A DNA stretch of 64,000 nt from an uncultured Gammaproteobacteria bacterium (GTDB lineage: Bacteria; Patescibacteriota; Patescibacteriia; UBA11705; JABHMO01), in assembly GCA_964590105.1 (NCBI GenBank), contig CAZPYM010000001.1, positions 431,782 to 495,781 of the forward strand, given 5' to 3'. Below, one piece after another: positions 1-64,000 of this stretch (the first letter of the stretch is position 1; every line of letters begins with the position of its first letter). The position numbers and the translations under genes are program-made. Below the pieces are notes generated by a model. That model was not told the DNA's origin. It was given only the letters and a program-made list of their open reading frames with translations, and did not search any database.

Positions 1-447
1 ATTCAGGCCGTTGGCATTTAACCCTCGGACAGCTGACTCTCTGCCCATGCCCACGCCGCGCACAAAAACATTTACGTCTTTTAGCCCGAACGGCTTGGCT
101 TTATTTACCGCTTCCCGAACAATCACGCTGGCCGCATATGGAGTAGCCTTTTTCGGTCCTTTGAATCCATTGGCTCCGGCGCTGGAAAAAGCGATTACAT
201 TGCCGGTCTGGTCAGTCAAAGAAACAATCGTATTATTATATGTTGCTTTGATATATGCATTGCCTATCGGCACTGAACGCTGTATTTTCTTTTTGCCTTT
301 TTTAGCTTTTAAGGTTTTCTTTGAGCCTTTTGCCTTTTTTTCAGTTTCAATCGGCGCGTCAGAAGACATCGGATCTTGACCGTTTACTTCAGCTGCTATA
401 TTTTTAGCGGATTCAGCTACTGGCATTGTTGTTTGATCTTCAACCAT
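1..447 (-). CDS. rpsK: 30S ribosomal protein S11 (partial; 3-prime end lies beyond the window start; N-terminal extension or an internal start near 369)
   Basis: Reverse-strand translation of 1-447 gives ...GNAYIKATYNNTIVSLTDQTGNVIAFSSAGANGFKGPKKATPYAASVIVREA...VRGVGMGRESAVRGLNANGLN, matching the S11 core (FNNTIV...GFKG...TPYAA...GPGRES). The frame runs off the window so it is absent from the ORF track. It sits in the expected position downstream of rpsM. Confidence 0.85.
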   Translation of the reverse strand, partial: MVEDQTTMPVAESAKNIAAEVNGQDPMSSDAPIETEKKAKGSKKTLKAKKGKKKIQRSVPIGNAYIKATYNNTIVSLTDQTGNVIAFSSAGANGFKGPKKATPYAASVIVREAVNKAKPFGLKDVNVFVRGVGMGRESAVRGLNANGLN

Positions 448-485
448 ATTTTATTGCAAATAAATTTTATTCAAATTATTAAAAA

Positions 486-875
486 TTATGTTTTTTGCGC
501 AGAGGTCTTTCTGCCGCTGCCCATAGTCCTGCGCACATTGCCGCGTCTTGTCCGGCAATTTGTTTTGGTTCTCTGTCCACGACACGGCAAACTTTTGGCA
601 TGTCGGCTGCCACGATAGCTTCGGATTTCTTTTAACCTTTTAATATTTGCTAAAATTTCCCTCCGGAGAGCGCCTTCTACGCGATTATCCCGCTCAACTT
701 CCAGACGCAGTATGTTTACTTGGTCTTCTGTTAAATCTTTTGTTCTGATGTTCGGATCAATCTTGGTCACCGCCATAATTTTTTCTGCTGTGGTGAGTCC
801 AATGCCAAAAATATATGTCAGGGCAATGACGATTCTTTTTTCATTTGGTAAATTGATTCCCGCTATTCTAGCCAT
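486..875 (-). CDS. rpsM: 30S ribosomal protein S13
   Basis: [26 protein letters not shown]... and the C-terminal [25 protein letters not shown] are S13 hallmarks. Confidence 0.9.
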
Positions 876-905
876 AGTTTTATATTCTTTTATCCTTGTA
901 TTCTT

Positions 906-1019
906 TTATCCTTGCCTTTGTTTGTGCTTTGGATTTTTGCAAATAACCCAAACTCTTCGCTTGCGGCGAATTGTTTTGCAGTCTTTGCAGATCTTTTTTA
1001 CAGAGGATCTTACTTTCAT
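906..1019 (-). CDS. rpmJ: 50S ribosomal protein L36 (37 aa; missed by the ORF track because of its size)
   Basis: Reverse translation gives [37 protein letters not shown], the canonical L36 zinc-ribbon sequence, between infA and rpsM as in the conserved operon. Confidence 0.85.
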
Positions 1020-1078
1020 ATTAATTAATAAAGGCAATAAAAAATTATATTCTGAAAACAATTTTTTTGTTTATATAT

Positions 1079-1294
1079 TTAGAAGCGATACACAATGCGT
1101 CCCTTGGTCAAATCGTATGGCGTCATTTCCACCTTTACGTCATCGCCAACCAAAACCCGGATTCTGTTCATGCGCATTTTCCCCGCCAAATGAGCCAGCA
1201 CTGTATGTCCGTTTTCCAGCCTGACGCGAAAAGCCGCTGCCGGTAAAAGTTCTTCAACTGTCCCTCGAATTTCAATGTTGTCTTTTTTACCCAT
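1079..1294 (-). CDS. infA: translation initiation factor IF-1
   Basis: [71 protein letters not shown] is the S1-like IF-1 fold; infA-rpmJ-rpsM-rpsK synteny. Confidence 0.9.
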
Positions 1295-1547
1295 GAAAAA
1301 GTAACTTAATTATAATGTTTTTTAAAAATATGTCAATACAAAAACAGTAAAATCAGCCTTGGCCTTGGCGCAATTTTTGATATTTATTTAATTTTAGCAA
1401 AATAATATCGATATCAACAAGTTTTTCAGGATCAACTTTTCAATTAATTTACTTAAATATACTACACAATATTTTTAATATTGTCAAACTACTTGTTAAC
1501 ATGTTCTGCGCTCTCACGTTCCACGCTACCCGTTCCAGCTCCACGCC

Positions 1548-3362
1548 CTACTTCCTTTTGAACATTTTTTCCAATTCACTGAACTTAAATTCTATGGCAC
1601 ATGGTCGGCCGTGTACACAGGTATAATGGTTGCTTAATTTTTCAAGATCAGCCACTAGCGCCTCCATTCCTTCAATCGATAATTCATCACCAAATTTAAT
1701 GGCGCTCTTACAAGCCATCATTTTAAAAATTTCTTCTACCGGTCCGCTTGGCAAATCATCCACTATCGCCATTTCAGTCAGTTCACCAAGTATCTGCAAA
1801 ATTATCTGCTTAATATCACTATTTACAAAAAACCGCGGTACGGCCGAAACAGCAAAACTATTGCCGCTGAAATTGGCAATTTCAAAACCCAGTCTTTCCA
1901 GCAGTTCCGCATTACTTTCAAATAAACTGATTTCTGTCGGCGCCAGTTCGATTTTTTGAGGCAAAAGCAATTTTTGGCTGGCCAATTTTCCGATCTGCCA
2001 TTCGCGGACAATCTTTTCATATTGGATTCTTTCTGAACTAGCATGTTGATCATATATTTTTATTGCTTCTTCTGTTTGCGCCACAATATAGGAATTCTGA
2101 ACCTGCCCTAAAATTTTGTATTCATCAACAAAAACTGGTTCATCGTTTTTAATCTCCGCAAAAACTTCTGGTCTCACTTCATCCGCCGTATGAACCATTC
2201 TCTGATTAAAATTATCAATTGCCTTTCGGAAATCCGTTGACATTATTTTGGGTTGAGAAAAATCCGAATTTGTATTTGGCCGATTAAATTTTTTGATTGG
2301 AATTTGTTCTTGTTTTTTTTCCAAAACATGCCCTATCGGCACAAACCCTTTAACTTCTTTGGCGCTAACCTGACGCTCGAGCTCATTTTCATCCAGAACA
2401 CCGGCGATAATTTGATAAATTGCCCGATAAATTATCTGCGGTTCTGAAAAACGCACTTCCATTTTTCGCGGATGCACATTGACATCAACGCTTATCGGAT
2501 CAATTATTAAATCAAAAATATAAACCGGATGTAAATCTCGCGCCAATAATGTGCCGAAAGCGGATTTAACTTGTTTGGAAATAATATACTCATTAACCGG
2601 CCTCTTATTAATAAACAAATACTGCAACTTGCGATTATTACGGCCGATAGCCGGCAAGCCAATATAACCTTTGACCTGGATCCCCTCGCGCTTCAAATCC
2701 ACCGGCAATAAATTGGCAGCAATATCATCGCCCAGGCAATCAGCAATCCGCGATGACAAGCCCGCCGCCGGAAACTGATAAACTGTTTTAGCGTTATGAA
2801 TCAACTTCCATGAGATTTCCGGATAAGCCAGACAATAATTCAAAAAAAGATCCACGATATGATTAAATTCAGTGACCGCGGTTTTTAAATATTTTTTTCT
2901 GGCCGGAATATTATAAAACAAATTTTTCACCTCCACGCTCGTGCCGTCCGCCGCGCCAATGTCTGCGACCGCCACTTGTCCGTTTTCCATTCTGAGGCTA
3001 GTACCGATGATTGATTCCTTGTTTTTCGTGACTAAACAAAATTCGCTGACTGCGGAAATACTGGACAGCGCTTCTCCGCGAAAACCCAGAGTTTTTATTT
3101 GATATAAATCTTCCGAAGAAGAAATTTTACTTGTTGAATGCTCGACCAGGCAGAGATTGGCGTCTTCCCGATCCATACCACAACCGTCGTCCGTCACTTT
3201 GATCAGATTTATTCCGCCGTTTTCCAATTCAACAATAATATTTTCCGCGCCGGCATCAAGCGCGTTTTCAACCAATTCTTTCATCACGGAAGCCGGCCGC
3301 TCCACCACTTCACCTGCCGCGATTTGATTGATTAATTCTTTTGGCAAAATTTTTATTGGCAT
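1548..3362 (-). CDS. mutL: DNA mismatch repair protein MutL
   Basis: N-terminal GHKL ATPase motifs (IAAGEVVERPASVMKELVENALDAGA, DDGCGM), MutL length and C-terminal dimerisation region. Confidence 0.9.
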   Translation of the reverse strand: MPIKILPKELINQIAAGEVVERPASVMKELVENALDAGAENIIVELENGGINLIKVTDDGCGMDREDANLCLVEHSTSKISSSEDLYQIKTLGFRGEALSSISAVSEFCLVTKNKESIIGTSLRMENGQVAVADIGAADGTSVEVKNLFYNIPARKKYLKTAVTEFNHIVDLFLNYCLAYPEISWKLIHNAKTVYQFPAAGLSSRIADCLGDDIAANLLPVDLKREGIQVKGYIGLPAIGRNNRKLQYLFINKRPVNEYIISKQVKSAFGTLLARDLHPVYIFDLIIDPISVDVNVHPRKMEVRFSEPQIIYRAIYQIIAGVLDENELERQVSAKEVKGFVPIGHVLEKKQEQIPIKKFNRPNTNSDFSQPKIMSTDFRKAIDNFNQRMVHTADEVRPEVFAEIKNDEPVFVDEYKILGQVQNSYIVAQTEEAIKIYDQHASSERIQYEKIVREWQIGKLASQKLLLPQKIELAPTEISLFESNAELLERLGFEIANFSGNSFAVSAVPRFFVNSDIKQIILQILGELTEMAIVDDLPSGPVEEIFKMMACKSAIKFGDELSIEGMEALVADLEKLSNHYTCVHGRPCAIEFKFSELEKMFKRK

Positions 3363-3372
3363 AAATATAGGT

Positions 3373-3427
3373 AGGGACAGTAGGGGCAGAATTATATTCT
3401 GCCCCTACTGTCCCTGCCCCTACTGTC
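3373..3427. repeat. perfect 20-bp inverted repeat (AGGGACAGTAGGGGCAGAAT / ATTCTGCCCCTACTGTCCCT, 3-nt loop) plus a third direct half-copy GCCCCTACTGTC, immediately 5-prime of the mutL start
   Basis: Read directly: 3373-3392 is the exact reverse complement of 3396-3415; the loop TAT and flanking bases spell TATAAT on the minus strand; 3416-3427 repeats 3401-3412. Confidence 0.8.
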
Positions 3428-3454
3428 ACTACCTTATCATATCTAAAAATTTTT

Positions 3455-3486
3455 GCAAAAAAAGGCGCCGTTACGTGTAACGACGC
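3455..3486 (-). terminator. rho-independent terminator downstream of the GC-rich 470-aa gene
   Basis: On the minus strand GCGTCGTTAC-ACG-GTAACGGCGC hairpin followed by CTTTTTTTGC (A-tract 3455-3463 on plus). Confidence 0.55.
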
Positions 3487-3538
3487 TCTTATTTATCGCC
3501 CCCCTAAGGGACTAATTTACTGTGCCTGTCTCACAGCC

Positions 3539-4951
3539 TCACAGCTTGATAATCCTGACTCCGAGGCCGGACAAACCTTCTTTCAACGAACTGAACAGCA
3601 TGGAAGCAAGCTCCCCGCCGGCCTGATTCGCCTTCGCGACTTCGTACACCGGCTTGTAGGCAGGATTCATGGCGGCCAGTTGCTCCAGCCTTTCAAAAAT
3701 CCGGTCAAAGACTGACGACAGGCGCTCCGTAAAGGCGTACTTGGCCGCCTCCTCGGCGAGAGCTGGACTCTCTTCCACCAGGGCAAGAATGCCTGCCGTG
3801 GAACAGTCGTCCGAAGTGAAGTATTCCTTCACCCGCGTCTCAATCGCCCGCGCTTCTTCGATCTTGGCGCGCTCCGCCTCGAACCGCGCCTGCAGATCAG
3901 TGAAGTACCCCCGATCGTCGCCCGCGCCGGCCAGCGCCGAAAGCTGTGCCCTCATCTGCGGCAACATTTCATCCTGCACCGCGAACGTGGCTACCGCCTT
4001 GCGGGGAAATGCCATGAGCGCATCCATGTCTCCGGTTGCCCAGGACGGCGGATTCACCGCCCGGAGCATTTCCATTTGCACCCGGACAATCTGCGCCTTG
4101 GTCTCATCCGAAAAGTCTGCGAGATCGCCCTCATAGTCGCCGCTCTCCATGGTCAGGTCCAGCTGATTCAGCGCAATGGCCTGGCGCAGAAAGCCAAGCA
4201 CCATGGCAAAGAAAAACTGATCCTGTTCCGCGCTCCGACCGATCGATTCGATTGTCTCCGCGAGCGAATGCAGGAGGCTGGGCATCCGATTGTTCACCAC
4301 CATTGCCAAACCGACGGCAGTGTCCGTATCCCGTGTTTCATTCATAAAATCGGCAATGAGATCAACAGCTTCCATCCTGATTTCGTCAGGACAGCAGCTG
4401 AAATCTCCATTTGCCTTGATCAACGCGTTGAAGCTTTCCTTGAAACCGGCTCGGCGTTCTACGAACGCCAAATACTTCAACGCTTCAGCGCTGCGCTCCG
4501 CGGACGGGCCGAGAGTACCGAGCGCCTTTTCCAAATCTGATCTGACCTGCGGCACAATACCGCTCAATTTCTCGAACACCGACTCCAGGATTACCTGTCC
4601 CAGGCACCTGTTGTGAATGAGCGGAACAACCATTGCGGCCACTCTTTGCTTGAGTTCTTCCGGCGCTGACACGAAATCGCCGTTCGCTTCACACAGATCC
4701 GCGAATTCGACGTACTGTTCCACGAACGCCGCAAGCTCGATCAGCCGATCGCGATTTTCTGCGCCGGCTTCAGCCGGTTTCCGCATTTCATCCAGCATAA
4801 ACGGCAGCAGGCCTTCGTCATGCTGACCCATCATTGCAGTGAAAATGCCTTCCCCATTGGCCAAATCATTTTGCAACTTTTCCATTTTCATTGCCAAGCA
4901 CTTTTTCAAGGCATGACAATCACGACACCTCGAATCTTCTTTCCTGATCAT
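3539..4951 (-). CDS. hypothetical protein, 470 aa, alpha-helical with internal repeats (ANGDF...PEEL / ANGDF...PDEI); GC-rich foreign-looking cassette between mutL and mutS
   Basis: Long ORF, about 57-60% GC against about 43% flanks; many spurious overlapping plus-strand ORFs, typical of GC-rich coding; perfect SD AAGGAGG 5 nt upstream of ATG (plus 4957-4963); no recognisable domain. Confidence 0.7.
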   Translation of the reverse strand: MIRKEDSRCRDCHALKKCLAMKMEKLQNDLANGEGIFTAMMGQHDEGLLPFMLDEMRKPAEAGAENRDRLIELAAFVEQYVEFADLCEANGDFVSAPEELKQRVAAMVVPLIHNRCLGQVILESVFEKLSGIVPQVRSDLEKALGTLGPSAERSAEALKYLAFVERRAGFKESFNALIKANGDFSCCPDEIRMEAVDLIADFMNETRDTDTAVGLAMVVNNRMPSLLHSLAETIESIGRSAEQDQFFFAMVLGFLRQAIALNQLDLTMESGDYEGDLADFSDETKAQIVRVQMEMLRAVNPPSWATGDMDALMAFPRKAVATFAVQDEMLPQMRAQLSALAGAGDDRGYFTDLQARFEAERAKIEEARAIETRVKEYFTSDDCSTAGILALVEESPALAEEAAKYAFTERLSSVFDRIFERLEQLAAMNPAYKPVYEVAKANQAGGELASMLFSSLKEGLSGLGVRIIKL

Positions 4952-5011
4952 GCGCGCCTCCTTGTTGTTGTTGCGCCAATCGACAAAACTGAAAAGAACA
5001 CTAGAAATAAG

Positions 5012-5040
5012 ATAGTATTATATTTTTAAATTTTTGTCAA
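5012..5040 (-). promoter_or_regulatory. candidate sigma70 promoter of the 470-aa gene (TTGACA-17-TACTAT on minus strand)
   Basis: Minus strand reads TTGACA (plus 5035-5040), a 17-nt spacer, then TACTAT (5012-5017), about 55 nt upstream of the SD/ATG. Confidence 0.45.
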
Positions 5041-5075
5041 GTCCAAACGTTTCAGTAATTATACGCAAAATTTAA

Positions 5076-7643
5076 TTACAACTCCACTAATTCATCCTTC
5101 AATTCCGCGATCTTCTGCAAAGCCTGGAGCGGCGTGAGTTCATCAACCTTCAAATTTGCCAATTCGCTCGAAACTTTCTTTTCTTTTGGCGTTGCTTGGA
5201 GCGCCAGACGGGTCTGCTCTGCTCTTTTTGTTAATTTAATTTCAGTCCGATTTTCAAGTCCGGCGAGGATTTCATTGGCGCGCGAAGTTAATTCCTCCGG
5301 CAGGCCGGCGATTTTTGCCACTTCAATTCCATAGCTCTCTGAAGTAGCGCCTTTAACAATTTTGTGAAGAAATACCACGCGCCCCTTGTCTTCGCTCACT
5401 GCCACGCAATAGTTTTCAGCCCGCTCAAGATTTTCCGCCACTGACGTCAATTCATGGTAATGAGTGGCAAATAAGGTTTTGGCGCGAAGATTATTGTGAA
5501 TATGCTCCATCATTGCCCAGGCAATGGAAACACCGTCGTAAGTGGAAGTGCCGCGTCCGGGCTCATCCAAAATTATAAGCGAATTTTTACTGGCATTATT
5601 TAAAATATTGGCCGCTTCCTGCATTTCCGCCATAAAAGTGGAAACGCCCTGCGTCAGATTGTCTGAAGCGCCGACCCGGGTAAAAATCCTGTCAACAACG
5701 CCGATTTCCGCGGCTTCAGCCGACACAAAACTACCGGTTTGCGCCATAAGAACGATCAACGCTGTCTGGCGCAAAAAACTTGATTTACCACTCATGTTCG
5801 GACCGGTCAGCAAAATAAATTCATTCTTGTCGTGATCCAAAACCAAATCATTTGGCACATATCTTTCTCTTTGAAATTTTTCTATCACCGGATGTCGACC
5901 GCTAGAAATTTTTATTTTTCCTGAATTATTCACAACAGGACGGCAAAAATTATTTTCACTTGCCAAGACCGCCAGGCCAAGAAAAATATCTAGGCGAGCA
6001 ATCAGATCAGTGGTTTTTTGCAAGGACGCAAAATACTTAACAATCTTTTCAACTGTTTCAAGAAAAATCTGGCGTTCAATATTACAAATTTTTTCTTCCG
6101 CGCCAAGTATTTTTTCTTCGTATTCTTTTAATTCAGGAGTAATGAATCGTTCGGCATTAACCAATGTTTGTTTGCGAATATAATCATCAGGCGCTTGATT
6201 CAGATTGGCATTGCTGATTTCAATATAATAGCCAAACACCCGATTAAACTTCACTTTCAAAGACGAAATACCGGTTCGCTCCACTTCCCTGGCCTGCATT
6301 TGCAAAAGCCAGTCTTTGCCGCCGCGGGAAATTTTCCGGAGTTCATCAAGCTCTTCATTATAATTATCCTTAATCATACCGCCCTCGACAATCAAGGCCG
6401 GTGGCTCCTCAACAAAAACTTCATCCAGCAATTGAACCAATTCTTCGTGATTGTCCAGTTCAGATTGAGTTTGAATCAACAGCGCTGATTTTTTTTGTTC
6501 AAGCAATCTTTTTATCTCAGGAACAATAGTTAAACTTTTTTTCAAACCCAAACAGTCGCGCGCGTTTCCGCGTCCACAGCCAAGCCGCGCCATGAGGCGC
6601 TCCAAATCAGCCATTAACTTTAGTTTTTCAATTAAACTTTTTATTAAAATTAAATCTTGTTTAATTTCTCCGACCGCTTCGAGCCGCTTTTCAATATACT
6701 CCGGATTTAATAACGGATAAAATAGCCAGCGCCTGAACATCCGGCCACCCATACTGGTCGTTGTTTTGTCAATTACGGACAATAAAGAACCCTGGAATTC
6801 ACCGGAAAAGTTCGCCCGGAATAATTCCAAATTTCTGATTGTCGCCTCGTCCAAAACCATTCGATCGGAAAAATTGTAGCGGCTAATCTTGGTAATATGC
6901 GCCAATTCTGATTTTTGATTGTCTTTTAAATATGCAAGTAACCGACCGGCGGCGCAGATTGCCTGTTCCATGTTTTCCAGTCCAAATGACTGCAGATTTT
7001 TCATTTTAAAATGCCGCGTCAGAATATTGTACGGTTTTTCAAAAACTGAAAGATCAAAAACATTAACATGACTTTGCTCCGCCACAAAATCGCGGCAACG
7101 GGTGTCATTGGCCAAACTTTTATTAATAATTACTTCAGTGGCTCTGATTCGGAACAATTCATTTTTTAAAACATTTAAATCACTGATTTCAGCCGCTAAA
7201 AACTCACCGGTTGTCAGATCAGCCACCGCCAGCCCCCAGATATTTTTTTCAAGCGTCAAGCTGGCAATATAATTATTTGAATTGTTTTGCAAAGTTGAAT
7301 TCACGAGCGTTGTACCTGGCGTAACAACCTGAGTTACTTCACGTTTCACAATTCCGGGCAATGAAGGATCGCTCACCTGGTCGCAGATCGCCACTCTTTT
7401 TCCGGCTTTTAATAATTTAGCCAGATAACTTTCGAGAGCATGATGCGGCACGCCGCACATGGGCGTTTCATTCGCCGCCCCCTTGTGTCTCGCTGTCAAG
7501 ACAATATCCAAAATACCTGAAGCCTGCCGGGCATCCTCTCCAAAAAGTTCGTAAAAATCGCCCAAACGAAAAAACAACAACTCATTAGGATGCTTTTCTT
7601 TTATTTCCCGATATTGTTTCAACATTGGAGTTAGTTCGCTCAT
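5076..7643 (-). CDS. mutS: DNA mismatch repair protein MutS
   Basis: MSELTPMLKQYREIKEKHPNELLFFRLGDFYELFGEDA mismatch-binding N-terminus; Walker A GPNMSGKSSFLRQ; DEPGRGTSTYDG; 855 aa. Confidence 0.92.
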   Translation of the reverse strand: MSELTPMLKQYREIKEKHPNELLFFRLGDFYELFGEDARQASGILDIVLTARHKGAANETPMCGVPHHALESYLAKLLKAGKRVAICDQVSDPSLPGIVKREVTQVVTPGTTLVNSTLQNNSNNYIASLTLEKNIWGLAVADLTTGEFLAAEISDLNVLKNELFRIRATEVIINKSLANDTRCRDFVAEQSHVNVFDLSVFEKPYNILTRHFKMKNLQSFGLENMEQAICAAGRLLAYLKDNQKSELAHITKISRYNFSDRMVLDEATIRNLELFRANFSGEFQGSLLSVIDKTTTSMGGRMFRRWLFYPLLNPEYIEKRLEAVGEIKQDLILIKSLIEKLKLMADLERLMARLGCGRGNARDCLGLKKSLTIVPEIKRLLEQKKSALLIQTQSELDNHEELVQLLDEVFVEEPPALIVEGGMIKDNYNEELDELRKISRGGKDWLLQMQAREVERTGISSLKVKFNRVFGYYIEISNANLNQAPDDYIRKQTLVNAERFITPELKEYEEKILGAEEKICNIERQIFLETVEKIVKYFASLQKTTDLIARLDIFLGLAVLASENNFCRPVVNNSGKIKISSGRHPVIEKFQRERYVPNDLVLDHDKNEFILLTGPNMSGKSSFLRQTALIVLMAQTGSFVSAEAAEIGVVDRIFTRVGASDNLTQGVSTFMAEMQEAANILNNASKNSLIILDEPGRGTSTYDGVSIAWAMMEHIHNNLRAKTLFATHYHELTSVAENLERAENYCVAVSEDKGRVVFLHKIVKGATSESYGIEVAKIAGLPEELTSRANEILAGLENRTEIKLTKRAEQTRLALQATPKEKKVSSELANLKVDELTPLQALQKIAELKDELVEL

Positions 7644-7889
7644 ATTTGAACACCTTATTGACCGCTGTTATCTTATCAAATAATTTTTTTTTCAGCAATA
7701 TTACTTTGCCAAGCTGACGGCGGAGACACAAGAACTTCCTAACTCCCATGATATGTATCATGAGAGCGCAAAAAATCATTCCAAAAAAAATACCCTCTGC
7801 CAAACTTTATAACAGACGGTAATTTTTCCCGCCATAAAATATTTCACGCTATTTTCGACAAGCTGACTTTAACCGCAAAACCATTTGGC

Positions 7890-8219
7890 CTACTTTTGAT
7901 CGCTAACATCTGCCTGTTCCTTTTTTAATTCTTCCGCCCACTGTTCTTCTTTTTCTCCCTGATTTTTTGGTTCAGCTTTTTTAGCATTTTCTATTTCTTC
8001 CTTTTTAACTTCAGCGCCGGACTCGCCAGCTTCATACAAATCTTTCGGTTCCAGCTTTTTTTCTAAATCTTTTTTCTGGCTATCCTCCATTTCAGCCATG
8101 GCTTCGCATTTATTGCAGTAATCAGGATATTTCAACGATTGCTTGACTCCGGCCAGCGCTGAAACTTTGGCAAACAAACCTTCAATTGGCGCTTTGCAGT
8201 ATTTACATTTTTTTGTCAT
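7890..8219 (-). CDS. hypothetical small protein with N-terminal CxxC...CxxC zinc ribbon and a K/E-rich tail
   Basis: MTKKCKYCKAPIEG...YCNKCEAM, four Cys in ribbon spacing, then a low-complexity charged tail. Confidence 0.5.
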   Translation of the reverse strand: MTKKCKYCKAPIEGLFAKVSALAGVKQSLKYPDYCNKCEAMAEMEDSQKKDLEKKLEPKDLYEAGESGAEVKKEEIENAKKAEPKNQGEKEEQWAEELKKEQADVSDQK

Positions 8220-8328
8220 AAAATTTATACTAATAATTATATAGGCGGATAATGCGAATATTATTACTCCTTTGTAACCATCTCATTGACTTCCATAATT
8301 TTTATTCTCTATCCTAACGAGCAATATG

Positions 8329-8583
8329 TTAATTTTCTTCAACTTGTTTATTGTGTCTTTGTAACTCTTTAATCCTGGCTTTTAAATTCTCTGCTTCTTG
8401 TTCAAGGTTTTGAAGTATAACTTTGCATGAACGAATTTTTTCCTTTAATTCCCTTTTTGGCTCCGGATCTTTTTTCTGGTCCAACGGCTCTTCAAGCTCT
8501 TTTAAATTTTCTCTTTTTTGTTTTATCACTTGTTCTATTATACTCAATTCCTCTTCCAATGCTCTAAGCTGACTTTCAATCAT
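8329..8583 (-). CDS. hypothetical coiled-coil protein (84 aa)
   Basis: Heptad-like E/K/L-rich sequence; no recognised family. Confidence 0.45.
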   Translation of the reverse strand: MIESQLRALEEELSIIEQVIKQKRENLKELEEPLDQKKDPEPKRELKEKIRSCKVILQNLEQEAENLKARIKELQRHNKQVEEN

Positions 8584-8647
8584 TTCAATTGAGTCGTGAC
8601 GTGGCGGTAATTAAAATCTCCGTATATTTTTATTTAAGATTAATAAT

Positions 8648-9298
8648 TTATTTAGCTTTTCCTTGCAAAAATTTATCTCTAAGTTTTATCACACAATCTC
8701 TTAATCCATAATTAGAAGTTAAAAACCTGGGATCAGATTCACCCTGCACAACTTTTATTATTACCGGTTTTAAATAATCCTGCACCTCTAATTCTCTTCC
8801 TTGAGAATCATATAATTTATTTTCATACAAATCTAAAGAGCTGAAAAGATCTTCAACTGTTTTAGAATGAGCGATATTATATTGTAATTTAGTTCTTTCT
8901 ATAATTAAGGATACTTCAGTAAAATTAGGTATATTATGTCCACTAAGATAAATATCTGTTATTAAAGCCGATATATCCACTAATTGACCTTTCTCATCTT
9001 TATTAAAAATTTTTCCAATTCTTATTGTGCCTTTATTATATTTTTTTACCTCTGGCGATAGATTTTGGATATTACCCATTTCCACAATAACACCTCTATT
9101 ATCATAATAAAAATTTACTCCGGCGCAACTAAACTTTCTACCATTAACATCTCGACAGCCAGCATTCCCTCCAACAGATTTTTGGCTTAATACTTGTCGC
9201 ATTCTTTTGCCAATAAATTCCAAATTGGCGGAGACTAACATGTCTCTATCATTTTCTAAAGCTTCTGACGAACTTAGGACTTCTCTATTTGCATTCAT
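8648..9298 (-). CDS. hypothetical protein (216 aa)
   Basis: ORF of host-like composition in tandem with the two small genes above; no motif recognised. Confidence 0.5.
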   Translation of the reverse strand: MNANREVLSSSEALENDRDMLVSANLEFIGKRMRQVLSQKSVGGNAGCRDVNGRKFSCAGVNFYYDNRGVIVEMGNIQNLSPEVKKYNKGTIRIGKIFNKDEKGQLVDISALITDIYLSGHNIPNFTEVSLIIERTKLQYNIAHSKTVEDLFSSLDLYENKLYDSQGRELEVQDYLKPVIIKVVQGESDPRFLTSNYGLRDCVIKLRDKFLQGKAK

Positions 9299-9333
9299 AT
9301 TGTTAGACTGCTAAATAAATTGTTTTATAAAAA

Positions 9334-11259
9334 TTATTCCAACACTGCCTTTATCCTCCGCACCCCAGCTGAACTGGATTCTTCTTTTTTGATTCTGAAT
9401 TTTCCAAGCTGGCCGGTTCTCAGCGCGTGCGGGCCGCCGCACATTTCGCAGGAAACGTTTCCAATCGTGTAAACTTTGGCCACGTGCCCGTATTTGTCTT
9501 CGAAAAGTCCGATCGCGCCTTTTTTCTTGGCATCTTCAATCGCCATCTCTTCACAACCAACTTCAATGTCACCGCCAATCCATTCATTAACCAAATCTTC
9601 AACCTGCTTGATTTGTTCCGAAGTCATTTTGTCGGGATGCGTAAAATCAAACCTCAACCTTTCCGGCGTGATATTACTTCCCTTTTGCAAAGCGTGCGGA
9701 CCCAATACTTTGTGCAAAGCCGCTTGAAGCAGATGAGTGGCTGTGTGCAATTTGCAAGTTTCTTCTGAAGCATCGGCCAGCCCGCCTTTGAATCTTTGCT
9801 CAGCACCGGCGCGAGAAAGGACCTGATGTTTTTCAAATTCAGCATCAAATTCTTCTTTTTTAATTATTGCCCCAATTTCTTTTGCCAGCTCTTCAGTCAT
9901 TTCAAATGGAAAACCATAAGTTGCAAATAAAACAAAAGCCTCCTTGCCGTCAATTTTTTTGTCTTTGGCCATTTTATTAAATTCCCGTAAACCTTTTTCC
10001 AAGGTCTCGGCAAACTTTTCTTCTTCCTTTACCAATTGATTTATAATTAGTTCTTTGTTTTTTTTCAATTCAGGATAAATATCCTGCATAACACTCACGA
10101 CCACTCCCGCGACTTTGTGAGTAAAGACACCCTCAATGCCTAGCTGTCTTCCGTAGCGCACCGCTCTTCTAATTAACCTACGCAAAACATACCCCTGATC
10201 AACATTTGACGGTTCGATCCCGTGTTCATCGCCCAAAATAAATGTGGCCGCCCGGACATGATCGACAATAACGCGAATCGCTTTTTTATTTTTTTCATAA
10301 TCATCAGCATCTTTTTTACCGTAAATGTCTGTGCCTTCAATTCCTTCTTGCCCCAGATATTTGTATTTTCTGAGCATATTCACCTCAGCCACGATCGGTT
10401 CAATATGCGGACAATAATAATTGTCAGGTAAGTCATTTAAAACTGAAATCGTTCTTTCCAATCCCATTCCAGTATCAACATTTCTCTGCTTTGCTTTTAC
10501 ATATTCATATTGTTCTTCACTACTTTTACCTTTTACCTTTTCACTTTTCCCGCCAAAGGCGGGTCCGCCCATGGCGGAAACTTTTAACTTTTTATTATAT
10601 TCCATAAACACATCATTCCAGATTTCAACATATTTGCCGCATGAACAGCTGGGCTGACAATCCGGCCCGCATGGTTCCTTGTCCGAAATATAAAACATTT
10701 CCGTGTCCGGTCCGCATGGTCCTGTTTTTCCGGCCGGCCCCCACCAGTTTTCTTTTTTATCGTATTTATAAATGCGTTCTTCCGGCATACCAAGCTTTTT
10801 CCAAACATTAAAACTATCCTCGTCAAAAGGAGCGTCATTGTCACCCGCAAAAACAGTGACTGCTAATTTTTCAATCGGCAGGCCCAAATATTTTTCAGAA
10901 GTCAAAAATTCAAAACTGCATTCAATCGCTTCTTTTTTCCAATAACCTGCCAGCCGTAGCCCATCAGGCGAAGGCTGGTCGCCAAGCGACCAATTACCGA
11001 GCATTTCAAAAAAAGTCAAATGCCATTGATCGCCGACTTCATCAATATCATTAGTGCGAATGCATTTTTGGAAATCAGTCAGCCTGGTGCCGGCCGCGTG
11101 TTTTTCGCCCATTAAATATGGAACCAGAGGATGCATTCCGGCTGTGGTAAATAAAACAGTCGGATCATTTTCCGGAATTAATGAAGCTGAAGGGATAATC
11201 GCGTGCCCTTTGTCTTTAAAAAAATTTAAATACATTTGGCGAAGTTCGTGCGCATTCAT
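9334..11259 (-). CDS. alaS: alanine--tRNA ligase, short form (catalytic + tRNA-binding + editing domain, lacking the C-terminal C-Ala/DHHA1 region)
   Basis: N-terminus FFKDKGH...PENDPTVLFTTAGM...FFEMLGNWSLGD; editing-domain HxxxH (HTATHLLQAALHKVLG) and CEMCGGPH zinc motif; 641 aa against about 870 typical. Confidence 0.85.
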   Translation of the reverse strand: MNAHELRQMYLNFFKDKGHAIIPSASLIPENDPTVLFTTAGMHPLVPYLMGEKHAAGTRLTDFQKCIRTNDIDEVGDQWHLTFFEMLGNWSLGDQPSPDGLRLAGYWKKEAIECSFEFLTSEKYLGLPIEKLAVTVFAGDNDAPFDEDSFNVWKKLGMPEERIYKYDKKENWWGPAGKTGPCGPDTEMFYISDKEPCGPDCQPSCSCGKYVEIWNDVFMEYNKKLKVSAMGGPAFGGKSEKVKGKSSEEQYEYVKAKQRNVDTGMGLERTISVLNDLPDNYYCPHIEPIVAEVNMLRKYKYLGQEGIEGTDIYGKKDADDYEKNKKAIRVIVDHVRAATFILGDEHGIEPSNVDQGYVLRRLIRRAVRYGRQLGIEGVFTHKVAGVVVSVMQDIYPELKKNKELIINQLVKEEEKFAETLEKGLREFNKMAKDKKIDGKEAFVLFATYGFPFEMTEELAKEIGAIIKKEEFDAEFEKHQVLSRAGAEQRFKGGLADASEETCKLHTATHLLQAALHKVLGPHALQKGSNITPERLRFDFTHPDKMTSEQIKQVEDLVNEWIGGDIEVGCEEMAIEDAKKKGAIGLFEDKYGHVAKVYTIGNVSCEMCGGPHALRTGQLGKFRIKKEESSSAGVRRIKAVLE

Positions 11260-11280
11260 AAATTTGGAGATTAGAGATTA

Positions 11281-11395
11281 GAGTTTGGGAATTAAAAGTT
11301 AAAAAGTGAAAGGTGAAAACCGAAATTCAGTTTACTCAATTAACTAGATTAACTTAATTAACTAGCTTAACTTGATTAACTTTACCACAAACCAC
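11281..11395. repeat. low-complexity word repeats (GAGATTAGAGATTAGAG; AAAAGTTAAAAAGTGAAAGGTGAAAACC; TTAACTAGATTAACTTAATTAACTAGCTTAACTTGATTAAC) upstream of alaS
   Basis: Read directly; the two halves are partially complementary. Confidence 0.55.
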
Positions 11396-11503
11396 GCCTA
11401 ACCATATATACTATTTTAGCTTAGAAATATACTTTTGACAAATGGGATTAATCACATTATTCGAACAACCACTTATTCAAATTTAGACAAAATCGAACAA
11501 CTA

Positions 11504-11532
11504 TTGACATTTACCGCACGGCATGCTATAAT
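11504..11532 (+). promoter_or_regulatory. consensus sigma70 promoter with extended -10 (TTGACA-17-TGcTATAAT)
   Basis: TTGACA 11504-11509; spacer 17 nt; TG 11524-11525; TATAAT 11527-11532; about 50 nt upstream of ATG 11582. Confidence 0.6.
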
Positions 11533-11581
11533 TAACTTTTGATCAATAATGTTCATTGCTCTATACAGTGGGAGGGAAATC

Positions 11582-12010
11582 ATGACGACTGATTCTGACA
11601 TGAAAGAGTACGAGGCCAGAAAGCAGAAGGCGCGACAAGCGGCCGAGGCGGAAGCTCGGCGAATCGCGGACGCGGAAACAGCCAAACTGGCCGGCGTCAG
11701 CCGGCACGTGCCGAAACAGGACTTCACCGACATGTGGCAAGAAGTGTACGACGTGGCCATTGCCAACATCATGGAATCATTCGAATTCGAAGAAGACATG
11801 CGCGACATTGACGCACAGATGCAGTACCCGTTCCCCGATGAAGCGCCGGATGCATTTGAACACGGATTCGACGCAGAAGGCAAGCTCGGCCTTCGCCGCC
11901 GGAATGTGTTCACCGACGCGGATTGCATGGACATGGCCATGTGTGAGGAGGAGCGCTGGAACGACGACTGGGTCATGACCGAAGAAGCATGGGGGCTGGA
12001 TCGCGATTGA
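11582..12010 (+). CDS. highly acidic hypothetical protein (142 aa; 37 D/E, net charge about -20, aromatic-rich), GC-rich cassette; DNA-mimic / anti-restriction candidate
   Basis: ATG 11582 preceded by GGAGGG 11571-11576 (5-nt spacing); GC about 58%; composition counted from the translation; own promoter and terminator. Confidence 0.7.
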   Translation: MTTDSDMKEYEARKQKARQAAEAEARRIADAETAKLAGVSRHVPKQDFTDMWQEVYDVAIANIMESFEFEEDMRDIDAQMQYPFPDEAPDAFEHGFDAEGKLGLRRRNVFTDADCMDMAMCEEERWNDDWVMTEEAWGLDRD

Positions 12011-12029
12011 TCTGGCCACCAGACAATAG

Positions 12030-12066
12030 CCCGCCTTTCGCGCAACGCGATTGGCGGGTTTTTTTA
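12030..12066 (+). terminator. rho-independent terminator
   Basis: CCCGCC-TT-TCGCG-CAA-CGCGA-TT-GGCGGG stem followed by TTTTTTTATTT. Confidence 0.7.
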
Positions 12067-12100
12067 TTTCACAAAATAATAATCGCTTCTTTTTCAAAAA

Positions 12101-13204
12101 TCACACAATCTCTCCCCCGCCCAGACATTCATCTCCCTGATAAAAAACACAGTATTGGCCGGGAGTGATTGCCCGCTCCGTTTTTTTCAGCTTAACAACA
12201 TATTTACTGGCCGCTGCTTTTTCCACAACACAAGCCAGATCTTTGGCGCGGTAGCGCACCCGACATTTGCATTTTAGCGGCAGTGAGGGAACTTGACCGG
12301 AAATCCAATTCACTTTTTTAACAACAAATTCTTTGTTTAAAATATCCTTCTCATCTTTGCTTACCCATAGCGTATTGTTTTTTTTATCCAGACGCACGAC
12401 ATACCACGGCCCGCCGGCCAGGCCAATCCCCTTGCGTTGACCAATTGTGTACAAGGGCAAACCATTGTGTTCGCCAATTATTTGCCTTGTAGACATTTCT
12501 AAAATATTTCCTTTTTCGAGTTTAATATATCTGGACAAAAATTCACCAATCTTATTATCCGCCACAAAACATATTTCCTGCGATTCTTTTTTTTCGGCGG
12601 TCGGCAATTTATATTTTTGAGCCAACTTTCTAACTTGTTCCTTGGTATAATTTCCAACCGGAAATAAAATATGCGCCAAATCTTTTTGTTTTATTTGATG
12701 CAAAAAATATGACTGATCTTTGTTTTTATCTTTTCCGCAGGACAATTTTATCTTTGCCCTTTGATCCTTGCCCTTTGATCCTCTTTGCTTTGCAAAGTGT
12801 CCCGTCGCCACAAAATCAATTCCCATTGGTTTTAATTTTTTCCACAGTTCACCAAATTTTATAAATTGATTGCATCGCACGCACGGATTCGGGGTACGGC
12901 CGCACTCGTATTCATTAACAAAATTGTCAACAATTTTTTTCTTGAACGGAAGCTTCATATCAATTACATAAAACGGGATGCCCAGCTTGCGACAAACTCG
13001 CCTGGCGTCTTCAGCAGATTCGAATGAACAGCAAATGTTTTCACGAACTTTGCCTTTCACTTTATCTGACCAAAATTTCATAAAAACGCCGACAACATCA
13101 TAACCTTGATCTAACAACAAGGCTGCGGCTACAGAAGAATCAACTCCACCGCTCATACCAACAGCGACTCGTTTATTTTTATTTTTTTTCATAATAACTA
13201 TCAA
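12101..13204 (-). CDS. mnmA: tRNA-specific 2-thiouridylase MnmA (start may be ATG at 13192)
   Basis: PP-loop SGGVDSS and the conserved MnmA C-terminal domain. Confidence 0.88.
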   Translation of the reverse strand: MIVIMKKNKNKRVAVGMSGGVDSSVAAALLLDQGYDVVGVFMKFWSDKVKGKVRENICCSFESAEDARRVCRKLGIPFYVIDMKLPFKKKIVDNFVNEYECGRTPNPCVRCNQFIKFGELWKKLKPMGIDFVATGHFAKQRGSKGKDQRAKIKLSCGKDKNKDQSYFLHQIKQKDLAHILFPVGNYTKEQVRKLAQKYKLPTAEKKESQEICFVADNKIGEFLSRYIKLEKGNILEMSTRQIIGEHNGLPLYTIGQRKGIGLAGGPWYVVRLDKKNNTLWVSKDEKDILNKEFVVKKVNWISGQVPSLPLKCKCRVRYRAKDLACVVEKAAASKYVVKLKKTERAITPGQYCVFYQGDECLGGGEIV

Positions 13205-13238
13205 AAAAGACGCTTTCCAGCGCCTTTTTTATATCATG

Positions 13239-13604
13239 TTAAGCTAATTTTTTCAAGGTCACCTTTACTTCCGGAACATAGGTATTATTATTTTCGTCCA
13301 CCACTTCCACTTTATTATTTTTCATCAATTCATTCCACATTATATCTGACAAAACCTGTCTTGTGTCACGAATATCTGTCCTGACGTCTTCCAAACTATT
13401 AAACTCTGAAGAATAATCTGCACGAATTATTTGTTCGATTTGTTTTTTCCTAGCGCGTAGCTTGGTCATTTCGTCCGCAATGTCCTGATATTCTTTCGTT
13501 CCCACAAAAGCCTCCTTGATAGTGGCGGTATATTCTTTTTGTTTCTTTTTTGCTTCCTGAATTTCATGATAAAGATCTTTGATTCGCTGTTGATTGTCAG
13601 ACAT
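13239..13604 (-). CDS. hypothetical coiled-coil protein (121 aa)
   Basis: Charged helical sequence; no family recognised. Confidence 0.45.
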   Translation of the reverse strand: MSDNQQRIKDLYHEIQEAKKKQKEYTATIKEAFVGTKEYQDIADEMTKLRARKKQIEQIIRADYSSEFNSLEDVRTDIRDTRQVLSDIMWNELMKNNKVEVVDENNNTYVPEVKVTLKKLA

Positions 13605-13777
13605 AAACTAATATTAATATTAAGTAAAGATAAACACAAAACTCATTATAACAAAACTGTTCAAAACAAACAATTGTGTATACAAAAACCGTTTTCAAAA
13701 CGGCCAATTTTCAACTTTTGTTATTTGTTATATTACGCAAATAAGAATCGTACGAATTACCAAGATTGCTGATCCTA

Positions 13778-13830
13778 ATTTGTTATTTGTAATTTGTTTG
13801 TGATTTGTTGTTTGTAATTTGTAATCTTTC
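13778..13830. repeat. degenerate heptamer tandem repeat, family TTTGTAA (TTTGTTA TTTGTAA TTTGTTT GTGATTT GTTGTTT GTAATTT GTAATC)
   Basis: Read directly; the same word family recurs at 18000-18170, 23400-23455 (reverse orientation) and 59841-59900. Confidence 0.7.
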
Positions 13831-15054
13831 ATTTTCGCCCGAAAGATACTGCTTTAACAAACGATAAACTTCTTCATAATTCATCCGGATCTTGGCGCCC
13901 ATAACCAGCGCAATTAATTCTTTATCATTATTTTTTGCCTGCGTTACCAAATTGTAGCCGGCTTCATCAGTCCAGCCGGTTTTGGAGCCAGTAATATACA
14001 AATCACGATTTAATAACTTTTCACTGGTATTTTGCACCCAATATACCAGCTCATTATTAAGCGGGCTAACCTTGTACCACCTGGTTGTGGTGGCTTTTAA
14101 TATTTCTAGATTATTAAACGCCTGCCTGGCAATCATCGCCATTTCCTCGGCCGTGGAAACATTGTGCTCATCCAGACCGGTCGGCTCGACAAAATAAGTA
14201 TTTGATAAACCCAGGTCAAGCGCTTTTTGATTCATCGATGCAATAAATTTATCCCGAGGCAAACCCGTCACGCGAGTCAGAGCTTCGGCGGCATTATTTT
14301 TTGACCCAACAAGCATGGCATAAAACAAATCTTTTACCAAAACCCGGTCGCCTTCCTTCACCCACAGCGTCGCGCCACCGACATAATCAGACTTTTGCAT
14401 GACAATTTCTTTGTCCCAGCCGGGATTATTCTCAAGGAAAACCAGAGCGGTCATTAATTTTGTCAAACTGGCGATTGAACGGACTTCATGCGAATTTTTT
14501 GTAAATAAAACATTGCCGGAAGATTTATCCATGACAATAGCGGATTCAGCCGTCAGCGACTCTGGATCATCTTCCAAAACCGCTATCTTGGCATAGGGGA
14601 AAATTGTTTTTGCGCGAGCAGTTTTATTTTCAAAATCAATTGTTGTCGGAAGCGCCCGCCATTTCCCTTGATGATTGTCATAAAAATATATTGACTTAGC
14701 CTCGACGTTTTCACTTTCAAAAGCCAGAGACAACAAAACCGGCTTAGCCAAAAAACCGGCTTTATTTGTTTTTATGTCATAAGAATAAAATCCGCTGACT
14801 GCCCTTTTCTTGTCCAGCAGAGAATCAACATTATCAGTATTGGCAATGCTTACTATTAAACTGTCTTTGTATTGACCGGAAAAAACAGGGATCCAAAGTT
14901 GTTTGTCAGCGCTTTTGACTGTAAATCCCCTTGCTAATGTTTGTTCATTAAAACTAACAACCACAAAATCAACAACCTTGGCATCAGCCGCCTGATAAAT
15001 CGCAAAAGTGAATACGATTATTGATATTAAAATTATCCACCTTTTTATATCCAT
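13783..15054 (-). CDS. D-alanyl-D-alanine carboxypeptidase (PBP5/DacB-like serine peptidase S11) with an N-terminal extra domain; C-terminal tail encoded by the heptamer repeat
   Basis: SxxK (SIASLTKLMT), SxN (VGSKNNAAE), N-terminal signal/TM; the last 12 codons overlap the TTTGTAA repeat, so the true stop is uncertain. Confidence 0.75.
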   Translation of the reverse strand: MDIKRWIILISIIVFTFAIYQAADAKVVDFVVVSFNEQTLARGFTVKSADKQLWIPVFSGQYKDSLIVSIANTDNVDSLLDKKRAVSGFYSYDIKTNKAGFLAKPVLLSLAFESENVEAKSIYFYDNHQGKWRALPTTIDFENKTARAKTIFPYAKIAVLEDDPESLTAESAIVMDKSSGNVLFTKNSHEVRSIASLTKLMTALVFLENNPGWDKEIVMQKSDYVGGATLWVKEGDRVLVKDLFYAMLVGSKNNAAEALTRVTGLPRDKFIASMNQKALDLGLSNTYFVEPTGLDEHNVSTAEEMAMIARQAFNNLEILKATTTRWYKVSPLNNELVYWVQNTSEKLLNRDLYITGSKTGWTDEAGYNLVTQAKNNDKELIALVMGAKIRMNYEEVYRLLKQYLSGENERLQITNNKSQTNYK

Positions 15055-15195
15055 ATTTTTCTCAAAACGCGTATCGCATAACGCATTGCGCGTAACGTAA
15101 AACGACTAACTCATCATTATAAACACAAATTTCAAACGCTTTATTAACAACGTTTGAAATTGCTCTGTGCCTTAAAATTCCTGCTTTATTTTAGT

Positions 15196-15669
15196 TTACA
15201 TTTTGATAATTCCGGCCGGCGTCACTTTGTAACAGCCTCCCAGATTAAACTCATTAACACCCTTTTCCAAATTAAAAAGAATCTCATAATCCGTCGGTTC
15301 CAGCCGGGTAAAACTATAATTACACCCTTTATCGGCACAGGCACCCGCATTGGCGCAACTTACGTCAAGAACTTTCGGATCATTTGTTTTTACCAAACCA
15401 GGCATTACTTTCACCAGCACTGAATTTTCTTTTTTGGAACACAGGCTGACAAAAGTCAGATCGCAATACGCCTGATCATAACCGCCAGTTTCATTTTTTA
15501 CCACTTCGAGCGCACTCCGGAGCGTCTGCATGTCGCTGATCCTTTTTGAATCTCTGATTTGTCGTTGCTTTGAATTTAACGAAATCACAAGCAAAGTCAA
15601 AATCAAACCTATGATTCCGACTACAATTAAAATTTCAACTAATGTAAAGCCTTTTAGTCTAGATTTCAT
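15196..15669 (-). CDS. type IV pilin-like protein (prepilin; start corrected to MKSRLKGFTLVE...)
   Basis: Class III signal KG/FTLVEILIVVGIIGL, prepilin peptidase site G-F, N-terminal hydrophobic helix; ATG at 15669. Confidence 0.75.
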   Translation of the reverse strand: MKSRLKGFTLVEILIVVGIIGLILTLLVISLNSKQRQIRDSKRISDMQTLRSALEVVKNETGGYDQAYCDLTFVSLCSKKENSVLVKVMPGLVKTNDPKVLDVSCANAGACADKGCNYSFTRLEPTDYEILFNLEKGVNEFNLGGCYKVTPAGIIKM

Positions 15670-15694
15670 ATAACTCCCATATTGAATTTTCCTA

Positions 15695-16165
15695 TTACTT
15701 CTTAACAATTCCCGTGTTAGACATACTATAACAACCGGCCTCTTTAAACATTCCGGCTCCAGTCTCCAGATAGAACTCAACAGCATAAGTACTCGCCGAT
15801 AGCATTCGCACTGCATATTCACAGCCAGCGACACAGTTACCCGCAACTATACAACTTCCGGCTGTTCCAATCGGGTCTTTAAGATTCTTAATTGTTGGCA
15901 AAAACCCTTCCAAAGCTCCACCAGTACACTGATATAACATTTTTCCCGCAAAACAAGTATTCTCTGGCTTGTACGAGCCACTTTCATTATTAACCAACTC
16001 AAACGCTGTTTTCAGCGCGTCCATATCGCTTAGCCGCTTGGTATCGCGTCCTTTTTCTCTGACATTGCCAAGCGAAACAACAGCCAGTGAAGATAAAAGC
16101 CCAATGATTGCAATCACAACCAAAAGCTCAATCAAAGTAAAACCTTTTTGCTTTTTCATAAACAT
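15695..16165 (-). CDS. type IV pilin-like protein (paralog 2)
   Basis: MKKQKGFTLIELLVVIAIIGLLSSLAVVSLGN...; Cys-rich C-terminal domain. Confidence 0.75.
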   Translation of the reverse strand: MFMKKQKGFTLIELLVVIAIIGLLSSLAVVSLGNVREKGRDTKRLSDMDALKTAFELVNNESGSYKPENTCFAGKMLYQCTGGALEGFLPTIKNLKDPIGTAGSCIVAGNCVAGCEYAVRMLSASTYAVEFYLETGAGMFKEAGCYSMSNTGIVKK

Positions 16166-16200
16166 TTAACAATTAATTTTTATTTTATCATTTCAATTTA

Positions 16201-16662
16201 TTATAGTTTTACGATTCCCTTTTCCGTCAAAGCATAACATCCCTTGTCTTTGAACTGCCCGGCGCCGTTCTCAAGATAGAAAATAATTCTATAGCTACTT
16301 TCCGTTAACGCTATCAGATTGTAATCACAGACACTGGTGCATCCGGTGGCGCAAACTGCAGTTCCCGCAGGATCAATTAAATTCTTAATTGTTGGCAAAC
16401 TCGCTTCCAAGTAACCGTTAACGCAGGAGTGTAGCGCTCCGGACACGCATCCAAGGCCGGTCTTGTATCCGCCATGATCATTATTCACCAGCTCCATGGC
16501 TGTTTTTACCGCGTCCATATCGCTCAAACGTTTTGTATCGCGGCCTTTTTCGCGAATATTTCCAAGAGAAACAACAGCGAGTGATGATAATAGACCAATA
16601 ATGGCAATCACCACCAATAACTCAATTAACGTAAAACCTTTTTTCCTCATAATTTTTTTCAA
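16201..16662 (-). CDS. type IV pilin-like protein (paralog 3; N-terminal about 55 aa nearly identical to paralog 2)
   Basis: MRKKGFTLIELLVVIAIIGLLSSLAVVSLGNIREKGRDTKRLSDMDAVKTA... Confidence 0.75.
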   Translation of the reverse strand: MKKIMRKKGFTLIELLVVIAIIGLLSSLAVVSLGNIREKGRDTKRLSDMDAVKTAMELVNNDHGGYKTGLGCVSGALHSCVNGYLEASLPTIKNLIDPAGTAVCATGCTSVCDYNLIALTESSYRIIFYLENGAGQFKDKGCYALTEKGIVKL

Positions 16663-16720
16663 TTAATTAAATTTTATATATATGACTTTGTTATTTGTGA
16701 CTTTCGCTGTTTTAATTATA

Positions 16721-17926
16721 TCACATATTATTAGAAATTTCATACATAGGCAGGACAATCGCGGTAATCATCACCGCCACTGCCACGCCGAGAACGATCA
16801 TAATGACCGGTTCGAGCAAAGACATCAGGTTGTCAATGGTATTATTTACTTCCCTAGTGTAAAATTCGCTTATTTTTTCCAATACCGCCTCCATCATTCC
16901 AGTTTCTTCGCCGGTTTCAAGCATTTGCGAGAGCATTTGCGGCACTAATTTGCTTTTGCTAAATTCTTCGCCCAGCGCGCCGCCGCCCTCAACGTTTTGT
17001 TTTGTCTTCAAAAGTAATTCCCGATATATTGAATTTCCAACCATATCAGAAGCAATGCCCAGACCCTCAACAATATCCACTCCACCTATGAGCAAAGTTC
17101 GGAAACTGCGCGCAAACCTGATTACGGCAATATAATTTAATAGTGGGCCAAAAATAGGTAAATTTAATTTTAAATTATCAACCGCCCTTTTTCCTTTTTT
17201 ACTCTTGGAAAAAAGGCGCAGACCACCAACAACCGCAATTATTACAAGTAACAAAAGCCACCAATCATGGATCAAAAATTCGCTGATCCCCTGAATAATC
17301 CTCGTGGCCAGCGGCAATTCCGCACCGGTCTGCGTCAGCATATCAGTTAATTTCGGAACGACAAAAATCATCATCAAAGCGCCGATCGCCACCAAACTGC
17401 AGACAATAAAAATCGGGTAAATCATGGCTCCTTTGATTTTGCTTTTCAAATCATAATCTTTTTCCATCTGATCAGCCAGATAAAGAAGTACTTCCTGCAG
17501 ACGGCCGGATACTTCGCCGGACTTGATAATATTGACAAAAAAACTATCAAAAATTTTCGGGTAGTGCGACAAGGCTTCTGAAAATCTTACTCCACCCTCA
17601 ACTTCCTGCACTACGCTGGCAGTTGTTTTTTTGAGCTTTTTATTTTTAGTTTGCGAAGCCAAATCTTTCAATGCTTCAACCACCGGCACTTCAGCAGAAA
17701 TCAATATTGAAAGCTGCCTGGAAAAAATAACCAAATCCTTTGGTTTTACGCGCCCGACCAGTAAATCAAAATTAAAAATATTACTTTTTTTTTCTTCCAA
17801 AAACAAAACTGAATATCCGCGCTCTTCCAAAAGATCCACGGCAATGCTTTCTGTTTCCGCCTCTACTGCGCCTTCTGACAGCGCCTGTTCATTGTATTTT
17901 TTCGCTCTATAGTTATATAAGGGCAT
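16721..17926 (-). CDS. pilC: type IV pilus assembly platform protein PilC (GspF family); start corrected to MPLYNYRAKKY
   Basis: Two GspF repeats (FSRQLSILISAEVP..., ...FARSFRTLLIGGV), three TM segments, adjacent to pilB. Confidence 0.85.
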   Translation of the reverse strand: MPLYNYRAKKYNEQALSEGAVEAETESIAVDLLEERGYSVLFLEEKKSNIFNFDLLVGRVKPKDLVIFSRQLSILISAEVPVVEALKDLASQTKNKKLKKTTASVVQEVEGGVRFSEALSHYPKIFDSFFVNIIKSGEVSGRLQEVLLYLADQMEKDYDLKSKIKGAMIYPIFIVCSLVAIGALMMIFVVPKLTDMLTQTGAELPLATRIIQGISEFLIHDWWLLLLVIIAVVGGLRLFSKSKKGKRAVDNLKLNLPIFGPLLNYIAVIRFARSFRTLLIGGVDIVEGLGIASDMVGNSIYRELLLKTKQNVEGGGALGEEFSKSKLVPQMLSQMLETGEETGMMEAVLEKISEFYTREVNNTIDNLMSLLEPVIMIVLGVAVAVMITAIVLPMYEISNNM

Positions 17927-17999
17927 AGTAGAGTAGTGAGTGGTGAGTGGTAAGTGGTGCTTGCCCTGTACCCGAACGAAGAGAGTGGTATAGGAAGTG

Positions 18000-18170
18000 G
18001 TGAATAAAACGAAAATCACAAATTCCGAACTACAAATCACAAACAATAAAGTATAAATAACAAATTACAATCAACTTTACTATCAATCAAGTTAGATTCT
18101 GACGCCTTTGGATTCATTTGAAATTTGTAATTTGTTTGTAATTTGGAATCTGTACTTTGTGATTTACAGT
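18000..18170. repeat. intergenic heptamer-word repeats in inverted orientation (ACAAATCACAAACAA...AACAAATTACAATCAA at 18020-18070, then TTTGTAATTTGTTTGTAATTTGG at 18121-18150), a potential long imperfect hairpin between pilB and pilC
   Basis: Read directly; 18121-18145 is the reverse complement of the ACAAATTACAAA words upstream. Confidence 0.65.
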
Positions 18171-18171
18171 T

Positions 18172-19932
18172 CTATTCCTGTTCCTCCACTTCCTTGCTGA
18201 CACGGAAGACTTCTTCCATAGTCGTAACACCAAGCAGTGCCTTGATAAGTCCATCCTGGATAAGGTTTATTCTCCCGAGCCTATCCAGTTCCTTTTCTAC
18301 TTCGACTTGAGCAAATCCATTGGCAATGATTATTCTCATTTTGTCGGAAATAGGCAGAGCCTCCGAAATTACCACGCGACCGCTATAGCCCGTGTTTTTA
18401 CAGACCGGACACCCTTTGCCCTTGTAACCGAACAATTCATTTTTTGTTAAATCAATCTCTGCCGGCAATTTATCCGCCGATATGTCCTTTAATTGCTGGC
18501 GAACTCGAACCGCCACATCTGCAGGCAACGGATATTGCTCTTTGCATTTTGAACAAATTCTGCGGCTCAATCTCTGGGCAATAATCAGATTGAGCGTTGA
18601 AGCCAGCAAAAACGGCTCCAATTTCATATCAATCAAACGCGGTATGGCTCCAAGAGAATCATTGGTATGCAAAGTGGAGAACAACAGATGACCGGTCAGT
18701 GCGGCGTGCACTGCCATTTCCGCAGTTTCATTATCGCGAATCTCTCCAACCATGATAATATCCGGATCTTGTCGCATAAGCGAACGCAAACCCGAGGCAA
18801 AAGTAAATTTTACTTCAGGCCGGACTTGCGCCTGATTGATGCCGGGAATATTGTATTCCACCGGATCCTCAAGCGTAGTGATATTCACCCCTTCCTTATT
18901 TAATTCGCTAAGAATTGAAAAAAGTGTGGTCGATTTACCGGAGCCCGTCGGACCAGTCACCAAAATCATGCCGTAGGTTTGTTCCAGCGCTTTTTTTACT
19001 ATTGCTCTGATTGAATCGCTGAATCCAAGCTGTTCCAAAGTCAAAGCCTTGTTTGACATGTCCAATATTCTGAGAGTAGCTTTTTCCTTGCCGGCCAAGG
19101 GCATAATCGATACTCGCAAATCATATCCTTGCTGACCGGTTTCATATTTAAAGCGACCATCTTGCGGCACTCTGGTTTCATCAATCTTCAAGTCTGATAA
19201 AACCTTTATTCTAGAAATAACAGAATCGTGGATATAGCCAGGCAGAGTAAGTACAGTATTTAATATGCCATCAATGCGGAAACGAACGCGGGAAATATTT
19301 TCGTACGGTTCAATATGAATATCAGAGGCTCGGCTCTCAATGCCATGTTTCACAATCATAGAAACGATTTGAGAAACCGGCGCGCTCTTGATTACCTCTT
19401 CAATATTTTCAGTTGAAACATCTTCAAGTTCTTTTTCTTTCCTTTCTTCTTCCACTTGGCTGACTGCCGTCGCCACGTCCGTGCCAAAAGCTCCATATTT
19501 TTTTAATGCTTCCTGCCAGGCATAAACTGAACATAAATAATATTCCACCGCAAAGTTCTTGTTTGCGGCCCAAAAATCAATTGCCTCTCTGGCATTGTAA
19601 TCTTCCGGCTTGGCAATGGCGATTTTTAATTTTTTGTCCTCCCTGGAAAAACAAATGGCAAAATGCTGCTCAGCCAATGTTAATGGCAGGACAGCCTGGG
19701 CATCTTCGGGAATATTTTGCTGTAAAAGAGAAATATATGGATAATTAAAAAATTCCGCCTCCGTTTGAGCCAGTCTTTCCGCATCGATAAATCCGCCTTT
19801 GACAGCCACTTCTCTTAATTCCTTATTAGCATTTGCGGCTAAAATATTTTCCAGCTCCCGCAATTGCGCCTCCCTGATCACGCCTTTTTGTAATAAAAAA
19901 TTCAGCAGTTTTTTTTGTATTTCTTTAATCAT
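18172..19932 (-). CDS. pilB: type IV pilus assembly ATPase PilB (GspE family)
   Basis: Walker A VTGPTGSGKSTT, Asp box, His box, tetracysteine CSKC...CPVC; 586 aa. Confidence 0.88.
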   Translation of the reverse strand: MIKEIQKKLLNFLLQKGVIREAQLRELENILAANANKELREVAVKGGFIDAERLAQTEAEFFNYPYISLLQQNIPEDAQAVLPLTLAEQHFAICFSREDKKLKIAIAKPEDYNAREAIDFWAANKNFAVEYYLCSVYAWQEALKKYGAFGTDVATAVSQVEEERKEKELEDVSTENIEEVIKSAPVSQIVSMIVKHGIESRASDIHIEPYENISRVRFRIDGILNTVLTLPGYIHDSVISRIKVLSDLKIDETRVPQDGRFKYETGQQGYDLRVSIMPLAGKEKATLRILDMSNKALTLEQLGFSDSIRAIVKKALEQTYGMILVTGPTGSGKSTTLFSILSELNKEGVNITTLEDPVEYNIPGINQAQVRPEVKFTFASGLRSLMRQDPDIIMVGEIRDNETAEMAVHAALTGHLLFSTLHTNDSLGAIPRLIDMKLEPFLLASTLNLIIAQRLSRRICSKCKEQYPLPADVAVRVRQQLKDISADKLPAEIDLTKNELFGYKGKGCPVCKNTGYSGRVVISEALPISDKMRIIIANGFAQVEVEKELDRLGRINLIQDGLIKALLGVTTMEEVFRVSKEVEEQE

Positions 19933-19962
19933 TCAGACGTTATTAATATCAAATTTTTAATT

Positions 19963-20364
19963 TTAATCTTCCTGAACCGGCGCTTCTGGGGCTAGTTCCT
20001 TTGCTTGATTTTGTTTTCCCGCGGCTAAAGTCGCGCTTTTTTCCGCTTCAAAAGGATTTTCTTTTGGGCCCACAATTTCTTCCGCTACGAGCGGCCAATC
20101 GCCATTCTTTTGCAAATCATTAAATTTTTTGTCTTCCTGCAAGTATCCCTTGATTACATTCAAGTCATCAATTGTCTTTGTTCCTTCCCCGGACAAAAAA
20201 TAATAATCAGAAGGGCTCGCAAGCAGACTCTGATATTGCGGTTGAAAATAAAAACGCTCGGCGCTCCAAATTCCCACCGCCAAAATTATTATGGCGGCTA
20301 TAACTATCGCCGCCACAGTCGCCTCTTTATTCTTCCGGCTCCGGCTCTTCATATTGTTCACCAA
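19963..20364 (-). CDS. hypothetical single-TM protein in the pilus locus
   Basis: N-terminal TM (AAIVIAAIIILAVGIW), low-complexity C-terminus; overlaps the upstream gene by 38 nt. Confidence 0.45.
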   Translation of the reverse strand: MVNNMKSRSRKNKEATVAAIVIAAIIILAVGIWSAERFYFQPQYQSLLASPSDYYFLSGEGTKTIDDLNVIKGYLQEDKKFNDLQKNGDWPLVAEEIVGPKENPFEAEKSATLAAGKQNQAKELAPEAPVQED

Positions 20365-21013
20365 AGTAATAAGTATTTAAAGTCAGACTATAAACATTGC
20401 TGTCTGGAGTATAAGCAATTGACTTGATATCCAGTAATCTTAAATTGTTTTCAATATCCGCCAAATAATTTTTAAATGTAAAATAATCTCCGCCCTTGAC
20501 ATTTAGCGTCAAGATTAGTTTATTCAACTGACGAGCGGCGACGCCTTCTTTTTCTTCAAGATTTTCGCCGGCGGCAATATCAAGTGAGCCAAGAAATAAA
20601 TTATTTTTTATGGCCAAGGCCTCCAATTGAACAAATATTCCCGGCAAATCTTTTTCTAAAGGTAATATATCAATAATTTTTTTCGAAGATTCGCCGATGT
20701 TATCAAAATCAATTTTTATTGACTTCGCTCTACCGAGTTCTTGTTCTTTTTCCGCGAGTACTGCTTGTTTTTGAACTATCCTACTTTTAATATCTTCAAT
20801 ATCAGTCCGATACAGCAAAAAACTAGCCGCCACAAAAACGCAAAGCGCTGCCGCTATGACCAATAATAACAATAGTTTATATATTTTAATAAAAGACTCG
20901 GCAAACGACACAAAGCCGCCTCTTTTTATTTTTTTATCGCTAATAATTTCCGACGAATGGCGGATTGTCTCTGGTTTTGGTTTGTTGTTTCGTGCTTCGG
21001 AAGAATTTAACAT
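20327..21013 (-). CDS. PilO-like pilus assembly protein
   Basis: Single TM, coiled coil, then a C-terminal domain with PilO-like topology; position between the pilN-like gene and pilB. Confidence 0.5.
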   Translation of the reverse strand: MLNSSEARNNKPKPETIRHSSEIISDKKIKRGGFVSFAESFIKIYKLLLLLVIAAALCVFVAASFLLYRTDIEDIKSRIVQKQAVLAEKEQELGRAKSIKIDFDNIGESSKKIIDILPLEKDLPGIFVQLEALAIKNNLFLGSLDIAAGENLEEKEGVAARQLNKLILTLNVKGGDYFTFKNYLADIENNLRLLDIKSIAYTPDSNVYSLTLNTYYFGEQYEEPEPEE

Positions 21014-21056
21014 AATAATTTATCAACGAATGCGGATAACACAGGGTGAAGGTTAT

Positions 21057-22175
21057 TTATTTTAGTAAAGCATTGTCCATCAGATGCAGGGTAATATTGA
21101 ATTCTATTGGAAAATAATTTGCCGGCAACTCTGGTTCGGTCATTTCGGTCTCAAAGGCAAACTCGTCTACTGTTTCTTCGGCAGACTGGCTGGCTGAACT
21201 GACTTCCACACTTTGGACAAAATCAGCCTTTTGAAAAATCTGCAGCTGCTCGGCCACGCTATGATAAGTCTTGGTTTTTGCGGTTAATAATATATCCCCA
21301 TTGCTCTCAGCAACAAAATTTGTGTAATAAACATCTTTGGCAATATTGTGTTCTAGCTCGTCAAATAAAGCGGTCCAATATATATGATTTTCCAAAAGCA
21401 CTTGCAATATTTTTGCCCTTTCATACAAATTGTCTGCCTGCAGCTGATCAGAACTGAATGAATTGATCTCCGCTTCAGTCTGCGATATTGACTGCATTAA
21501 ACCAGAATACTCACCAGCCAATTTTATTTTTTCAAATTTGATTACCAAAAACACCCCTGAAAATAACAACAAAAACATCAAAATAACTACCAGCAGCACA
21601 TTCAACCGTCGCCAAAACTGGGTGCGAACAATTCCCACATAATCTTCGGAAATTAAATTGATTTCTGCCGGCGGTTTTTTGAATCTAATCACAGCCAAGC
21701 CCCGTTGAAAAAGGCTGGCCAATGACTTCGAAGTTTTAACATCTTCTATTTCATCCGCTGTTTCACGAATTATTTTTTTACCGGTGCCATTCAACTTATC
21801 AATAATTTGCGGGATCTTCATGCGGAAAGTACTATCCGCTGGTGGCTGTTTGACTTCGATTATAGGCCTTGGCAATGGTGGAATTGGCGGCACCAGGGCT
21901 ATCGACGGAGTCGGAGGTGTTGGCAGAACCGACCTTAATTCAGGTTTTTTTTTAATTCGAAAAATTCCCCTTTTTTGCGGTTGGTCTTTTTGTTCTAGTC
22001 CGATTTTAATTGTCTGCTCAGATTTTGCCAGTCCTGATAAATCCTTTTTTCCTGCTAATTTCTCCGGCAAGTGCATTTCAAATTTCTTGGCCCCCATCGC
22101 CTCCTGCACTTTTTTCTTTTCCAATTCTTCTTTTTCTTTCAAATCATCAGGCAGCAAACTGATTCCATTTGACAT
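21057..22175 (-). CDS. PilN-like pilus assembly protein with a proline-rich N-terminal extension
   Basis: Central TM (LLVVILMFLLLFSGVFLVI) followed by a PilN-like periplasmic region; immediately downstream of pilM. Confidence 0.5.
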   Translation of the reverse strand: MSNGISLLPDDLKEKEELEKKKVQEAMGAKKFEMHLPEKLAGKKDLSGLAKSEQTIKIGLEQKDQPQKRGIFRIKKKPELRSVLPTPPTPSIALVPPIPPLPRPIIEVKQPPADSTFRMKIPQIIDKLNGTGKKIIRETADEIEDVKTSKSLASLFQRGLAVIRFKKPPAEINLISEDYVGIVRTQFWRRLNVLLVVILMFLLLFSGVFLVIKFEKIKLAGEYSGLMQSISQTEAEINSFSSDQLQADNLYERAKILQVLLENHIYWTALFDELEHNIAKDVYYTNFVAESNGDILLTAKTKTYHSVAEQLQIFQKADFVQSVEVSSASQSAEETVDEFAFETEMTEPELPANYFPIEFNITLHLMDNALLK

Positions 22176-22251
22176 ATTTAATTCAGTTTATAAGGTTCGT
22201 AAAATTCGTAAAGTTTATCAAGTTTGCGCCAAAGGCGGAAACTTTTAACTT

Positions 22252-23364
22252 CTACTCAATATCTCTCATGGCAAGCCCGATGGCAGTAGCCAGACGCGGT
22301 CCGATATTTTCCAGAACCGGTTGCATTTCTTCCGGATATATTACCCGCGACCAGGGATTGCCGATGAATGTTTTTATACCCAGATTGTCAGTAAAATATT
22401 TTGACATGTTAAACAACTTGGCGGTGCCACCTGATAAAACTATTCTTTCAATTTTTTTGCCTTTGTTGCCCGGCTGTTCTGTGTAAAAATTCATAGTGTA
22501 TTGGACCTCGTCCATGATTGCTCTCACCGGACGCTCGATAATTTCCGGCAAGGTCGCGCCATCCTGAAGCAACTCTGAATCGCCGGACAAATCCCGCTTA
22601 AATTGTTCTGCCTGACTTTCGGCAACATTTAATGTCTCGGCTATCTCTCTGGTAATTTCCAGCCCGCCAACACCCAGACTCCGACTTAAAAGAGGAATGG
22701 CGTTTTCTATTACAGATATATCAGTATTCACCGCGCCGATATCAACGAGAACAACTGTTGCTTTGTCTTTGCCGACAAGTGAACGCGCCAGGGCAAAAGA
22801 TTCGGTTTCTAAACTAATTAAATCCAGATTAGCTTTCTTGAAAATCTCAATGTATTTTTGAACCACTTCTTTTGAAGCGCCCGTAAGCAACACCTGTAAA
22901 TTTTTTATTTTATCCAACTTGGCTGTTTCTTTGTTGGTCAAAATATCATCTGAAGCTATAACTTTCCAATCCAGAATCATTTCTTCAAGCGGCAACGGCA
23001 AAACTTTTTTTGCCTCCCATTCAACTGCGGCAGTAATTTTTTTTGGCGAAGCCAGATCTTTTTTGCTAATTTCACTCAAAGAAATAATTGAACTAAAAAC
23101 CGCCGGCGCAGGTAAGGCTGTAACCGCTCTTTTGGTAATGACTTTGCTTTGTTGTGTAACTTTTTTGATTAATTCGGCAGTTTGTTCCGGTTGATCAATC
23201 AATTTTGCGCCCTCGCCTTTGAGCGATCGCTCCAAATAACCGTAAGTAACCAATTGCGCCCGGCCATTATTATTGGTCAATTCAACCAGCTTGATACTGC
23301 TGCCGCCAATGTCAATGCCAAGATAATTTGTGTCTGTTGAGCTGGTTTTTGAAAATAGTCCCAT
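22252..23364 (-). CDS. pilM: type IV pilus assembly protein PilM (actin-like ATPase)
   Basis: LGIDIGGSSIKLVEL..., actin-fold phosphate motifs (VDIGAVNTDISV, LSGGTAKL). Confidence 0.8.
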   Translation of the reverse strand: MGLFSKTSSTDTNYLGIDIGGSSIKLVELTNNNGRAQLVTYGYLERSLKGEGAKLIDQPEQTAELIKKVTQQSKVITKRAVTALPAPAVFSSIISLSEISKKDLASPKKITAAVEWEAKKVLPLPLEEMILDWKVIASDDILTNKETAKLDKIKNLQVLLTGASKEVVQKYIEIFKKANLDLISLETESFALARSLVGKDKATVVLVDIGAVNTDISVIENAIPLLSRSLGVGGLEITREIAETLNVAESQAEQFKRDLSGDSELLQDGATLPEIIERPVRAIMDEVQYTMNFYTEQPGNKGKKIERIVLSGGTAKLFNMSKYFTDNLGIKTFIGNPWSRVIYPEEMQPVLENIGPRLATAIGLAMRDIE

Positions 23365-23399
23365 ATAAGTTTATTAGTAAATAAATGATGAGTAGTGAA

Positions 23400-23455
23400 A
23401 AAATTACAAACCACAAACAACAAATCACAGGCAAATCACGAATTACAAACAAAAT
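23400..23455. repeat. heptamer-word repeat (AAATTACAAACCACAAACAACAAATCACAGGCAAATCACGAATTACAAACAAA) upstream of pilM
   Basis: Read directly; reverse-orientation copy of the TTTGTAA family. Confidence 0.65.
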
Positions 23456-23663
23456 GAAGATGTGAAATAAAATAAACGTTAGGAGACCTAAGAAGATAGA
23501 AAAGAAAAGACGGCTACCCCAATTTCTAATTTCAAATTTCTAGTTTCGCTTCTTCCTCCCTTACTCTTCTCACCCATTTCCATTCTTATTCGTTCATACT
23601 GATATTCCACAAAATTTATTATATCATTTTTCAACTAAAAAAGGAATTATTTATACACACCAA

Positions 23664-25253
23664 TTATTTTTTTATTTTTGGCAAGGCTTTCGCCAGATCA
23701 ACAAAGCCCAGCGGCGGGTTGGAAATAACCCTAGAGTCATAAATCACTCTTTCCGCTGACTCATTCAATCCTTGTTCAGAGTAATTGCGCTGAAACTTGA
23801 ATTCATGCGCTACCATTAGGCCCTGAACTTCAAGCGGCTTATCAATTTGCCCTTCTCCTTTCGTGCCGGTATTTATTGTCCCCTCCGCAAAATAACTGCC
23901 AACCACTTTTGTTACATTCGGATCAATGTAAATATTGCCACCGCCGCCATCGTCATTCTTTATAACAATCCAACCGATTGAAGCCAACTTTTTCAAGCTG
24001 TTTACAGACGTTAACTGGTAATATTGATTACCCTTAACATGCAGGTCGCCACGAACAATAATCGTACCGGCGCCGCTATAATTTGAATAACCATTATAAA
24101 TAACTTTCGCGGGTACGCTCAAATCATGATTTGAATAATACACATTTCCTTTTAAATAATTGTCATAAAATGTAGCCGCAGTAATCTTTTTTACTGGTCC
24201 GTATTGCTCTGCCAACATACCTTTTATGTCTAAAAGCCCCAATTCTGATTGATAAGCGCTTTCTTGTTTTGGCAGATTAAGGAGACCGACCTCGTCACTC
24301 ACCCAGTCGGCTGACCCGCACTGACCGGTCGCTTCACATTCTGAAGAAAAGTGAACTATACTGCCATTGCTTTGAACCATGTAAGTTGCGTTATAACTGT
24401 CCTCTGGCGTCACACCCTGGTACATTGAACCAACTCCCTTTTGCCCATAGACATCTCCGCCTATTGTTTCCAAGTACGGAGGATTAATTATTGCTTGTGA
24501 CTCTAATGGATGAAATCCCAACCAACCAAAGCCAGTCCCATTTCCATTACCATTCCAACCCCAACCAATTAGCATGTTATTTGAATAATCAATACCAACG
24601 CCGTATTTGTAACACTTGTCGCACTGATAACAGATATTCCCTACGCAATTACTACAGGCTTCGCAAATCTCCTGGCTACCAGAAAAATCTTCAGAAGCAA
24701 AACAAATTCCGCAACGCTCTCTGCTTTCATCTTTTAATAAAGCGCAGTTGCGGCAGGCGTATTTTTTGCCCGACAAATTAACTTCCGGCCCCAAAAGCTT
24801 CAGCCAGCCGTCGGCGCCAATTGAAGTCCAGGCCGCCCAGCCGTCAATAAGGCCATGGTCGGAAAGTCTGACTTGCGGAGCAAAGCCGTCAGGCGTGACT
24901 GCCAGATTAGGCAAACTCGGACCGGTACAGCTCTCGCCAAAACACAGCCAGCCGACATTTTCCGACCAGGCATAGCCGTTTAATTTACCCGTATTGGAAT
25001 CATAATCAACGCCATAATCAGTTTGAATACATTTATTGAGAATTTCTTCGTTATAGCAATTGAGCGACACCCAGCCGATATTTTCCGACCAGGCAAAACC
25101 GCTGACTTTGTGATTTTTGCTGGCGTTGACGGCGAAGTCTCCGGAGAGCAAAAAGGCAATAAAACAAAAAATCAATAAAGCAAAAAAGCAATAAAGCGAT
25201 TTATCTCTTAAATGAAATCGCGCCAAAAAATTTTTAACCGGTTGTTTTGCCAT
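23664..25253 (-). CDS. large Cys-rich secreted / membrane-anchored protein with GYAWSENxGW repeats (start corrected to MAKQPVKNF)
   Basis: N-terminal signal anchor (LYCFFALLIFCFIAFLL); repeated SGFAWSENIGWVSL / NGYAWSENVGWLCF; more than 30 Cys; pilus-locus neighbour. Confidence 0.6.
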   Translation of the reverse strand: MAKQPVKNFLARFHLRDKSLYCFFALLIFCFIAFLLSGDFAVNASKNHKVSGFAWSENIGWVSLNCYNEEILNKCIQTDYGVDYDSNTGKLNGYAWSENVGWLCFGESCTGPSLPNLAVTPDGFAPQVRLSDHGLIDGWAAWTSIGADGWLKLLGPEVNLSGKKYACRNCALLKDESRERCGICFASEDFSGSQEICEACSNCVGNICYQCDKCYKYGVGIDYSNNMLIGWGWNGNGNGTGFGWLGFHPLESQAIINPPYLETIGGDVYGQKGVGSMYQGVTPEDSYNATYMVQSNGSIVHFSSECEATGQCGSADWVSDEVGLLNLPKQESAYQSELGLLDIKGMLAEQYGPVKKITAATFYDNYLKGNVYYSNHDLSVPAKVIYNGYSNYSGAGTIIVRGDLHVKGNQYYQLTSVNSLKKLASIGWIVIKNDDGGGGNIYIDPNVTKVVGSYFAEGTINTGTKGEGQIDKPLEVQGLMVAHEFKFQRNYSEQGLNESAERVIYDSRVISNPPLGFVDLAKALPKIKK

Positions 25254-25333
25254 GTGTTTATTATACAACAAATTATCGCAAATAAAAAATCGCCCTGTCT
25301 TAACAGAACGATTGTCTTGCTTATAAAATCTCG

Positions 25334-25591
25334 CTACATCCAAACCCGAGGATCATTGTTCGGATCATCGTCGTCAGCTTCCTGCCAAACATCCAACCAT
25401 TTGCCGACAACAAACGAAGCGAGCCCTATGCCCAGCCCGACGACCGCCGCACAAAACGTTTGTACATCGCTCAAATTGATAATTTGAAACGTCGGCCCCA
25501 GCAATATGGCGCCGGCCACAATCAAACAGCCAAGCGTCATTCCCAAACGCGGCAAAAAATATTTCAGAGAATTCTTCATGGCCACCTCCAC
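25334..25591 (-). CDS. small hypothetical membrane protein (two TM)
   Basis: Two hydrophobic helices, acidic C-terminus (EADDDDPNNDP). Confidence 0.4.
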   Translation of the reverse strand: MEVAMKNSLKYFLPRLGMTLGCLIVAGAILLGPTFQIINLSDVQTFCAAVVGLGIGLASFVVGKWLDVWQEADDDDPNNDPRVWM

Positions 25592-25708
25592 GGTTTGAAT
25601 TTTGAATGAACCTAATAAACCGATTGTTAATGTTATAAAAATATAAGAGATTTGTCAAGACTGAAAATCCGAGATTGGCGCCGGATCTTTGAATAAAACT
25701 TCGCACCC

Positions 25709-25745
25709 TCAACCCTAGTTTCTAGTTTCCAGTTTCCAATTTCTA
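25709..25745. repeat. heptamer tandem repeat, family AGTTTCY (CCCTAGTTTCTAGTTTCCAGTTTCCAATTTCTATTTTCCAATTTC)
   Basis: Read directly; a nearly identical word string is at 56504-56545. Confidence 0.7.
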
Positions 25746-26147
25746 TTTTCCAATTTCATCAAGTGCTTTATTTACCAGCGCATCCGCTTCTGTGTTCTGC
25801 TCTCTATAAAGATGTTTATATACAATTTTTTTGAAATGATGCTGTAAATTGTAAATCTTCAAAAACTGCTGAGCCAATTCTTGGTTTTTCACTTTGTATT
25901 CTCCTTTCAACTGTTTCACAACAAGTTCGCTGTCCAAATTAAATTCCAATTCCGTACCACCCAACTCTTTTGCTTTTTCCAGCGCAAAAACCACGGCCTG
26001 ATACTCGGCCTGATTGTTGGTAGTCTCGCCAATGTATTTGCCTTCACCGTGCAAAACTTTACCTTTTTCATTTTTAATTACATACCCGATTGCAGCCGGG
26101 CCGGGATTGCCCCTCGCTCCCCCGTCGCAGTTTATTGTTAGTTTCAT
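25743..26147 (-). CDS. rnhA: ribonuclease HI
   Basis: MKLTINCDGGARGNPGPAAIGYVI...NNQAEYQAV...EL...NTEADALV, the RNase H DEDD carboxylates. Confidence 0.85.
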   Translation of the reverse strand: MKLTINCDGGARGNPGPAAIGYVIKNEKGKVLHGEGKYIGETTNNQAEYQAVVFALEKAKELGGTELEFNLDSELVVKQLKGEYKVKNQELAQQFLKIYNLQHHFKKIVYKHLYREQNTEADALVNKALDEIGK

Positions 26148-26163
26148 ATTGTGCTTATTACTT

Positions 26164-27900
26164 TTAGCTTTTACATTTTACCTTCAAATCCACAACTTTA
26201 AACTCAAATTCCCGATTCCCATTCCATTCATTAATACCAAGTTCGCACACTGCCTCTATTGTATCACCGACACGAAGCTTTTCCAACCACTCTTTTGCTT
26301 TTCCAAACCAAAGCATTTTGTAAAGCTGGGGACTTTCTTGTTTTACGCTAAGCCGCAAATGAGTTTGATCCTGGCCAATGGCATCCATGGCGGCAATTTT
26401 CAAATCCCTGATTACAAAAAGCGGTTTTGAATTGCCCTCGCCAAACGGAGCAAATTTTTCTAGCTGTCCCAAAAAATCAAAGTCAATTTGATTGATTTGG
26501 ATTTCAGCGTCAACATCGAGTACCGGCCGTAAATCAATTTCGCCAAGCTCTTTTTCCACGTGCTTGGTAAAATCATTTTCAAATTGCTCGCGAACCTCAA
26601 TCTCAGTCAATGTAAATCCGCAGGCACCGGCATGACCGCCATATCGAGCGAAAAAATTATTAACTGAATGCAACCCCTGAATAATATTAAATTCCGCGAT
26701 TGAACGGCCGGATCCTGTAACTTTTCCGTTGGAAAGCGTCATGGCGATTGCCGGACGATAAAACTCGTCACTAAGCCGCCCAGCAATCAGGCCAACAATT
26801 CCGGGTAACCAGGTCTCATCATATACAAAAATAATTTTTTTTGTTTCAATTGATTCAATCTGCAATTTAGCTTCTTCCAACGCCTTAATAATTACCTTCT
26901 GGCGCGCCTGATTATTCTCCTGCAATTCCAAAGCTATTCGCTCAGCTTCCAACGCATTTTCGGAAACTAATAATTCATAAGCAACGCTCGCGTGGTTCAT
27001 CCGACCAGCGGCATTTAGTCTCGGCGCGATTTGGAATCCGATTGTAAAAGAATTAATCCCCTTGGAACCAATTGATTCGAGCAACTTTTGCAATCCCACC
27101 CAGCGCGTTTGTTCCAACACTTTCAATCCCCACTTAACCAAAACTCTATTCTCGCCAATAATCGGTGCCACATCAGCCACCGTTCCTATCGCCACAATGT
27201 CCAGCAGCCATTTTTGAAATCCTTCAACCCCTCCATAAACGTGGAACGTGGAACGTGGAACGCGGCTGACATCAGTTAACAGTCCGCAAATTAACTTATA
27301 AGCAACTCCCGCGCCGACCAGCTCTTTGAACGGATAGCCGCTATTATCTACTTTGGGATCTAAAATTGCGTAAGCATCCGGCAATTCCAAAAGTGGCTCA
27401 TGGTGATCCGTAACGATGACATCAATCCCCATTGTGTTTAGGGTGGCGATTTCTTGCACATTAGTTATACCGCAATCAACTGTAATCAAAAGTTTTGTTC
27501 CCTGAACACGAAAGTTGTTCAGATTCTCCATGTTTAATCCATAACCATCGTCTTCCCGATGCGGGATGAAGACTTCCACTTCTGCGCCAAGCAATTTAAG
27601 GGTCCGGGACAAAATAGCTGCGCTAGTAACTCCATCAGCATCATAATCGCCGTGAATTAAAATTCTTTCCTTCTTTTCAATCGCCGACCAAATACGCTGG
27701 ACCGTCTTTTCCATGTCAGTAAACAAGAATGGATCATAGAGCTTTTCATATTCAGGATTAAAAAAATAATCAATTGCCGATTGACTTATCAAACCTCTGT
27801 TATATAATAGCTTTGCAATAATCGGATGATAGCCCGCAAGCTTAGTTTTAAACTCATCCGGTGGAGTATCTTTGATTTTCCAACTTTTTGACATATACAC
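26164..27900 (-). CDS. recJ: single-stranded-DNA-specific exonuclease RecJ
   Basis: DHH motifs (ILIHGDYDADGVTSAAIL, DHHE), DHHA1 region (GGHAGACGF), 578 aa. Confidence 0.88.
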   Translation of the reverse strand: MYMSKSWKIKDTPPDEFKTKLAGYHPIIAKLLYNRGLISQSAIDYFFNPEYEKLYDPFLFTDMEKTVQRIWSAIEKKERILIHGDYDADGVTSAAILSRTLKLLGAEVEVFIPHREDDGYGLNMENLNNFRVQGTKLLITVDCGITNVQEIATLNTMGIDVIVTDHHEPLLELPDAYAILDPKVDNSGYPFKELVGAGVAYKLICGLLTDVSRVPRSTFHVYGGVEGFQKWLLDIVAIGTVADVAPIIGENRVLVKWGLKVLEQTRWVGLQKLLESIGSKGINSFTIGFQIAPRLNAAGRMNHASVAYELLVSENALEAERIALELQENNQARQKVIIKALEEAKLQIESIETKKIIFVYDETWLPGIVGLIAGRLSDEFYRPAIAMTLSNGKVTGSGRSIAEFNIIQGLHSVNNFFARYGGHAGACGFTLTEIEVREQFENDFTKHVEKELGEIDLRPVLDVDAEIQINQIDFDFLGQLEKFAPFGEGNSKPLFVIRDLKIAAMDAIGQDQTHLRLSVKQESPQLYKMLWFGKAKEWLEKLRVGDTIEAVCELGINEWNGNREFEFKVVDLKVKCKS

Positions 27901-27908
27901 ATTTTACT

Positions 27909-28010
27909 ATGAACAAAAACAAATTACAAAAAATTGTCTGGATAATTATCGTGGTAATCATGATTTTTTCTATGGTTATGTGGACACTTGGCTCGCTGTT
28001 TTACTACTAA
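27909..28010 (+). CDS. possible 33-aa hydrophobic peptide ORF (MNKNKLQKIVWIIIVVIMIFSMVMWTLGSLFYY)
   Basis: ATG...TAA ORF read from sequence, single TM helix, immediately followed by the 28027-28051 hairpin; no SD, so this is speculative. Confidence 0.2.
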   Translation: MNKNKLQKIVWIIIVVIMIFSMVMWTLGSLFYY

Positions 28011-28026
28011 TAAGGCAAAAAAAAGG

Positions 28027-28060
28027 CCGCCCATGGCAGACGCCGGGCGGCTTTGTTGTT
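28027..28060 (-). terminator. rho-independent terminator of the metallophosphoesterase cassette
   Basis: GCCGCCC...GGGCGGC stem (28027-28051); on the minus strand it is followed by CTTTTTTTTTGCC (A-tract 28013-28024 on plus). Confidence 0.6.
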
Positions 28061-28800
28061 CAACTTCCTTCATACAGTCGCTTGGTAAGAATACCGTCGA
28101 GATTGAGCTTTTTCATTTCAGCAACCGTTTCATCAATCCTGTACGAAACGCGCCGATACTCTGCCAAGAGCTTGTGGCGGAAAAAATCCACCACCATGTA
28201 ACAGGCGCGCGGGTCATCGTCGCGCGGCTGGCCGACGCTACCCACATTGATGGCGAACTTCGACGGGAAACGAACCTCCAGCGGCGAATGTGACATACCA
28301 AGCTTTACTAATCCATGCTTGATGTGGTAGATTGCCGGCTGATGAGTATGGCCAAAGAACAAAACCGGCGTCGCAACAGCCGTCAACTGCTGGCGGGCGA
28401 TATGTTCGTTGCGAATATACTCCCAGCCGTCAGGATCTGTCCAGTTCGCGTGAACCATTGAAATTCCCAGGTTGGGAATATCCATGGCCATTTCCAGTCC
28501 CCGCAAAAAGGCCAGATCATCAGCCTTGAGCATTTTGGCATTCTGCGCCATTGCCAACAACGCCGGGTAATTATGATTGGCCATGTTGCAGCCATGCCCC
28601 ACGCCAAAATCATGATTTCCCATGAGCGTCAGATTGCAATGCTCCCTGGCCCAAGCAATGCATTCCCGCGGAAACGGACCATAACCGGTCACATCGCCGA
28701 GGCAGTAGATCACATCAACGCCCATTGTGGCAATGTCTTTCGCAACGGCTCGCAGAGCCGGCCAATTGCTGTGAATGTCCGACAATATCGCCGCTCTCAT
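28060..28800 (-). CDS. calcineurin-like metallophosphoesterase (GC-rich cassette)
   Basis: Motifs DIHSN (D-x-H), LGDVTGYGP (GDxxDRG-like), LMGNHD (GNHD/E), FFGHTHQ; GC about 55%; SD AGGAGGA 5 nt upstream of ATG. Confidence 0.75.
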   Translation of the reverse strand: MRAAILSDIHSNWPALRAVAKDIATMGVDVIYCLGDVTGYGPFPRECIAWAREHCNLTLMGNHDFGVGHGCNMANHNYPALLAMAQNAKMLKADDLAFLRGLEMAMDIPNLGISMVHANWTDPDGWEYIRNEHIARQQLTAVATPVLFFGHTHQPAIYHIKHGLVKLGMSHSPLEVRFPSKFAINVGSVGQPRDDDPRACYMVVDFFRHKLLAEYRRVSYRIDETVAEMKKLNLDGILTKRLYEGS

Positions 28801-28850
28801 TGTATCCTCCTATCGTTGTTTTGCTAAATATTACCAAACTAAAACATTAT

Positions 28851-28879
28851 ATGATAGCATGACAACCAAAGATTGTCAA
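28851..28879 (-). promoter_or_regulatory. sigma70 promoter with extended -10 (TTGACA-17-TGcTATCAT on minus strand)
   Basis: Reverse complement of plus 28874-28879 = TTGACA; reverse complement of 28851-28856 = TATCAT, preceded by TGc. Confidence 0.5.
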
Positions 28880-28940
28880 CGGCCAGCTATTTTTATCAAT
28901 TTTTTGTGTAAAATAAATCAAAAAACATCGCTAGGCTTGA

Positions 28941-28973
28941 CAAAAAACAAAGCAGCGCCTGATACGCTGCTTT
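28941..28973 (-). terminator. rho-independent terminator downstream of lepA
   Basis: Minus strand AAAGCAGCG-tatcagg-CGCTGCTTT followed by GTTTTTT. Confidence 0.6.
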
Positions 28974-28996
28974 ATAAAACAATTTAATCTCACATT

Positions 28997-30826
28997 TTAT
29001 CGCTTCATCACCGCAAGAAAAGCTTCCGGCGGAATATTCACTTTCCCTTTACCCAACGCCATCATTTTCTTTTTACCTTTTTTCTGCTTGGTGAGAAGTT
29101 TTTGGCGGCGACTATAATCACCGCCGTAAAGTTTGGCGGTCACATCTTTTCGCAAAGCTGAAATGCGTTCCGCGGCAATAATCTTGCCGCCAAGCGCCGC
29201 CTGCAATTTGATCACAAACTGCTGGCGAGGAATCGTGGCTTTCAGACCCTCAACAATTTTTTTTCCAACTTTAAATGCCGCGTCTCGATAAACAATCGTG
29301 CCAAAAGCTTCAATCGAATCTTCCGCAACTAAAATATCCAGCTTCAAAAGTTCAGCCGGCTTATAGTTGTCAATTTCATAATTCATTGAGCCGTAGCCGG
29401 AAGTTACGGTTTTTAATTTATCATAAAAATCAACAATCAACATGGCCAAAGGAATTTTGTAATGCAAAATCACTCTGGTTTCGTCAATAAATTCAGTATT
29501 TAAATATTCGCCGCGGCTCTCCTGCACCAAAGTCATAACATTGCCCATAAAATCTTTTGGCGCTACAATGTCAACCTTCATAATCGGCTCTTCCATATGA
29601 TCAATTTGCGACGGATCGGGAAATTCATTTGGATTTTTTATTAAATATTCCACATCAGACAAGATTTGTTCTGTTTTCACTCCCTTGGGAAATTTAGCGC
29701 CCGGCTTTAACACAACCTTGTAAGCCACGCTCGGAACAGTCACCACCAAGTCCAGATCAAATTCCCGCCTTAGCCGCTCCTGAAAAATTTCCAAGTGCAG
29801 CATTCCGAGAAATCCGCAGCGAAAGCCAAAACCAAGGACCGGAGAATTTTCCGGCTCGTAAGCCAGCGCGGCGTCATTTAATTTTAATTTGCCAATCGCT
29901 TCACGCAGTTCACTGTATTCGTTTCCTTCCTGACAAAATATGCCGGCGTAAACCATTGGCTTGACTTCTTTGTAGCCGGCCAAAGGCTGGGCTTTGCCTC
30001 GCTCTTTTAAAAGTGTAATCGTATCGCCGACCCGGCACTTTTCGATCTCCTTTAACCCGGTAACGACATAACCGATTTCACCGGCGCCTAATTTGTCTTT
30101 TGGAATTAAATTCGGTTTCAAAATTCCGCAATCCAGAACTTCGCCCAGAGCCTCTGTTCCGGCCATAAATATCTCATCGCTCTTTTTTATTTCCCCATCT
30201 ACAATACGGGCATAAGCAACCACGCCCTTGTATTCATCGTAATAAGAATCAAATATCAAGGCGCGGAAAGGCAAAGCCAGACTGCCTTTTGGTGCGGGAA
30301 CCTTTTCTATTACAGCCTGTAAAATTTCCAGTACTCCTTCACCGGTTTTAGCGCTGCACTTTAATATTTCCTCCGGCCTGCAACCGACAAGATTAATAAT
30401 CTCGTGCATTACCTTTTCAACATTGGCCGCCGGCAAATCAATTTTATTTATAACCGGAATAATTTCCAGTCCCTGCTCAATTGCCAAATATAAATTCGCC
30501 AGCGTCTGCGCCTGTACTCCCTGCGCCGCATCAACGAGAAGCACCGCGCCTTCGACCGCCGCGAGCGACCTGGAAACTTCATAATTAAAATCAACATGCC
30601 CAGGGGTATCAATTAGGTTCAGAATATAATCCTGGTAATTCATGCGGGCGGGCTGCAGTTTGATTGTAATTCCCCTTTCTCGCTCTAAATCCATTGTATC
30701 CAAAACCTGTTCTTTCATATTTCTCTTTTCTACAGTTCCGGTTAATTCCAAAAAACGGTCAGCCAGAGTACTTTTCCCGTGATCTATATGTGCTATTATA
30801 CAAAAATTTCTTATTTTATTCATCAT
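28997..30826 (-). CDS. lepA: elongation factor 4 (LepA); start corrected to MMNKIRNF
   Basis: FCIIAHIDHGKSTLADR G1 motif, DTPGHVDF, NKIDL; LepA-specific C-terminal domain. Confidence 0.88.
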   Translation of the reverse strand: MMNKIRNFCIIAHIDHGKSTLADRFLELTGTVEKRNMKEQVLDTMDLERERGITIKLQPARMNYQDYILNLIDTPGHVDFNYEVSRSLAAVEGAVLLVDAAQGVQAQTLANLYLAIEQGLEIIPVINKIDLPAANVEKVMHEIINLVGCRPEEILKCSAKTGEGVLEILQAVIEKVPAPKGSLALPFRALIFDSYYDEYKGVVAYARIVDGEIKKSDEIFMAGTEALGEVLDCGILKPNLIPKDKLGAGEIGYVVTGLKEIEKCRVGDTITLLKERGKAQPLAGYKEVKPMVYAGIFCQEGNEYSELREAIGKLKLNDAALAYEPENSPVLGFGFRCGFLGMLHLEIFQERLRREFDLDLVVTVPSVAYKVVLKPGAKFPKGVKTEQILSDVEYLIKNPNEFPDPSQIDHMEEPIMKVDIVAPKDFMGNVMTLVQESRGEYLNTEFIDETRVILHYKIPLAMLIVDFYDKLKTVTSGYGSMNYEIDNYKPAELLKLDILVAEDSIEAFGTIVYRDAAFKVGKKIVEGLKATIPRQQFVIKLQAALGGKIIAAERISALRKDVTAKLYGGDYSRRQKLLTKQKKGKKKMMALGKGKVNIPPEAFLAVMKR

Positions 30827-31036
30827 ATTATAATTTGAACTTGCCGCCTGCCCGCCGAAGCCTTGGCGAAGGCGGGTGATCAATGTGAACAATAATACAA
30901 AAATTACGAATATTATTCATAACAAAAACTTAAACAATTGTTGCGAGTGATTACATAATAGCCAAAAACCGCCAAAAAATCAATACACAAAAAAAGGACC
31001 CGCGCTGGGATCCTTTGCTCTATGTCATTTCTTTTT

Positions 31037-31216
31037 TCAACTTTTCTTGTTTTTCGGAGTCAACGATGTTGAAAGTGGCTGACCTGTTGGTTGCACATAA
31101 TCAGATAACTTAAAGGTTCCATTCTCCAACGTCTCTGCTATATCCGGCGGCAGAGCCTTTGCCTTGCTGCCTTCAAGCATGCACCATTTTCCGCCAACTT
31201 TTCTGATATGCGCCAT
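31037..31216 (-). CDS. hypothetical 59-aa protein (MAHIRKVGGKWCMLEG...), second gene of a two-gene cassette
   Basis: ATG 31216 with perfect SD GAGGAGGA 5 nt upstream, overlapping the stop of the upstream gene; not in the ORF track (under 60 aa). Confidence 0.4.
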   Translation of the reverse strand: MAHIRKVGGKWCMLEGSKAKALPPDIAETLENGTFKLSDYVQPTGQPLSTSLTPKNKKS

Positions 31217-31227
31217 TTGATCCTCCT

Positions 31228-31482
31228 CTATTCCTCCGCCAAAAGTTTCATCAACTCGTCCAAAGAATATCGGCGATCCTTACCGCTCTTTGCTTCTTCA
31301 TATCCCGCCGCCACTCTATCGCGAAAAGCAGGGTCGGTATTCAGTCTTTGTTCAAATCGTATTCTCACCAATTCTTCTTCCGTCAACTGCTCCGGCAGAC
31401 CGTCTTCTCCTTTTGGAAAACACTCGGCCATGGCGCAAAAGCCGCTTTTTTCGCCGCCTTTCTTGTTGTCTTTATCCGTCAT
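31228..31482 (-). CDS. putative addiction-module antitoxin-like protein (84 aa)
   Basis: C-terminal ...FRDRVAAGYEEAKSGKDRRYSLDELMKLLAEE resembles the 'putative addiction module component' antitoxin family C-terminal helix (my recollection, not searched); GC about 50%; SD GGAGGG. Confidence 0.45.
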   Translation of the reverse strand: MTDKDNKKGGEKSGFCAMAECFPKGEDGLPEQLTEEELVRIRFEQRLNTDPAFRDRVAAGYEEAKSGKDRRYSLDELMKLLAEE

Positions 31483-31574
31483 CTAGCCCTCCGTTGCCAT
31501 AACAGTCCAATTTAGTTTATCATAATGGCTTTAATTAATCAATAATCATAGATTTCATTATTTGCAATCATTTT

Positions 31575-33203
31575 TTAACCCGCTTCTCGAATTCCCTCTT
31601 CGACTTCCACGCTCTTAAATAATTTTTTCTTCAAGCCTGCTACAAAATTCAAAAGCTCTTCTGTCTGCAATAAATATCCGACCAGGACAAAAACTGCAAT
31701 TCCCACGATTGTAGCAATAAGCCCCTGCATGAAAACGCCCCAGAACTTTTGCATATCAACAGAAAGGCCGAGCCAAGTTTTGGTATACTGAACCGCAACT
31801 CCCATTAGCAATGAAGCAAAGGAAATTTTTGCCAGCGCGACGATGATGCCATTACGCCAGATATTCGGTATTCTCAGCTTCAGCCAGACCACAAGCAAAA
31901 CCAGATTAAAAATCGAACTTATAGAAAATCCGAGAGCCAAACCAAGCACGCCAATCTTTTGAATCAGCCACCAGCTCAAAAAAACATTTACCAAAAGGCA
32001 CAAAAAGGCGGCATAAAACGGAATTTTGGTATTGTGCCGGGCATAAAACGCTCTCGCCAACAAAGGAAGCAATGATTGCGCGAACAAGCTAAGACAAAAC
32101 AAACCAAGCGAATTGGCTGTCAAAACCGTATCATTCCAGTCAAATTTTCCAGAACCGAGAATAATGCGGACAATCTGCGCTCGCAGAATTATAAATAAAA
32201 TTGAACAAGGGATTACAAAAAATAAAATTTGTTTAAAAGTGCGCTGAAAAGATGAACAAAAATTTTGTTCATCTTTTCCCGCAAATGACTTTGACAGAGC
32301 CGGAAAAACAGCAATAGCGTAAGACACACCGAATATACCGATGGCAAAACTTTGTAAATTATTTGCTAGGTTAAATATCGCCAAACTTCCGGCGGCCAAA
32401 GTTGAGGCCAGAACAGTAATTATGATCAAATTAAACTGGCCGCTCGCCAAACCCAGGATTCTCGGCCCCATCATTTTAATTATTTTTACAAAATGTGAAT
32501 CCTTAAAATTTAATATAAGACGGTAACCAAACCCAAGCCGGAAAACCGTTGGAATTTGTATTAACAAATGCAGGCCGGCGCCGAGTATCACGCCAAAAGC
32601 CAAACCATAAATATTGTACCGATCCACCAAGAACAAGGCGCCAAAAATAATTCCCAAATTATACATCACCGGCGCCAGTGAAAAAATTAAAAATCGCCTG
32701 AATGATTGCAAGACGCCGCCAAAAACACCGCTAAGTCCGAGCAATATCGGACTAAAAAACATCAGACGAGTTAAATTGATAGTGAGCTGGAGCTTGTCGC
32801 CGCTAAAACCGGGCGTTATGAGCGGCACCAACCACGGACTTAACACTGCCAGGATCAAACATGCGCCGAACAAAAACAAAGCCAGAATATTTAAAATATT
32901 ATTTACAAGATTCCAGGCCAGCTCATTTGTTTTGTATAGCGGGCTTTCTTCATTTTTCAAAAGACCAATAAAAACAGGAATAAAACCCGCGGACAGCGCG
33001 CCGAGAACAATCAAATTGTAAACCAAATCAGGCACGCGAAAAGCCGCGTAGTAAATATCCAGCTCATTGCCGGCGCCAAATTGGCCGGCCAAAATGCGAT
33101 CTCGCACGATTCCCAAAATCCGAGAAAGCAAACCGGCCGCGGCGATCACCACGGCGGCTGAAGTTATGGAAGTGAATTTAGTTGCAAAAAGTTTTTTAAA
33201 CAT
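31575..33203 (-). CDS. murJ: lipid II flippase MurJ
   Basis: 14-TM MviN/MurJ sequence with conserved RILGIVRDRILAGQFGAG...DIYYAAFRVPD N-terminus. Confidence 0.85.
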   Translation of the reverse strand: MFKKLFATKFTSITSAAVVIAAAGLLSRILGIVRDRILAGQFGAGNELDIYYAAFRVPDLVYNLIVLGALSAGFIPVFIGLLKNEESPLYKTNELAWNLVNNILNILALFLFGACLILAVLSPWLVPLITPGFSGDKLQLTINLTRLMFFSPILLGLSGVFGGVLQSFRRFLIFSLAPVMYNLGIIFGALFLVDRYNIYGLAFGVILGAGLHLLIQIPTVFRLGFGYRLILNFKDSHFVKIIKMMGPRILGLASGQFNLIIITVLASTLAAGSLAIFNLANNLQSFAIGIFGVSYAIAVFPALSKSFAGKDEQNFCSSFQRTFKQILFFVIPCSILFIILRAQIVRIILGSGKFDWNDTVLTANSLGLFCLSLFAQSLLPLLARAFYARHNTKIPFYAAFLCLLVNVFLSWWLIQKIGVLGLALGFSISSIFNLVLLVVWLKLRIPNIWRNGIIVALAKISFASLLMGVAVQYTKTWLGLSVDMQKFWGVFMQGLIATIVGIAVFVLVGYLLQTEELLNFVAGLKKKLFKSVEVEEGIREAG

Positions 33204-33229
33204 GAGGTATTAATACTTGATGTACTGAT

Positions 33230-34354
33230 TTATCCAATCAACCGAGCAATCATCAACTCCTCATTTGTCGGAATAACTAAAACTCGCGGCCGATTCGGCA
33301 ATCCTCTGACAATTAGATCGCGCACGTCTTTATTGCGCTCGCCAATCCCTGCGGTAAATACGACAGCGTCAACATTATCAAGAACAACAGTATAAGCGCC
33401 AATATATTTTTGAATTCTATAAACAAACATTTGCAAAGCTAATCGCGAAAGATATTTTTGCTGATCGGTAAATTTCAATGGCGTTGTATATCCGGGGATT
33501 TTATAACCCGAGGCAATCATTATGTCACGCATATCTTTCAGACCTGAAACGCCTTTTAAACCAGATTCAAAGTTTAACAATTTTTCTATCTGACTATCGC
33601 TCATTCCTTCGCGCTTCAAATAAAAAATAATCGCCGGATCAATGTCTCCCGACCGCGTCGACATCATCACTCCTTCTAGCGGAGTAAAGCCCATTGACGT
33701 GTCAATTGATTTCCCTTGCTTTATTGCGGTAACTGAACAACCGCTGCCCAAATGGCAAGTAATCAAATTTGGCTTTTCCTTTCTCAACTGTTTTGCCGCC
33801 TGTAAACTGACATATTGATGAGAAATTCCATGAAAACCATAGCGTCGCAACTGATATTTTTTATAAATTTTATAAGGCAAAGGATACAAAAAAGCATAAT
33901 CTGGCATCGAAGCGTGAAAAGCAGTGTCAAAAACCGCGTAATTTTTTACAGTCGGCAATAGTTTCAGGCAAGCTTTAATGCCGGCAATATTATGCGGGTT
34001 ATGCAAAGGCGCCAACTTATTATATTTTTCCAGCTGCTTCAAAGTTTGAGCAGTTATCAATATCGGCTTAATAAATTTCTCCCCGCCATGAACAACGCGA
34101 TGGCCGACCTTATAAATTTTGTGAAGTTCAACCTGATTTCTCCGCAGAACGTCAATAACCGCACTAAAAGCCTGATCATGATCTGCTATATTTTGCGCGC
34201 GCTTCTCACTTGTTTTTCCAAAATTATAACTGACAAAAGATCCTTTTTGTCCGATTTTTTCAACCAGCCCCGCGGCAACTTCTTTTTGTTTCTCAGTGAA
34301 CAATTTGAATTTCAGGCTTGAACTACCGACATTAATAACCAAAATATATTTCAT
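33230..34354 (-). CDS. ackA: acetate kinase
   Basis: ILVINVGSSSLKFKLF, HRVVHGG, the C-terminal VIPTNEELMIA motif. Confidence 0.85.
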   Translation of the reverse strand: MKYILVINVGSSSLKFKLFTEKQKEVAAGLVEKIGQKGSFVSYNFGKTSEKRAQNIADHDQAFSAVIDVLRRNQVELHKIYKVGHRVVHGGEKFIKPILITAQTLKQLEKYNKLAPLHNPHNIAGIKACLKLLPTVKNYAVFDTAFHASMPDYAFLYPLPYKIYKKYQLRRYGFHGISHQYVSLQAAKQLRKEKPNLITCHLGSGCSVTAIKQGKSIDTSMGFTPLEGVMMSTRSGDIDPAIIFYLKREGMSDSQIEKLLNFESGLKGVSGLKDMRDIMIASGYKIPGYTTPLKFTDQQKYLSRLALQMFVYRIQKYIGAYTVVLDNVDAVVFTAGIGERNKDVRDLIVRGLPNRPRVLVIPTNEELMIARLIG

Positions 34355-34379
34355 ACATTTAAGAAAGCTTGTTGCTTAT

Positions 34380-34952
34380 TTATTCAACAATAATTATTCC
34401 TTCGGTCGGCCCGTCAATTCCCGCGGCATTGGCTTCGTCAGTATCTAGGTGAATCGCCTCTTCATAATTTTCCGCCACTCTCACTTCCACCTCATCAAAT
34501 ACTAATGCCCGCGGGCCTTCCACTGCGACTTTAACGTTTTGTCCGTTTGCCAGCCCGTAATTAGCCGCCTCCTGCGAAGACAAATGAATATGTCTTTTGG
34601 GTACTATCAAGCCCTCTTCCAAGTCCAATTCTCCTTTCGGACCAATAATTTTAACCGCGCCGGAACGAATCACTTTTCCTGACAAGCGCAAAGGAGCTTT
34701 GCAACCGAGAGCAAAAGTATCTGTTCTGGAAACTTCCGCCTGTGTATGACTGCGGCACGGTCCGATGATTCTGACGCCCTCTAACTTCCCCTTCGACCCG
34801 ACTAAAATCACTGTATCAGTACTGGCAAATTCTCCGCCTTGGGATAAATCCTTAACTTTGGCCAATTCATAGCTATCGCCAAAAAGCGTTTCCAAATCGT
34901 GCCTGGTAAAATGGATATGACGCGCTGAAATTTCAATTCTGATTTTTAACAT
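34380..34952 (-). CDS. phosphate acyltransferase of the PduL type (two PduL repeats)
   Basis: Duplicated RHIH(F/L) motifs (ARHIHFTRHD, KRHIHLSSQE), about 190 aa; adjacent to ackA. Confidence 0.65.
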   Translation of the reverse strand: MLKIRIEISARHIHFTRHDLETLFGDSYELAKVKDLSQGGEFASTDTVILVGSKGKLEGVRIIGPCRSHTQAEVSRTDTFALGCKAPLRLSGKVIRSGAVKIIGPKGELDLEEGLIVPKRHIHLSSQEAANYGLANGQNVKVAVEGPRALVFDEVEVRVAENYEEAIHLDTDEANAAGIDGPTEGIIIVE

Positions 34953-34962
34953 AATTTATAAA

Positions 34963-34989
34963 TTATTATTATTATTATTATTATTATTA
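34963..34989. repeat. (ATT)9 microsatellite
   Basis: Read directly. Confidence 0.9.
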
Positions 34990-35121
34990 AAACCAACTTT
35001 ACGCAACATTTAATTGCGTTTTATATTATCCATTTTTATTATTCAACTATATTTTAGCATATCTGCCTGACATTTGGAAGTTGATAAGTTTTATGTAAAA
35101 CAGCAATGAATCTTCTTTTAC

Positions 35122-35150
35122 TTGACATTACAATAAAATTTGCTTATATT
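35122..35150 (+). promoter_or_regulatory. sigma70 promoter (TTGACA-17-TATATT, TGc just upstream)
   Basis: TTGACA 35122-35127; TATATT 35145-35150. Confidence 0.5.
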
Positions 35151-35192
35151 TAAATGTCAAACAGTTTTGTCCAACAACGAGGAGGGGCATTA

Positions 35193-35843
35193 ATGGACAA
35201 AAACAGAGCTCCGCCAAAAAAACAGTTCTTTGCCAAAGTAAGGCAAAAAATTTCAGATGAACGTTGTATTGTAGCCATTGAAGTGGCCTACAATATTGCC
35301 AAAGAAGCGCACCGTCAGCAACAGCGCAAAGACGGAGAACGCTATTTTGACCACGTCAAAGCCGTTGCCTGGATTCTGCTCACAGAAACAGGAATTACTG
35401 ATCAATTACGGCTAACAATTCTGTTAACAGCAGCCCTGCTACATGACATTATTGAAGACACCTTTGTTGCCAAGCGCCGGCATCTTAAATTCATGTTTGA
35501 TCAGGTTTCTCCGGACATCACCGCAGTCGCCTGGGAAGTGACAAAAGTCAAGGTGAACGATCCGCAAAAAAAATGGCGAAAACTGCTGGCCAGCAATCGG
35601 GTACCGACCAAGCTGGTCAAAGCGGCCGATCGACTGCACAATCAACGAACTCTGCTTTACTGCAGTCGCCGTCAGATCAGAAAGAAAAACAAAGAAACCA
35701 GAAACACGATCCTGCCATGGCTACGCACCAATCTTGAGACGATAGATGAGCAAAGCCGTCAGCAAATACTCGCCCTGGTCGATAAAATTGAAAAGCAAAC
35801 CGCGGCTAACGAAGAATGGCTGAAAAGCCAGAGAAAAAAATAA
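35193..35843 (+). CDS. HD-domain (p)ppGpp hydrolase-like protein (small alarmone hydrolase, RelA/SpoT HD family)
   Basis: H...R..G.....H...VAWIL...............AALLHDIIEDT HD motif; ATG 35193 with SD GAGGAGGGG; GC about 47%. Confidence 0.7.
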   Translation: MDKNRAPPKKQFFAKVRQKISDERCIVAIEVAYNIAKEAHRQQQRKDGERYFDHVKAVAWILLTETGITDQLRLTILLTAALLHDIIEDTFVAKRRHLKFMFDQVSPDITAVAWEVTKVKVNDPQKKWRKLLASNRVPTKLVKAADRLHNQRTLLYCSRRQIRKKNKETRNTILPWLRTNLETIDEQSRQQILALVDKIEKQTAANEEWLKSQRKK

Positions 35844-35845
35844 AA

Positions 35846-35880
35846 CAGCATCCTTACATCAGGAGCTGTTTATTTTTTTA
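35846..35880 (+). terminator. intrinsic terminator (probably bidirectional, shared with the minus-strand pfkB gene)
   Basis: CAGCATCCT-tacatc-AGGAGCTG followed by TTTATTTTTTTAT. Confidence 0.5.
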
Positions 35881-35897
35881 TTGAAAGTATTAACAAT

Positions 35898-36875
35898 TTA
35901 CAATCTTATTTTCAGTAGTCCGTTCTGCGCGCCCACTCGATACAAAACATTGGCGCTGTTTCTGATTCCGAGACGCAGCGCTTTTTCAAAATCTTCCCAC
36001 TTCACAAGGCCGGCCAATAGTCCGGAAGAAAAAGCATCGCCCGCGCCCACCGTGTCAACTATTCTGTGGATCACACTGACAGCTGGAGCATAAAAATAAT
36101 TATTTAATTCATCAATCGCAACAGCCCCCCTGACTCCCTGCGTAATTACGACTTTTTGCGGGCCGTACGCTTTTATTTTTCGCAGTAAATACTTTGAATC
36201 ATTCAATCTGGTTTTGACTGTTCGAGGATTATCATTTTTCACAAGTTCAATAGCTTCATCTTTATTCAAAATTAAAAGTTCAATGTCTGGTAAAAAGCTG
36301 ATCAATTTATTAAATTCCTTGAGCTGCAACGAGCCCGGATTCCAGGCGATCTTCACATTCCTGCGCGTTTGCCGCACCAGTTTGTCAAATTCCAGCGCCC
36401 AGCTCCTATTAGTTAAAGCAGAAACATAAAACCATTTTGTGCGAAAGTTTCTTAAACCGGCAACTTCCAGAAAACTACTCGCTCCTTTGTAAGTAAAAAT
36501 AGTGTGCTCCTTGTCCCGGGCCGCTGTCATAACAATTGAAAACCCGGTTCTCTCTTCTCGGTCAACGCTGATGAGCCTGGTGCTGATTTGTTTACTTTTT
36601 AAATAAGAATACATTTCTCTGCCAACCTGATCGCGTCCGACATGAACCATGGGCGCGCTATCAAGTCCAAAATTTTTCAAACCAACCGCCGTGTTCAGCG
36701 CTCCGCCGCCATAATTGACAAACACCTCCTTAATGGGGACTTTGGCGCCGTATTCCACTGCCATTAATTTTTGGCGGGTAATGTCCTTGCTGTTTTTTAT
36801 CACGCTTATTTCGTCACTGTAAAACATTATGTCTTTTAGAGCGCTGCCCACGGTGACCACATCAAAAATTTTCAT
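35898..36875 (-). CDS. PfkB-family carbohydrate/nucleoside kinase (start corrected to MKIFDVVTVG)
   Basis: N-terminal GG motif region and C-terminal DTVGAGDAFSSGLLAG signature. Confidence 0.75.
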   Translation of the reverse strand: MKIFDVVTVGSALKDIMFYSDEISVIKNSKDITRQKLMAVEYGAKVPIKEVFVNYGGGALNTAVGLKNFGLDSAPMVHVGRDQVGREMYSYLKSKQISTRLISVDREERTGFSIVMTAARDKEHTIFTYKGASSFLEVAGLRNFRTKWFYVSALTNRSWALEFDKLVRQTRRNVKIAWNPGSLQLKEFNKLISFLPDIELLILNKDEAIELVKNDNPRTVKTRLNDSKYLLRKIKAYGPQKVVITQGVRGAVAIDELNNYFYAPAVSVIHRIVDTVGAGDAFSSGLLAGLVKWEDFEKALRLGIRNSANVLYRVGAQNGLLKIRL

Positions 36876-37114
36876 ACTTTTATTTTTATGTTTTTGTTTT
36901 CTTCCGCAATGAACGGACAGATGTTTTATTAATTTATTAGTTTCTTGATTTTTTATTTTTACAATCGCATCTTTTAATATTATAACACAAAATAAAAAAA
37001 AGGGCGAAGCGTCACCCTTTGTAAACACGGACTTAACGTTATCGTTCATCCACAGATGCGATCACCTGCCTAGGTTTTTCTTCTATAATGATGAACAGAT
37101 AGGTAACCGCGCGT

Positions 37115-37384
37115 TCACTGGCCATTGCTTTCCTTCCACAAAGGCGGTTGTGAATTCGCAACCGCTTCAATCTTTTCAATAAGCTCCGACAATTCCTCTG
37201 CGGTCGGCTCATCGAAAATAGAAATCGCCAGCGGACAGATGAAGCCATCGAAAACCCTAAGCTCAATCTGCCTAGGTTTTGCAAATTCACGACGACAGAA
37301 AACGATTAAGGCAATCAAAGTCCCATAAGCTATCAAAAGCGTCAGAATCATACCCGCAAAAAAATATGGGTCATGGAAGTTCAT
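37115..37384 (-). CDS. small hypothetical membrane protein (89 aa)
   Basis: One TM (FFAGMILTLLIAYGTLIALIVF), SD AAGGAGGG before ATG 37384. Confidence 0.4.
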   Translation of the reverse strand: MNFHDPYFFAGMILTLLIAYGTLIALIVFCRREFAKPRQIELRVFDGFICPLAISIFDEPTAEELSELIEKIEAVANSQPPLWKESNGQ

Positions 37385-37411
37385 TGTTTCCCTCCTTGTC
37401 AAAGGACAAAA

Positions 37412-37786
37412 CTACGCCAAACGTTTTATTTTATTTATTGTGATTAAAATCGCGCCGCGGCACGGTTCGCCCTGATTCTCTTTCAAGGCTCTCACCTTGT
37501 CAAACCATTTTCCTTTTGTAAAATAATCGGCTTTGCCGGAAAATTCATACCCCTCGCATTTAGTTTGCCAGTCGCTGTTCCAAACAGCCACGGCCGCCAA
37601 ATTATTTTTCAAAATATTTTCCGTTGTCTCCCGCATATAATTGTCCGTCGCCAAAATCCTGTTTACACCCACGACCTTGCAATAACCAACGGCAATCACA
37701 TGCGGCGAGCCGTCCTCATTTACAGTGGCCAAACCTAAAGCATTATTTTCAATCAGTTGCTTTTGTTTTGAATTGAGTTTGACCAT
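37412..37786 (-). CDS. pyridoxamine 5-prime-phosphate oxidase-like FMN-binding protein
   Basis: Size and GLATVNEDGSPHVIAVGY split-barrel-like motif; weak assignment. Confidence 0.5.
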   Translation of the reverse strand: MVKLNSKQKQLIENNALGLATVNEDGSPHVIAVGYCKVVGVNRILATDNYMRETTENILKNNLAAVAVWNSDWQTKCEGYEFSGKADYFTKGKWFDKVRALKENQGEPCRGAILITINKIKRLA

Positions 37787-37792
37787 ACCGAA

Positions 37793-39172
37793 TCACAATT
37801 TTTCCTCAAAATATTTTTCCAAATCTTTAATTTTAATTCTTTCCTGTTCCATTGAATCTCTATCTCGAACTGTGACAGAATCATCTTTCTCCACAGTATC
37901 AAAATCTACAGTAATACAATAAGGTGTTCCGATCTCATCCTGACGGCGGTATCGTTTCCCAACATTGCCATTGTCGTCAAATTCACAAACCCACTTGGTT
38001 TTCAAATTGTCAAATATTTCCTTGGCTATTTTGACAAGCTCGGGTTTATTTTTCAAAAGCGGGAACACCGCGATTTTTACCGGCGCTAATTCATTTTTTA
38101 ATTTAAGAACAACGCGTTCTTCCTCGCCGACTTTTTCCTCGGTATAAGCATCGCACAAAACCACAAACAAACTTCGACTCAACCCGGCGGAAGTTTCCAC
38201 CACCCACGGAATGAATTTTTCATTTGTTTTCGGGTCAGTGTAGCTGAGGTCACAACCGGAATGCTTGGAATGCTGGGTTAAATCATAATCAGAACGATTG
38301 TGAATACCTTCCACTTCTTTGAACCCGAATGGGAATTCATATTCAATATCCCAAGCTTCCTTGGCATAAAAAACTAAATTTTCATGTTCATGCCAGCGCA
38401 ATTTTTTTTCATTAATTCCCAAATTATGAACATAAAAATCCCAACGCTCCTTTTTCCAACGATTATATTCTTTCGTCGCCTCTTTCTCTTTGACAAAGTA
38501 TTGCATTTCCATCTGTTCAAATTCGCGCGTGCGGAAAATAAACTGGCGGGCGGTAATTTCATTACGAAAAGCTTTGCCAACTTGCGCAATGCCAAATGGA
38601 ACCTTCACCCGGCTGGAATCAAGCACATTTTTAAAATTAACATAAATGCCCTGGCAAGTCTCGCCGCGCAAATACGTCGGTTCCTTGTCCCAGTCGCCGG
38701 TAAAGTTACCAAGATTTGATTTGACCAGTAAATTAAAATTCCTGGCTTCGGTAAAATTTTTGGCTCCACAACTCGGGCATTTGACTTTGTCTTTATTTTT
38801 TTCAAATATTTTATTGATCTCGTCTTCCGACATTTTTTCGTCGGCAAAAACACCGACTTCTTCGAGCAAATGATCCACTCTGGAACGAGCATGGCATTTT
38901 TTACATTCAGCCAAAGGATCAGAAAACCCGCTGACATGCCCGCTCGCCTCCCAAACTTTTGGCGACATAAAAATCGCTGAATCTAGCCCGACAATGTTTT
39001 CATGATTCTGAACCATGTTTTTCCACCAAGCTTGCTCAATGTTTTTTTTCAATTCTACGCCATAAGGACCAAAATCATAAACAGCGGCAAACCCGCCGTA
39101 TATTTCACTTGACGGATAAACAAATCCCCGCCTTTTGCAAAGGCTTATAATTTTTTCCATTGAATCTTTCAT
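37793..39172 (-). CDS. glyQS: glycine--tRNA ligase (dimeric GlyQS type)
   Basis: Class II motifs, RGFVYPSSEIYGG N-terminus, C-terminal anticodon-binding domain; 459 aa. Confidence 0.85.
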   Translation of the reverse strand: MKDSMEKIISLCKRRGFVYPSSEIYGGFAAVYDFGPYGVELKKNIEQAWWKNMVQNHENIVGLDSAIFMSPKVWEASGHVSGFSDPLAECKKCHARSRVDHLLEEVGVFADEKMSEDEINKIFEKNKDKVKCPSCGAKNFTEARNFNLLVKSNLGNFTGDWDKEPTYLRGETCQGIYVNFKNVLDSSRVKVPFGIAQVGKAFRNEITARQFIFRTREFEQMEMQYFVKEKEATKEYNRWKKERWDFYVHNLGINEKKLRWHEHENLVFYAKEAWDIEYEFPFGFKEVEGIHNRSDYDLTQHSKHSGCDLSYTDPKTNEKFIPWVVETSAGLSRSLFVVLCDAYTEEKVGEEERVVLKLKNELAPVKIAVFPLLKNKPELVKIAKEIFDNLKTKWVCEFDDNGNVGKRYRRQDEIGTPYCITVDFDTVEKDDSVTVRDRDSMEQERIKIKDLEKYFEEKL

Positions 39173-39241
39173 ATTTACAGATTACAGATCAATACGGAAG
39201 TACGGATATTTAATCAGTATATCAGTACAATCAGTAATCAT

Positions 39242-39799
39242 TTACACAGACATTATTTCTTTTTCTTTTACCTCAGTCAAATTTTGCAAATCCTTATTCA
39301 AGCCAGTAACCTTTTCATCCAACTCTTTTACATAATCGTATTTATCATCTTCAGTAATATCGCTATTCTTAAAGGCCTCAGTGACCTCATCCTTGATTCT
39401 CTCTCTCACTGAACGCACTGCGACTTTGGCGGTTTCCAATTTTTCATTAATTGACTTAACCATATCTTTCCTGTTTTCTTCTGTCATCTGAGGTACGGTC
39501 ACCCTGACCAAAGTGCTTTCTGCGGAAACAGCCAAACCTAAATTAGCATATGAAATAGCTTTTTCAATTTCTTTGATCAAATTCTTGTCCCACGGCTCAA
39601 TAGTCATGGAACGAGCTTCCGGCACAGCAATACTGGCCAGCTGTTTGATTGGAGTTTTCACGCCATAAGAATCCACCAGTATATCCTCAACCATGCTCGG
39701 ATTTGCTCGGCCGGCGCGAACATTGGCCAGTTCTTTTTTAAAATGATCAATCGACTGAACAAAGTCCCCCTCATACTTTTGAATAAATTCATTACTCAT
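39242..39799 (-). CDS. frr: ribosome recycling factor
   Basis: Typical RRF sequence and length (185 aa), VRAGRANPSMVEDI motif. Confidence 0.88.
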   Translation of the reverse strand: MSNEFIQKYEGDFVQSIDHFKKELANVRAGRANPSMVEDILVDSYGVKTPIKQLASIAVPEARSMTIEPWDKNLIKEIEKAISYANLGLAVSAESTLVRVTVPQMTEENRKDMVKSINEKLETAKVAVRSVRERIKDEVTEAFKNSDITEDDKYDYVKELDEKVTGLNKDLQNLTEVKEKEIMSV

Positions 39800-39851
39800 A
39801 TATTTTTTTTATTTCTTAATTACCCAATTCCCCAATTACTTAATCTCAAAT

Positions 39852-40916
39852 TTATTCCGCAATTTCTTTCACACCAACAAAGATCTTTGCGGGTTCCTTT
39901 GGATGAACTATTATTTCGCTCGCCACTCTAGTGGTCGGCGTTTTCTTCACTACCCAATTTACACCTGCATCAAGCGTTTTGTAAACCGCGGAATTAGTAC
40001 TGTAATAAATATAATTCGCATTGGTCGGATCAATTGCCAAGGAATAAATAATCTCCGAAGCCGGCGGAGTCAAAAGCTTCACCTCAAGCCAGGTGTCGCC
40101 GCCGTCGAGACTGCGCAACAGACCATATTTATTGGCATAAATAATCATATTCTTGACAGTAACCGACAAATCAAAGTCATAATATGATTTTGACTCCTTG
40201 TAATCCTTCATTGCTTTATTCAGATCCTGCCAGGTTTCCCCTTTATCCATTGACTTAAATAAACCGGTACTTTCTACTCCCACATAAACATTTCGGCTGT
40301 CATGCGGGTCAACCATGATCTTAAAAATCCTTTTTTTCAATTGATTAACCATTCTCCAGCTAACCCCCATATTTTCACTCTTAAGAACTGACCCATCGGA
40401 CAACCCGCTATAGATAACATTCGGATCATACCAATCGATCGCCAAAGCCGTAACCAGTTTCTCCGCATTGTCAGTATAATAAATCTGAACCCAACTCCTA
40501 GCGCAATCCTCACTCTTGAAAATGCGGGTATCCACCGCCGCATAGAGCCGGCATTTATTTTTATTATCCACCGCCAGATCCCTAACCAACCCGGCCGGCA
40601 AGCGCTCTGACTTCATCCAGCCGAGACCACCATTATAGGAATAATACAAACCATCAGCTCGAGTTCCCACATAAATAGCGTCTGAATCGCTCGGATCAAA
40701 TTTCATAAAATACACATCCACTCCGCCTATCGTTCCCGGAGTCTCGCCCGGAGTCATCAGCTGTGAACGGTGTTTCCAGGTCTCAAATCGATCATCAGTA
40801 AAAAAGGCGCCACCCAATTTACTCGGCGCAGCCGCTTGTTTTTTTAGTGTAATGCAGCCAGTTGCGCTAAAGATTAAGATTAACACGACCGCCAGCAATA
40901 AAAATTTCCTCCACAT
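39852..40916 (-). CDS. lipoprotein with BNR/Ycf48-like beta-propeller repeats
   Basis: Lipobox LIFSATGC; repeated S.DGG.TW motifs (DGGDTW, KGETW, MGVSW). Confidence 0.6.
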   Translation of the reverse strand: MWRKFLLLAVVLILIFSATGCITLKKQAAAPSKLGGAFFTDDRFETWKHRSQLMTPGETPGTIGGVDVYFMKFDPSDSDAIYVGTRADGLYYSYNGGLGWMKSERLPAGLVRDLAVDNKNKCRLYAAVDTRIFKSEDCARSWVQIYYTDNAEKLVTALAIDWYDPNVIYSGLSDGSVLKSENMGVSWRMVNQLKKRIFKIMVDPHDSRNVYVGVESTGLFKSMDKGETWQDLNKAMKDYKESKSYYDFDLSVTVKNMIIYANKYGLLRSLDGGDTWLEVKLLTPPASEIIYSLAIDPTNANYIYYSTNSAVYKTLDAGVNWVVKKTPTTRVASEIIVHPKEPAKIFVGVKEIAE

Positions 40917-41036
40917 ATTATTTTTAAGTTAAAAGTTTCCGCCATTGGCGGATGCGCCTTTGGCACAAAAAGTGAAAAGCGATATTAGCGGTTTTTCGCA
41001 CCTACCACTTCTATCACTTCTTTCTCTTTTTATTTA

Positions 41037-42089
41037 TTAAATATCAATTATTAAATTTTCCAGAGCAAATCTGGCGTTGATGTTTTCTTTTATTAATTTC
41101 TTTGTTTCTTCTATCCGCTGAATGAATCCGACAATTTTTCCACAATCATATACATCGGATATTTTTTTTAATTCTTCGATTAAATACGGATTGACCACCA
41201 ATTCATTTTTATAATTAGCGATCAGCAACAAATCTCGGGATAGACCGCTCAGGTGATTAAGCTTTTCCATTAGCGCATCTGTCTGCTTGTTATTTTCCGC
41301 GAGTTTTTCCACAAACTTAAATTTCTTCACTATCCCGCTGTTAAAAATTTGTAGCATTTCAGTATTTTCCTGTTTGTAAGACTGAAACTTTTCAGGCTCA
41401 GCAAAAAACTTCATCGCCACTGTCGGTCGCCCCTCAGCCACGCTTGCCAATTCCAGAGCCAGTGAACGATTAGCTCCCCGGCCAAGCAAATACTGATAAA
41501 TCTCCTCATTGGTCACCGGTAAAAACTTTAACGACTGACAACGGGACAAAATAGTCGGCAAAAGCAATTCCTTGTTCGGCGTCATTAGTATAATGATTGT
41601 CCGCGGCGTTGGCTCTTCCAACGTTTTTAATAAACAATTGCTGGCCTCCTGATTGAGCAGCTGGGCCTCCGGAATCAAAACGATTTTGTATGAATTGAGA
41701 AACGCTCGCTTGCTGATTTTTTCCAGCAAATCCCGGATTTGAGCCACGCTGAGCGCATTTTTCTTTTTGCCTGTTTTTTCATTGATCTCCCGCTCAACAA
41801 CGTACAAATCAGCGTACACTTTTGATTTAAATTGTTTACATGAATTACACAGTCCGCAGGGAACAACTAATTTGTCTGCCTCAAAGCTTGATGCTTGTAA
41901 ATATTTTTTATAATTCTCGCAAAGTATGGTTTGAGCAAATGTTCTGGCAGTCAGAGTTTTTCCTGTTTTAGCCGGCCCGCAAAAAATATAAGCATGGGCA
42001 AAATTGTTACCTAGCACTCCTCTCTGCAAAAAACCTTTGATTTTTTTGTGTCCAATGATTGGCCAGTCAAAACTGAGCTCTGGTCTCAT
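41037..42089 (-). CDS. holB: DNA polymerase III subunit delta-prime
   Basis: AAA+ P-loop-like GPAKTGKT, Zn module CGLCNSC, sensor motifs. Confidence 0.8.
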   Translation of the reverse strand: MRPELSFDWPIIGHKKIKGFLQRGVLGNNFAHAYIFCGPAKTGKTLTARTFAQTILCENYKKYLQASSFEADKLVVPCGLCNSCKQFKSKVYADLYVVEREINEKTGKKKNALSVAQIRDLLEKISKRAFLNSYKIVLIPEAQLLNQEASNCLLKTLEEPTPRTIIILMTPNKELLLPTILSRCQSLKFLPVTNEEIYQYLLGRGANRSLALELASVAEGRPTVAMKFFAEPEKFQSYKQENTEMLQIFNSGIVKKFKFVEKLAENNKQTDALMEKLNHLSGLSRDLLLIANYKNELVVNPYLIEELKKISDVYDCGKIVGFIQRIEETKKLIKENINARFALENLIIDI

Positions 42090-42120
42090 AAATATATTTT
42101 AGCAAAAAATAAAACTATTG

Positions 42121-43218
42121 TCATTTTTCTCTAATAACTTGGAGCGTTTGCCGAGCGCATTTTTCCCAGGAAAAGTTTTGCGCGCGGTCAAATCCTCGTC
42201 TGCGCAGATCAGCCGCCACCTCTGGTTTTAACAAAACCTGTTCCATTTTCTCAACAATTTCGTGTTCATTTTCCGGATCAAACAAGAGCGCCGCTTCACC
42301 CGCCGCTTCCGGCAGGCTGGTGGCATTGGAACAAATAACCGGGCAACCCGAGGCCATGGCTTCCAGAACCGGGATGCCGAAGCCTTCGAACAAAGAAGGA
42401 AAAACAAAAAGGTCGGCACAGTTCAGCCAGATCGGCAAATCCTTGTCGTCAATCCAGCCGGGAAAAATTACTTCTGTTTGTAAATTATTTTCTATTATAT
42501 TTTTCTGAACCCGCTCAAAGCCAAACCCCCGCTTGCCAATTAAAACCAATTTGTGTTTATCTTCAGGATTTTTACTTTTAAACTTCCCAAAAGCATTCAC
42601 CAGCCGCGGAATATTTTTTTTCTCTTCCAGCCGGCCAATAAATAATATGTAAGGATTGCCAAGTGGCGAAGCGGGCGAATCCAGCTTGCGATAATTAACA
42701 GAATCAAAACCGTTCAGAACAACTCTGATCTTTTCAGATGGAATTTTATAATAATCGCGGATATCTTTTTTGGAATACTCAGAAACAGTAATAATCTGAT
42801 CAGCAAATCTTTTGATAAAACGAATGGTCAGCCGGTGATACAATTTATCAGCCCAGGGATAAAGCTCTGGAAAATGTTCAAACCCGATGTCGTGAACCGT
42901 TACGACAACTTTCGACGGATTAAAAAGCGGAATGGTGTGCGCCGGCACAAACAAAACATCGGGAATCTCCCGGCCAAATTTCATTTCCAAACTTAATCTA
43001 CTAAGTGTCCAGAATCGCGGCAAGGGCCATTTTAAAACACGCTCTTCAAAATTATCTGGACAAATTGCCAATGCGCCCTGCAATGGTTTGTCCGTAAACA
43101 AAAAATAGCGGTTATCCTTATCTATTTTTTTGAACTCTTCAATCAAATGATAAGAATACCACTCCACTCCGGTCTTCTTTGGTTTGTTGGCGCGGGATGC
43201 GTCTATTCCTATTAACAT
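42121..43218 (-). CDS. family 1 (GT4) glycosyltransferase
   Basis: EGFGIPVLEAMASGCPVI and the E-x7-E region. Confidence 0.75.
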   Translation of the reverse strand: MLIGIDASRANKPKKTGVEWYSYHLIEEFKKIDKDNRYFLFTDKPLQGALAICPDNFEERVLKWPLPRFWTLSRLSLEMKFGREIPDVLFVPAHTIPLFNPSKVVVTVHDIGFEHFPELYPWADKLYHRLTIRFIKRFADQIITVSEYSKKDIRDYYKIPSEKIRVVLNGFDSVNYRKLDSPASPLGNPYILFIGRLEEKKNIPRLVNAFGKFKSKNPEDKHKLVLIGKRGFGFERVQKNIIENNLQTEVIFPGWIDDKDLPIWLNCADLFVFPSLFEGFGIPVLEAMASGCPVICSNATSLPEAAGEAALLFDPENEHEIVEKMEQVLLKPEVAADLRRRGFDRAQNFSWEKCARQTLQVIREK

Positions 43219-43350
43219 AAATTCAAAGCACAAAACTCAAAGCTCAAAGAACAAAAAAAACTTAAAGTGTAAAATTCAAAATATAAAAACAACCTTGGAA
43301 TTTTAAATTTTTAATTTTAGATTTCCTTTGGACTTTAAATTTTGTACTTT
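43205..43350. repeat. intergenic imperfect palindrome built from A-rich heptamer words (CAAAGCACAAAACTCAAAGCTCAAAGAAC...TTAAAGTGTAAAATTCAAA // TTTGGACTTTAAATTTTGTACTTTGGGCTTT)
   Basis: Read directly: the second arm is approximately the reverse complement of the first. Confidence 0.6.
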
Positions 43351-43355
43351 GGGCT

Positions 43356-44363
43356 TTATTTAGTAGCTAATACAGACCGCTTGTACAATTCAAGATTATC
43401 AAGCGCAATGCCCGTTCCCTTGGCCACGCAAAGCAGAGCGTCATCAGCCACATAAACCGGCACGCCGACCGCGCGCGAAACCAATTGATCAATATCGCGG
43501 AGCAAACTGCTACCACCGGACATAATTATTCCTTTGTCAATAATATCAGCTGACAATTCCGGTGGTGTCTGATGTAAAACTTCTTTTACCGCGTCAATTA
43601 TTCCTTGCAAATCTCTTTGCAAAGCTTCCGTCACGTCATTGGCGCTGATGCTGATAGTTTTTGGTAAACCGGAAATCATGTCGCGGCCGCGAATGTCTAT
43701 CACTGCCGGCCCCTCTGAATACATAGCTGAACCGATTTCTATTTTAATATCTTCAGATGTTCTCTCGCCAATAGCCAGATTATATTTTCGCCGGATGTAT
43801 TCAGCGATTGAAGCGTCAAATTTATTTCCGCCGATCCGAACCGAGGCAGAAGCAACTATACCGCCGAGAGAAATAACCGCAATTTCAGACGTGCCGCCGC
43901 CGATATCAATAATCATATGTCCGGAAGCGCTGCCAATCGGAATATTGGCACCGATAGCCGCGGCAATCGGTTCTTTAATAATGTAAGCGGCTCTGGCGCC
44001 GGCCGCAATGGTCGCGTCAATCACTGATCTGCGCTCCACGGAAGTAATGCCGGCCGGTACGGCGACCATAACTTCCGGTCTGAACAACTTGATGCCGCCA
44101 ACTGCTTTATTAATAAAATAACGAAGCATTGCTTCGGTTGTTTTATAATCAGCGATCACGCCGTCTTTGAGCGGCCGGCTGGCGACAATTGTATCCGGCG
44201 TGCGGCCAATCATTTCTTTGGCTTCATCTCCCACAGCCATAATTTTTTTGTCAGTCATTGAAATGGCCACAACAGACGGCTCATTAATCACAATCCCTCT
44301 CTTCGGCAGATGAACCAGAGTATAAGTAGTGCCAAGATCAATTCCAATTTTCCGGATAAACAT
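43356..44363 (-). CDS. mreB: rod shape-determining protein MreB (start corrected to MFIRKIGIDLG)
   Basis: IGIDLGTTYTLV, actin-fold motifs, 336 aa. Confidence 0.88.
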   Translation of the reverse strand: MFIRKIGIDLGTTYTLVHLPKRGIVINEPSVVAISMTDKKIMAVGDEAKEMIGRTPDTIVASRPLKDGVIADYKTTEAMLRYFINKAVGGIKLFRPEVMVAVPAGITSVERRSVIDATIAAGARAAYIIKEPIAAAIGANIPIGSASGHMIIDIGGGTSEIAVISLGGIVASASVRIGGNKFDASIAEYIRRKYNLAIGERTSEDIKIEIGSAMYSEGPAVIDIRGRDMISGLPKTISISANDVTEALQRDLQGIIDAVKEVLHQTPPELSADIIDKGIIMSGGSSLLRDIDQLVSRAVGVPVYVADDALLCVAKGTGIALDNLELYKRSVLATK

Positions 44364-44369
44364 AATCAA

Positions 44370-44520
44370 GTTAAAAGTGTAAAGTTCAAAGTTAAAGGTA
44401 AATTCCAGCGCAAGTTTTCCTGCTACAACAATCACTGCCTGTTTTTACTTTCAACTTCTTATTTATACTCTTCCTTTTAATTTTTACCTTTTAACTTTTA
44501 ATTCTCCAATTTTCCAATCA
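44370..44520. repeat. intergenic imperfect palindrome of heptamer/octamer words (GTTAAAAGTGTAAAGTTCAAAGTTAAAGGTAAATT ... TTTTAATTTTTACCTTTTAACTTTTAATTCTCC)
   Basis: Read directly. Confidence 0.6.
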
Positions 44521-45045
44521 CTTAATTTCTGGTTTTTGTTTTTGATTTTTATATTCCAATAATCTATCTGCTTTTATTTTTGATTCTTGTTCAAGAAAAA
44601 ATTTATTTACGCCGGGAATCATTTTCAGCCATTCCACAATCACCCTGACCACTTTGTGCATTTTAACTTTTGCCGCGTGCAACAGTCCTTCAACTTCTCT
44701 GGCAGTTTCTTCGCCCTTTTGTTTGAACTCTGGCTTGCGATTGTCAGGCAGTTCTTTGTAAAGATCCGCCAGTCCTTCCGCCAGGATCGTTTCAATCTGA
44801 ATCAAATCCTCGCTTTTTGGCTGGCTCACTGCTGTCGGCTGGGCCGGAGCGGTTTGAGTCGGAGCCGCGGATACCGGCGCTTGTTCAGCCGCCTGTTCCG
44901 GAGTCGGTTTTTCTACTGATTGCTCCGGCGCAATTTCAACTTTAACCGGCGCTTGCTCAGCGGTTTCTGCAATTTGTTGTTCCGGAACTACTTCTTGTTT
45001 TAGAAATTCTGCCTCGGGCGTCGGCGAGGTATTTTGGATAGCCAT
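44518..45045 (-). CDS. hypothetical protein with a P/Q/A/E-rich low-complexity N-terminal half
   Basis: ORF only. Confidence 0.45.
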   Translation of the reverse strand: MAIQNTSPTPEAEFLKQEVVPEQQIAETAEQAPVKVEIAPEQSVEKPTPEQAAEQAPVSAAPTQTAPAQPTAVSQPKSEDLIQIETILAEGLADLYKELPDNRKPEFKQKGEETAREVEGLLHAAKVKMHKVVRVIVEWLKMIPGVNKFFLEQESKIKADRLLEYKNQKQKPEIK

Positions 45046-45280
45046 ATTAGTATACTTATTTTACTTGTTAAATCATAATAAATCAAGCGCAGTTATTCAC
45101 TGATAATTATACAATATTTTCAATAAATATACAAACATTTCAATTAGCCCAATTAAACCGAATTTTGTAGTTTAATATTGATAATTTCCGCTCCAAATAT
45201 TTTTTAAAAACGCCCCACCTCTTGTAACCTTTACTACTAGTATCCATATCGGCTAAATTTACAACAAAGACCAACTAGCA

Positions 45281-45309
45281 TTGACTTTTTTTAAAAAACA
45301 TGCTACAAT
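45281..45309 (+). promoter_or_regulatory. sigma70 promoter with extended -10 (TTGACT-17-TGcTACAAT)
   Basis: TTGACT 45281-45286; TG 45301-45302; TACAAT 45304-45309. Confidence 0.55.
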
Positions 45310-45343
45310 TATTTGTTCATAAACAATATAATGGAGAAAGAAA

Positions 45344-45622
45344 ATGATCGGAATCGACGGCCTTTTTCAAGTAGTAATTGCCTTTGTCCTCACAATTTTC
45401 ATTTTCGGAGTGCTCATCAACATGGCACTCTTGCCCTTCCCGAAGTCGTGGCAAAAGGCTGTCAACAAGGCCGGCAAGAACGCCATCGTGGCAATCTGGA
45501 CCGGCGCCTGGAGACTGGTATTCTGGATACTCACAGCTCCCTTCATCGGCATCTGGCGCGCCATCCGGAGGATGCGCAACCAACCGCCGCCGCCCCGCCC
45601 TCAAGGCAATCAGCGTCGATGA
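45344..45622 (+). CDS. small two-TM membrane protein with a basic proline-rich C-terminus (92 aa), GC-rich cassette
   Basis: Two hydrophobic helices; SD GGAGA; GC about 55%; the overlapping antisense ORFs are composition artifacts. Confidence 0.6.
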   Translation: MIGIDGLFQVVIAFVLTIFIFGVLINMALLPFPKSWQKAVNKAGKNAIVAIWTGAWRLVFWILTAPFIGIWRAIRRMRNQPPPPRPQGNQRR

Positions 45623-45643
45623 CGATGATCCCGCCAACACAAA

Positions 45644-45680
45644 ACACTGCCGTTCTCGCCTGGCAGTGTTTTTCTTTTTA
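45644..45680 (+). terminator. rho-independent terminator
   Basis: ACACTGCC-gttctcgcct-GGCAGTGT followed by TTTTCTTTTT. Confidence 0.65.
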
Positions 45681-46643
45681 AATTTTTTTCAATATCGATT
45701 TTATATCTCGAACACTTTCAACGCGTACCAATTGCGAACGCAAAGCGCCGGCGCCGGGAAACCCGCGGAAATACCAGCACAAATGTTTTCGCAGTTCGAT
45801 AATGCCGTGGCTATTTTTTGCTTTAAAGTTTAATTCAGCGTGCCGCAGTACAATTTTCTTTACTTTATTTAAATTCGGATAAGTATACTTTCCGCTCCGC
45901 AAATAATCTTTTGTCTGCTGAAATAGCCACGGCCGGCCATACACGCCGCGCGCCAGAGCTATTCCGTCAACACCGGTTTGGTCAAGCATTTTTTTCGCAT
46001 CTTCAGGATTATTCAATCCCCCATTGCCGATTACAAGGCCGTTAAACTTTTTCTTTGCTTGCTTTATCATTTCATAATCAACTTCACCGCCAAACGCCTG
46101 TTCGTAAGTTCGGCCATGCAGCATAAGAGTTGAAACAGATAAGTTTTTTATTTTATCAATAAAATCCAAAACTGTAATTTGTTTTTTACCCGTATCAATT
46201 GATACGCGCGTTTTAACGGAAACCGGCAATTTAGTTGCTTCGCAAACCGCCTGAACAAGTTCGTGACACAGATTCAAACTTCTAAGCAAAGTAATGCCTC
46301 CTTCATGCGCCACCACTTTTTTCGCCGGACAGCCGAAATTAATATCAATGCCGTCAAAGCCCGCCTGCTCAACTATTTCAACTGCCTTGGAAACCAATTC
46401 CGGCCGCTTACCAAAAAGCTGGAGCACAATCGGCTTGGCTTTGTTTTGCCGGGCAAGCATGGCTATAGTTTTCTTGGAATCATAATAAAGCGCGTCGATC
46501 GAAGTCATTTCCGTATAAACAACATCAGCTCCATTTTCCCGACAAAGCAAACAAAAAGAACTGTCCGTGATGCCGGCCATAGGCGCGAGCACTAGTATTG
46601 GATTTTTTATTGTTAACCAAAAATTTTTCATATTATAATACAA
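45678..46643 (-). CDS. dusB: tRNA-dihydrouridine synthase
   Basis: LAPMAGITD, TIM-barrel Dus motifs, catalytic Cys region. Confidence 0.8.
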   Translation of the reverse strand: MYYNMKNFWLTIKNPILVLAPMAGITDSSFCLLCRENGADVVYTEMTSIDALYYDSKKTIAMLARQNKAKPIVLQLFGKRPELVSKAVEIVEQAGFDGIDINFGCPAKKVVAHEGGITLLRSLNLCHELVQAVCEATKLPVSVKTRVSIDTGKKQITVLDFIDKIKNLSVSTLMLHGRTYEQAFGGEVDYEMIKQAKKKFNGLVIGNGGLNNPEDAKKMLDQTGVDGIALARGVYGRPWLFQQTKDYLRSGKYTYPNLNKVKKIVLRHAELNFKAKNSHGIIELRKHLCWYFRGFPGAGALRSQLVRVESVRDIKSILKKI

Positions 46644-46674
46644 TTAATTCATTTTAATAATATCTTTTAATTAT

Positions 46675-46702
46675 TGACAAATATTATTTTCTACATTATA
46701 AT
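46675..46702 (+). promoter_or_regulatory. sigma70 promoter (TTGACA-16-TATAAT)
   Basis: TTGACA 46675-46680; TATAAT 46697-46702. Confidence 0.55.
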
Positions 46703-46747
46703 CTAACGACTGCATTTATTTTTCACACCAGAAAAAGGAGGTGTGCC

Positions 46748-47131
46748 ATGAAAGAGCTCGGCCGCCATGTGTTGATTGAATTTTATGAATGCGCCACCGA
46801 GGCGCTGAACAACCTAGAATTCATTGAAGAACAAATGCTCGAAGCCGCCAGATTGACGGGCGCGACCATTGTCGGCAAAATCTTCCACCGATTCAGTCCA
46901 CACGGTGTTTCAGGCGCAGTGGTGATTGCTGAGTCGCACCTCACGATTCACACCTGGCCGGAATACGACTACGCGGCAGTTGATCTTTTCACCTGCGGAC
47001 CAACCGTTGATCCGTGGAAAGCTTTCACTCACCTGCAAACCGCAATCGGTTCCAAACGCACTTCTCAGACTGAGATCCGACGCGGGCTTTTTCCACAAAA
47101 CGTCAGCCACAAGCCCGGCGCTGACGGATGA
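46748..47131 (+). CDS. speH: S-adenosylmethionine decarboxylase proenzyme (small SpeH type), GC-rich cassette
   Basis: [11 protein letters not shown]..., self-processing site region ...[11 protein letters not shown]; perfect SD AAGGAGGTG; GC about 52%. Confidence 0.8.
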
Positions 47132-47156
47132 CTGGCGATAATTAATCGCCCAATTT

Positions 47157-47196
47157 TCAAAAAGCTGCATCTTCACAGAGCAGCTTTTTCTTTTAC
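47157..47196. terminator. bidirectional intrinsic terminator between speH (+) and cysS (-)
   Basis: AAAAAGCTGC-atcttcacagag-GCAGCTTTTT with A-tract and T-tract on both sides. Confidence 0.65.
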
Positions 47197-48575
47197 CTTT
47201 TTTTTCTTAGTTTACTGTTGTCGGCCATATCATCTATAATCCAGCCGGCTTCTTCTATCTGCCGGCGAAATTCATCCGCCTTTTCCCATTTTTTGTTTGC
47301 TCTGGCTTTGTTTCTCTCCTGCAAAAGCGCTTCAATCTCCGCGGGAATATCCACCTGCTCTTCGACCGCTTTTTCCAGGCCCAAACCCAATATTTTATCG
47401 AATTCAATGAGTGTGGCTCGTTTATCAAAATCTGAAATCGGCGCCTTGAAAACTTCCCAGGCCACGGCCACGGCCTGCGGCATAGACAAGTCATTATTCA
47501 CATATTCCACGAATCTCTTTAATAACCCCTGATCAACCTGACCGACTTGTTTTCCTAAATCAATAAATTTATTTTTCATTTTTTCCCAAATATGGCTGGC
47601 ATTTTCTATTGCCTCCCAACTAAAATTCAACTTGCTGCGATAATGAGATGACAAGCAGAAAAAACGGTAAACAACAGGATCAAAACCTTTTTGCTCAAAT
47701 GTTTCCAGCGTCACAAAATTGCCTTCTGATTTTGCCATTTTTTCTTCATCATTAACAATTAAAAATTCTCCATGCAGCCAGTAACGAACAAATTGTTTGC
47801 CGGTCGCCGCTTCGCTCTGCGCGATTTCATTTGTATGATGCACCGAAACATGATCAATGCCGCCGGCATGAATATCAATTGTTTCACCGCAATATTTCAT
47901 GCTCATGGCCGAACATTCTAGGTGCCAGCCGGGAAATCCAACGCCCCAGGGACTTTCCCACTCTTGTTGCCTTTTGCCGGGAGTAGCGGAAAATTTCCAA
48001 AGCGCAAAATCAGTTGGATTTTTTTTCTCAATATTTGTTTCCACGCGCGCGCCTTCTTCCTGGCCTTCGAGATTGAGTCTAGCCAGGTCTGCGTAACTGG
48101 GAAACTTTGACGTATCAAAATATATTCCGTCAGAAATTTTATATGTATATCCTTTTTTCTCCAATGTCTTTACTAATTCAATCTGTTCATTGATATGAGC
48201 AGTCGCCCGAGCCCAGATATCCGGTGCCAAGATATTTAATTCATCAAGATCATTCTTAAATGCTTCCGTATAAAATTCCGCGATTTCTCTGGCGGTTTTC
48301 ATTTCCAGACGAGCGCTCTTTTCAATTTTGTCTTCACCTTCATCGCTGTCACTGGTCAAATGTCCGACATCAGTTATGTTGATCACATGCTTAACCTTAA
48401 AATCATTGAACAACAATGCCCTTTTTAAGATATCTTCAAAAATATATGTCCGCAAATTTCCAATATGCGCAAAATCATAAACCGTTGGTCCGCAAGCATA
48501 AAAAGTCACCTCTGCCGGATTCAGAGGCTTGAATTCTTCAATTTCTCTTGAGAGCGTATTGAATAGTTTCAGCAT
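47193..48575 (-). CDS. cysS: cysteine--tRNA ligase
   Basis: HIGN (HIGH-like) and KMSKS motifs, Zn-binding Cys residues, 460 aa. Confidence 0.88.
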   Translation of the reverse strand: MLKLFNTLSREIEEFKPLNPAEVTFYACGPTVYDFAHIGNLRTYIFEDILKRALLFNDFKVKHVINITDVGHLTSDSDEGEDKIEKSARLEMKTAREIAEFYTEAFKNDLDELNILAPDIWARATAHINEQIELVKTLEKKGYTYKISDGIYFDTSKFPSYADLARLNLEGQEEGARVETNIEKKNPTDFALWKFSATPGKRQQEWESPWGVGFPGWHLECSAMSMKYCGETIDIHAGGIDHVSVHHTNEIAQSEAATGKQFVRYWLHGEFLIVNDEEKMAKSEGNFVTLETFEQKGFDPVVYRFFCLSSHYRSKLNFSWEAIENASHIWEKMKNKFIDLGKQVGQVDQGLLKRFVEYVNNDLSMPQAVAVAWEVFKAPISDFDKRATLIEFDKILGLGLEKAVEEQVDIPAEIEALLQERNKARANKKWEKADEFRRQIEEAGWIIDDMADNSKLRKKR

Positions 48576-48595
48576 AGCCTTTCCCTAAATGTAAA

Positions 48596-48660
48596 TTCAC
48601 CAATTCGCTAATTCACTAATTCGCCAATTCACACTTCAATCACACCTCACAACTTTAACT
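48596..48660. repeat. octamer-word tandem repeat (NNNAATTC: GTAAATTC ACCAATTC GCTAATTC ACTAATTC GCCAATTC ACACTTC...)
   Basis: Read directly; similar words at 39811-39850 and 44480-44520. Confidence 0.6.
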
Positions 48661-48667
48661 TATTTTC

Positions 48668-49819
48668 TCAATCCCCGCAAGTGCCTCCAAACCAACCCAG
48701 CGACACGAATATTTTCACTGTTCCACTCGCTTCACGCAGATTTTCAAGAGCTTTGCCGACCACAGTTCCCGCACTGACTGCTTTCATGCCATAGCCCGAC
48801 CGCGAAGAAGCTGTAATAAAATCGCCGGCTTCAATCGGCCCATTTTCATTGGTAACTTTTACCGGCACAATTCCGCTAAGGGCCACCGGCGCGCCGTTTA
48901 TTTCACTGGCATTGTTTAGTGTCATTGACGGCGCGGTTGAAACAACGCCCACCACTGTTTTATTTTTACTGGTTGCTTTTATTAAGTTCAGATTGTCATC
49001 AACAGCCACAATATCACCGCCGGCTACCGGATCTGACATAGTAATCGCTTCCGCCAAGTCGCCGCAACCATTACAGCCGCTACTCACGTTGAGCATACCA
49101 TTAATCTCAACATTGCCCTGAAAACTACCCGCCCAAGTATTTCCTTGCGCCTTGATGCCAATATCATTTAGCCCAAGCTCAACAGCGCTATTAAGAACTT
49201 TATAAGTCGGTGCGCTATAATTATACGCGCCGAGAGCAACCGGCTCAGTCTGCGTATCCGAATTTTTAAAAAAGTTTAACTGTGTTATGGATGCTGGTTT
49301 ATTATCCTTGTACAACTTGGCCTGCATGGCCATTTTATCCGCTCCAAGATTCATACCGGTTCCCTTACCATAGATATTCGCGCCCAGAAAAAGGCTATAA
49401 GCAAACATACCGGTACCGCTCAAATCAGAATTCAAAAAATATCCACCATATGAATTACTGCCACTTATAGAGGAATAATATCCAGAGTAACCACTTTTAT
49501 TAGCGGTAACATAGGCTCCCCGAGAAACAGTATTTATATTAACCTCTGAACCATTGCTATTATTTTTCGTACGAATAGCTCCCGAAGTACCAATCCCCAC
49601 TCCAAGTCCATATGAATTGCCTGGATCAATTCCGCGCAAACCGAGCGAACCGGTCTTGGACTGATTATTGGAACTCACATTGAGAGGCGCCTCGACATTT
49701 CCCGCGGGCGGAGTATTACTAGGCTCAGTCCAGGCAAAGGCCCGATTTATTACCAGGACGCAACCAAAAATAGCTATCAAAAATATAAAATTAACAACCA
49801 ATAACATTTTGCTCTTCAT
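48668..49819 (-). CDS. secreted Gly/Ser/Asn-rich hypothetical protein
   Basis: Signal peptide; low-complexity G/S/N/Y-rich central region; C-terminal ...SLGWFGGTCGD. Confidence 0.5.
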   Translation of the reverse strand: MKSKMLLVVNFIFLIAIFGCVLVINRAFAWTEPSNTPPAGNVEAPLNVSSNNQSKTGSLGLRGIDPGNSYGLGVGIGTSGAIRTKNNSNGSEVNINTVSRGAYVTANKSGYSGYYSSISGSNSYGGYFLNSDLSGTGMFAYSLFLGANIYGKGTGMNLGADKMAMQAKLYKDNKPASITQLNFFKNSDTQTEPVALGAYNYSAPTYKVLNSAVELGLNDIGIKAQGNTWAGSFQGNVEINGMLNVSSGCNGCGDLAEAITMSDPVAGGDIVAVDDNLNLIKATSKNKTVVGVVSTAPSMTLNNASEINGAPVALSGIVPVKVTNENGPIEAGDFITASSRSGYGMKAVSAGTVVGKALENLREASGTVKIFVSLGWFGGTCGD

Positions 49820-50041
49820 ATTTTTTTTATTAATTTATTTCAGTCAAATTGTACCACTATTTAACTATTATGCCAATTTGTGCTATAATTCTTGTAAGGA
49901 TTTAAAACAAAATTCTGAATTAATTGTTCAGATCGCATTGTAAATAATATTGCCTTCCACCTTCATCACTTCTAGCTCTTTATATTTTCCATTCGGCATC
50001 CGCCGGACAAGTCTTCGTCAATCTTCTTTAATCATCTTTAT

Positions 50042-50563
50042 ATGCAAAACTTTTTCACTTGGACTTTGGTCATCTTTTTAATCGTTCTAATCAGCGTTAT
50101 TAGTTTTCTAACCGGCATTTATATCGGCAAAAGCAAACTGTCCGAAAGCAAAATCGCGCAGGAAAAACAACTTTACGTTGAAAAAATCAGCGAAAAAATA
50201 AAATCTCTGCCGGGCATGAGCATCATGGAATCATTGCCTGACGATATTATTCACGGCCGGATTATTTCAATCTCCGGAAACAAACTGCAAATAGCCGCTG
50301 AACCAATGTCAATCAATGAGTTACTGCAAGAAAACCCAGTCGAATACCAGCTGCAAATTACAGATAAAACAAAAATTTATTACTTAAAAATCAAAGATAA
50401 TATTGAACTGCCAGCTGATCCGACAACAATGCCAAACTTAATAACCGAACAAGCATTATCTTTTGAAGACATCAAAGTCAATGAGCAAATCGCCGTAATC
50501 ATTGATCCCGCGCAAAAATCAAATCCGGTGATAGACGCCATAGAAATAAAAGTCAATAGATAA
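50042..50563 (+). CDS. hypothetical N-terminally anchored membrane protein
   Basis: N-terminal TM; no SD; plus-strand gene in a minus-strand block. Confidence 0.4.
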   Translation: MQNFFTWTLVIFLIVLISVISFLTGIYIGKSKLSESKIAQEKQLYVEKISEKIKSLPGMSIMESLPDDIIHGRIISISGNKLQIAAEPMSINELLQENPVEYQLQITDKTKIYYLKIKDNIELPADPTTMPNLITEQALSFEDIKVNEQIAVIIDPAQKSNPVIDAIEIKVNR

Positions 50564-50604
50564 AAAACAAAAACCGCCAGAGTTCAACTGGTGGTTTTTT
50601 ATTT
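50562..50604. terminator. bidirectional intrinsic terminator (CCGCCAG-agttcaa-CTGGTGG, A-tract before and T-tract after)
   Basis: Read directly; lies between convergent genes. Confidence 0.55.
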
Positions 50605-50610
50605 GGAAAA

Positions 50611-51714
50611 TTATTTTTCTTTTTCAAATTCTTCAAGCAATTTTTTCTGACGTCGGCTCAGTTTTTTCGGCACATCAATTTCAATTATTACATACAAGTC
50701 TCCCCTGCCCGCGGAATGAAGATATGGCACCCCCTTGCCCCGCAAACGAAATTTATTTCCCGGTTGAGTGCCGGCCGGGACTTTGAGTTCTATGGCGCCG
50801 TCAAGAGTTTCAACTTCTGTTTTACAACCAAGCGCCGCTTCGGCAAAGCTGATTTTTTTTGCCGTATAAACATCATTGCCGTGTCGTTCAAAATTCTTGT
50901 CCGACAACACGCGGATCTGAACATACAAATCTCCCGACTGACCGCCATATGGCGCCGCGTTTCCCTGCTCTCTCATTTTCAAACCTGAATCATTTTCTAT
51001 TCCGGCAGGAACCTGCAGGTCAATCACTTCTTTTTTCTTGGTAATTCCTTGACCATGACATTTGGTGCAAGGCGTTTGCGCTTTTTTACCTTCGCCTCCG
51101 CAATCAGGACAAGTGGTTGCCGTCTGAATTGCTCCAAGTATAGTTTGTTGTACTCGGCTCACCCGCCCCTGGCCGCCGCATTTCTGACAAGTGATAATTT
51201 TTGTTCCGGGTTCTGCCAAATTGCCGTGGCAGTGGTCGCATTTTACAGTTTTATAAAGCTCAACTTGCTTTTTTGTTCCAAAAACAGCTTCCTTGAAATC
51301 TATTTGCAGATCGATCTGAATGTCTTCACCAAAATTTTGAGATCGGCTCTGCCCCCGGCCACCGCCAAATCCGAATATGTCGCCGAAAATATCGCCTAGA
51401 TCAAGTCCGCCGAAATCAAAATTCGCGCTTCTACTGCCGCCGCCGCCACGAGCCTGCTTCATAAAATCATCCCAATTCATGCCGCCGCCAAATCCGCCCA
51501 TCTGGTCGAATGTTGAGCCGTACTGATCATACTTCTGGCGCTTTTCCACATTGCCAAGGACTTGATATGCTTCATTTATTTCTTTGAATTTTTTTTCATC
51601 TCCGGTTTGTTTATCAGGATGGTATTGGTGCGCCAGCTTACGAAAAGCGCGCTTGATCTCATCTTGATCAGCGCTTTTATCGACATTTAGAATTTTATAG
51701 TAATCTTTACCCAT
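50611..51714 (-). CDS. dnaJ: molecular chaperone DnaJ
   Basis: J domain HPD (YHPDKQ), G/F-rich linker, four CxxCxGxG zinc-finger repeats. Confidence 0.9.
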   Translation of the reverse strand: MGKDYYKILNVDKSADQDEIKRAFRKLAHQYHPDKQTGDEKKFKEINEAYQVLGNVEKRQKYDQYGSTFDQMGGFGGGMNWDDFMKQARGGGGSRSANFDFGGLDLGDIFGDIFGFGGGRGQSRSQNFGEDIQIDLQIDFKEAVFGTKKQVELYKTVKCDHCHGNLAEPGTKIITCQKCGGQGRVSRVQQTILGAIQTATTCPDCGGEGKKAQTPCTKCHGQGITKKKEVIDLQVPAGIENDSGLKMREQGNAAPYGGQSGDLYVQIRVLSDKNFERHGNDVYTAKKISFAEAALGCKTEVETLDGAIELKVPAGTQPGNKFRLRGKGVPYLHSAGRGDLYVIIEIDVPKKLSRRQKKLLEEFEKEK

Positions 51715-51734
51715 ATATAATCATGACACTGCAA

Positions 51735-52322
51735 TTATTTGACTAAACGGTAATAATAATCTCTCTCTTTATCAACTTTATCACTTTCAATTTCTACTTC
51801 CTCCACTTGTTTAAATCCAAAACTTTGTAAAAATTCCAATGACTTCCCGCGGAAAAATTTAAATATCTGCTCCAACTCAAGATCTTTTTTAACCGGCTCA
51901 AATATATTAGCATTTAGATAACCTTGCCCGATTCTAGCCTCACCGCCAGACTTTAATACTCTTTTAATTTCCTTAATAATTTTTTCGACCTGCTCTCTGT
52001 CTTCCAAAATACTAACCGGCCCGCCCATGGAAAGAATAAGATCAAAGGATTCATCCTCAAAAGGCATTTGAGTGGCGTCCGCCCGCACAAAGCCTTCAGT
52101 TTTCAATTTAGGTTCTTTAATATCAATAGCAATGATACTAATATCCTTTTCATCTTTATAACATTCAGCCAAACTGCTGTCGCCGGCACCGACGTCAAGA
52201 GTTTTCTTGTTTTTCAGAAATTTTTTTGACACTCCCAGATTGCGTTCAATTCGTTCCGCATATTCTTGATGCGACGATTTTTGTTCCGGTGCTTCAAACA
52301 TATTAAATATTTTTATTTTCAA
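51735..52322 (-). CDS. class I SAM-dependent methyltransferase
   Basis: Motif I LDVGAGDS. Confidence 0.55.
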   Translation of the reverse strand: MKIKIFNMFEAPEQKSSHQEYAERIERNLGVSKKFLKNKKTLDVGAGDSSLAECYKDEKDISIIAIDIKEPKLKTEGFVRADATQMPFEDESFDLILSMGGPVSILEDREQVEKIIKEIKRVLKSGGEARIGQGYLNANIFEPVKKDLELEQIFKFFRGKSLEFLQSFGFKQVEEVEIESDKVDKERDYYYRLVK

Positions 52323-52737
52323 AATTATTAAATTCCTTTAATTGTTTTTTTACTTCGCTATCAGTCATGAAAAAGGTTGCTTGTTCATCCGGATCAATCG
52401 GAACAGGTTTCGAGGCGGAAAAATTGAATTCCTCGGACTTGATACATTTAATTTTCTTTTGCCTGGCCAGATACCTGATTTCCTTGTCCGACGTAACCAG
52501 AACATACATGGAAGGATTATCGCACTTATCAATCAATCGGGCAATACCGTCATCAGCATCGCCTGTGAATATCACCTGAACAAAATTTGTGTTCAAGTCA
52601 TGCGGACACCGGCCATCAAAAATAATTATGGCTGTTTTTCTCCTTGTTCGGCAAAATTCATTCACCGCGTTAATCAGGCCTTCTTTTTCCGGAAAGTCAG
52701 TTTGATACAGCAAGTTGTAGCCATCTATTAAGTACAT
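52303..52737 (-). CDS. NYN/YacP-like PIN-fold domain protein (predicted RNase)
   Basis: YLIDGYNLL...IIIFDGR...VTSD conserved acidic residues typical of the YacP/NYN family. Confidence 0.55.
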   Translation of the reverse strand: MYLIDGYNLLYQTDFPEKEGLINAVNEFCRTRRKTAIIIFDGRCPHDLNTNFVQVIFTGDADDGIARLIDKCDNPSMYVLVTSDKEIRYLARQKKIKCIKSEEFNFSASKPVPIDPDEQATFFMTDSEVKKQLKEFNNFENKNI

Positions 52738-52810
52738 GTATAATAATTTTGCAAAATACTTATTATTATCGCAATATATTAGCTAAATTTAGACAAAACC
52801 ATCATTACTA

Positions 52811-52839
52811 TTGACTTTTTATGTAAAATATAATATAAT
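52811..52839 (+). promoter_or_regulatory. sigma70 promoter (TTGACT-17-TATAAT)
   Basis: TTGACT 52811-52816; TATAAT 52834-52839. Confidence 0.55.
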
Positions 52840-52910
52840 GTATTGATTTAATCTGTTCATTTCACTAACCGTCTCAGGCAGCTATGCCACAAATAGCAAA
52901 GGGAGAAAAC

Positions 52911-54035
52911 ATGGGAAAGAAAGCGTGGACATTCGCAATTCTGCTGGGGCTTGTAGCTTCTATTTCCGTACCATGGATTGTTATCAAGATCGTTGCCAAG
53001 ACGCAGAGCCCCGAGACGCACGAGCCGACGATGATGGAGAACGGCGACAACCCGGTAGAGTCCGGCCAGGACGAGCCCACAATGATGGAAAACAGCGACA
53101 ACCCGGTAGAGTCAAGCCAGGACGAACCCACGACTCTTCGCCTGCCGATGTACGTACAAACGACGGTCCAGGCGCGCCTCCTCACGATGGAGGAACTGGC
53201 CTTGGACTTTCCGGAAAACTATGACATTGAACAACGGGGTGACTATCACAGAATCGCCAAGAACTGCACGGCGACCGAACTGGCCACCAAGGCTGATTGC
53301 CTGCCGCTCACCGGCTGGTTCAAGAAGGCTTACTTGAAGTCTGACGGTTCCATTACCGTGGACTTCCAATGCAATCCAAACGACTCGCGAATGTGTACCG
53401 TGCTTTTGCGCGGACCTGTAAGCGATGGAACTGTCTACGGCTGTGGTCTTCCGGATGCGGCCCTCGAAGATATCCTCGTCATGGACTTACTTGGCGCCGG
53501 ATATAGCCTTCTGAAAGACGGGGCAGTCGAATACATCCGCTACGGCGGCAAAGACCTAACCGGCGGCCACCATTCATTCTTCATCAAGGACGGCCTGATC
53601 TATGGTAGGTACGGAACCGATGAAGAGCTCGTGCGCCGCGCTGACGGCTCGTTTGTCCGCGAAAGCGGCTCGTTCGCCGAGCAGATCAGGAAAGAGGCTC
53701 AGGCTAAGAAAGTGCTGGACTTTCTCGGCTCCGGATACTCCATGCGCTACGACGCCGTGTTCGAGTTTATCCAATACGACAAGCAGGACGTGGTGCCTCG
53801 CGGCTACCATTACTACATCCTCCGCGATGATCGGATCTACGGCATTCTCGGCGCGACCGAAGAGGAAGTTCTCGCCAACCGGCCGAAGATTCCGCCAGAA
53901 AAAAGGGATATGATCGGTCAATCATGTCTTTGTCCGGATCTCGGACTTGGGACATGGGTGGAACTCGGGTACAAAGAGCTGGTCTGCGTTCATCTGCCGG
54001 AAAGAGGTCCCATCTGCCATTCCAACTGCTTCTAG
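52911..54035 (+). CDS. secreted hypothetical repeat protein (GC-rich cassette; alternative upstream start 52884)
   Basis: Signal peptide MGKKAWTFAILLGLVASISVPWIV; tandem EPTMMENxDNPVESxQD repeats; duplicated about 55-aa module (LLGAGYSLLKDGAVEYIRYGGKD... / FLGSGYSMRYDAVFEFIQYDKQD...); SD GGGAGA before 52911; GC about 57%. Confidence 0.65.
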   Translation: MGKKAWTFAILLGLVASISVPWIVIKIVAKTQSPETHEPTMMENGDNPVESGQDEPTMMENSDNPVESSQDEPTTLRLPMYVQTTVQARLLTMEELALDFPENYDIEQRGDYHRIAKNCTATELATKADCLPLTGWFKKAYLKSDGSITVDFQCNPNDSRMCTVLLRGPVSDGTVYGCGLPDAALEDILVMDLLGAGYSLLKDGAVEYIRYGGKDLTGGHHSFFIKDGLIYGRYGTDEELVRRADGSFVRESGSFAEQIRKEAQAKKVLDFLGSGYSMRYDAVFEFIQYDKQDVVPRGYHYYILRDDRIYGILGATEEEVLANRPKIPPEKRDMIGQSCLCPDLGLGTWVELGYKELVCVHLPERGPICHSNCF

Positions 54036-54101
54036 CCAAACTCGCCCAGTCCCAACATCCGTTGGGCAAGCCCCGGGCAAATTCAACAAAATAATTGAAA
54101 G

Positions 54102-54135
54102 GAGTTCAAGCCTCACCGCTTGAGCTCTTTTTTAT
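54102..54135 (+). terminator. rho-independent terminator
   Basis: GAGTTCAAGC-ctcaccgc-TTGAGCTC followed by TTTTTTATT. Confidence 0.6.
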
Positions 54136-54137
54136 TA

Positions 54138-54151
54138 GCGTAGTTTCGCGT
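54138..54151 (+). repeat. 14-bp motif GCGTAGTTTCGCGT (copy 1; a GTTTCGCGT half-copy again at 54165-54173)
   Basis: Identical 14-mer at 57928-57941, the other end of the hrcA-grpE-dnaK operon. Confidence 0.8.
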
Positions 54152-54181
54152 TCTGTTTTACACGGTTTCGCGTATTCCTCT

Positions 54182-54463
54182 TTATTTTTCTTCCTTAAAT
54201 CCAATTTCCTTATTTAATTCCGGCGACTCTTCAATCACGCCATACTTTTCTTCATACTTTTTCAAATTGTCAGTCAAGGCGGCTACCATTTTTTTGTAGT
54301 GCCCCGGATTGGAAATCAGTTTGCCGACCACCTTACCGGACGGTGGCAAGACATTGGCAAACATCAGGATAAATTCTTCCTTTGTATGCTGTACCTGCAT
54401 CAGATTGGTGTATTCTCCGCCGGCAATGTTGTCGCTGATCTGAATTTTTTGTTGTTCTGTCAT
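54182..54463 (-). CDS. small conserved hypothetical protein at the distal end of the dnaK operon
   Basis: 93-aa ORF tightly linked to dnaK; no motif recognised. Confidence 0.5.
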   Translation of the reverse strand: MTEQQKIQISDNIAGGEYTNLMQVQHTKEEFILMFANVLPPSGKVVGKLISNPGHYKKMVAALTDNLKKYEEKYGVIEESPELNKEIGFKEEK

Positions 54464-54528
54464 ATATAATATTTCTCTATATTATTAATTCCGCGTAAAC
54501 CCGCGTTAAATCCGCTGAGTTCACGTCT

Positions 54529-56457
54529 TTATTTCTTTTCCTCAAAATCCGCATCCTGCGTTTTGTCGTCAGATCCTGAGCTTGCCGAAGCGTCACTATC
54601 CTTTCCGGTTCCCTTCTCGCTCTTCTCTCCCTGTTTCCCCTGTTCCGCCTGCGCCTTGTACATTGCCTCGCCCGCCTTCATCGCCACCTGATTAATTTCT
54701 TCCAGTTTTTTCTTGATCGCTTCAATATCTTCTCCGTCCTTAATCTTTTTAAGTTCTTCGACTTTTGTCGTTAAATCTTTTTTTATTTCCTCGGAAATTT
54801 TATCACCGGATTCCTTCATCATTTTTTCAGTTGTATAGCAAATACTCTCTGCCTGATTTTTGATTTCAATTGCTTCTTTCTTTTTCTTGTCTTCATCAGC
54901 ATGCTCCTCCGCGTCTTTTTTCATTTTTTCAATTTCTTCTTTGCTTAAACCGGACGACGCTGTTATTGTAATGGCCTGCTCTTTATTTGTCGCTTTGTCT
55001 TTAGCTTTTACATTCAGAATGCCATTGGCATCAATATCAAAGCTGACTTCAACTTGAGGCACGCCTCTCGGAGCCGGCGGAATTCCGTCGAGAATAAATC
55101 TACCAAGTGTTTTATTGCCCTCGGACATTTCACGTTCGCCTTGAAGCACATGAATCTCAACCGTATTCTGATTATCAGCGGCGGTTGAAAAGACCTGTGA
55201 TTTCGAAGCCGGAATTGTCGTATTTTTTTCAATAAGTTTTGTCATTACTCCTCCCAGAGTTTCGATCCCAACTGAGAGCGGTGTAACATCAAGCAAAAGC
55301 ACATCTTTAACATCTCCCTGCAAAACTCCAGCCTGAACAGCCGCGCCCATAGCCACCACTTCATCAGGATTAACGCCCACGTGAGGTTTTCGTTTGAAAA
55401 ACTCTTCCACTTTTTTTAAAACAAGCGGCATGCGGGTCATCCCGCCGACCATCAGAACTTCTTCCAGATCTTCAACTTTTAGACCGGCGTCTACTAAAGC
55501 TTTTTTGCACGGCTCCAAAGTTCGGTCAACCAGAGAGGCAACTAATTCCTCAAGTTTTGCCCTGCTGACTTTTTTTACCAAGTGAGTCGGATTCCCGCTG
55601 GCATCCTGCGCAATAAAAGGCTGGTTAATTTCCGTTTCTTGCGCCGTTGACAATTCAATCTTGGCTTTTTCCGCCGCTTCTTTCACTCGCTGCAAAGCCA
55701 TTTGATCTTTACTCAGGTCAACGCCGGTTTCAGATTTGAATTCTTTAATTATCCAGTCAATTATTACTTTATCAAAATCATCGCCGCCCAAATGAGTATC
55801 TCCATTGGTAGATTTCACCTCAACAGTGTCTTCGCCAACATCTAAAATTGAAATATCAAAAGTTCCGCCGCCAAGATCATAAACCGCGATTTGCTCGCCT
55901 TTTTTCTTGTCAAAACCATAGGCCAAAGCTGCTGCAGTGGGCTCATTTATAATACGGCGAACTTTCAATCCGGCAATTTCACCAGCATCTTTTGTTGCTT
56001 GTCTTTGCGCGTCATTAAAATACGCCGGCACGGTAATTACCGCTTCCTCTATTTTTTCACCCAATTTTTCTTCCGCATCCGATTTCATTTTTTGGAGTAG
56101 CATTGCTGAAATTTCCTGTGGTGTATATTCTTTGTCTGCCATTTTGACTTTTACGCCGTCACCCGACTGAACTAGTTCATAAGGAAGCGTTTCTTTGTCT
56201 TTTTGGACTTCATCATCTGAGAAGCGAAGCCCGATCATTCGTTTAATTGAAAAAACTGTATCTTTTGGATTGGTTACTGCTTGTCTTTTCGCAGAAAGCC
56301 CCACCAATCTTTCTCCTGTTTTGCCGATTGCAATTACGGAAGGCGTAGTTCTATTGCCTTCTTTATTTTCTAAAATTTTTGGCTTTCCGCCCTCAACAAT
56401 TGCCATGCAACTGTTAGTTGTGCCCAAATCGATTCCTAGAATTTTTGACATATTCAT
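54529..56457 (-). CDS. dnaK: molecular chaperone DnaK (Hsp70)
   Basis: [25 protein letters not shown]-type motifs, EEVD-less C-terminus, 642 aa. Confidence 0.93.
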
Positions 56458-56503
56458 TTTTAGAAACCGGGAACAGGAAATTGGAAATCAGGGTTTAGCG
56501 CTG

Positions 56504-56545
56504 TTACTTTCTACCCTAGTTTCCAGTTTCAAGTTTCCAATTTCG
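56504..56545. repeat. heptamer tandem repeat, family AGTTTCY (CCCTAGTTTCCAGTTTCAAGTTTCCAATTTCGTTTTA) between grpE and dnaK
   Basis: Near-copy of 25709-25745. Confidence 0.7.
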
Positions 56546-56547
56546 TT

Positions 56548-57144
56548 TTATTTATTATTGACTACTACCTTCGCCGCCTGAACACATTTTTTGTTCAGCA
56601 TATATCCAGGTCGAATTTCTTTTATAACTTGGCCATCTTTTTCTTGCTCTGAAGGACGCTCCATAGTTCTGCCGGAGACAGCCTGTGGCGTGCTTGCCGG
56701 AGCGGCTGAATTTTCCACCGTTCCACCGGAGGCAAATTGTGGAGCGCTTGCGGGAGCGGCTGAATCTTCCACCGCCTCGTGCAGACCAGGATCAAATTTT
56801 TCTCCGACAGTCTTGATGGTCTCAACTCCATTTTGCGCCAGGAAATCCTCCAGTTGCTTTTTGATGTAACCGAAACCGATTACCCATGGACTATCTTTTT
56901 CATTTTCCGGAATCTGACTAAACGCCGCTTTGAAATTATCCAAAACCGGCAATATTTCCATGATCAAATTCGCATTTGCGTATCGAACATAGTCTATTCT
57001 CTTTGCATCAAATTCTTTTACTAAATTCTGATAGTCAGCTTGTGCTCTTTTCCAGCCGTTTAGGTACTCTTCACATTTTTGCTTAAGATCTTCTTCCTTA
57101 CTTTTACCTTTAACCTTTGGTCTTTTAACTTCTTTTTCTGCCAT
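56548..57144 (-). CDS. grpE: nucleotide exchange factor GrpE (with an in-frame internal tandem duplication)
   Basis: GrpE coiled-coil and beta-domain motifs; C-terminal AAPASAPQFASGGTVENSAAPASTPQAVSG repeat. Confidence 0.85.
   Translation of the reverse strand: MAEKEVKRPKVKGKSKEEDLKQKCEEYLNGWKRAQADYQNLVKEFDAKRIDYVRYANANLIMEILPVLDNFKAAFSQIPENEKDSPWVIGFGYIKKQLEDFLAQNGVETIKTVGEKFDPGLHEAVEDSAAPASAPQFASGGTVENSAAPASTPQAVSGRTMERPSEQEKDGQVIKEIRPGYMLNKKCVQAAKVVVNNK
56684..56774. repeat. about 54-bp period tandem duplication inside grpE (TGTGGNGNGCTTGCSGGAGCGGCTGAATYTTCCACCG twice)
   Basis: Read directly, 56684-56720 against 56738-56774. Confidence 0.7.
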
Positions 57145-57149
57145 ATATT

Positions 57150-57842
57150 TTATGTTAATAATTTTACTGACTCTCGCACCAAGGCATAATTTTTTTGATA
57201 ATTCATGCGCATTGGACCGATAAGAGCAATTATTCCTTTATATTTTCCTAATTGGTATTTAAAAACTACTAAACTACAATCACAACCGAGCGGATTATTT
57301 GAACCGATCAGAACCTCCGCCTCTTGAATCGCCTTTTTATCAAGCTCAATAATTTTTGAATCCAGGCGATCAATTACCGAAGACAGGTTGACTACCAAGT
57401 CTGATCGCTGAAATTCCGGCTGGGAAAAAATATTTGACAGGCCGGTGTAATAATTGTCGCATTCTGCAAAGGTGACCATTACACCCTGCTTTGACAGTTC
57501 GGCAATTTTTTGGGCGAAATTTTTTATTTTAAGCCGATCTTCTGTTTGTTGTTTTTTTATTTCAAGTAATATTTTGTTTTCTAGCTCGGTTAATTGCTTT
57601 GTTTTATCCAAATAATTTTCAACATAAAACTGATAAGCTTTTTCTGTCGGAACCCGTCCGGCAGAAGTGTGCGGCTGGAAAACGTAACCTTCTTTTTCCA
57701 AAGCAACTAATTCATTTCTCACCGTTGCAGGGCTAAGCTTTTCTTTCATTTTGGCGACTAAAAAACTTGAGGCCAAAGGTTTTGCATCTTTTATAAATGC
57801 CTCAATAATTCGTTTTAATATTTTTCTTTGTCTTTCGTTCAT
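57150..57842 (-). CDS. hrcA: heat-inducible transcription repressor HrcA (ORF-track start 57860 would be TTG; ATG at 57842)
   Basis: N-terminal winged HTH (RQRKILKRIIEAFI...PATVRNELVALEKEG), HrcA C-terminal domain; CIRCE immediately upstream. Confidence 0.8.
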   Translation of the reverse strand: MNERQRKILKRIIEAFIKDAKPLASSFLVAKMKEKLSPATVRNELVALEKEGYVFQPHTSAGRVPTEKAYQFYVENYLDKTKQLTELENKILLEIKKQQTEDRLKIKNFAQKIAELSKQGVMVTFAECDNYYTGLSNIFSQPEFQRSDLVVNLSSVIDRLDSKIIELDKKAIQEAEVLIGSNNPLGCDCSLVVFKYQLGKYKGIIALIGPMRMNYQKNYALVRESVKLLT

Positions 57843-57864
57843 ACTAAACCATTCTAACAAACAA

Positions 57865-57891
57865 TTAGCACTCCTGTCAAGTGAGTGCTAA
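57865..57891. promoter_or_regulatory. CIRCE operator (TTAGCACTC-N9-GAGTGCTAA), perfect consensus, with TTGACA -35 inside the spacer and TAGAAT -10 just downstream on the minus strand
   Basis: TTAGCACTC 57865-57873, spacer CTGTCAAGT, GAGTGCTAA 57883-57891; minus strand reads TTGACA (57875-57880) then TAGAAT (57851-57856). Confidence 0.9.
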
Positions 57892-57927
57892 TTTGTTACT
57901 TTTTTCGCTTTTGCGTTGTAAGGGTTC

Positions 57928-57941
57928 GCGTAGTTTCGCGT
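57928..57941 (+). repeat. 14-bp motif GCGTAGTTTCGCGT (copy 2, preceded by GGGTTCGCG)
   Basis: Identical to 54138-54151. Confidence 0.8.
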
Positions 57942-59798
57942 CTACTTCACTACCCCATCTTTCAATTTCCCCTTGCTGTCATAAATAAGTTTCGTCGTCA
58001 CCGTTCCTAAATCTTTTCGTATCAGCTTGCCAGTGGCTTTGTCTGCTCCGGAAATAGTTAAATCAGTCAGGAGAGCAGGATATGTCCCCTTTTGTCCAGC
58101 CGTCGGAATAATGCCTACCTCAAAAGCAAATCCAATATTTTCCGGATTAACCGGAACCTTGGAAATCTGCCAGGTTAATGTTTTGGTTGCATCGTCATAT
58201 TTAATCGGGTCGCCGACCGGCACATTGGTTTTTTCATTCCAGCTGACATTGAAGGGCAGGGTGGCGGAAACCGTAACGTTCTCAACATCATTAATATCAT
58301 TAATCATTTTGGCAAAAATCCAATATTTGGTTTCCTTGCCAACTCGCGGTGGAATTGAGCCGCGACCGAGCTGATCGCCGGTTTTCGCGTAATACATTGG
58401 ATAGGCTTGGACTGATAAATTGCTATTCAATTGAAATCCCAAAGTTGGCGCAAAGAATCCCGCCTCTTGCCCTTCGGCTTTAAACCCATACGACAAGGCG
58501 CTGTTCAAAGTTCTCGACTGACTGCCGGCCACATATTCCCTGGTGCCAATACTTAACTTGATCTCACCTGATTCGCCGGGTTGGATCAAGGCCAGCCGCG
58601 GAATCTCTTGAAAATCCCAGGCAATCATTTGCTCTTCAAATCGACCATTATCCATCTGAATATTTTTCAAATCCCAATAATCATCTGATAAATCAAGCTT
58701 AAATGAGACGTTCTCAATAGTATGGCCGCCCTTATTAAAATATGAAATCATTGCCTCAACTGACTGGCCGGGAGTAATTGTCCCATCGCCCGAGGCGCTA
58801 AATTTGACTTCAAATTTTGGATCGAAAATTTCAATTGAATAAACTTTTTGCGCCTGCAACAATTCCTGGCCGTTCGGGCTTTTCCAGATTAATTCGAAAG
58901 TTAAATCAGCTGACTCCCGGTCTGTTTCAGCTGCCAAGCCAAAGGCCAGACTGTATTTTTCTTCGTGATCCAAATCAATTTGCCAAGTGTAATCATCTTG
59001 CTGAAGCGGTTTGCCGGCAAATGAGGTTCGCAAAGATAATTGTTGATAATCGGTGGAAGCATTATTATTGGCTATCTCGCCGGTAATCTCAATCTTCTGA
59101 TTTTTTATCATTTGAGCCGGCGTATCAGTCGTGAGAACCAGGAAACTACTACCAATGTTGTAACGGAAAAATTTTGTTTTGCTGAATTGTCCCCACAGCC
59201 GTTCGCCCTTTTTGTCGGTTTTGTAAAAGCTGGCATTAACCACCAAATTATAATCCTCTCCAATACTGCCAAATGTTCTGACTTTTATTAAGATCTTGCC
59301 ATTAGCCCCTGGCCCCAGATCGCCAAGATGAAGAGTGTTGTGATTAAAATCATAACCGGCGGCGGAAACATCCAACAATTCAAAATAGCCTTCGTATTTA
59401 AAGCTCAAATTTACTTCTTGAAGAGGAAATTTATTTTCATTGGAATAATCAACCTGAAAAACTGTTTCCTGTCCGCTGATCAAAGCCTCCCTCGGACCAG
59501 ATACTTCCAGCTGGAAATTATCAGAAAAATAATGAAATCCGCCCCAGAGCCAAAATATATTCAAGCCAATCAAAACCAAAACTCCGGCCGCGATTAACAG
59601 ATCCATTACCAAATGTTTTTTATTGAATTTATATCTTACATTCCACCGCTGTTTTAATCTTTTGTGCGGATATGTAATTATATTGACAATCACATTCTTT
59701 TTGCCCGCTTTGTCCGCCGCTTTGATAATGTCTTCCTCAATTTTTTCCAAATCATCGCCATTGGAATCGACTTCGAATGTTTTAATTTTCTTTCCCAT
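57942..59798 (-). CDS. large hypothetical membrane-anchored protein with an extracellular beta-rich domain
   Basis: N-terminal cytoplasmic segment, TM (LLIAAGVLVLIGLNIFWLWGGF), long extracellular region; no family recognised. Confidence 0.5.
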   Translation of the reverse strand: MGKKIKTFEVDSNGDDLEKIEEDIIKAADKAGKKNVIVNIITYPHKRLKQRWNVRYKFNKKHLVMDLLIAAGVLVLIGLNIFWLWGGFHYFSDNFQLEVSGPREALISGQETVFQVDYSNENKFPLQEVNLSFKYEGYFELLDVSAAGYDFNHNTLHLGDLGPGANGKILIKVRTFGSIGEDYNLVVNASFYKTDKKGERLWGQFSKTKFFRYNIGSSFLVLTTDTPAQMIKNQKIEITGEIANNNASTDYQQLSLRTSFAGKPLQQDDYTWQIDLDHEEKYSLAFGLAAETDRESADLTFELIWKSPNGQELLQAQKVYSIEIFDPKFEVKFSASGDGTITPGQSVEAMISYFNKGGHTIENVSFKLDLSDDYWDLKNIQMDNGRFEEQMIAWDFQEIPRLALIQPGESGEIKLSIGTREYVAGSQSRTLNSALSYGFKAEGQEAGFFAPTLGFQLNSNLSVQAYPMYYAKTGDQLGRGSIPPRVGKETKYWIFAKMINDINDVENVTVSATLPFNVSWNEKTNVPVGDPIKYDDATKTLTWQISKVPVNPENIGFAFEVGIIPTAGQKGTYPALLTDLTISGADKATGKLIRKDLGTVTTKLIYDSKGKLKDGVVK

Positions 59799-59840
59799 AT
59801 TTTATTTTATTATTCTTCATCTGACACGCGCCATGAAATA

Positions 59841-59900
59841 TTTATTGTTATTTGTTATTTGTTTGTAATTTGTTATTTGTCATTTGTAATTTTCATGTTT
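59841..59900. repeat. heptamer tandem repeat, family TTTGTAA (TTGTTATTTGTTATTTGTTTGTAATTTGTTATTTGTCATTTGTAATTTT)
   Basis: Read directly. Confidence 0.7.
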
Positions 59901-60170
59901 TATCTTCCTTATAATTATCATTCCTGCAATATACAAAAAAATCGGTTTGATGAATAAAATTAAAAGTCCAAGTCCGTCGCTGCCAACCTTGACTAAGCCG
60001 GAACGATCGGCACTATAAATCGGATTGGCCATTATTCGGTGAACAATCAAGTTAAGCCAAACAAAAACGACCAAGCTTAAAACGATCATTAAACTCAATT
60101 CAGTTTTTTGAGTAAAATAATATTTTAGCAAAGTGGATAAGTAAAGTTTGTATTTTTGAATTCTCGTCAT
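59880..60170 (-). CDS. small hypothetical membrane protein (96 aa)
   Basis: Two or three hydrophobic segments; the start overlaps the repeat. Confidence 0.35.
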   Translation of the reverse strand: MTRIQKYKLYLSTLLKYYFTQKTELSLMIVLSLVVFVWLNLIVHRIMANPIYSADRSGLVKVGSDGLGLLILFIKPIFLYIAGMIIIRKIKHENYK

Positions 60171-60196
60171 AATAATAATTTAGTACTAATTCTTCC

Positions 60197-60907
60197 TTAC
60201 AAATATAGAATATCAATAGAATGTCTGACATTAATTATACAATGGCCGCCAACCTCTTTGCCAATTAGATCTTTGATTATTTCATCTTTGTTCTCCGCGT
60301 AAAACTTTTTATTTTCTGTTCCCTGAAAAAAGAACCTCAAAATTTCATACATTTCCGCTGCGTTTTGAGTTTTTATTTGAGCAGAGAAAGGATGCTTCTC
60401 GTGTTTTATTTTATTTGAACTAAAATAATCATACCTATCTGGACAGCTTGAAAATTGTGACAAATTGGTATTAAAATCAAAAAATTGATTATCAAACTTG
60501 TTTTTCGAATTTACATCAATAACCATGACAATCCCATTTTTTGATAATAACCTTTTCATCTTAGCGAAAAAATTATCCCAGGATTGATATGGTATTTCCC
60601 ACAACACATAAGCAACTAAGATGACATCAAAAAACATGTCGGTCCGGAATTCAAAAAAACTTTGTTTGCTAAAAGTGACTTTTGGATTAGCTTCAACATC
60701 TTTATTTAATCTAAATTCCTTATCTATAGCCACGATCTGATTAAAAAATTTTATAATTGGTTGCAATATCTCTCCGGTACCACAACCGATATCTAAAAGA
60801 TTATTATATTTTTTTCGATCCAAAACCTTAATCAAATTTCTCTTAATAACCTCTTTCTCGTTTGAATAAAAAATGTATTTTTGAATTAAAGTCGTATAGT
60901 CCTTCAT
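60197..60907 (-). CDS. class I SAM-dependent methyltransferase
   Basis: Motif I LLDIGCGTGEI. Confidence 0.6.
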   Translation of the reverse strand: MKDYTTLIQKYIFYSNEKEVIKRNLIKVLDRKKYNNLLDIGCGTGEILQPIIKFFNQIVAIDKEFRLNKDVEANPKVTFSKQSFFEFRTDMFFDVILVAYVLWEIPYQSWDNFFAKMKRLLSKNGIVMVIDVNSKNKFDNQFFDFNTNLSQFSSCPDRYDYFSSNKIKHEKHPFSAQIKTQNAAEMYEILRFFFQGTENKKFYAENKDEIIKDLIGKEVGGHCIINVRHSIDILYL

Positions 60908-60962
60908 AGCGTCTTGCCTTAAATTTTAAAATTTGATTTTCATTATTCCTCTCGCGCCCGCC

Positions 60963-62996
60963 TTAAAACCCCGCCAGCGTAAAAACATCGGCAGTGGTGG
61001 CGATAATTTCAACTTTTCCATCGCCGTCTGTGTCTGAAGTTACAACTTTGACACCGGCCCGCAAATTTTTGTCAAAAGCGAAAAAATCAGGACCATCCGC
61101 CTTACCGTTTTTATCAAAAGACTTAACGTGCGGTCCGCCGCCATTGCCCGGCCCCGTGATAATTTCATCCACGCCGTCGCCGTCAATATCGCCGGCCGCC
61201 ACATTTACCCCGCCACGAAATTTCGGATCATAGGCGAAAAATCCCGGATTAATACAACGTCCGTCAGGCGCGAAAACGCGCACATGAGGGCCCCCGCCAA
61301 AACCAGCGCCGGTTACTATTTCATACCAACCGTCGCCATCCAAATCAGCAATGGTAACATTCACGCCGCCGCGAAATTCCGGGCCATAGGCAAAAAATCC
61401 CGGATTAATCAGTTTGCCACTGCTGTTAAAAATTCTGACTTGCGGTCCGCCACCTTTTTCCGTGCCGGTAATTATTTCCATTGTGCCGTTATTATCCAGA
61501 TCACCGACAGTAATATTAATACCACTATCGTACTTTTCTGTATATGGAAAAAAGCTGGTTATTAATTCGCCTTTTGAATTATAAATTTTTACTTGATTAA
61601 TGTCCGCCACTAGAATTTCTTTTTGCCCATCATTATTTATGTCTTTCTCAATTATCTGACTTCCGCCTTTGTAATTTTCATTGTAGGCAAAAAATCCGGT
61701 TCTAGCCACATGGCCGAACTCGTTGTAAACTTTGGCAAACGAGCCATTGACATAAGTGGCATTATAAATATTTTCAATCGGCCGAAGCAGGACAAGGCCG
61801 TCATTGGCCGCCAAATCCACATAATCGACAAAAGAGCCGTCATTGGTCAGCGCGTCCTGCGTACCATGCAATTTTTCATATTCGCCGCCAAGATCAAGTC
61901 CATATTCTTTGTTCGTGGAATTAACCAGAATCAAGCCGTTTTTAAAATCCCGGCGCCACAAGCCCTCGGCATATGTTTTGGAATTATTAAGAACATTTGT
62001 TGCTTGCCCGGCCGGCTCGCCAAGATATGCTTCATACTCGTCATACCACCATATTTCCCGATGGCTCTGATCGCCATTATCAAAGCTGTAATAACCGTTA
62101 TCAAGAAGCGCGCTCGCCAGACCAAAACGCATTTTTTTGTAATCCTGACTATTTCCTGAGTTATTTACGTTGGCATTAAGAATGCTGAGCGATGGATGCG
62201 CGCCATTACTATTTACAAATGAATATTTTTTCAGAGTTTCAGCCCAACCCTTGGCTGGAAAATGTTCATACAACACTCCATTTAAATATTTGTAATAATA
62301 GTCGCCGCCATTACCCATTATCAAAGCGTCTTCACCCAAGAGCATGCGGGTATTGCCAAGCAAGACTTCCATGCCTTCGCGCCACTTATTATTAATTTCA
62401 CCGATTGGTTCTGCCACGCCGTTCTGATCAAGGTCAATATTATAAGATTCCATAAAGGAAAGATCATCCCAGACATTATCATAAAATACTCCATCCCAAT
62501 AACCGCTGGCCATTAATTCATTTTTCACAAACAACGGCAAAACATCCTGCCAGCGCTTACCGTTTTTAATGGGCGCGTTTGAAGTCACATTAAGCATCGG
62601 ATTTGGCGCCCACCAAGCGACTTTCTTCCCGCCTGAATCTTTTAGCCACCAGCTCTCATCAATCTGCTGATATAATTTTTGTCGGAGCGTCCCTGCGAGC
62701 GTACCCGAGTCTCCCCGGATTTCTTCAGACGCAATGTAAGCCAAAAGTTTTACATCAGGATTTAATTTTTTAATTAATTTCAAACTTTCCGGCGAATAGG
62801 TCTGCACTTCCATGGCAATGATAAGCACATCCCATTTGGCTAATTCTTTTGCTTCTTCCGTTGTAATATCCCAGCGGAAAAATAGATTCGCCAGCTTTGG
62901 ATATTGATTGTGATTCAAATCAGCTCCCGTGGTGATAAACAAGGGAGTTATAATTAAAAATAAAATAATTGTTGTGTATAAAAACTTTTTACGCAT
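60963..62996 (-). CDS. secreted protein with an N-terminal glycoside-hydrolase-like (TIM-barrel-like) domain and C-terminal FG-GAP/VCBS repeats
   Basis: Signal peptide; five or more repeats of D(L/I)D(N/G)(N/D)G..EI(I/V)TG.G.GGGP(Q/H)V(R/K).F. Confidence 0.6.
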   Translation of the reverse strand: MRKKFLYTTIILFLIITPLFITTGADLNHNQYPKLANLFFRWDITTEEAKELAKWDVLIIAMEVQTYSPESLKLIKKLNPDVKLLAYIASEEIRGDSGTLAGTLRQKLYQQIDESWWLKDSGGKKVAWWAPNPMLNVTSNAPIKNGKRWQDVLPLFVKNELMASGYWDGVFYDNVWDDLSFMESYNIDLDQNGVAEPIGEINNKWREGMEVLLGNTRMLLGEDALIMGNGGDYYYKYLNGVLYEHFPAKGWAETLKKYSFVNSNGAHPSLSILNANVNNSGNSQDYKKMRFGLASALLDNGYYSFDNGDQSHREIWWYDEYEAYLGEPAGQATNVLNNSKTYAEGLWRRDFKNGLILVNSTNKEYGLDLGGEYEKLHGTQDALTNDGSFVDYVDLAANDGLVLLRPIENIYNATYVNGSFAKVYNEFGHVARTGFFAYNENYKGGSQIIEKDINNDGQKEILVADINQVKIYNSKGELITSFFPYTEKYDSGINITVGDLDNNGTMEIITGTEKGGGPQVRIFNSSGKLINPGFFAYGPEFRGGVNVTIADLDGDGWYEIVTGAGFGGGPHVRVFAPDGRCINPGFFAYDPKFRGGVNVAAGDIDGDGVDEIITGPGNGGGPHVKSFDKNGKADGPDFFAFDKNLRAGVKVVTSDTDGDGKVEIIATTADVFTLAGF

Positions 62997-63000
62997 TCAA

Positions 63001-63060
63001 CGTTTATTAAGCTCAAAGTTACAAGCTCAAAGTTCAAAGTAAATTTAAAATTTCAAATAT
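63001..63060. repeat. A-rich heptamer words (GCTCAAAGTTACAAGCTCAAAGTTCAAAGTAAATTTAAAA), left arm of inverted repeats flanking the four-helix-bundle gene
   Basis: The reverse complement of 63505-63565 gives CCAAGTCCAAAGCTCAAAGTTCAAAAATCAAAGTAAACTTCAAG..., sharing the GCTCAAAGTTCAAA and CAAAGTAAA words. Confidence 0.6.
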
Positions 63061-63070
63061 AAAACTTCAA

Positions 63071-63493
63071 CTAATCACAAGGAGAATCCTCCCTACTGAC
63101 GTCTTCGTGCTTGTCAACTGCTGTTTTAATTCTTGTTCCTTCCCTATCATGCACTATTGAAGCGAAAATTTTCGTTAATTCAAATGCTTCTTGAGCTGAA
63201 GCCATTCTCTCTGTTTCCAAAATGCTATCTTCAGGAACGCATAGCAATCGCAACCACAATCTGCTTTCCTTAGCTTCTTTCCGACAAAGCTTTAACCTAT
63301 GTAATTCGTCTTTCTTGCTTATTGCTTCGCAAGCTTCTATATAATTGGCGGCTACTGAACCAGATGATCTAATCACCTGTTTGCCATCTTCAATGTTTGA
63401 GGTAGTTTTAGGTATCTGGCAAACATGCGCTCTAACCCTTTTGGCAAAATTAAAAGTTCTTTCTTCTAGATCATACTTTTTGTCTTGAAGCAT
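63071..63493 (-). CDS. four-helix-bundle protein of the family usually encoded inside 23S rRNA intervening sequences
   Basis: DLEERTFNFAKRV...SSGSVAANYIEA...SKKDELHRLKLCRKEAKESRLWLRL resembles the recalled family consensus (DLxxR.F.FA..V......P..........QL.RSATSIGANIAEG...S.KDF...L.IA.GE..ET..WL). Confidence 0.65.
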   Translation of the reverse strand: MLQDKKYDLEERTFNFAKRVRAHVCQIPKTTSNIEDGKQVIRSSGSVAANYIEACEAISKKDELHRLKLCRKEAKESRLWLRLLCVPEDSILETERMASAQEAFELTKIFASIVHDREGTRIKTAVDKHEDVSREDSPCD

Positions 63494-63499
63494 ATGCCA

Positions 63500-63565
63500 G
63501 TATTTAAATTTTTAACTTTAGACTTGAAGTTTACTTTGATTTTTGAACTTTGAGCTTTGGACTTG
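63500..63565. repeat. T-rich heptamer words (TTTAAATTTTTAACTTTAGACTTGAAGTTTACTTTGATTTTTGAACTTTGAGCTTTGGACTTGG), right arm of the inverted repeats
   Basis: Approximately the reverse complement of 63001-63060. Confidence 0.6.
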
Positions 63566-63566
63566 G

Positions 63567-64000
63567 TTAACCGAGCTTCACTCCGCCTTTATCCAAAACG
63601 CCTTCATAACAGCGCATCAACCGTTGATAATATTCGCTTGAACAATTTTTGTGTTCAACCGCCTGCCGCGCGTTTCTGCCCAATTGTTCGAGGCTATCAG
63701 TTTCATTGAAATGTTGGCTAATTTTTGCCCGCAAATCCTTTAGATTACCGGCCTCAAAATGCCAGCCGTTTACTCCGTCGGCAATCATTTCGTTCAGCCC
63801 ACCCAAATTGGCGGCCAGCACCGGTTTACCAAGCGCCATTGCTTCGATGGCCAGCATCGGATAATTTTCATACCATTCCGACGGCATGACTACAAATCTG
63901 GCATTCTTTATACAAGCAAAAAGTTCCTGGTCATATTTTGCACCCAAATATTCAACATTTTTTATTTGCTTTCTGGCAATAAAATTTTCAATCAGCTTTT
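63567..64000 (-). CDS. family 1 glycosyltransferase, C-terminal part (gene continues beyond the window end)
   Basis: EWYENYPMLAIEAMALGKPVLAANLGGLNEMI is a GT4 C-terminal motif; the reading frame stays open to position 64000. Confidence 0.6.
   Translation of the reverse strand, partial: KLIENFIARKQIKNVEYLGAKYDQELFACIKNARFVVMPSEWYENYPMLAIEAMALGKPVLAANLGGLNEMIADGVNGWHFEAGNLKDLRAKISQHFNETDSLEQLGRNARQAVEHKNCSSEYYQRLMRCYEGVLDKGGVKLG

What the first reader, a model, noticed from the sequence alone, without database searches (positions are those of the whole stretch)
63001..63565. 23S-rRNA-IVS-type four-helix-bundle gene present as a free-standing unit flanked by about 50-bp inverted repeats
The product (DLEERTFNFAKRV...SVAANYIEA...SKKDELHRLKLCRKEAKESRLWLRLL) belongs to the family normally encoded inside 23S rRNA intervening sequences, which are excised via flanking inverted repeats. 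There is no rRNA here. The gene sits between two glycosyltransferase/FG-GAP genes, and is still flanked by imperfect inverted repeats (63001-63060 against 63500-63565) able to form a long stem. This looks like an IVS-like or MITE-like mobile module outside rRNA.
Basis: partly seen in the sequence, partly recalled or inferred. Interest (0 to 1): 0.5.

Follow-up and report, generated by a model that had tools for sequence, protein, structure and literature searches.

The report
Hairpin-enclosed four-helix-bundle gene cassette
A small conserved gene of the kind known from ribosomal-RNA intervening sequences sits here between two ordinary genes inside a long hairpin-forming inverted repeat, and the same packaging recurs around its relatives in many bacterial phyla, which suggests a widespread cassette-like element that I could not find described.

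Summary
ORF 63071-63493 (- strand, 140 aa) belongs to the PF05635/TIGR02436 four-helix-bundle family. Its 73-74 nt flanks pair far better than shuffles and better than the flanks of any other gene in the window. There is no rRNA.

The arrangement is not a local oddity.
- In 80 homologous loci from many phyla, 46% of these genes have strongly pairing flanks, against 3% of neighbouring genes (p = 6e-18).
- The arms are built from 7-nt periodic A-rich words, covary between the two sides, and are more conserved across taxa than synonymous sites.
- The genes are co-oriented with their neighbours.
- A closely related genome has a gene-less hairpin at the orthologous site, homologous to the window's arms. 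Another relative has nothing there.
- A homologous gene-less hairpin lies at 43222-43362.
- An unrelated small family, GxxExxY nucleases, is packaged in the same way.

Best reading: an IVS-like palindromic cassette living in operon spacers, with MITE-like derivatives that have lost the ORF. Its history looks like rare horizontal transfer followed by long vertical inheritance.

Whether the stem acts as RNA or as DNA, whether RNase III cuts it, and what the protein does were not tested.

The parts
63494..63566 (-). 5' arm of the cassette on the sense (-) strand. It is A-rich with CAAAG-type words at 7-nt spacing. It begins directly after the TAA stop codon (63567-63569) of the upstream glycosyltransferase gene.
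63071..63493 (-). Four-helix-bundle protein gene, 140 aa, PF05635/TIGR02436. It carries a C-terminal tail shared with its closest relatives (P0001-P0006).
62997..63070 (-). 3' arm, T-rich (CTTTG words), complementary to the 5' arm. It ends about 10 nt before the ATG (62996-62994) of the downstream GHL15/FG-GAP gene.
43222..43362 (-). Gene-less hairpin homologous to the cassette's two arms joined without the ORF (99/136 identical). It fills the spacer between the mreB-like gene and a glycosyltransferase gene.
   Evidence: -39.6 kcal/mol, z -5.9; score 137 vs 60.5 +/- 8.0
56458..56547 (-). Gene-less intercistronic hairpin of the same style: purine-rich arm first, 7-nt period, GGAAAC/TGGAAA words. 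Homology to the cassette was not shown.
   Evidence: (z -5.9)
18000..18171 (-). Gene-less hairpin of the same style (ACAAAT words). It contains 'acaaatttcaaATGaatccaaa', which resembles the conserved start region of canonical cassettes.
   Evidence: z -3.5
44365..44517 (-). Weaker gene-less hairpin of the same style (TTAAAAG/CAAAG words) upstream of the mreB-like gene.
   Evidence: (z -2.8)
63567..64000 (-). Context: 3' end of the upstream GT4 glycosyltransferase gene (409 aa in L002), on the same strand.
60963..62996 (-). Context: downstream GHL15/FG-GAP gene (677 aa), on the same strand. It was used to find the orthologous empty and hairpin-only sites.

Best explanation
The 570-nt stretch 62997-63566 is one discrete cassette: a four-helix-bundle (S23p/Avd-like) gene enclosed by two long, imperfect, 7-nt periodic inverted-repeat arms. 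It sits in sense orientation exactly between the stop codon of one operon gene and the start of the next. It belongs to a large family of such cassettes found in many bacterial phyla.

Shown: the architecture, its family-wide recurrence, covariation of the arms, conservation of arm sequence, purifying selection on the ORF, co-orientation with host genes, presence/absence of the ORF at one orthologous hairpin, and homologous gene-less hairpins.

Inferred:
(1) The cassette is read through from the host operon, because it has no recognisable promoter or terminator of its own.
(2) In the transcript the arms pair, as in 23S rRNA intervening sequences. This brings the flanking cistrons together, buries the cassette's own start region, and probably offers a substrate for RNase III.
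(3) Cassettes arrive by rare horizontal transfer or insertion and then persist vertically. Loss of the ORF leaves MITE-like solo hairpins.
(4) Because each ORF family has its own arm words, the encoded protein probably binds its own arms, either to regulate itself or to propagate.

The enzyme that moves the cassette is unknown.
For: Window: arm pairing at -35.4 against -20.0 +/- 3.8 kcal/mol, 0/1000 shuffles as good, and the best of 55 genes. No promoter-like site on the sense strand and no flanking terminator-like site.

Family:
- 71 four-helix-bundle genes have median z -2.7 and 46% below -3. Their 445 neighbours have median 0.03 and 3% below -3. Mann-Whitney p = 6e-18.
- 68 of 79 loci form at least 30 flank-to-flank pairs.
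- The stem reaches the start region (within -15 nt of the ATG or into the ORF) in 56 of 59 loci, median +26, and resumes at the stop codon.
- Neighbours are co-oriented in 58/62 (upstream) and 60/65 (downstream) cases, with median gaps of 62 and 85 nt.
- 7-nt periodicity: lag-7 self-match 0.445/0.478 against about 0.25-0.3.
- Covariation in 24 aligned cassettes: 95.8% of cells paired against 86.2 +/- 1.0 in shuffles; 35 two-sided changes against 11.8 +/- 2.3, 0/500 as high; slid registers reach at most 60.6%.
- The upstream arm is 60% identical across taxa in a fixed register. ORF third positions are 40%, and composition alone gives 33%.
- dN/dS is 0.04-0.25.

Gain and loss: L091 has a gene-less hairpin at the orthologous site, 101/145 identical to the joined arms, with the ORF junction at its apex. 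L093 has stop and start codons adjacent. The solo hairpin at 43222-43362 is 99/136 identical to the joined arms. Solo hairpins in L013 keep the ATG and about 10 codons of the ORF.

Transfer: cassettes 77-80% identical in DNA occur in different phyla with unrelated flanks. Pairs at 84% or more share flanks.

Arm words specific to the ORF family: GxxExxY genes sit in GCAAAGG-type hairpins (n = 61, median z -4.4, p = 6e-14). A Nostoc punctiforme four-helix-bundle gene sits in GTCGGAG-type arms (z -9.5).

IVS parallel from the literature: the Coxiella IVS is a 428-nt stem-loop carrying an S23p ORF, with a poor Shine-Dalgarno sequence, cut by RNase III within the stem (PMC4990558).
Against: - No transposase, integrase or reverse transcriptase lies in or beside the cassette.
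- No target-site duplication could be recognised.
- No near-identical copies at different sites were found. The closest non-identical protein is 73% identical, and the most similar cassette pairs share flanks. Active mobility is therefore not shown.
- Pairing energy is the same for sense and antisense strands. A.C mismatches outnumber G.U. So nothing shows that the stem is selected as RNA rather than as DNA.
- In this window the whole-module fold is only z -1.76. The 30 nt next to the AUG pair locally in the minimum-energy structure, so burial of the start region is less clear here than in the canonical cassettes.
- Phylum labels come from metagenome bins and may be wrong for single contigs.
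- The 80 loci are the best-scoring relatives, not a random sample of the family.
- More distant cyanobacterial members are mixed: 1 of 4 is strong.
Confidence: 0.62

Rival explanations
1. It is a purely DNA-level miniature transposon. The arms are terminal inverted repeats with reiterated binding sites for a transposase encoded elsewhere. The four-helix-bundle gene is cargo or an accessory factor, and RNA folding is irrelevant.
For: Arm sequence, not only pairing, is conserved. Pairing shows no sense-strand bias. Gene-less derivatives exist, as with MITEs. Different ORF families have different arm words.
Against: No transposase was found near any of the loci examined. The IS200/RAYT genes in L089 carry ordinary GC-rich REP hairpins, not these arms. 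No target-site duplication was recognised. There were no recent copies. About 93% sense co-orientation with neighbours and exact filling of the stop-to-start spacers suggest selection acting on the transcript. A 7-bp spacing is very tight for protein-binding sites.
Confidence: 0.2
2. It is an ordinary resident host gene whose 5' and 3' untranslated regions pair to stabilise or regulate its mRNA. It is neither mobile nor selfish.
For: The ORF is under strong purifying selection (dN/dS 0.04-0.25). Cassettes are inherited vertically with their flanks and are at least as conserved as them. They are co-transcribed with operons.
Against: The ORF is present, absent, or replaced by no spacer at all at one orthologous junction among close relatives. 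Gene-less homologous hairpins occur at other sites. Cassette DNA is 77-80% identical between phyla with unrelated flanks. The same packaging surrounds an unrelated gene family.
Confidence: 0.12
3. It is the accessory (Avd) gene of a diversity-generating retroelement.
For: Avd belongs to the same fold and superfamily. Foldseek finds 4DWL and 8UB7 chain E with TM about 0.74.
Against: None of the genes called within the about 6.6 kb upstream and 3.3 kb downstream held for this locus has a reverse-transcriptase domain. No template/variable repeat pair turned up in the repeat scan of 62900-63700. Sequence similarity to Avd is below detection at E <= 0.01. The protein is not basic (pI 6.4).
Confidence: 0.03
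4. The complementarity is a chance product of AT-rich, low-complexity spacers.
For: The spacers are 23-29% G+C and repetitive. The whole-module fold has z of only -1.76.
Against: 0 of 1000 dinucleotide shuffles reach the observed duplex energy. The gene ranks first of 55. Relatives show the same arrangement against a neighbour-gene control. The arms covary.
Confidence: 0.01

Closest known systems
ORF-bearing intervening sequences (IVS) of 23S rRNA (Leptospira, Coxiella burnetii, Xanthomonas, Brucella), which carry the S23p ORF
   Same: Same protein family (PF05635/TIGR02436). Similar size: 428-444 nt in Coxiella, 570 nt here. The ORF lies in the loop of a stem made by terminal inverted repeats, with a weak or absent ribosome-binding site. 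Distribution among relatives is sporadic. Short versions without the ORF also exist, as in the Salmonella-type IVS (own knowledge). (PMC4990558.)
   Different: Here the host RNA is an operon spacer, not a 23S helix. The arms are 70-100 nt, imperfect and built from 7-nt periodic words. RNase III cleavage is untested. Whether IVS arms have the same periodic build could not be checked with the collections available.
Bacterial MITE-like palindromic elements transcribed within operons (ERIC/IRU, Correia/NEMIS, RUP) and REPIN-RAYT systems
   Same: Hairpin-forming inverted repeats of about 100-150 nt in intercistronic spacers, several diverged copies per genome, and a relationship between gene-less copies and a gene-bearing copy flanked by the same repeats (as with RAYT genes flanked by REP). 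Comparison from established knowledge; PMC3184786 and PMC3733652 were only listed and were not read.
   Different: The enclosed gene is not a transposase. The arms are low-complexity 7-nt periodic arrays rather than unique terminal sequences. Arm sequence is conserved across phyla. RAYT genes seen here (L089) have their own, different REP hairpins.
Avd, the accessory variability determinant of diversity-generating retroelements
   Same: Four-helix-bundle fold of the same superfamily. Avd works by binding a nucleic-acid enzyme and its RNA, which makes binding of the cassette's own arms a reasonable guess.
   Different: There is no reverse transcriptase and no TR/VR repeat. No sequence-level match. 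The protein is near neutral rather than basic.
Free-standing 'four helix bundle protein' genes as annotated by NCBI (TIGR02436), structure 2RLD (BT_0352)
   Same: This gene is one of them. The profile search gave 9,619 clusters (50% identity) at E <= 1e-3, of which 186 reach 1e-30.
   Different: In the paper library searched, nothing describes their hairpin enclosure, the periodic arms or the gene-less derivatives.

Membership tests
PF05635 / TIGR02436 four-helix-bundle (S23p, '23S rRNA IVS protein') | Profile match above the curated cut-off | tested here: met
   PF05635: 40.8 bits, cut-off 33.8. TIGR02436: 59.4 bits, cut-off 24.
PF05635 / TIGR02436 four-helix-bundle (S23p, '23S rRNA IVS protein') | Four-helix-bundle fold like 2RLD / 2GSC | tested here: met
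   AlphaFold model with pLDDT 90.3 and four helices. Foldseek top hits are 2RLD and 2GSC, TM to target 0.73-0.78.
PF05635 / TIGR02436 four-helix-bundle (S23p, '23S rRNA IVS protein') | Homopentameric ring | not testable with these tools
   Only a monomer was modelled.
23S rRNA intervening sequence (IVS) element | Inserted in a helix (9, 25 or 45) of the 23S rRNA gene | tested here: not met
   No rRNA in the window. No 23S similarity in the window or in the 93 loci held at that point.
23S rRNA intervening sequence (IVS) element | Terminal inverted repeats form a stem that encloses the ORF | tested here: met
   Family-wide.
23S rRNA intervening sequence (IVS) element | Excised from the transcript by RNase III | not testable with these tools
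   Needs RNA end mapping. No RNase III signature motif was found in the window's ORFs; the rest of the genome was not available.
23S rRNA intervening sequence (IVS) element | Sporadic presence among close relatives | tested here: met
   The window has the ORF, L091 has only the hairpin, L093 has neither, and L092 has a different small ORF.
MITE / transposon with terminal inverted repeats | Terminal inverted repeats | tested here: met
MITE / transposon with terminal inverted repeats | Target-site duplication at the ends | tested here: inconclusive
   Inspection of the ends in the window, L011, L091 and the canonical cassettes shows TAAAT...ATTTA as part of the repeat but no consistent duplication. 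The empty site L093 is too diverged to align.
MITE / transposon with terminal inverted repeats | Many similar copies, some nearly identical, at different sites | tested here: not met
   The copies in the window are only about 73% alike. Cassette pairs at 84% or more share flanks. Whole genomes were not available.
MITE / transposon with terminal inverted repeats | An autonomous partner that encodes a transposase | tested here: not met
   The enclosed gene is a four-helix bundle. No transposase was seen next to the cassettes examined.
REPIN-RAYT system | An IS200-like Y1 transposase gene flanked by the same repeats | tested here: not met
   The only RAYT-like genes met (L089) carry GC-rich REP hairpins unrelated to the 7-nt periodic arms.
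Diversity-generating retroelement (Avd) | Adjacent reverse transcriptase and TR/VR repeat pair | tested here: not met
   Pfam content of the called neighbours, about 6.6 kb upstream and 3.3 kb downstream. No such direct repeat in 62900-63700.
Anti-phage defence systems (PADLOC) | Match to a defence-system protein model | tested here: not met
   No PADLOC family at E <= 0.01.

The most novel reading that the evidence does not exclude
The window shows one member of an unrecognised superfamily of palindromic 'hairpin cassettes'. Their long 7-nt periodic inverted-repeat arms enclose one of at least two unrelated small genes: the four-helix-bundle TIGR02436 protein or the GxxExxY PD-(D/E)XK nuclease TIGR04256. 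They spread horizontally across more than ten phyla and lodge between a stop codon and the next ribosome-binding site in operons, and into rRNA helices, where they are called IVS. They decay into gene-less MITE-like hairpins. The encoded protein recognises its own periodic arms. On this reading the classical 23S IVS is only the rRNA-resident special case.
Probability: 0.4. Interest if true: 0.85.

Novelty: new variant of a known kind. Interest (0 to 1): 0.72.

Why it matters
Intervening sequences of 23S rRNA and their S23p ORF have had no agreed function or origin since about 1990. 'Four helix bundle protein' and 'GxxExxY protein' are among the commonest unexplained multi-copy small genes in bacterial genomes.

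If these genes are generally carried in conserved, periodic hairpin cassettes that also leave gene-less hairpins, three things follow.
1. IVS elements gain a natural reservoir outside rRNA.
2. Many intergenic hairpins in compact genomes, as in this Patescibacteria window, gain an origin.
3. The protein's function becomes testable as binding or processing of a defined nucleic-acid partner encoded on either side of it.

A version exists in a culturable cyanobacterium: Nostoc punctiforme PCC 73102, plasmid pNPUN01.

Tried and rejected
- Chance complementarity: rejected.
- The hairpin as merely the genome's intergenic style: my first idea after seeing other periodic hairpins in the window. Dropped when the same arm words and architecture appeared around relatives in other phyla.
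- 'A-rich arm first' as evidence of orientation relative to transcription: withdrawn. A palindrome reads the same on both strands. Only ORF co-orientation with neighbours counts.
- Distance from neighbour stop and start codons to the outermost base pairs: unusable, because minimum-energy folds add spurious outer pairs reaching into coding sequence.
- Preference for G.U on the sense strand, as a test of RNA against DNA: no signal.
- Coevolution of protein with arm word: protein identity within and between CGAAA and CTAAA classes is the same, 0.635/0.662 against 0.633.
- RAYT as the mobilising enzyme: its repeats differ.
- DGR: no reverse transcriptase nearby.
- Phage or virus carriage: no hits in INPHARED or IMG/VR.
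- Rfam: no family. Only spurious plant microRNA-precursor matches to solo hairpins.
- Own promoter or terminator: none by consensus scan.
- Literature: searches for PF05635, TIGR02436, S23p, GxxExxY and arm sequences found no description of the arrangement. Ralph & McClelland 1993 was not held.
- The gapless inverted-repeat scan of the whole window misses most of these gapped hairpins.
Full report
**1. The observation**

The - strand ORF 63071..63493 encodes 140 aa.
- It matches PF05635 (E 2.9e-10, above the gathering score) and TIGR02436 'four helix bundle protein' (E 3.5e-16).
- A profile of 23 relatives hits the solved S23-family structure 2RLD at E 3.4e-14.
- An AlphaFold model (pLDDT 90.3) has four long helices. 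Its best structural matches are 2RLD, 2GSC (Xcc0516) and then the DGR protein Avd.

The ORF is separated from the upstream glycosyltransferase gene by 73 nt and from the downstream GHL15/FG-GAP gene by 74 nt. All three genes are on the - strand. The two spacers are complementary.
- Without gaps, 55 nt pair at 71%, with a 23-nt core at 87%.
- The RNAduplex energy is -35.4 kcal/mol. Dinucleotide shuffles give -20.0 +/- 3.8, and none of 1000 reaches the observed value.
- Of 55 genes in the window this one has the best-pairing flanks, although they have the lowest G+C.

There is no rRNA, tRNA or Rfam match in the window. The 570-nt module is identical in ten contigs from separately listed metagenome samples and runs.

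**2. Organism**

Best hits of the ORF and of its neighbour are annotated Patescibacteria, Parcubacteria or Falkowbacteria. The identical contigs come from JGI, ENA and Logan metagenome assemblies.

**3. The arrangement is a family property**

A scan of one genome per species found 594 relatives. The best 80 loci carry labels from Patescibacteria, Planctomycetota, Verrucomicrobiota, Bacteroidota, Desulfobacterota, Gammaproteobacteria, Chlorobi, Nitrospirota, Acidobacteriota and others, at 53-69% protein identity. None lies in rRNA.

I applied uniform ORF calling and a dinucleotide-shuffle z-score to the duplex between 100-nt flanks.
- The 71 four-helix-bundle genes have median z -2.7, with 46% below -3.
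- The 445 neighbouring genes have median 0.03, with 3% below -3.
- Mann-Whitney p = 6e-18.

The few neighbours that score well are informative in themselves. They are two IS200/RAYT-like genes, a GxxExxY gene, further four-helix-bundle paralogs, and genes that abut a cassette arm.

When 150-nt flanks are folded together, 68 of 79 loci form at least 30 flank-to-flank pairs. In 56 of 59 loci the stem reaches the start region (within -15 nt of the ATG or into the ORF), with the innermost pair at a median of +26. It resumes at the stop codon. The genes are co-oriented with the upstream neighbour in 58/62 cases and with the downstream neighbour in 60/65 cases, with median gaps of 62 and 85 nt. The cassettes therefore fill intercistronic spacers in the sense orientation.

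**4. Anatomy of the arms**

The arms have a 7-nt period. Self-match at lag 7 is 0.445 upstream and 0.478 downstream, against about 0.25-0.3 at other lags.

Twenty-four canonical cassettes align almost without gaps. The consensus is AAATnCGAAnnnCGAAATnCGAAATnCGAAACAAATTCAA-ATG-ACCGAAATACAAAATTCAAAAC...ORF...stop-TGTTTTGAAnATTTG..GAATTTGTTTCGGATTTCGAnATTCGAATTTCGGATTT.

RNAalifold predicts short helices recurring every 7 nt. On that structure:
- 95.8% of cells pair, against 86.2 +/- 1.0 in shuffles (0/500 as high).
- There are 35 two-sided changes, against 11.8 +/- 2.3 (0/500).
- Slid registers give at most 60.6% paired.

The variable base switches together in all repeats of both arms: CGAAA/TTTCG, CTAAA/TTTAG, CCAAA/TTTGG. 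The window itself uses CAAAG/CTTTG. Word class does not follow protein clade.

In a fixed register from the ATG, the 45-nt upstream arm is 60% identical between taxa. ORF third positions are 40%, first and second positions 73%, and composition alone gives 33%. Arm sequence is therefore constrained, not only arm pairing.

The ORF is under purifying selection, with dN/dS of 0.04-0.25.

Read directly from the sequences, the upstream gene's stop codon often overlaps the first TAAAT of the arm, and the next gene's Shine-Dalgarno sequence or ATG follows the last ATTTA.

**5. Gain, loss and gene-less derivatives**

Three related genomes share the synteny radical-SAM, Wzy, methyltransferase, GT, GT, GHL15.
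- L091 (neighbour protein 79% identical): the GT-GHL15 spacer is a 140-nt gene-less hairpin. It aligns to the window's two arms joined together at 101/145, score 142 against 56 +/- 8. The ORF junction falls at the hairpin apex.
- L093 (72%): the stop and start codons are adjacent.
- L092 (77%): an unrelated 72-aa ORF occupies the spacer.

Inside the window, the spacer 43222-43362 is a strong hairpin (-39.6 kcal/mol, z -5.9). It is 99/136 identical to the joined arms, score 137 against 60.5 +/- 8.

In L013, three successive spacers carry gene-less hairpins of the CGAAAT type. Each keeps 'GAAACAAWTTCAA-ATG' plus about ten A-rich codons. They look like cassettes that have lost the body of the ORF. 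A strict word-array scan found 9 gene-less and 27 ORF-bearing hairpins in 667 kb.

Other spacers of the window have hairpins or arrays in the same 7-nt style but with different words.

**6. History**

Cassette pairs that are at least 84% identical share flanks, and the cassette is at least as conserved as those flanks. This indicates vertical inheritance.

Pairs at 77-80% DNA identity occur between bins of different phyla with unrelated flanks, for example Aminicenantia and Zixibacteria, or Pirellulales and Aminicenantia. That is hard to explain without horizontal transfer, although bin labels can be wrong.

No relatives were found in phage or viral collections. Seventeen plasmids carry relatives, nearly all cyanobacterial, all below 60% identity (30-41% in those listed). 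I found no recent copies, no target-site duplication and no transposase. Mobility is inferred, and it is rare or old.

**7. RNA or DNA?**

Duplex energies are equal for the two strands, and wobble pairs are not enriched on the sense strand. The level at which pairing is selected is therefore unresolved.

Three things suggest that the cassette lives as part of the operon transcript: sense co-orientation, the absence of promoter-like and flanking terminator-like sites in the window, and the exact filling of stop-to-start spacers. The Coxiella IVS offers the precedent. [quoted passage not shown]

My preferred model has three parts.
- The arms pair in the transcript.
- This keeps the flanking cistrons juxtaposed and hides the cassette's own start region.
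- The stem is probably a processing site.

This model is an inference.

**8. A second packaged gene family**

In L030, a TIGR04256 GxxExxY (PD-(D/E)XK) gene (E 1.7e-42) lies between 'tctcgcaaacgcaaaggcgctaagtt' and 'aactttgcgtctttgcgcctttgcgagaga'. A gene-less copy lies beside it.

In 80 metagenome loci, 61 such genes have median flank z of -4.4, with 62% below -3. Their 185 neighbours have median -0.1, with 15% below -3. Mann-Whitney p = 6e-14. The arms are conserved GCAAAGG-type words, again with a 7-nt period.

A more distant four-helix-bundle gene on Nostoc punctiforme plasmid pNPUN01 has GTCGGAG-type periodic arms (-86.6 kcal/mol, z -9.5). Three other distant members are weak or differently arranged.

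So different ORF families come with different arm words. This is the basis for guessing that each protein recognises its own arms.

**9. Comparison and verdict**

The protein is a member of the S23p four-helix-bundle family. The element is not a 23S IVS, because it is not in rRNA, but it works like one in every architectural respect that I could test. It fails the tests for a transposase-bearing transposon, a REPIN-RAYT system and a DGR.

I found no description of the enclosure, the periodic arms or the gene-less derivatives. I file it as a new variant of a known kind, an IVS-like palindromic cassette outside rRNA. There is a substantial chance that it represents a broader class that has not been described.

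Noticed in passing
L030:2900-3470; L095-L174: GxxExxY (TIGR04256, PD-(D/E)XK) genes are enclosed by conserved 7-nt periodic inverted repeats (tctcccgcaaaggcgcaaaggcgctaagtt / aactttgcgcctttgcgcctttgcgggaga), with gene-less copies alongside. 61 genes have median flank z -4.4 against -0.1 for neighbours.
   Followed up: partly
window 11260-11330, 23365-23663, 39173-39241, 48576-48667, 59850-59900: Many intergenic spacers carry low-complexity arrays with a 7-nt period (gattaga, gaaatt/tttgtaa, aattcgc, ttgttat) but no obvious complementary partner. They may be remnants of single arms.
   Followed up: partly
window 3363-3440: Near-perfect G+C-rich hairpin (cagtaggggcagaatataattctgcccctactg with extensions), -44.8 kcal/mol, z -7.4, between two - strand genes. 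Its style differs from the A-rich hairpins.
   Followed up: no
window 40917-41036: Structured spacer (z -6.1) containing gtttccgccattggcggatgcgcctttggc. Not characterised.
   Followed up: no
L176:1398-2053 (Nostoc punctiforme PCC 73102 pNPUN01, 162595-163050): A four-helix-bundle gene in a culturable cyanobacterium is flanked by gtcggag-type 7-nt periodic inverted repeats (-86.6 kcal/mol, z -9.5). It lies next to tnsA, xisH and xisI.
   Followed up: partly
L175:1045-3136; L178:1-3321: In Anabaena cylindrica and Pseudanabaena plasmids the four-helix-bundle gene lies between cas2 and cas1, or just upstream of cas1.
   Followed up: no
L089:1150-3130: Two tandem IS200/RAYT-like genes, each with G+C-rich REP-type hairpins and a duplicated 3' end of a host gene, sit immediately upstream of a canonical CTAAA-type cassette.
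   Followed up: partly
L014:4004-4372: A four-helix-bundle ORF with an in-frame stop codon (…ANI*DGKQ…). It could be a pseudogene, a sequencing error or a recoded stop.
   Followed up: no
L092:4792-5010: A 72-aa ORF with no family match occupies the same GT/GHL15 junction in a related genome, without an evident hairpin.
   Followed up: partly
L013:3700-5300; L030:2880-4010; many of L095-L174: The junction after a histidine-kinase gene (…TFTLP…stop), followed in L013 and L030 by response-regulator genes, is occupied again and again by solo hairpins, four-helix-bundle cassettes and GxxExxY cassettes. It may be an insertion hot spot.
   Followed up: no
L001, L004, L005, L008-L010: Several metagenome contigs (separately listed samples and runs) from the window's organism end within about 100-250 nt of the cassette. 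This would fit repeated arms or hairpins breaking assemblies.
   Followed up: no
window 47132-47192 and 48576-48667: The flanks of gene 47193-48575 give the second-best duplex in the window (-32.9 kcal/mol). The pairing is rich in G-U and irregular, so it is probably chance.
   Followed up: partly
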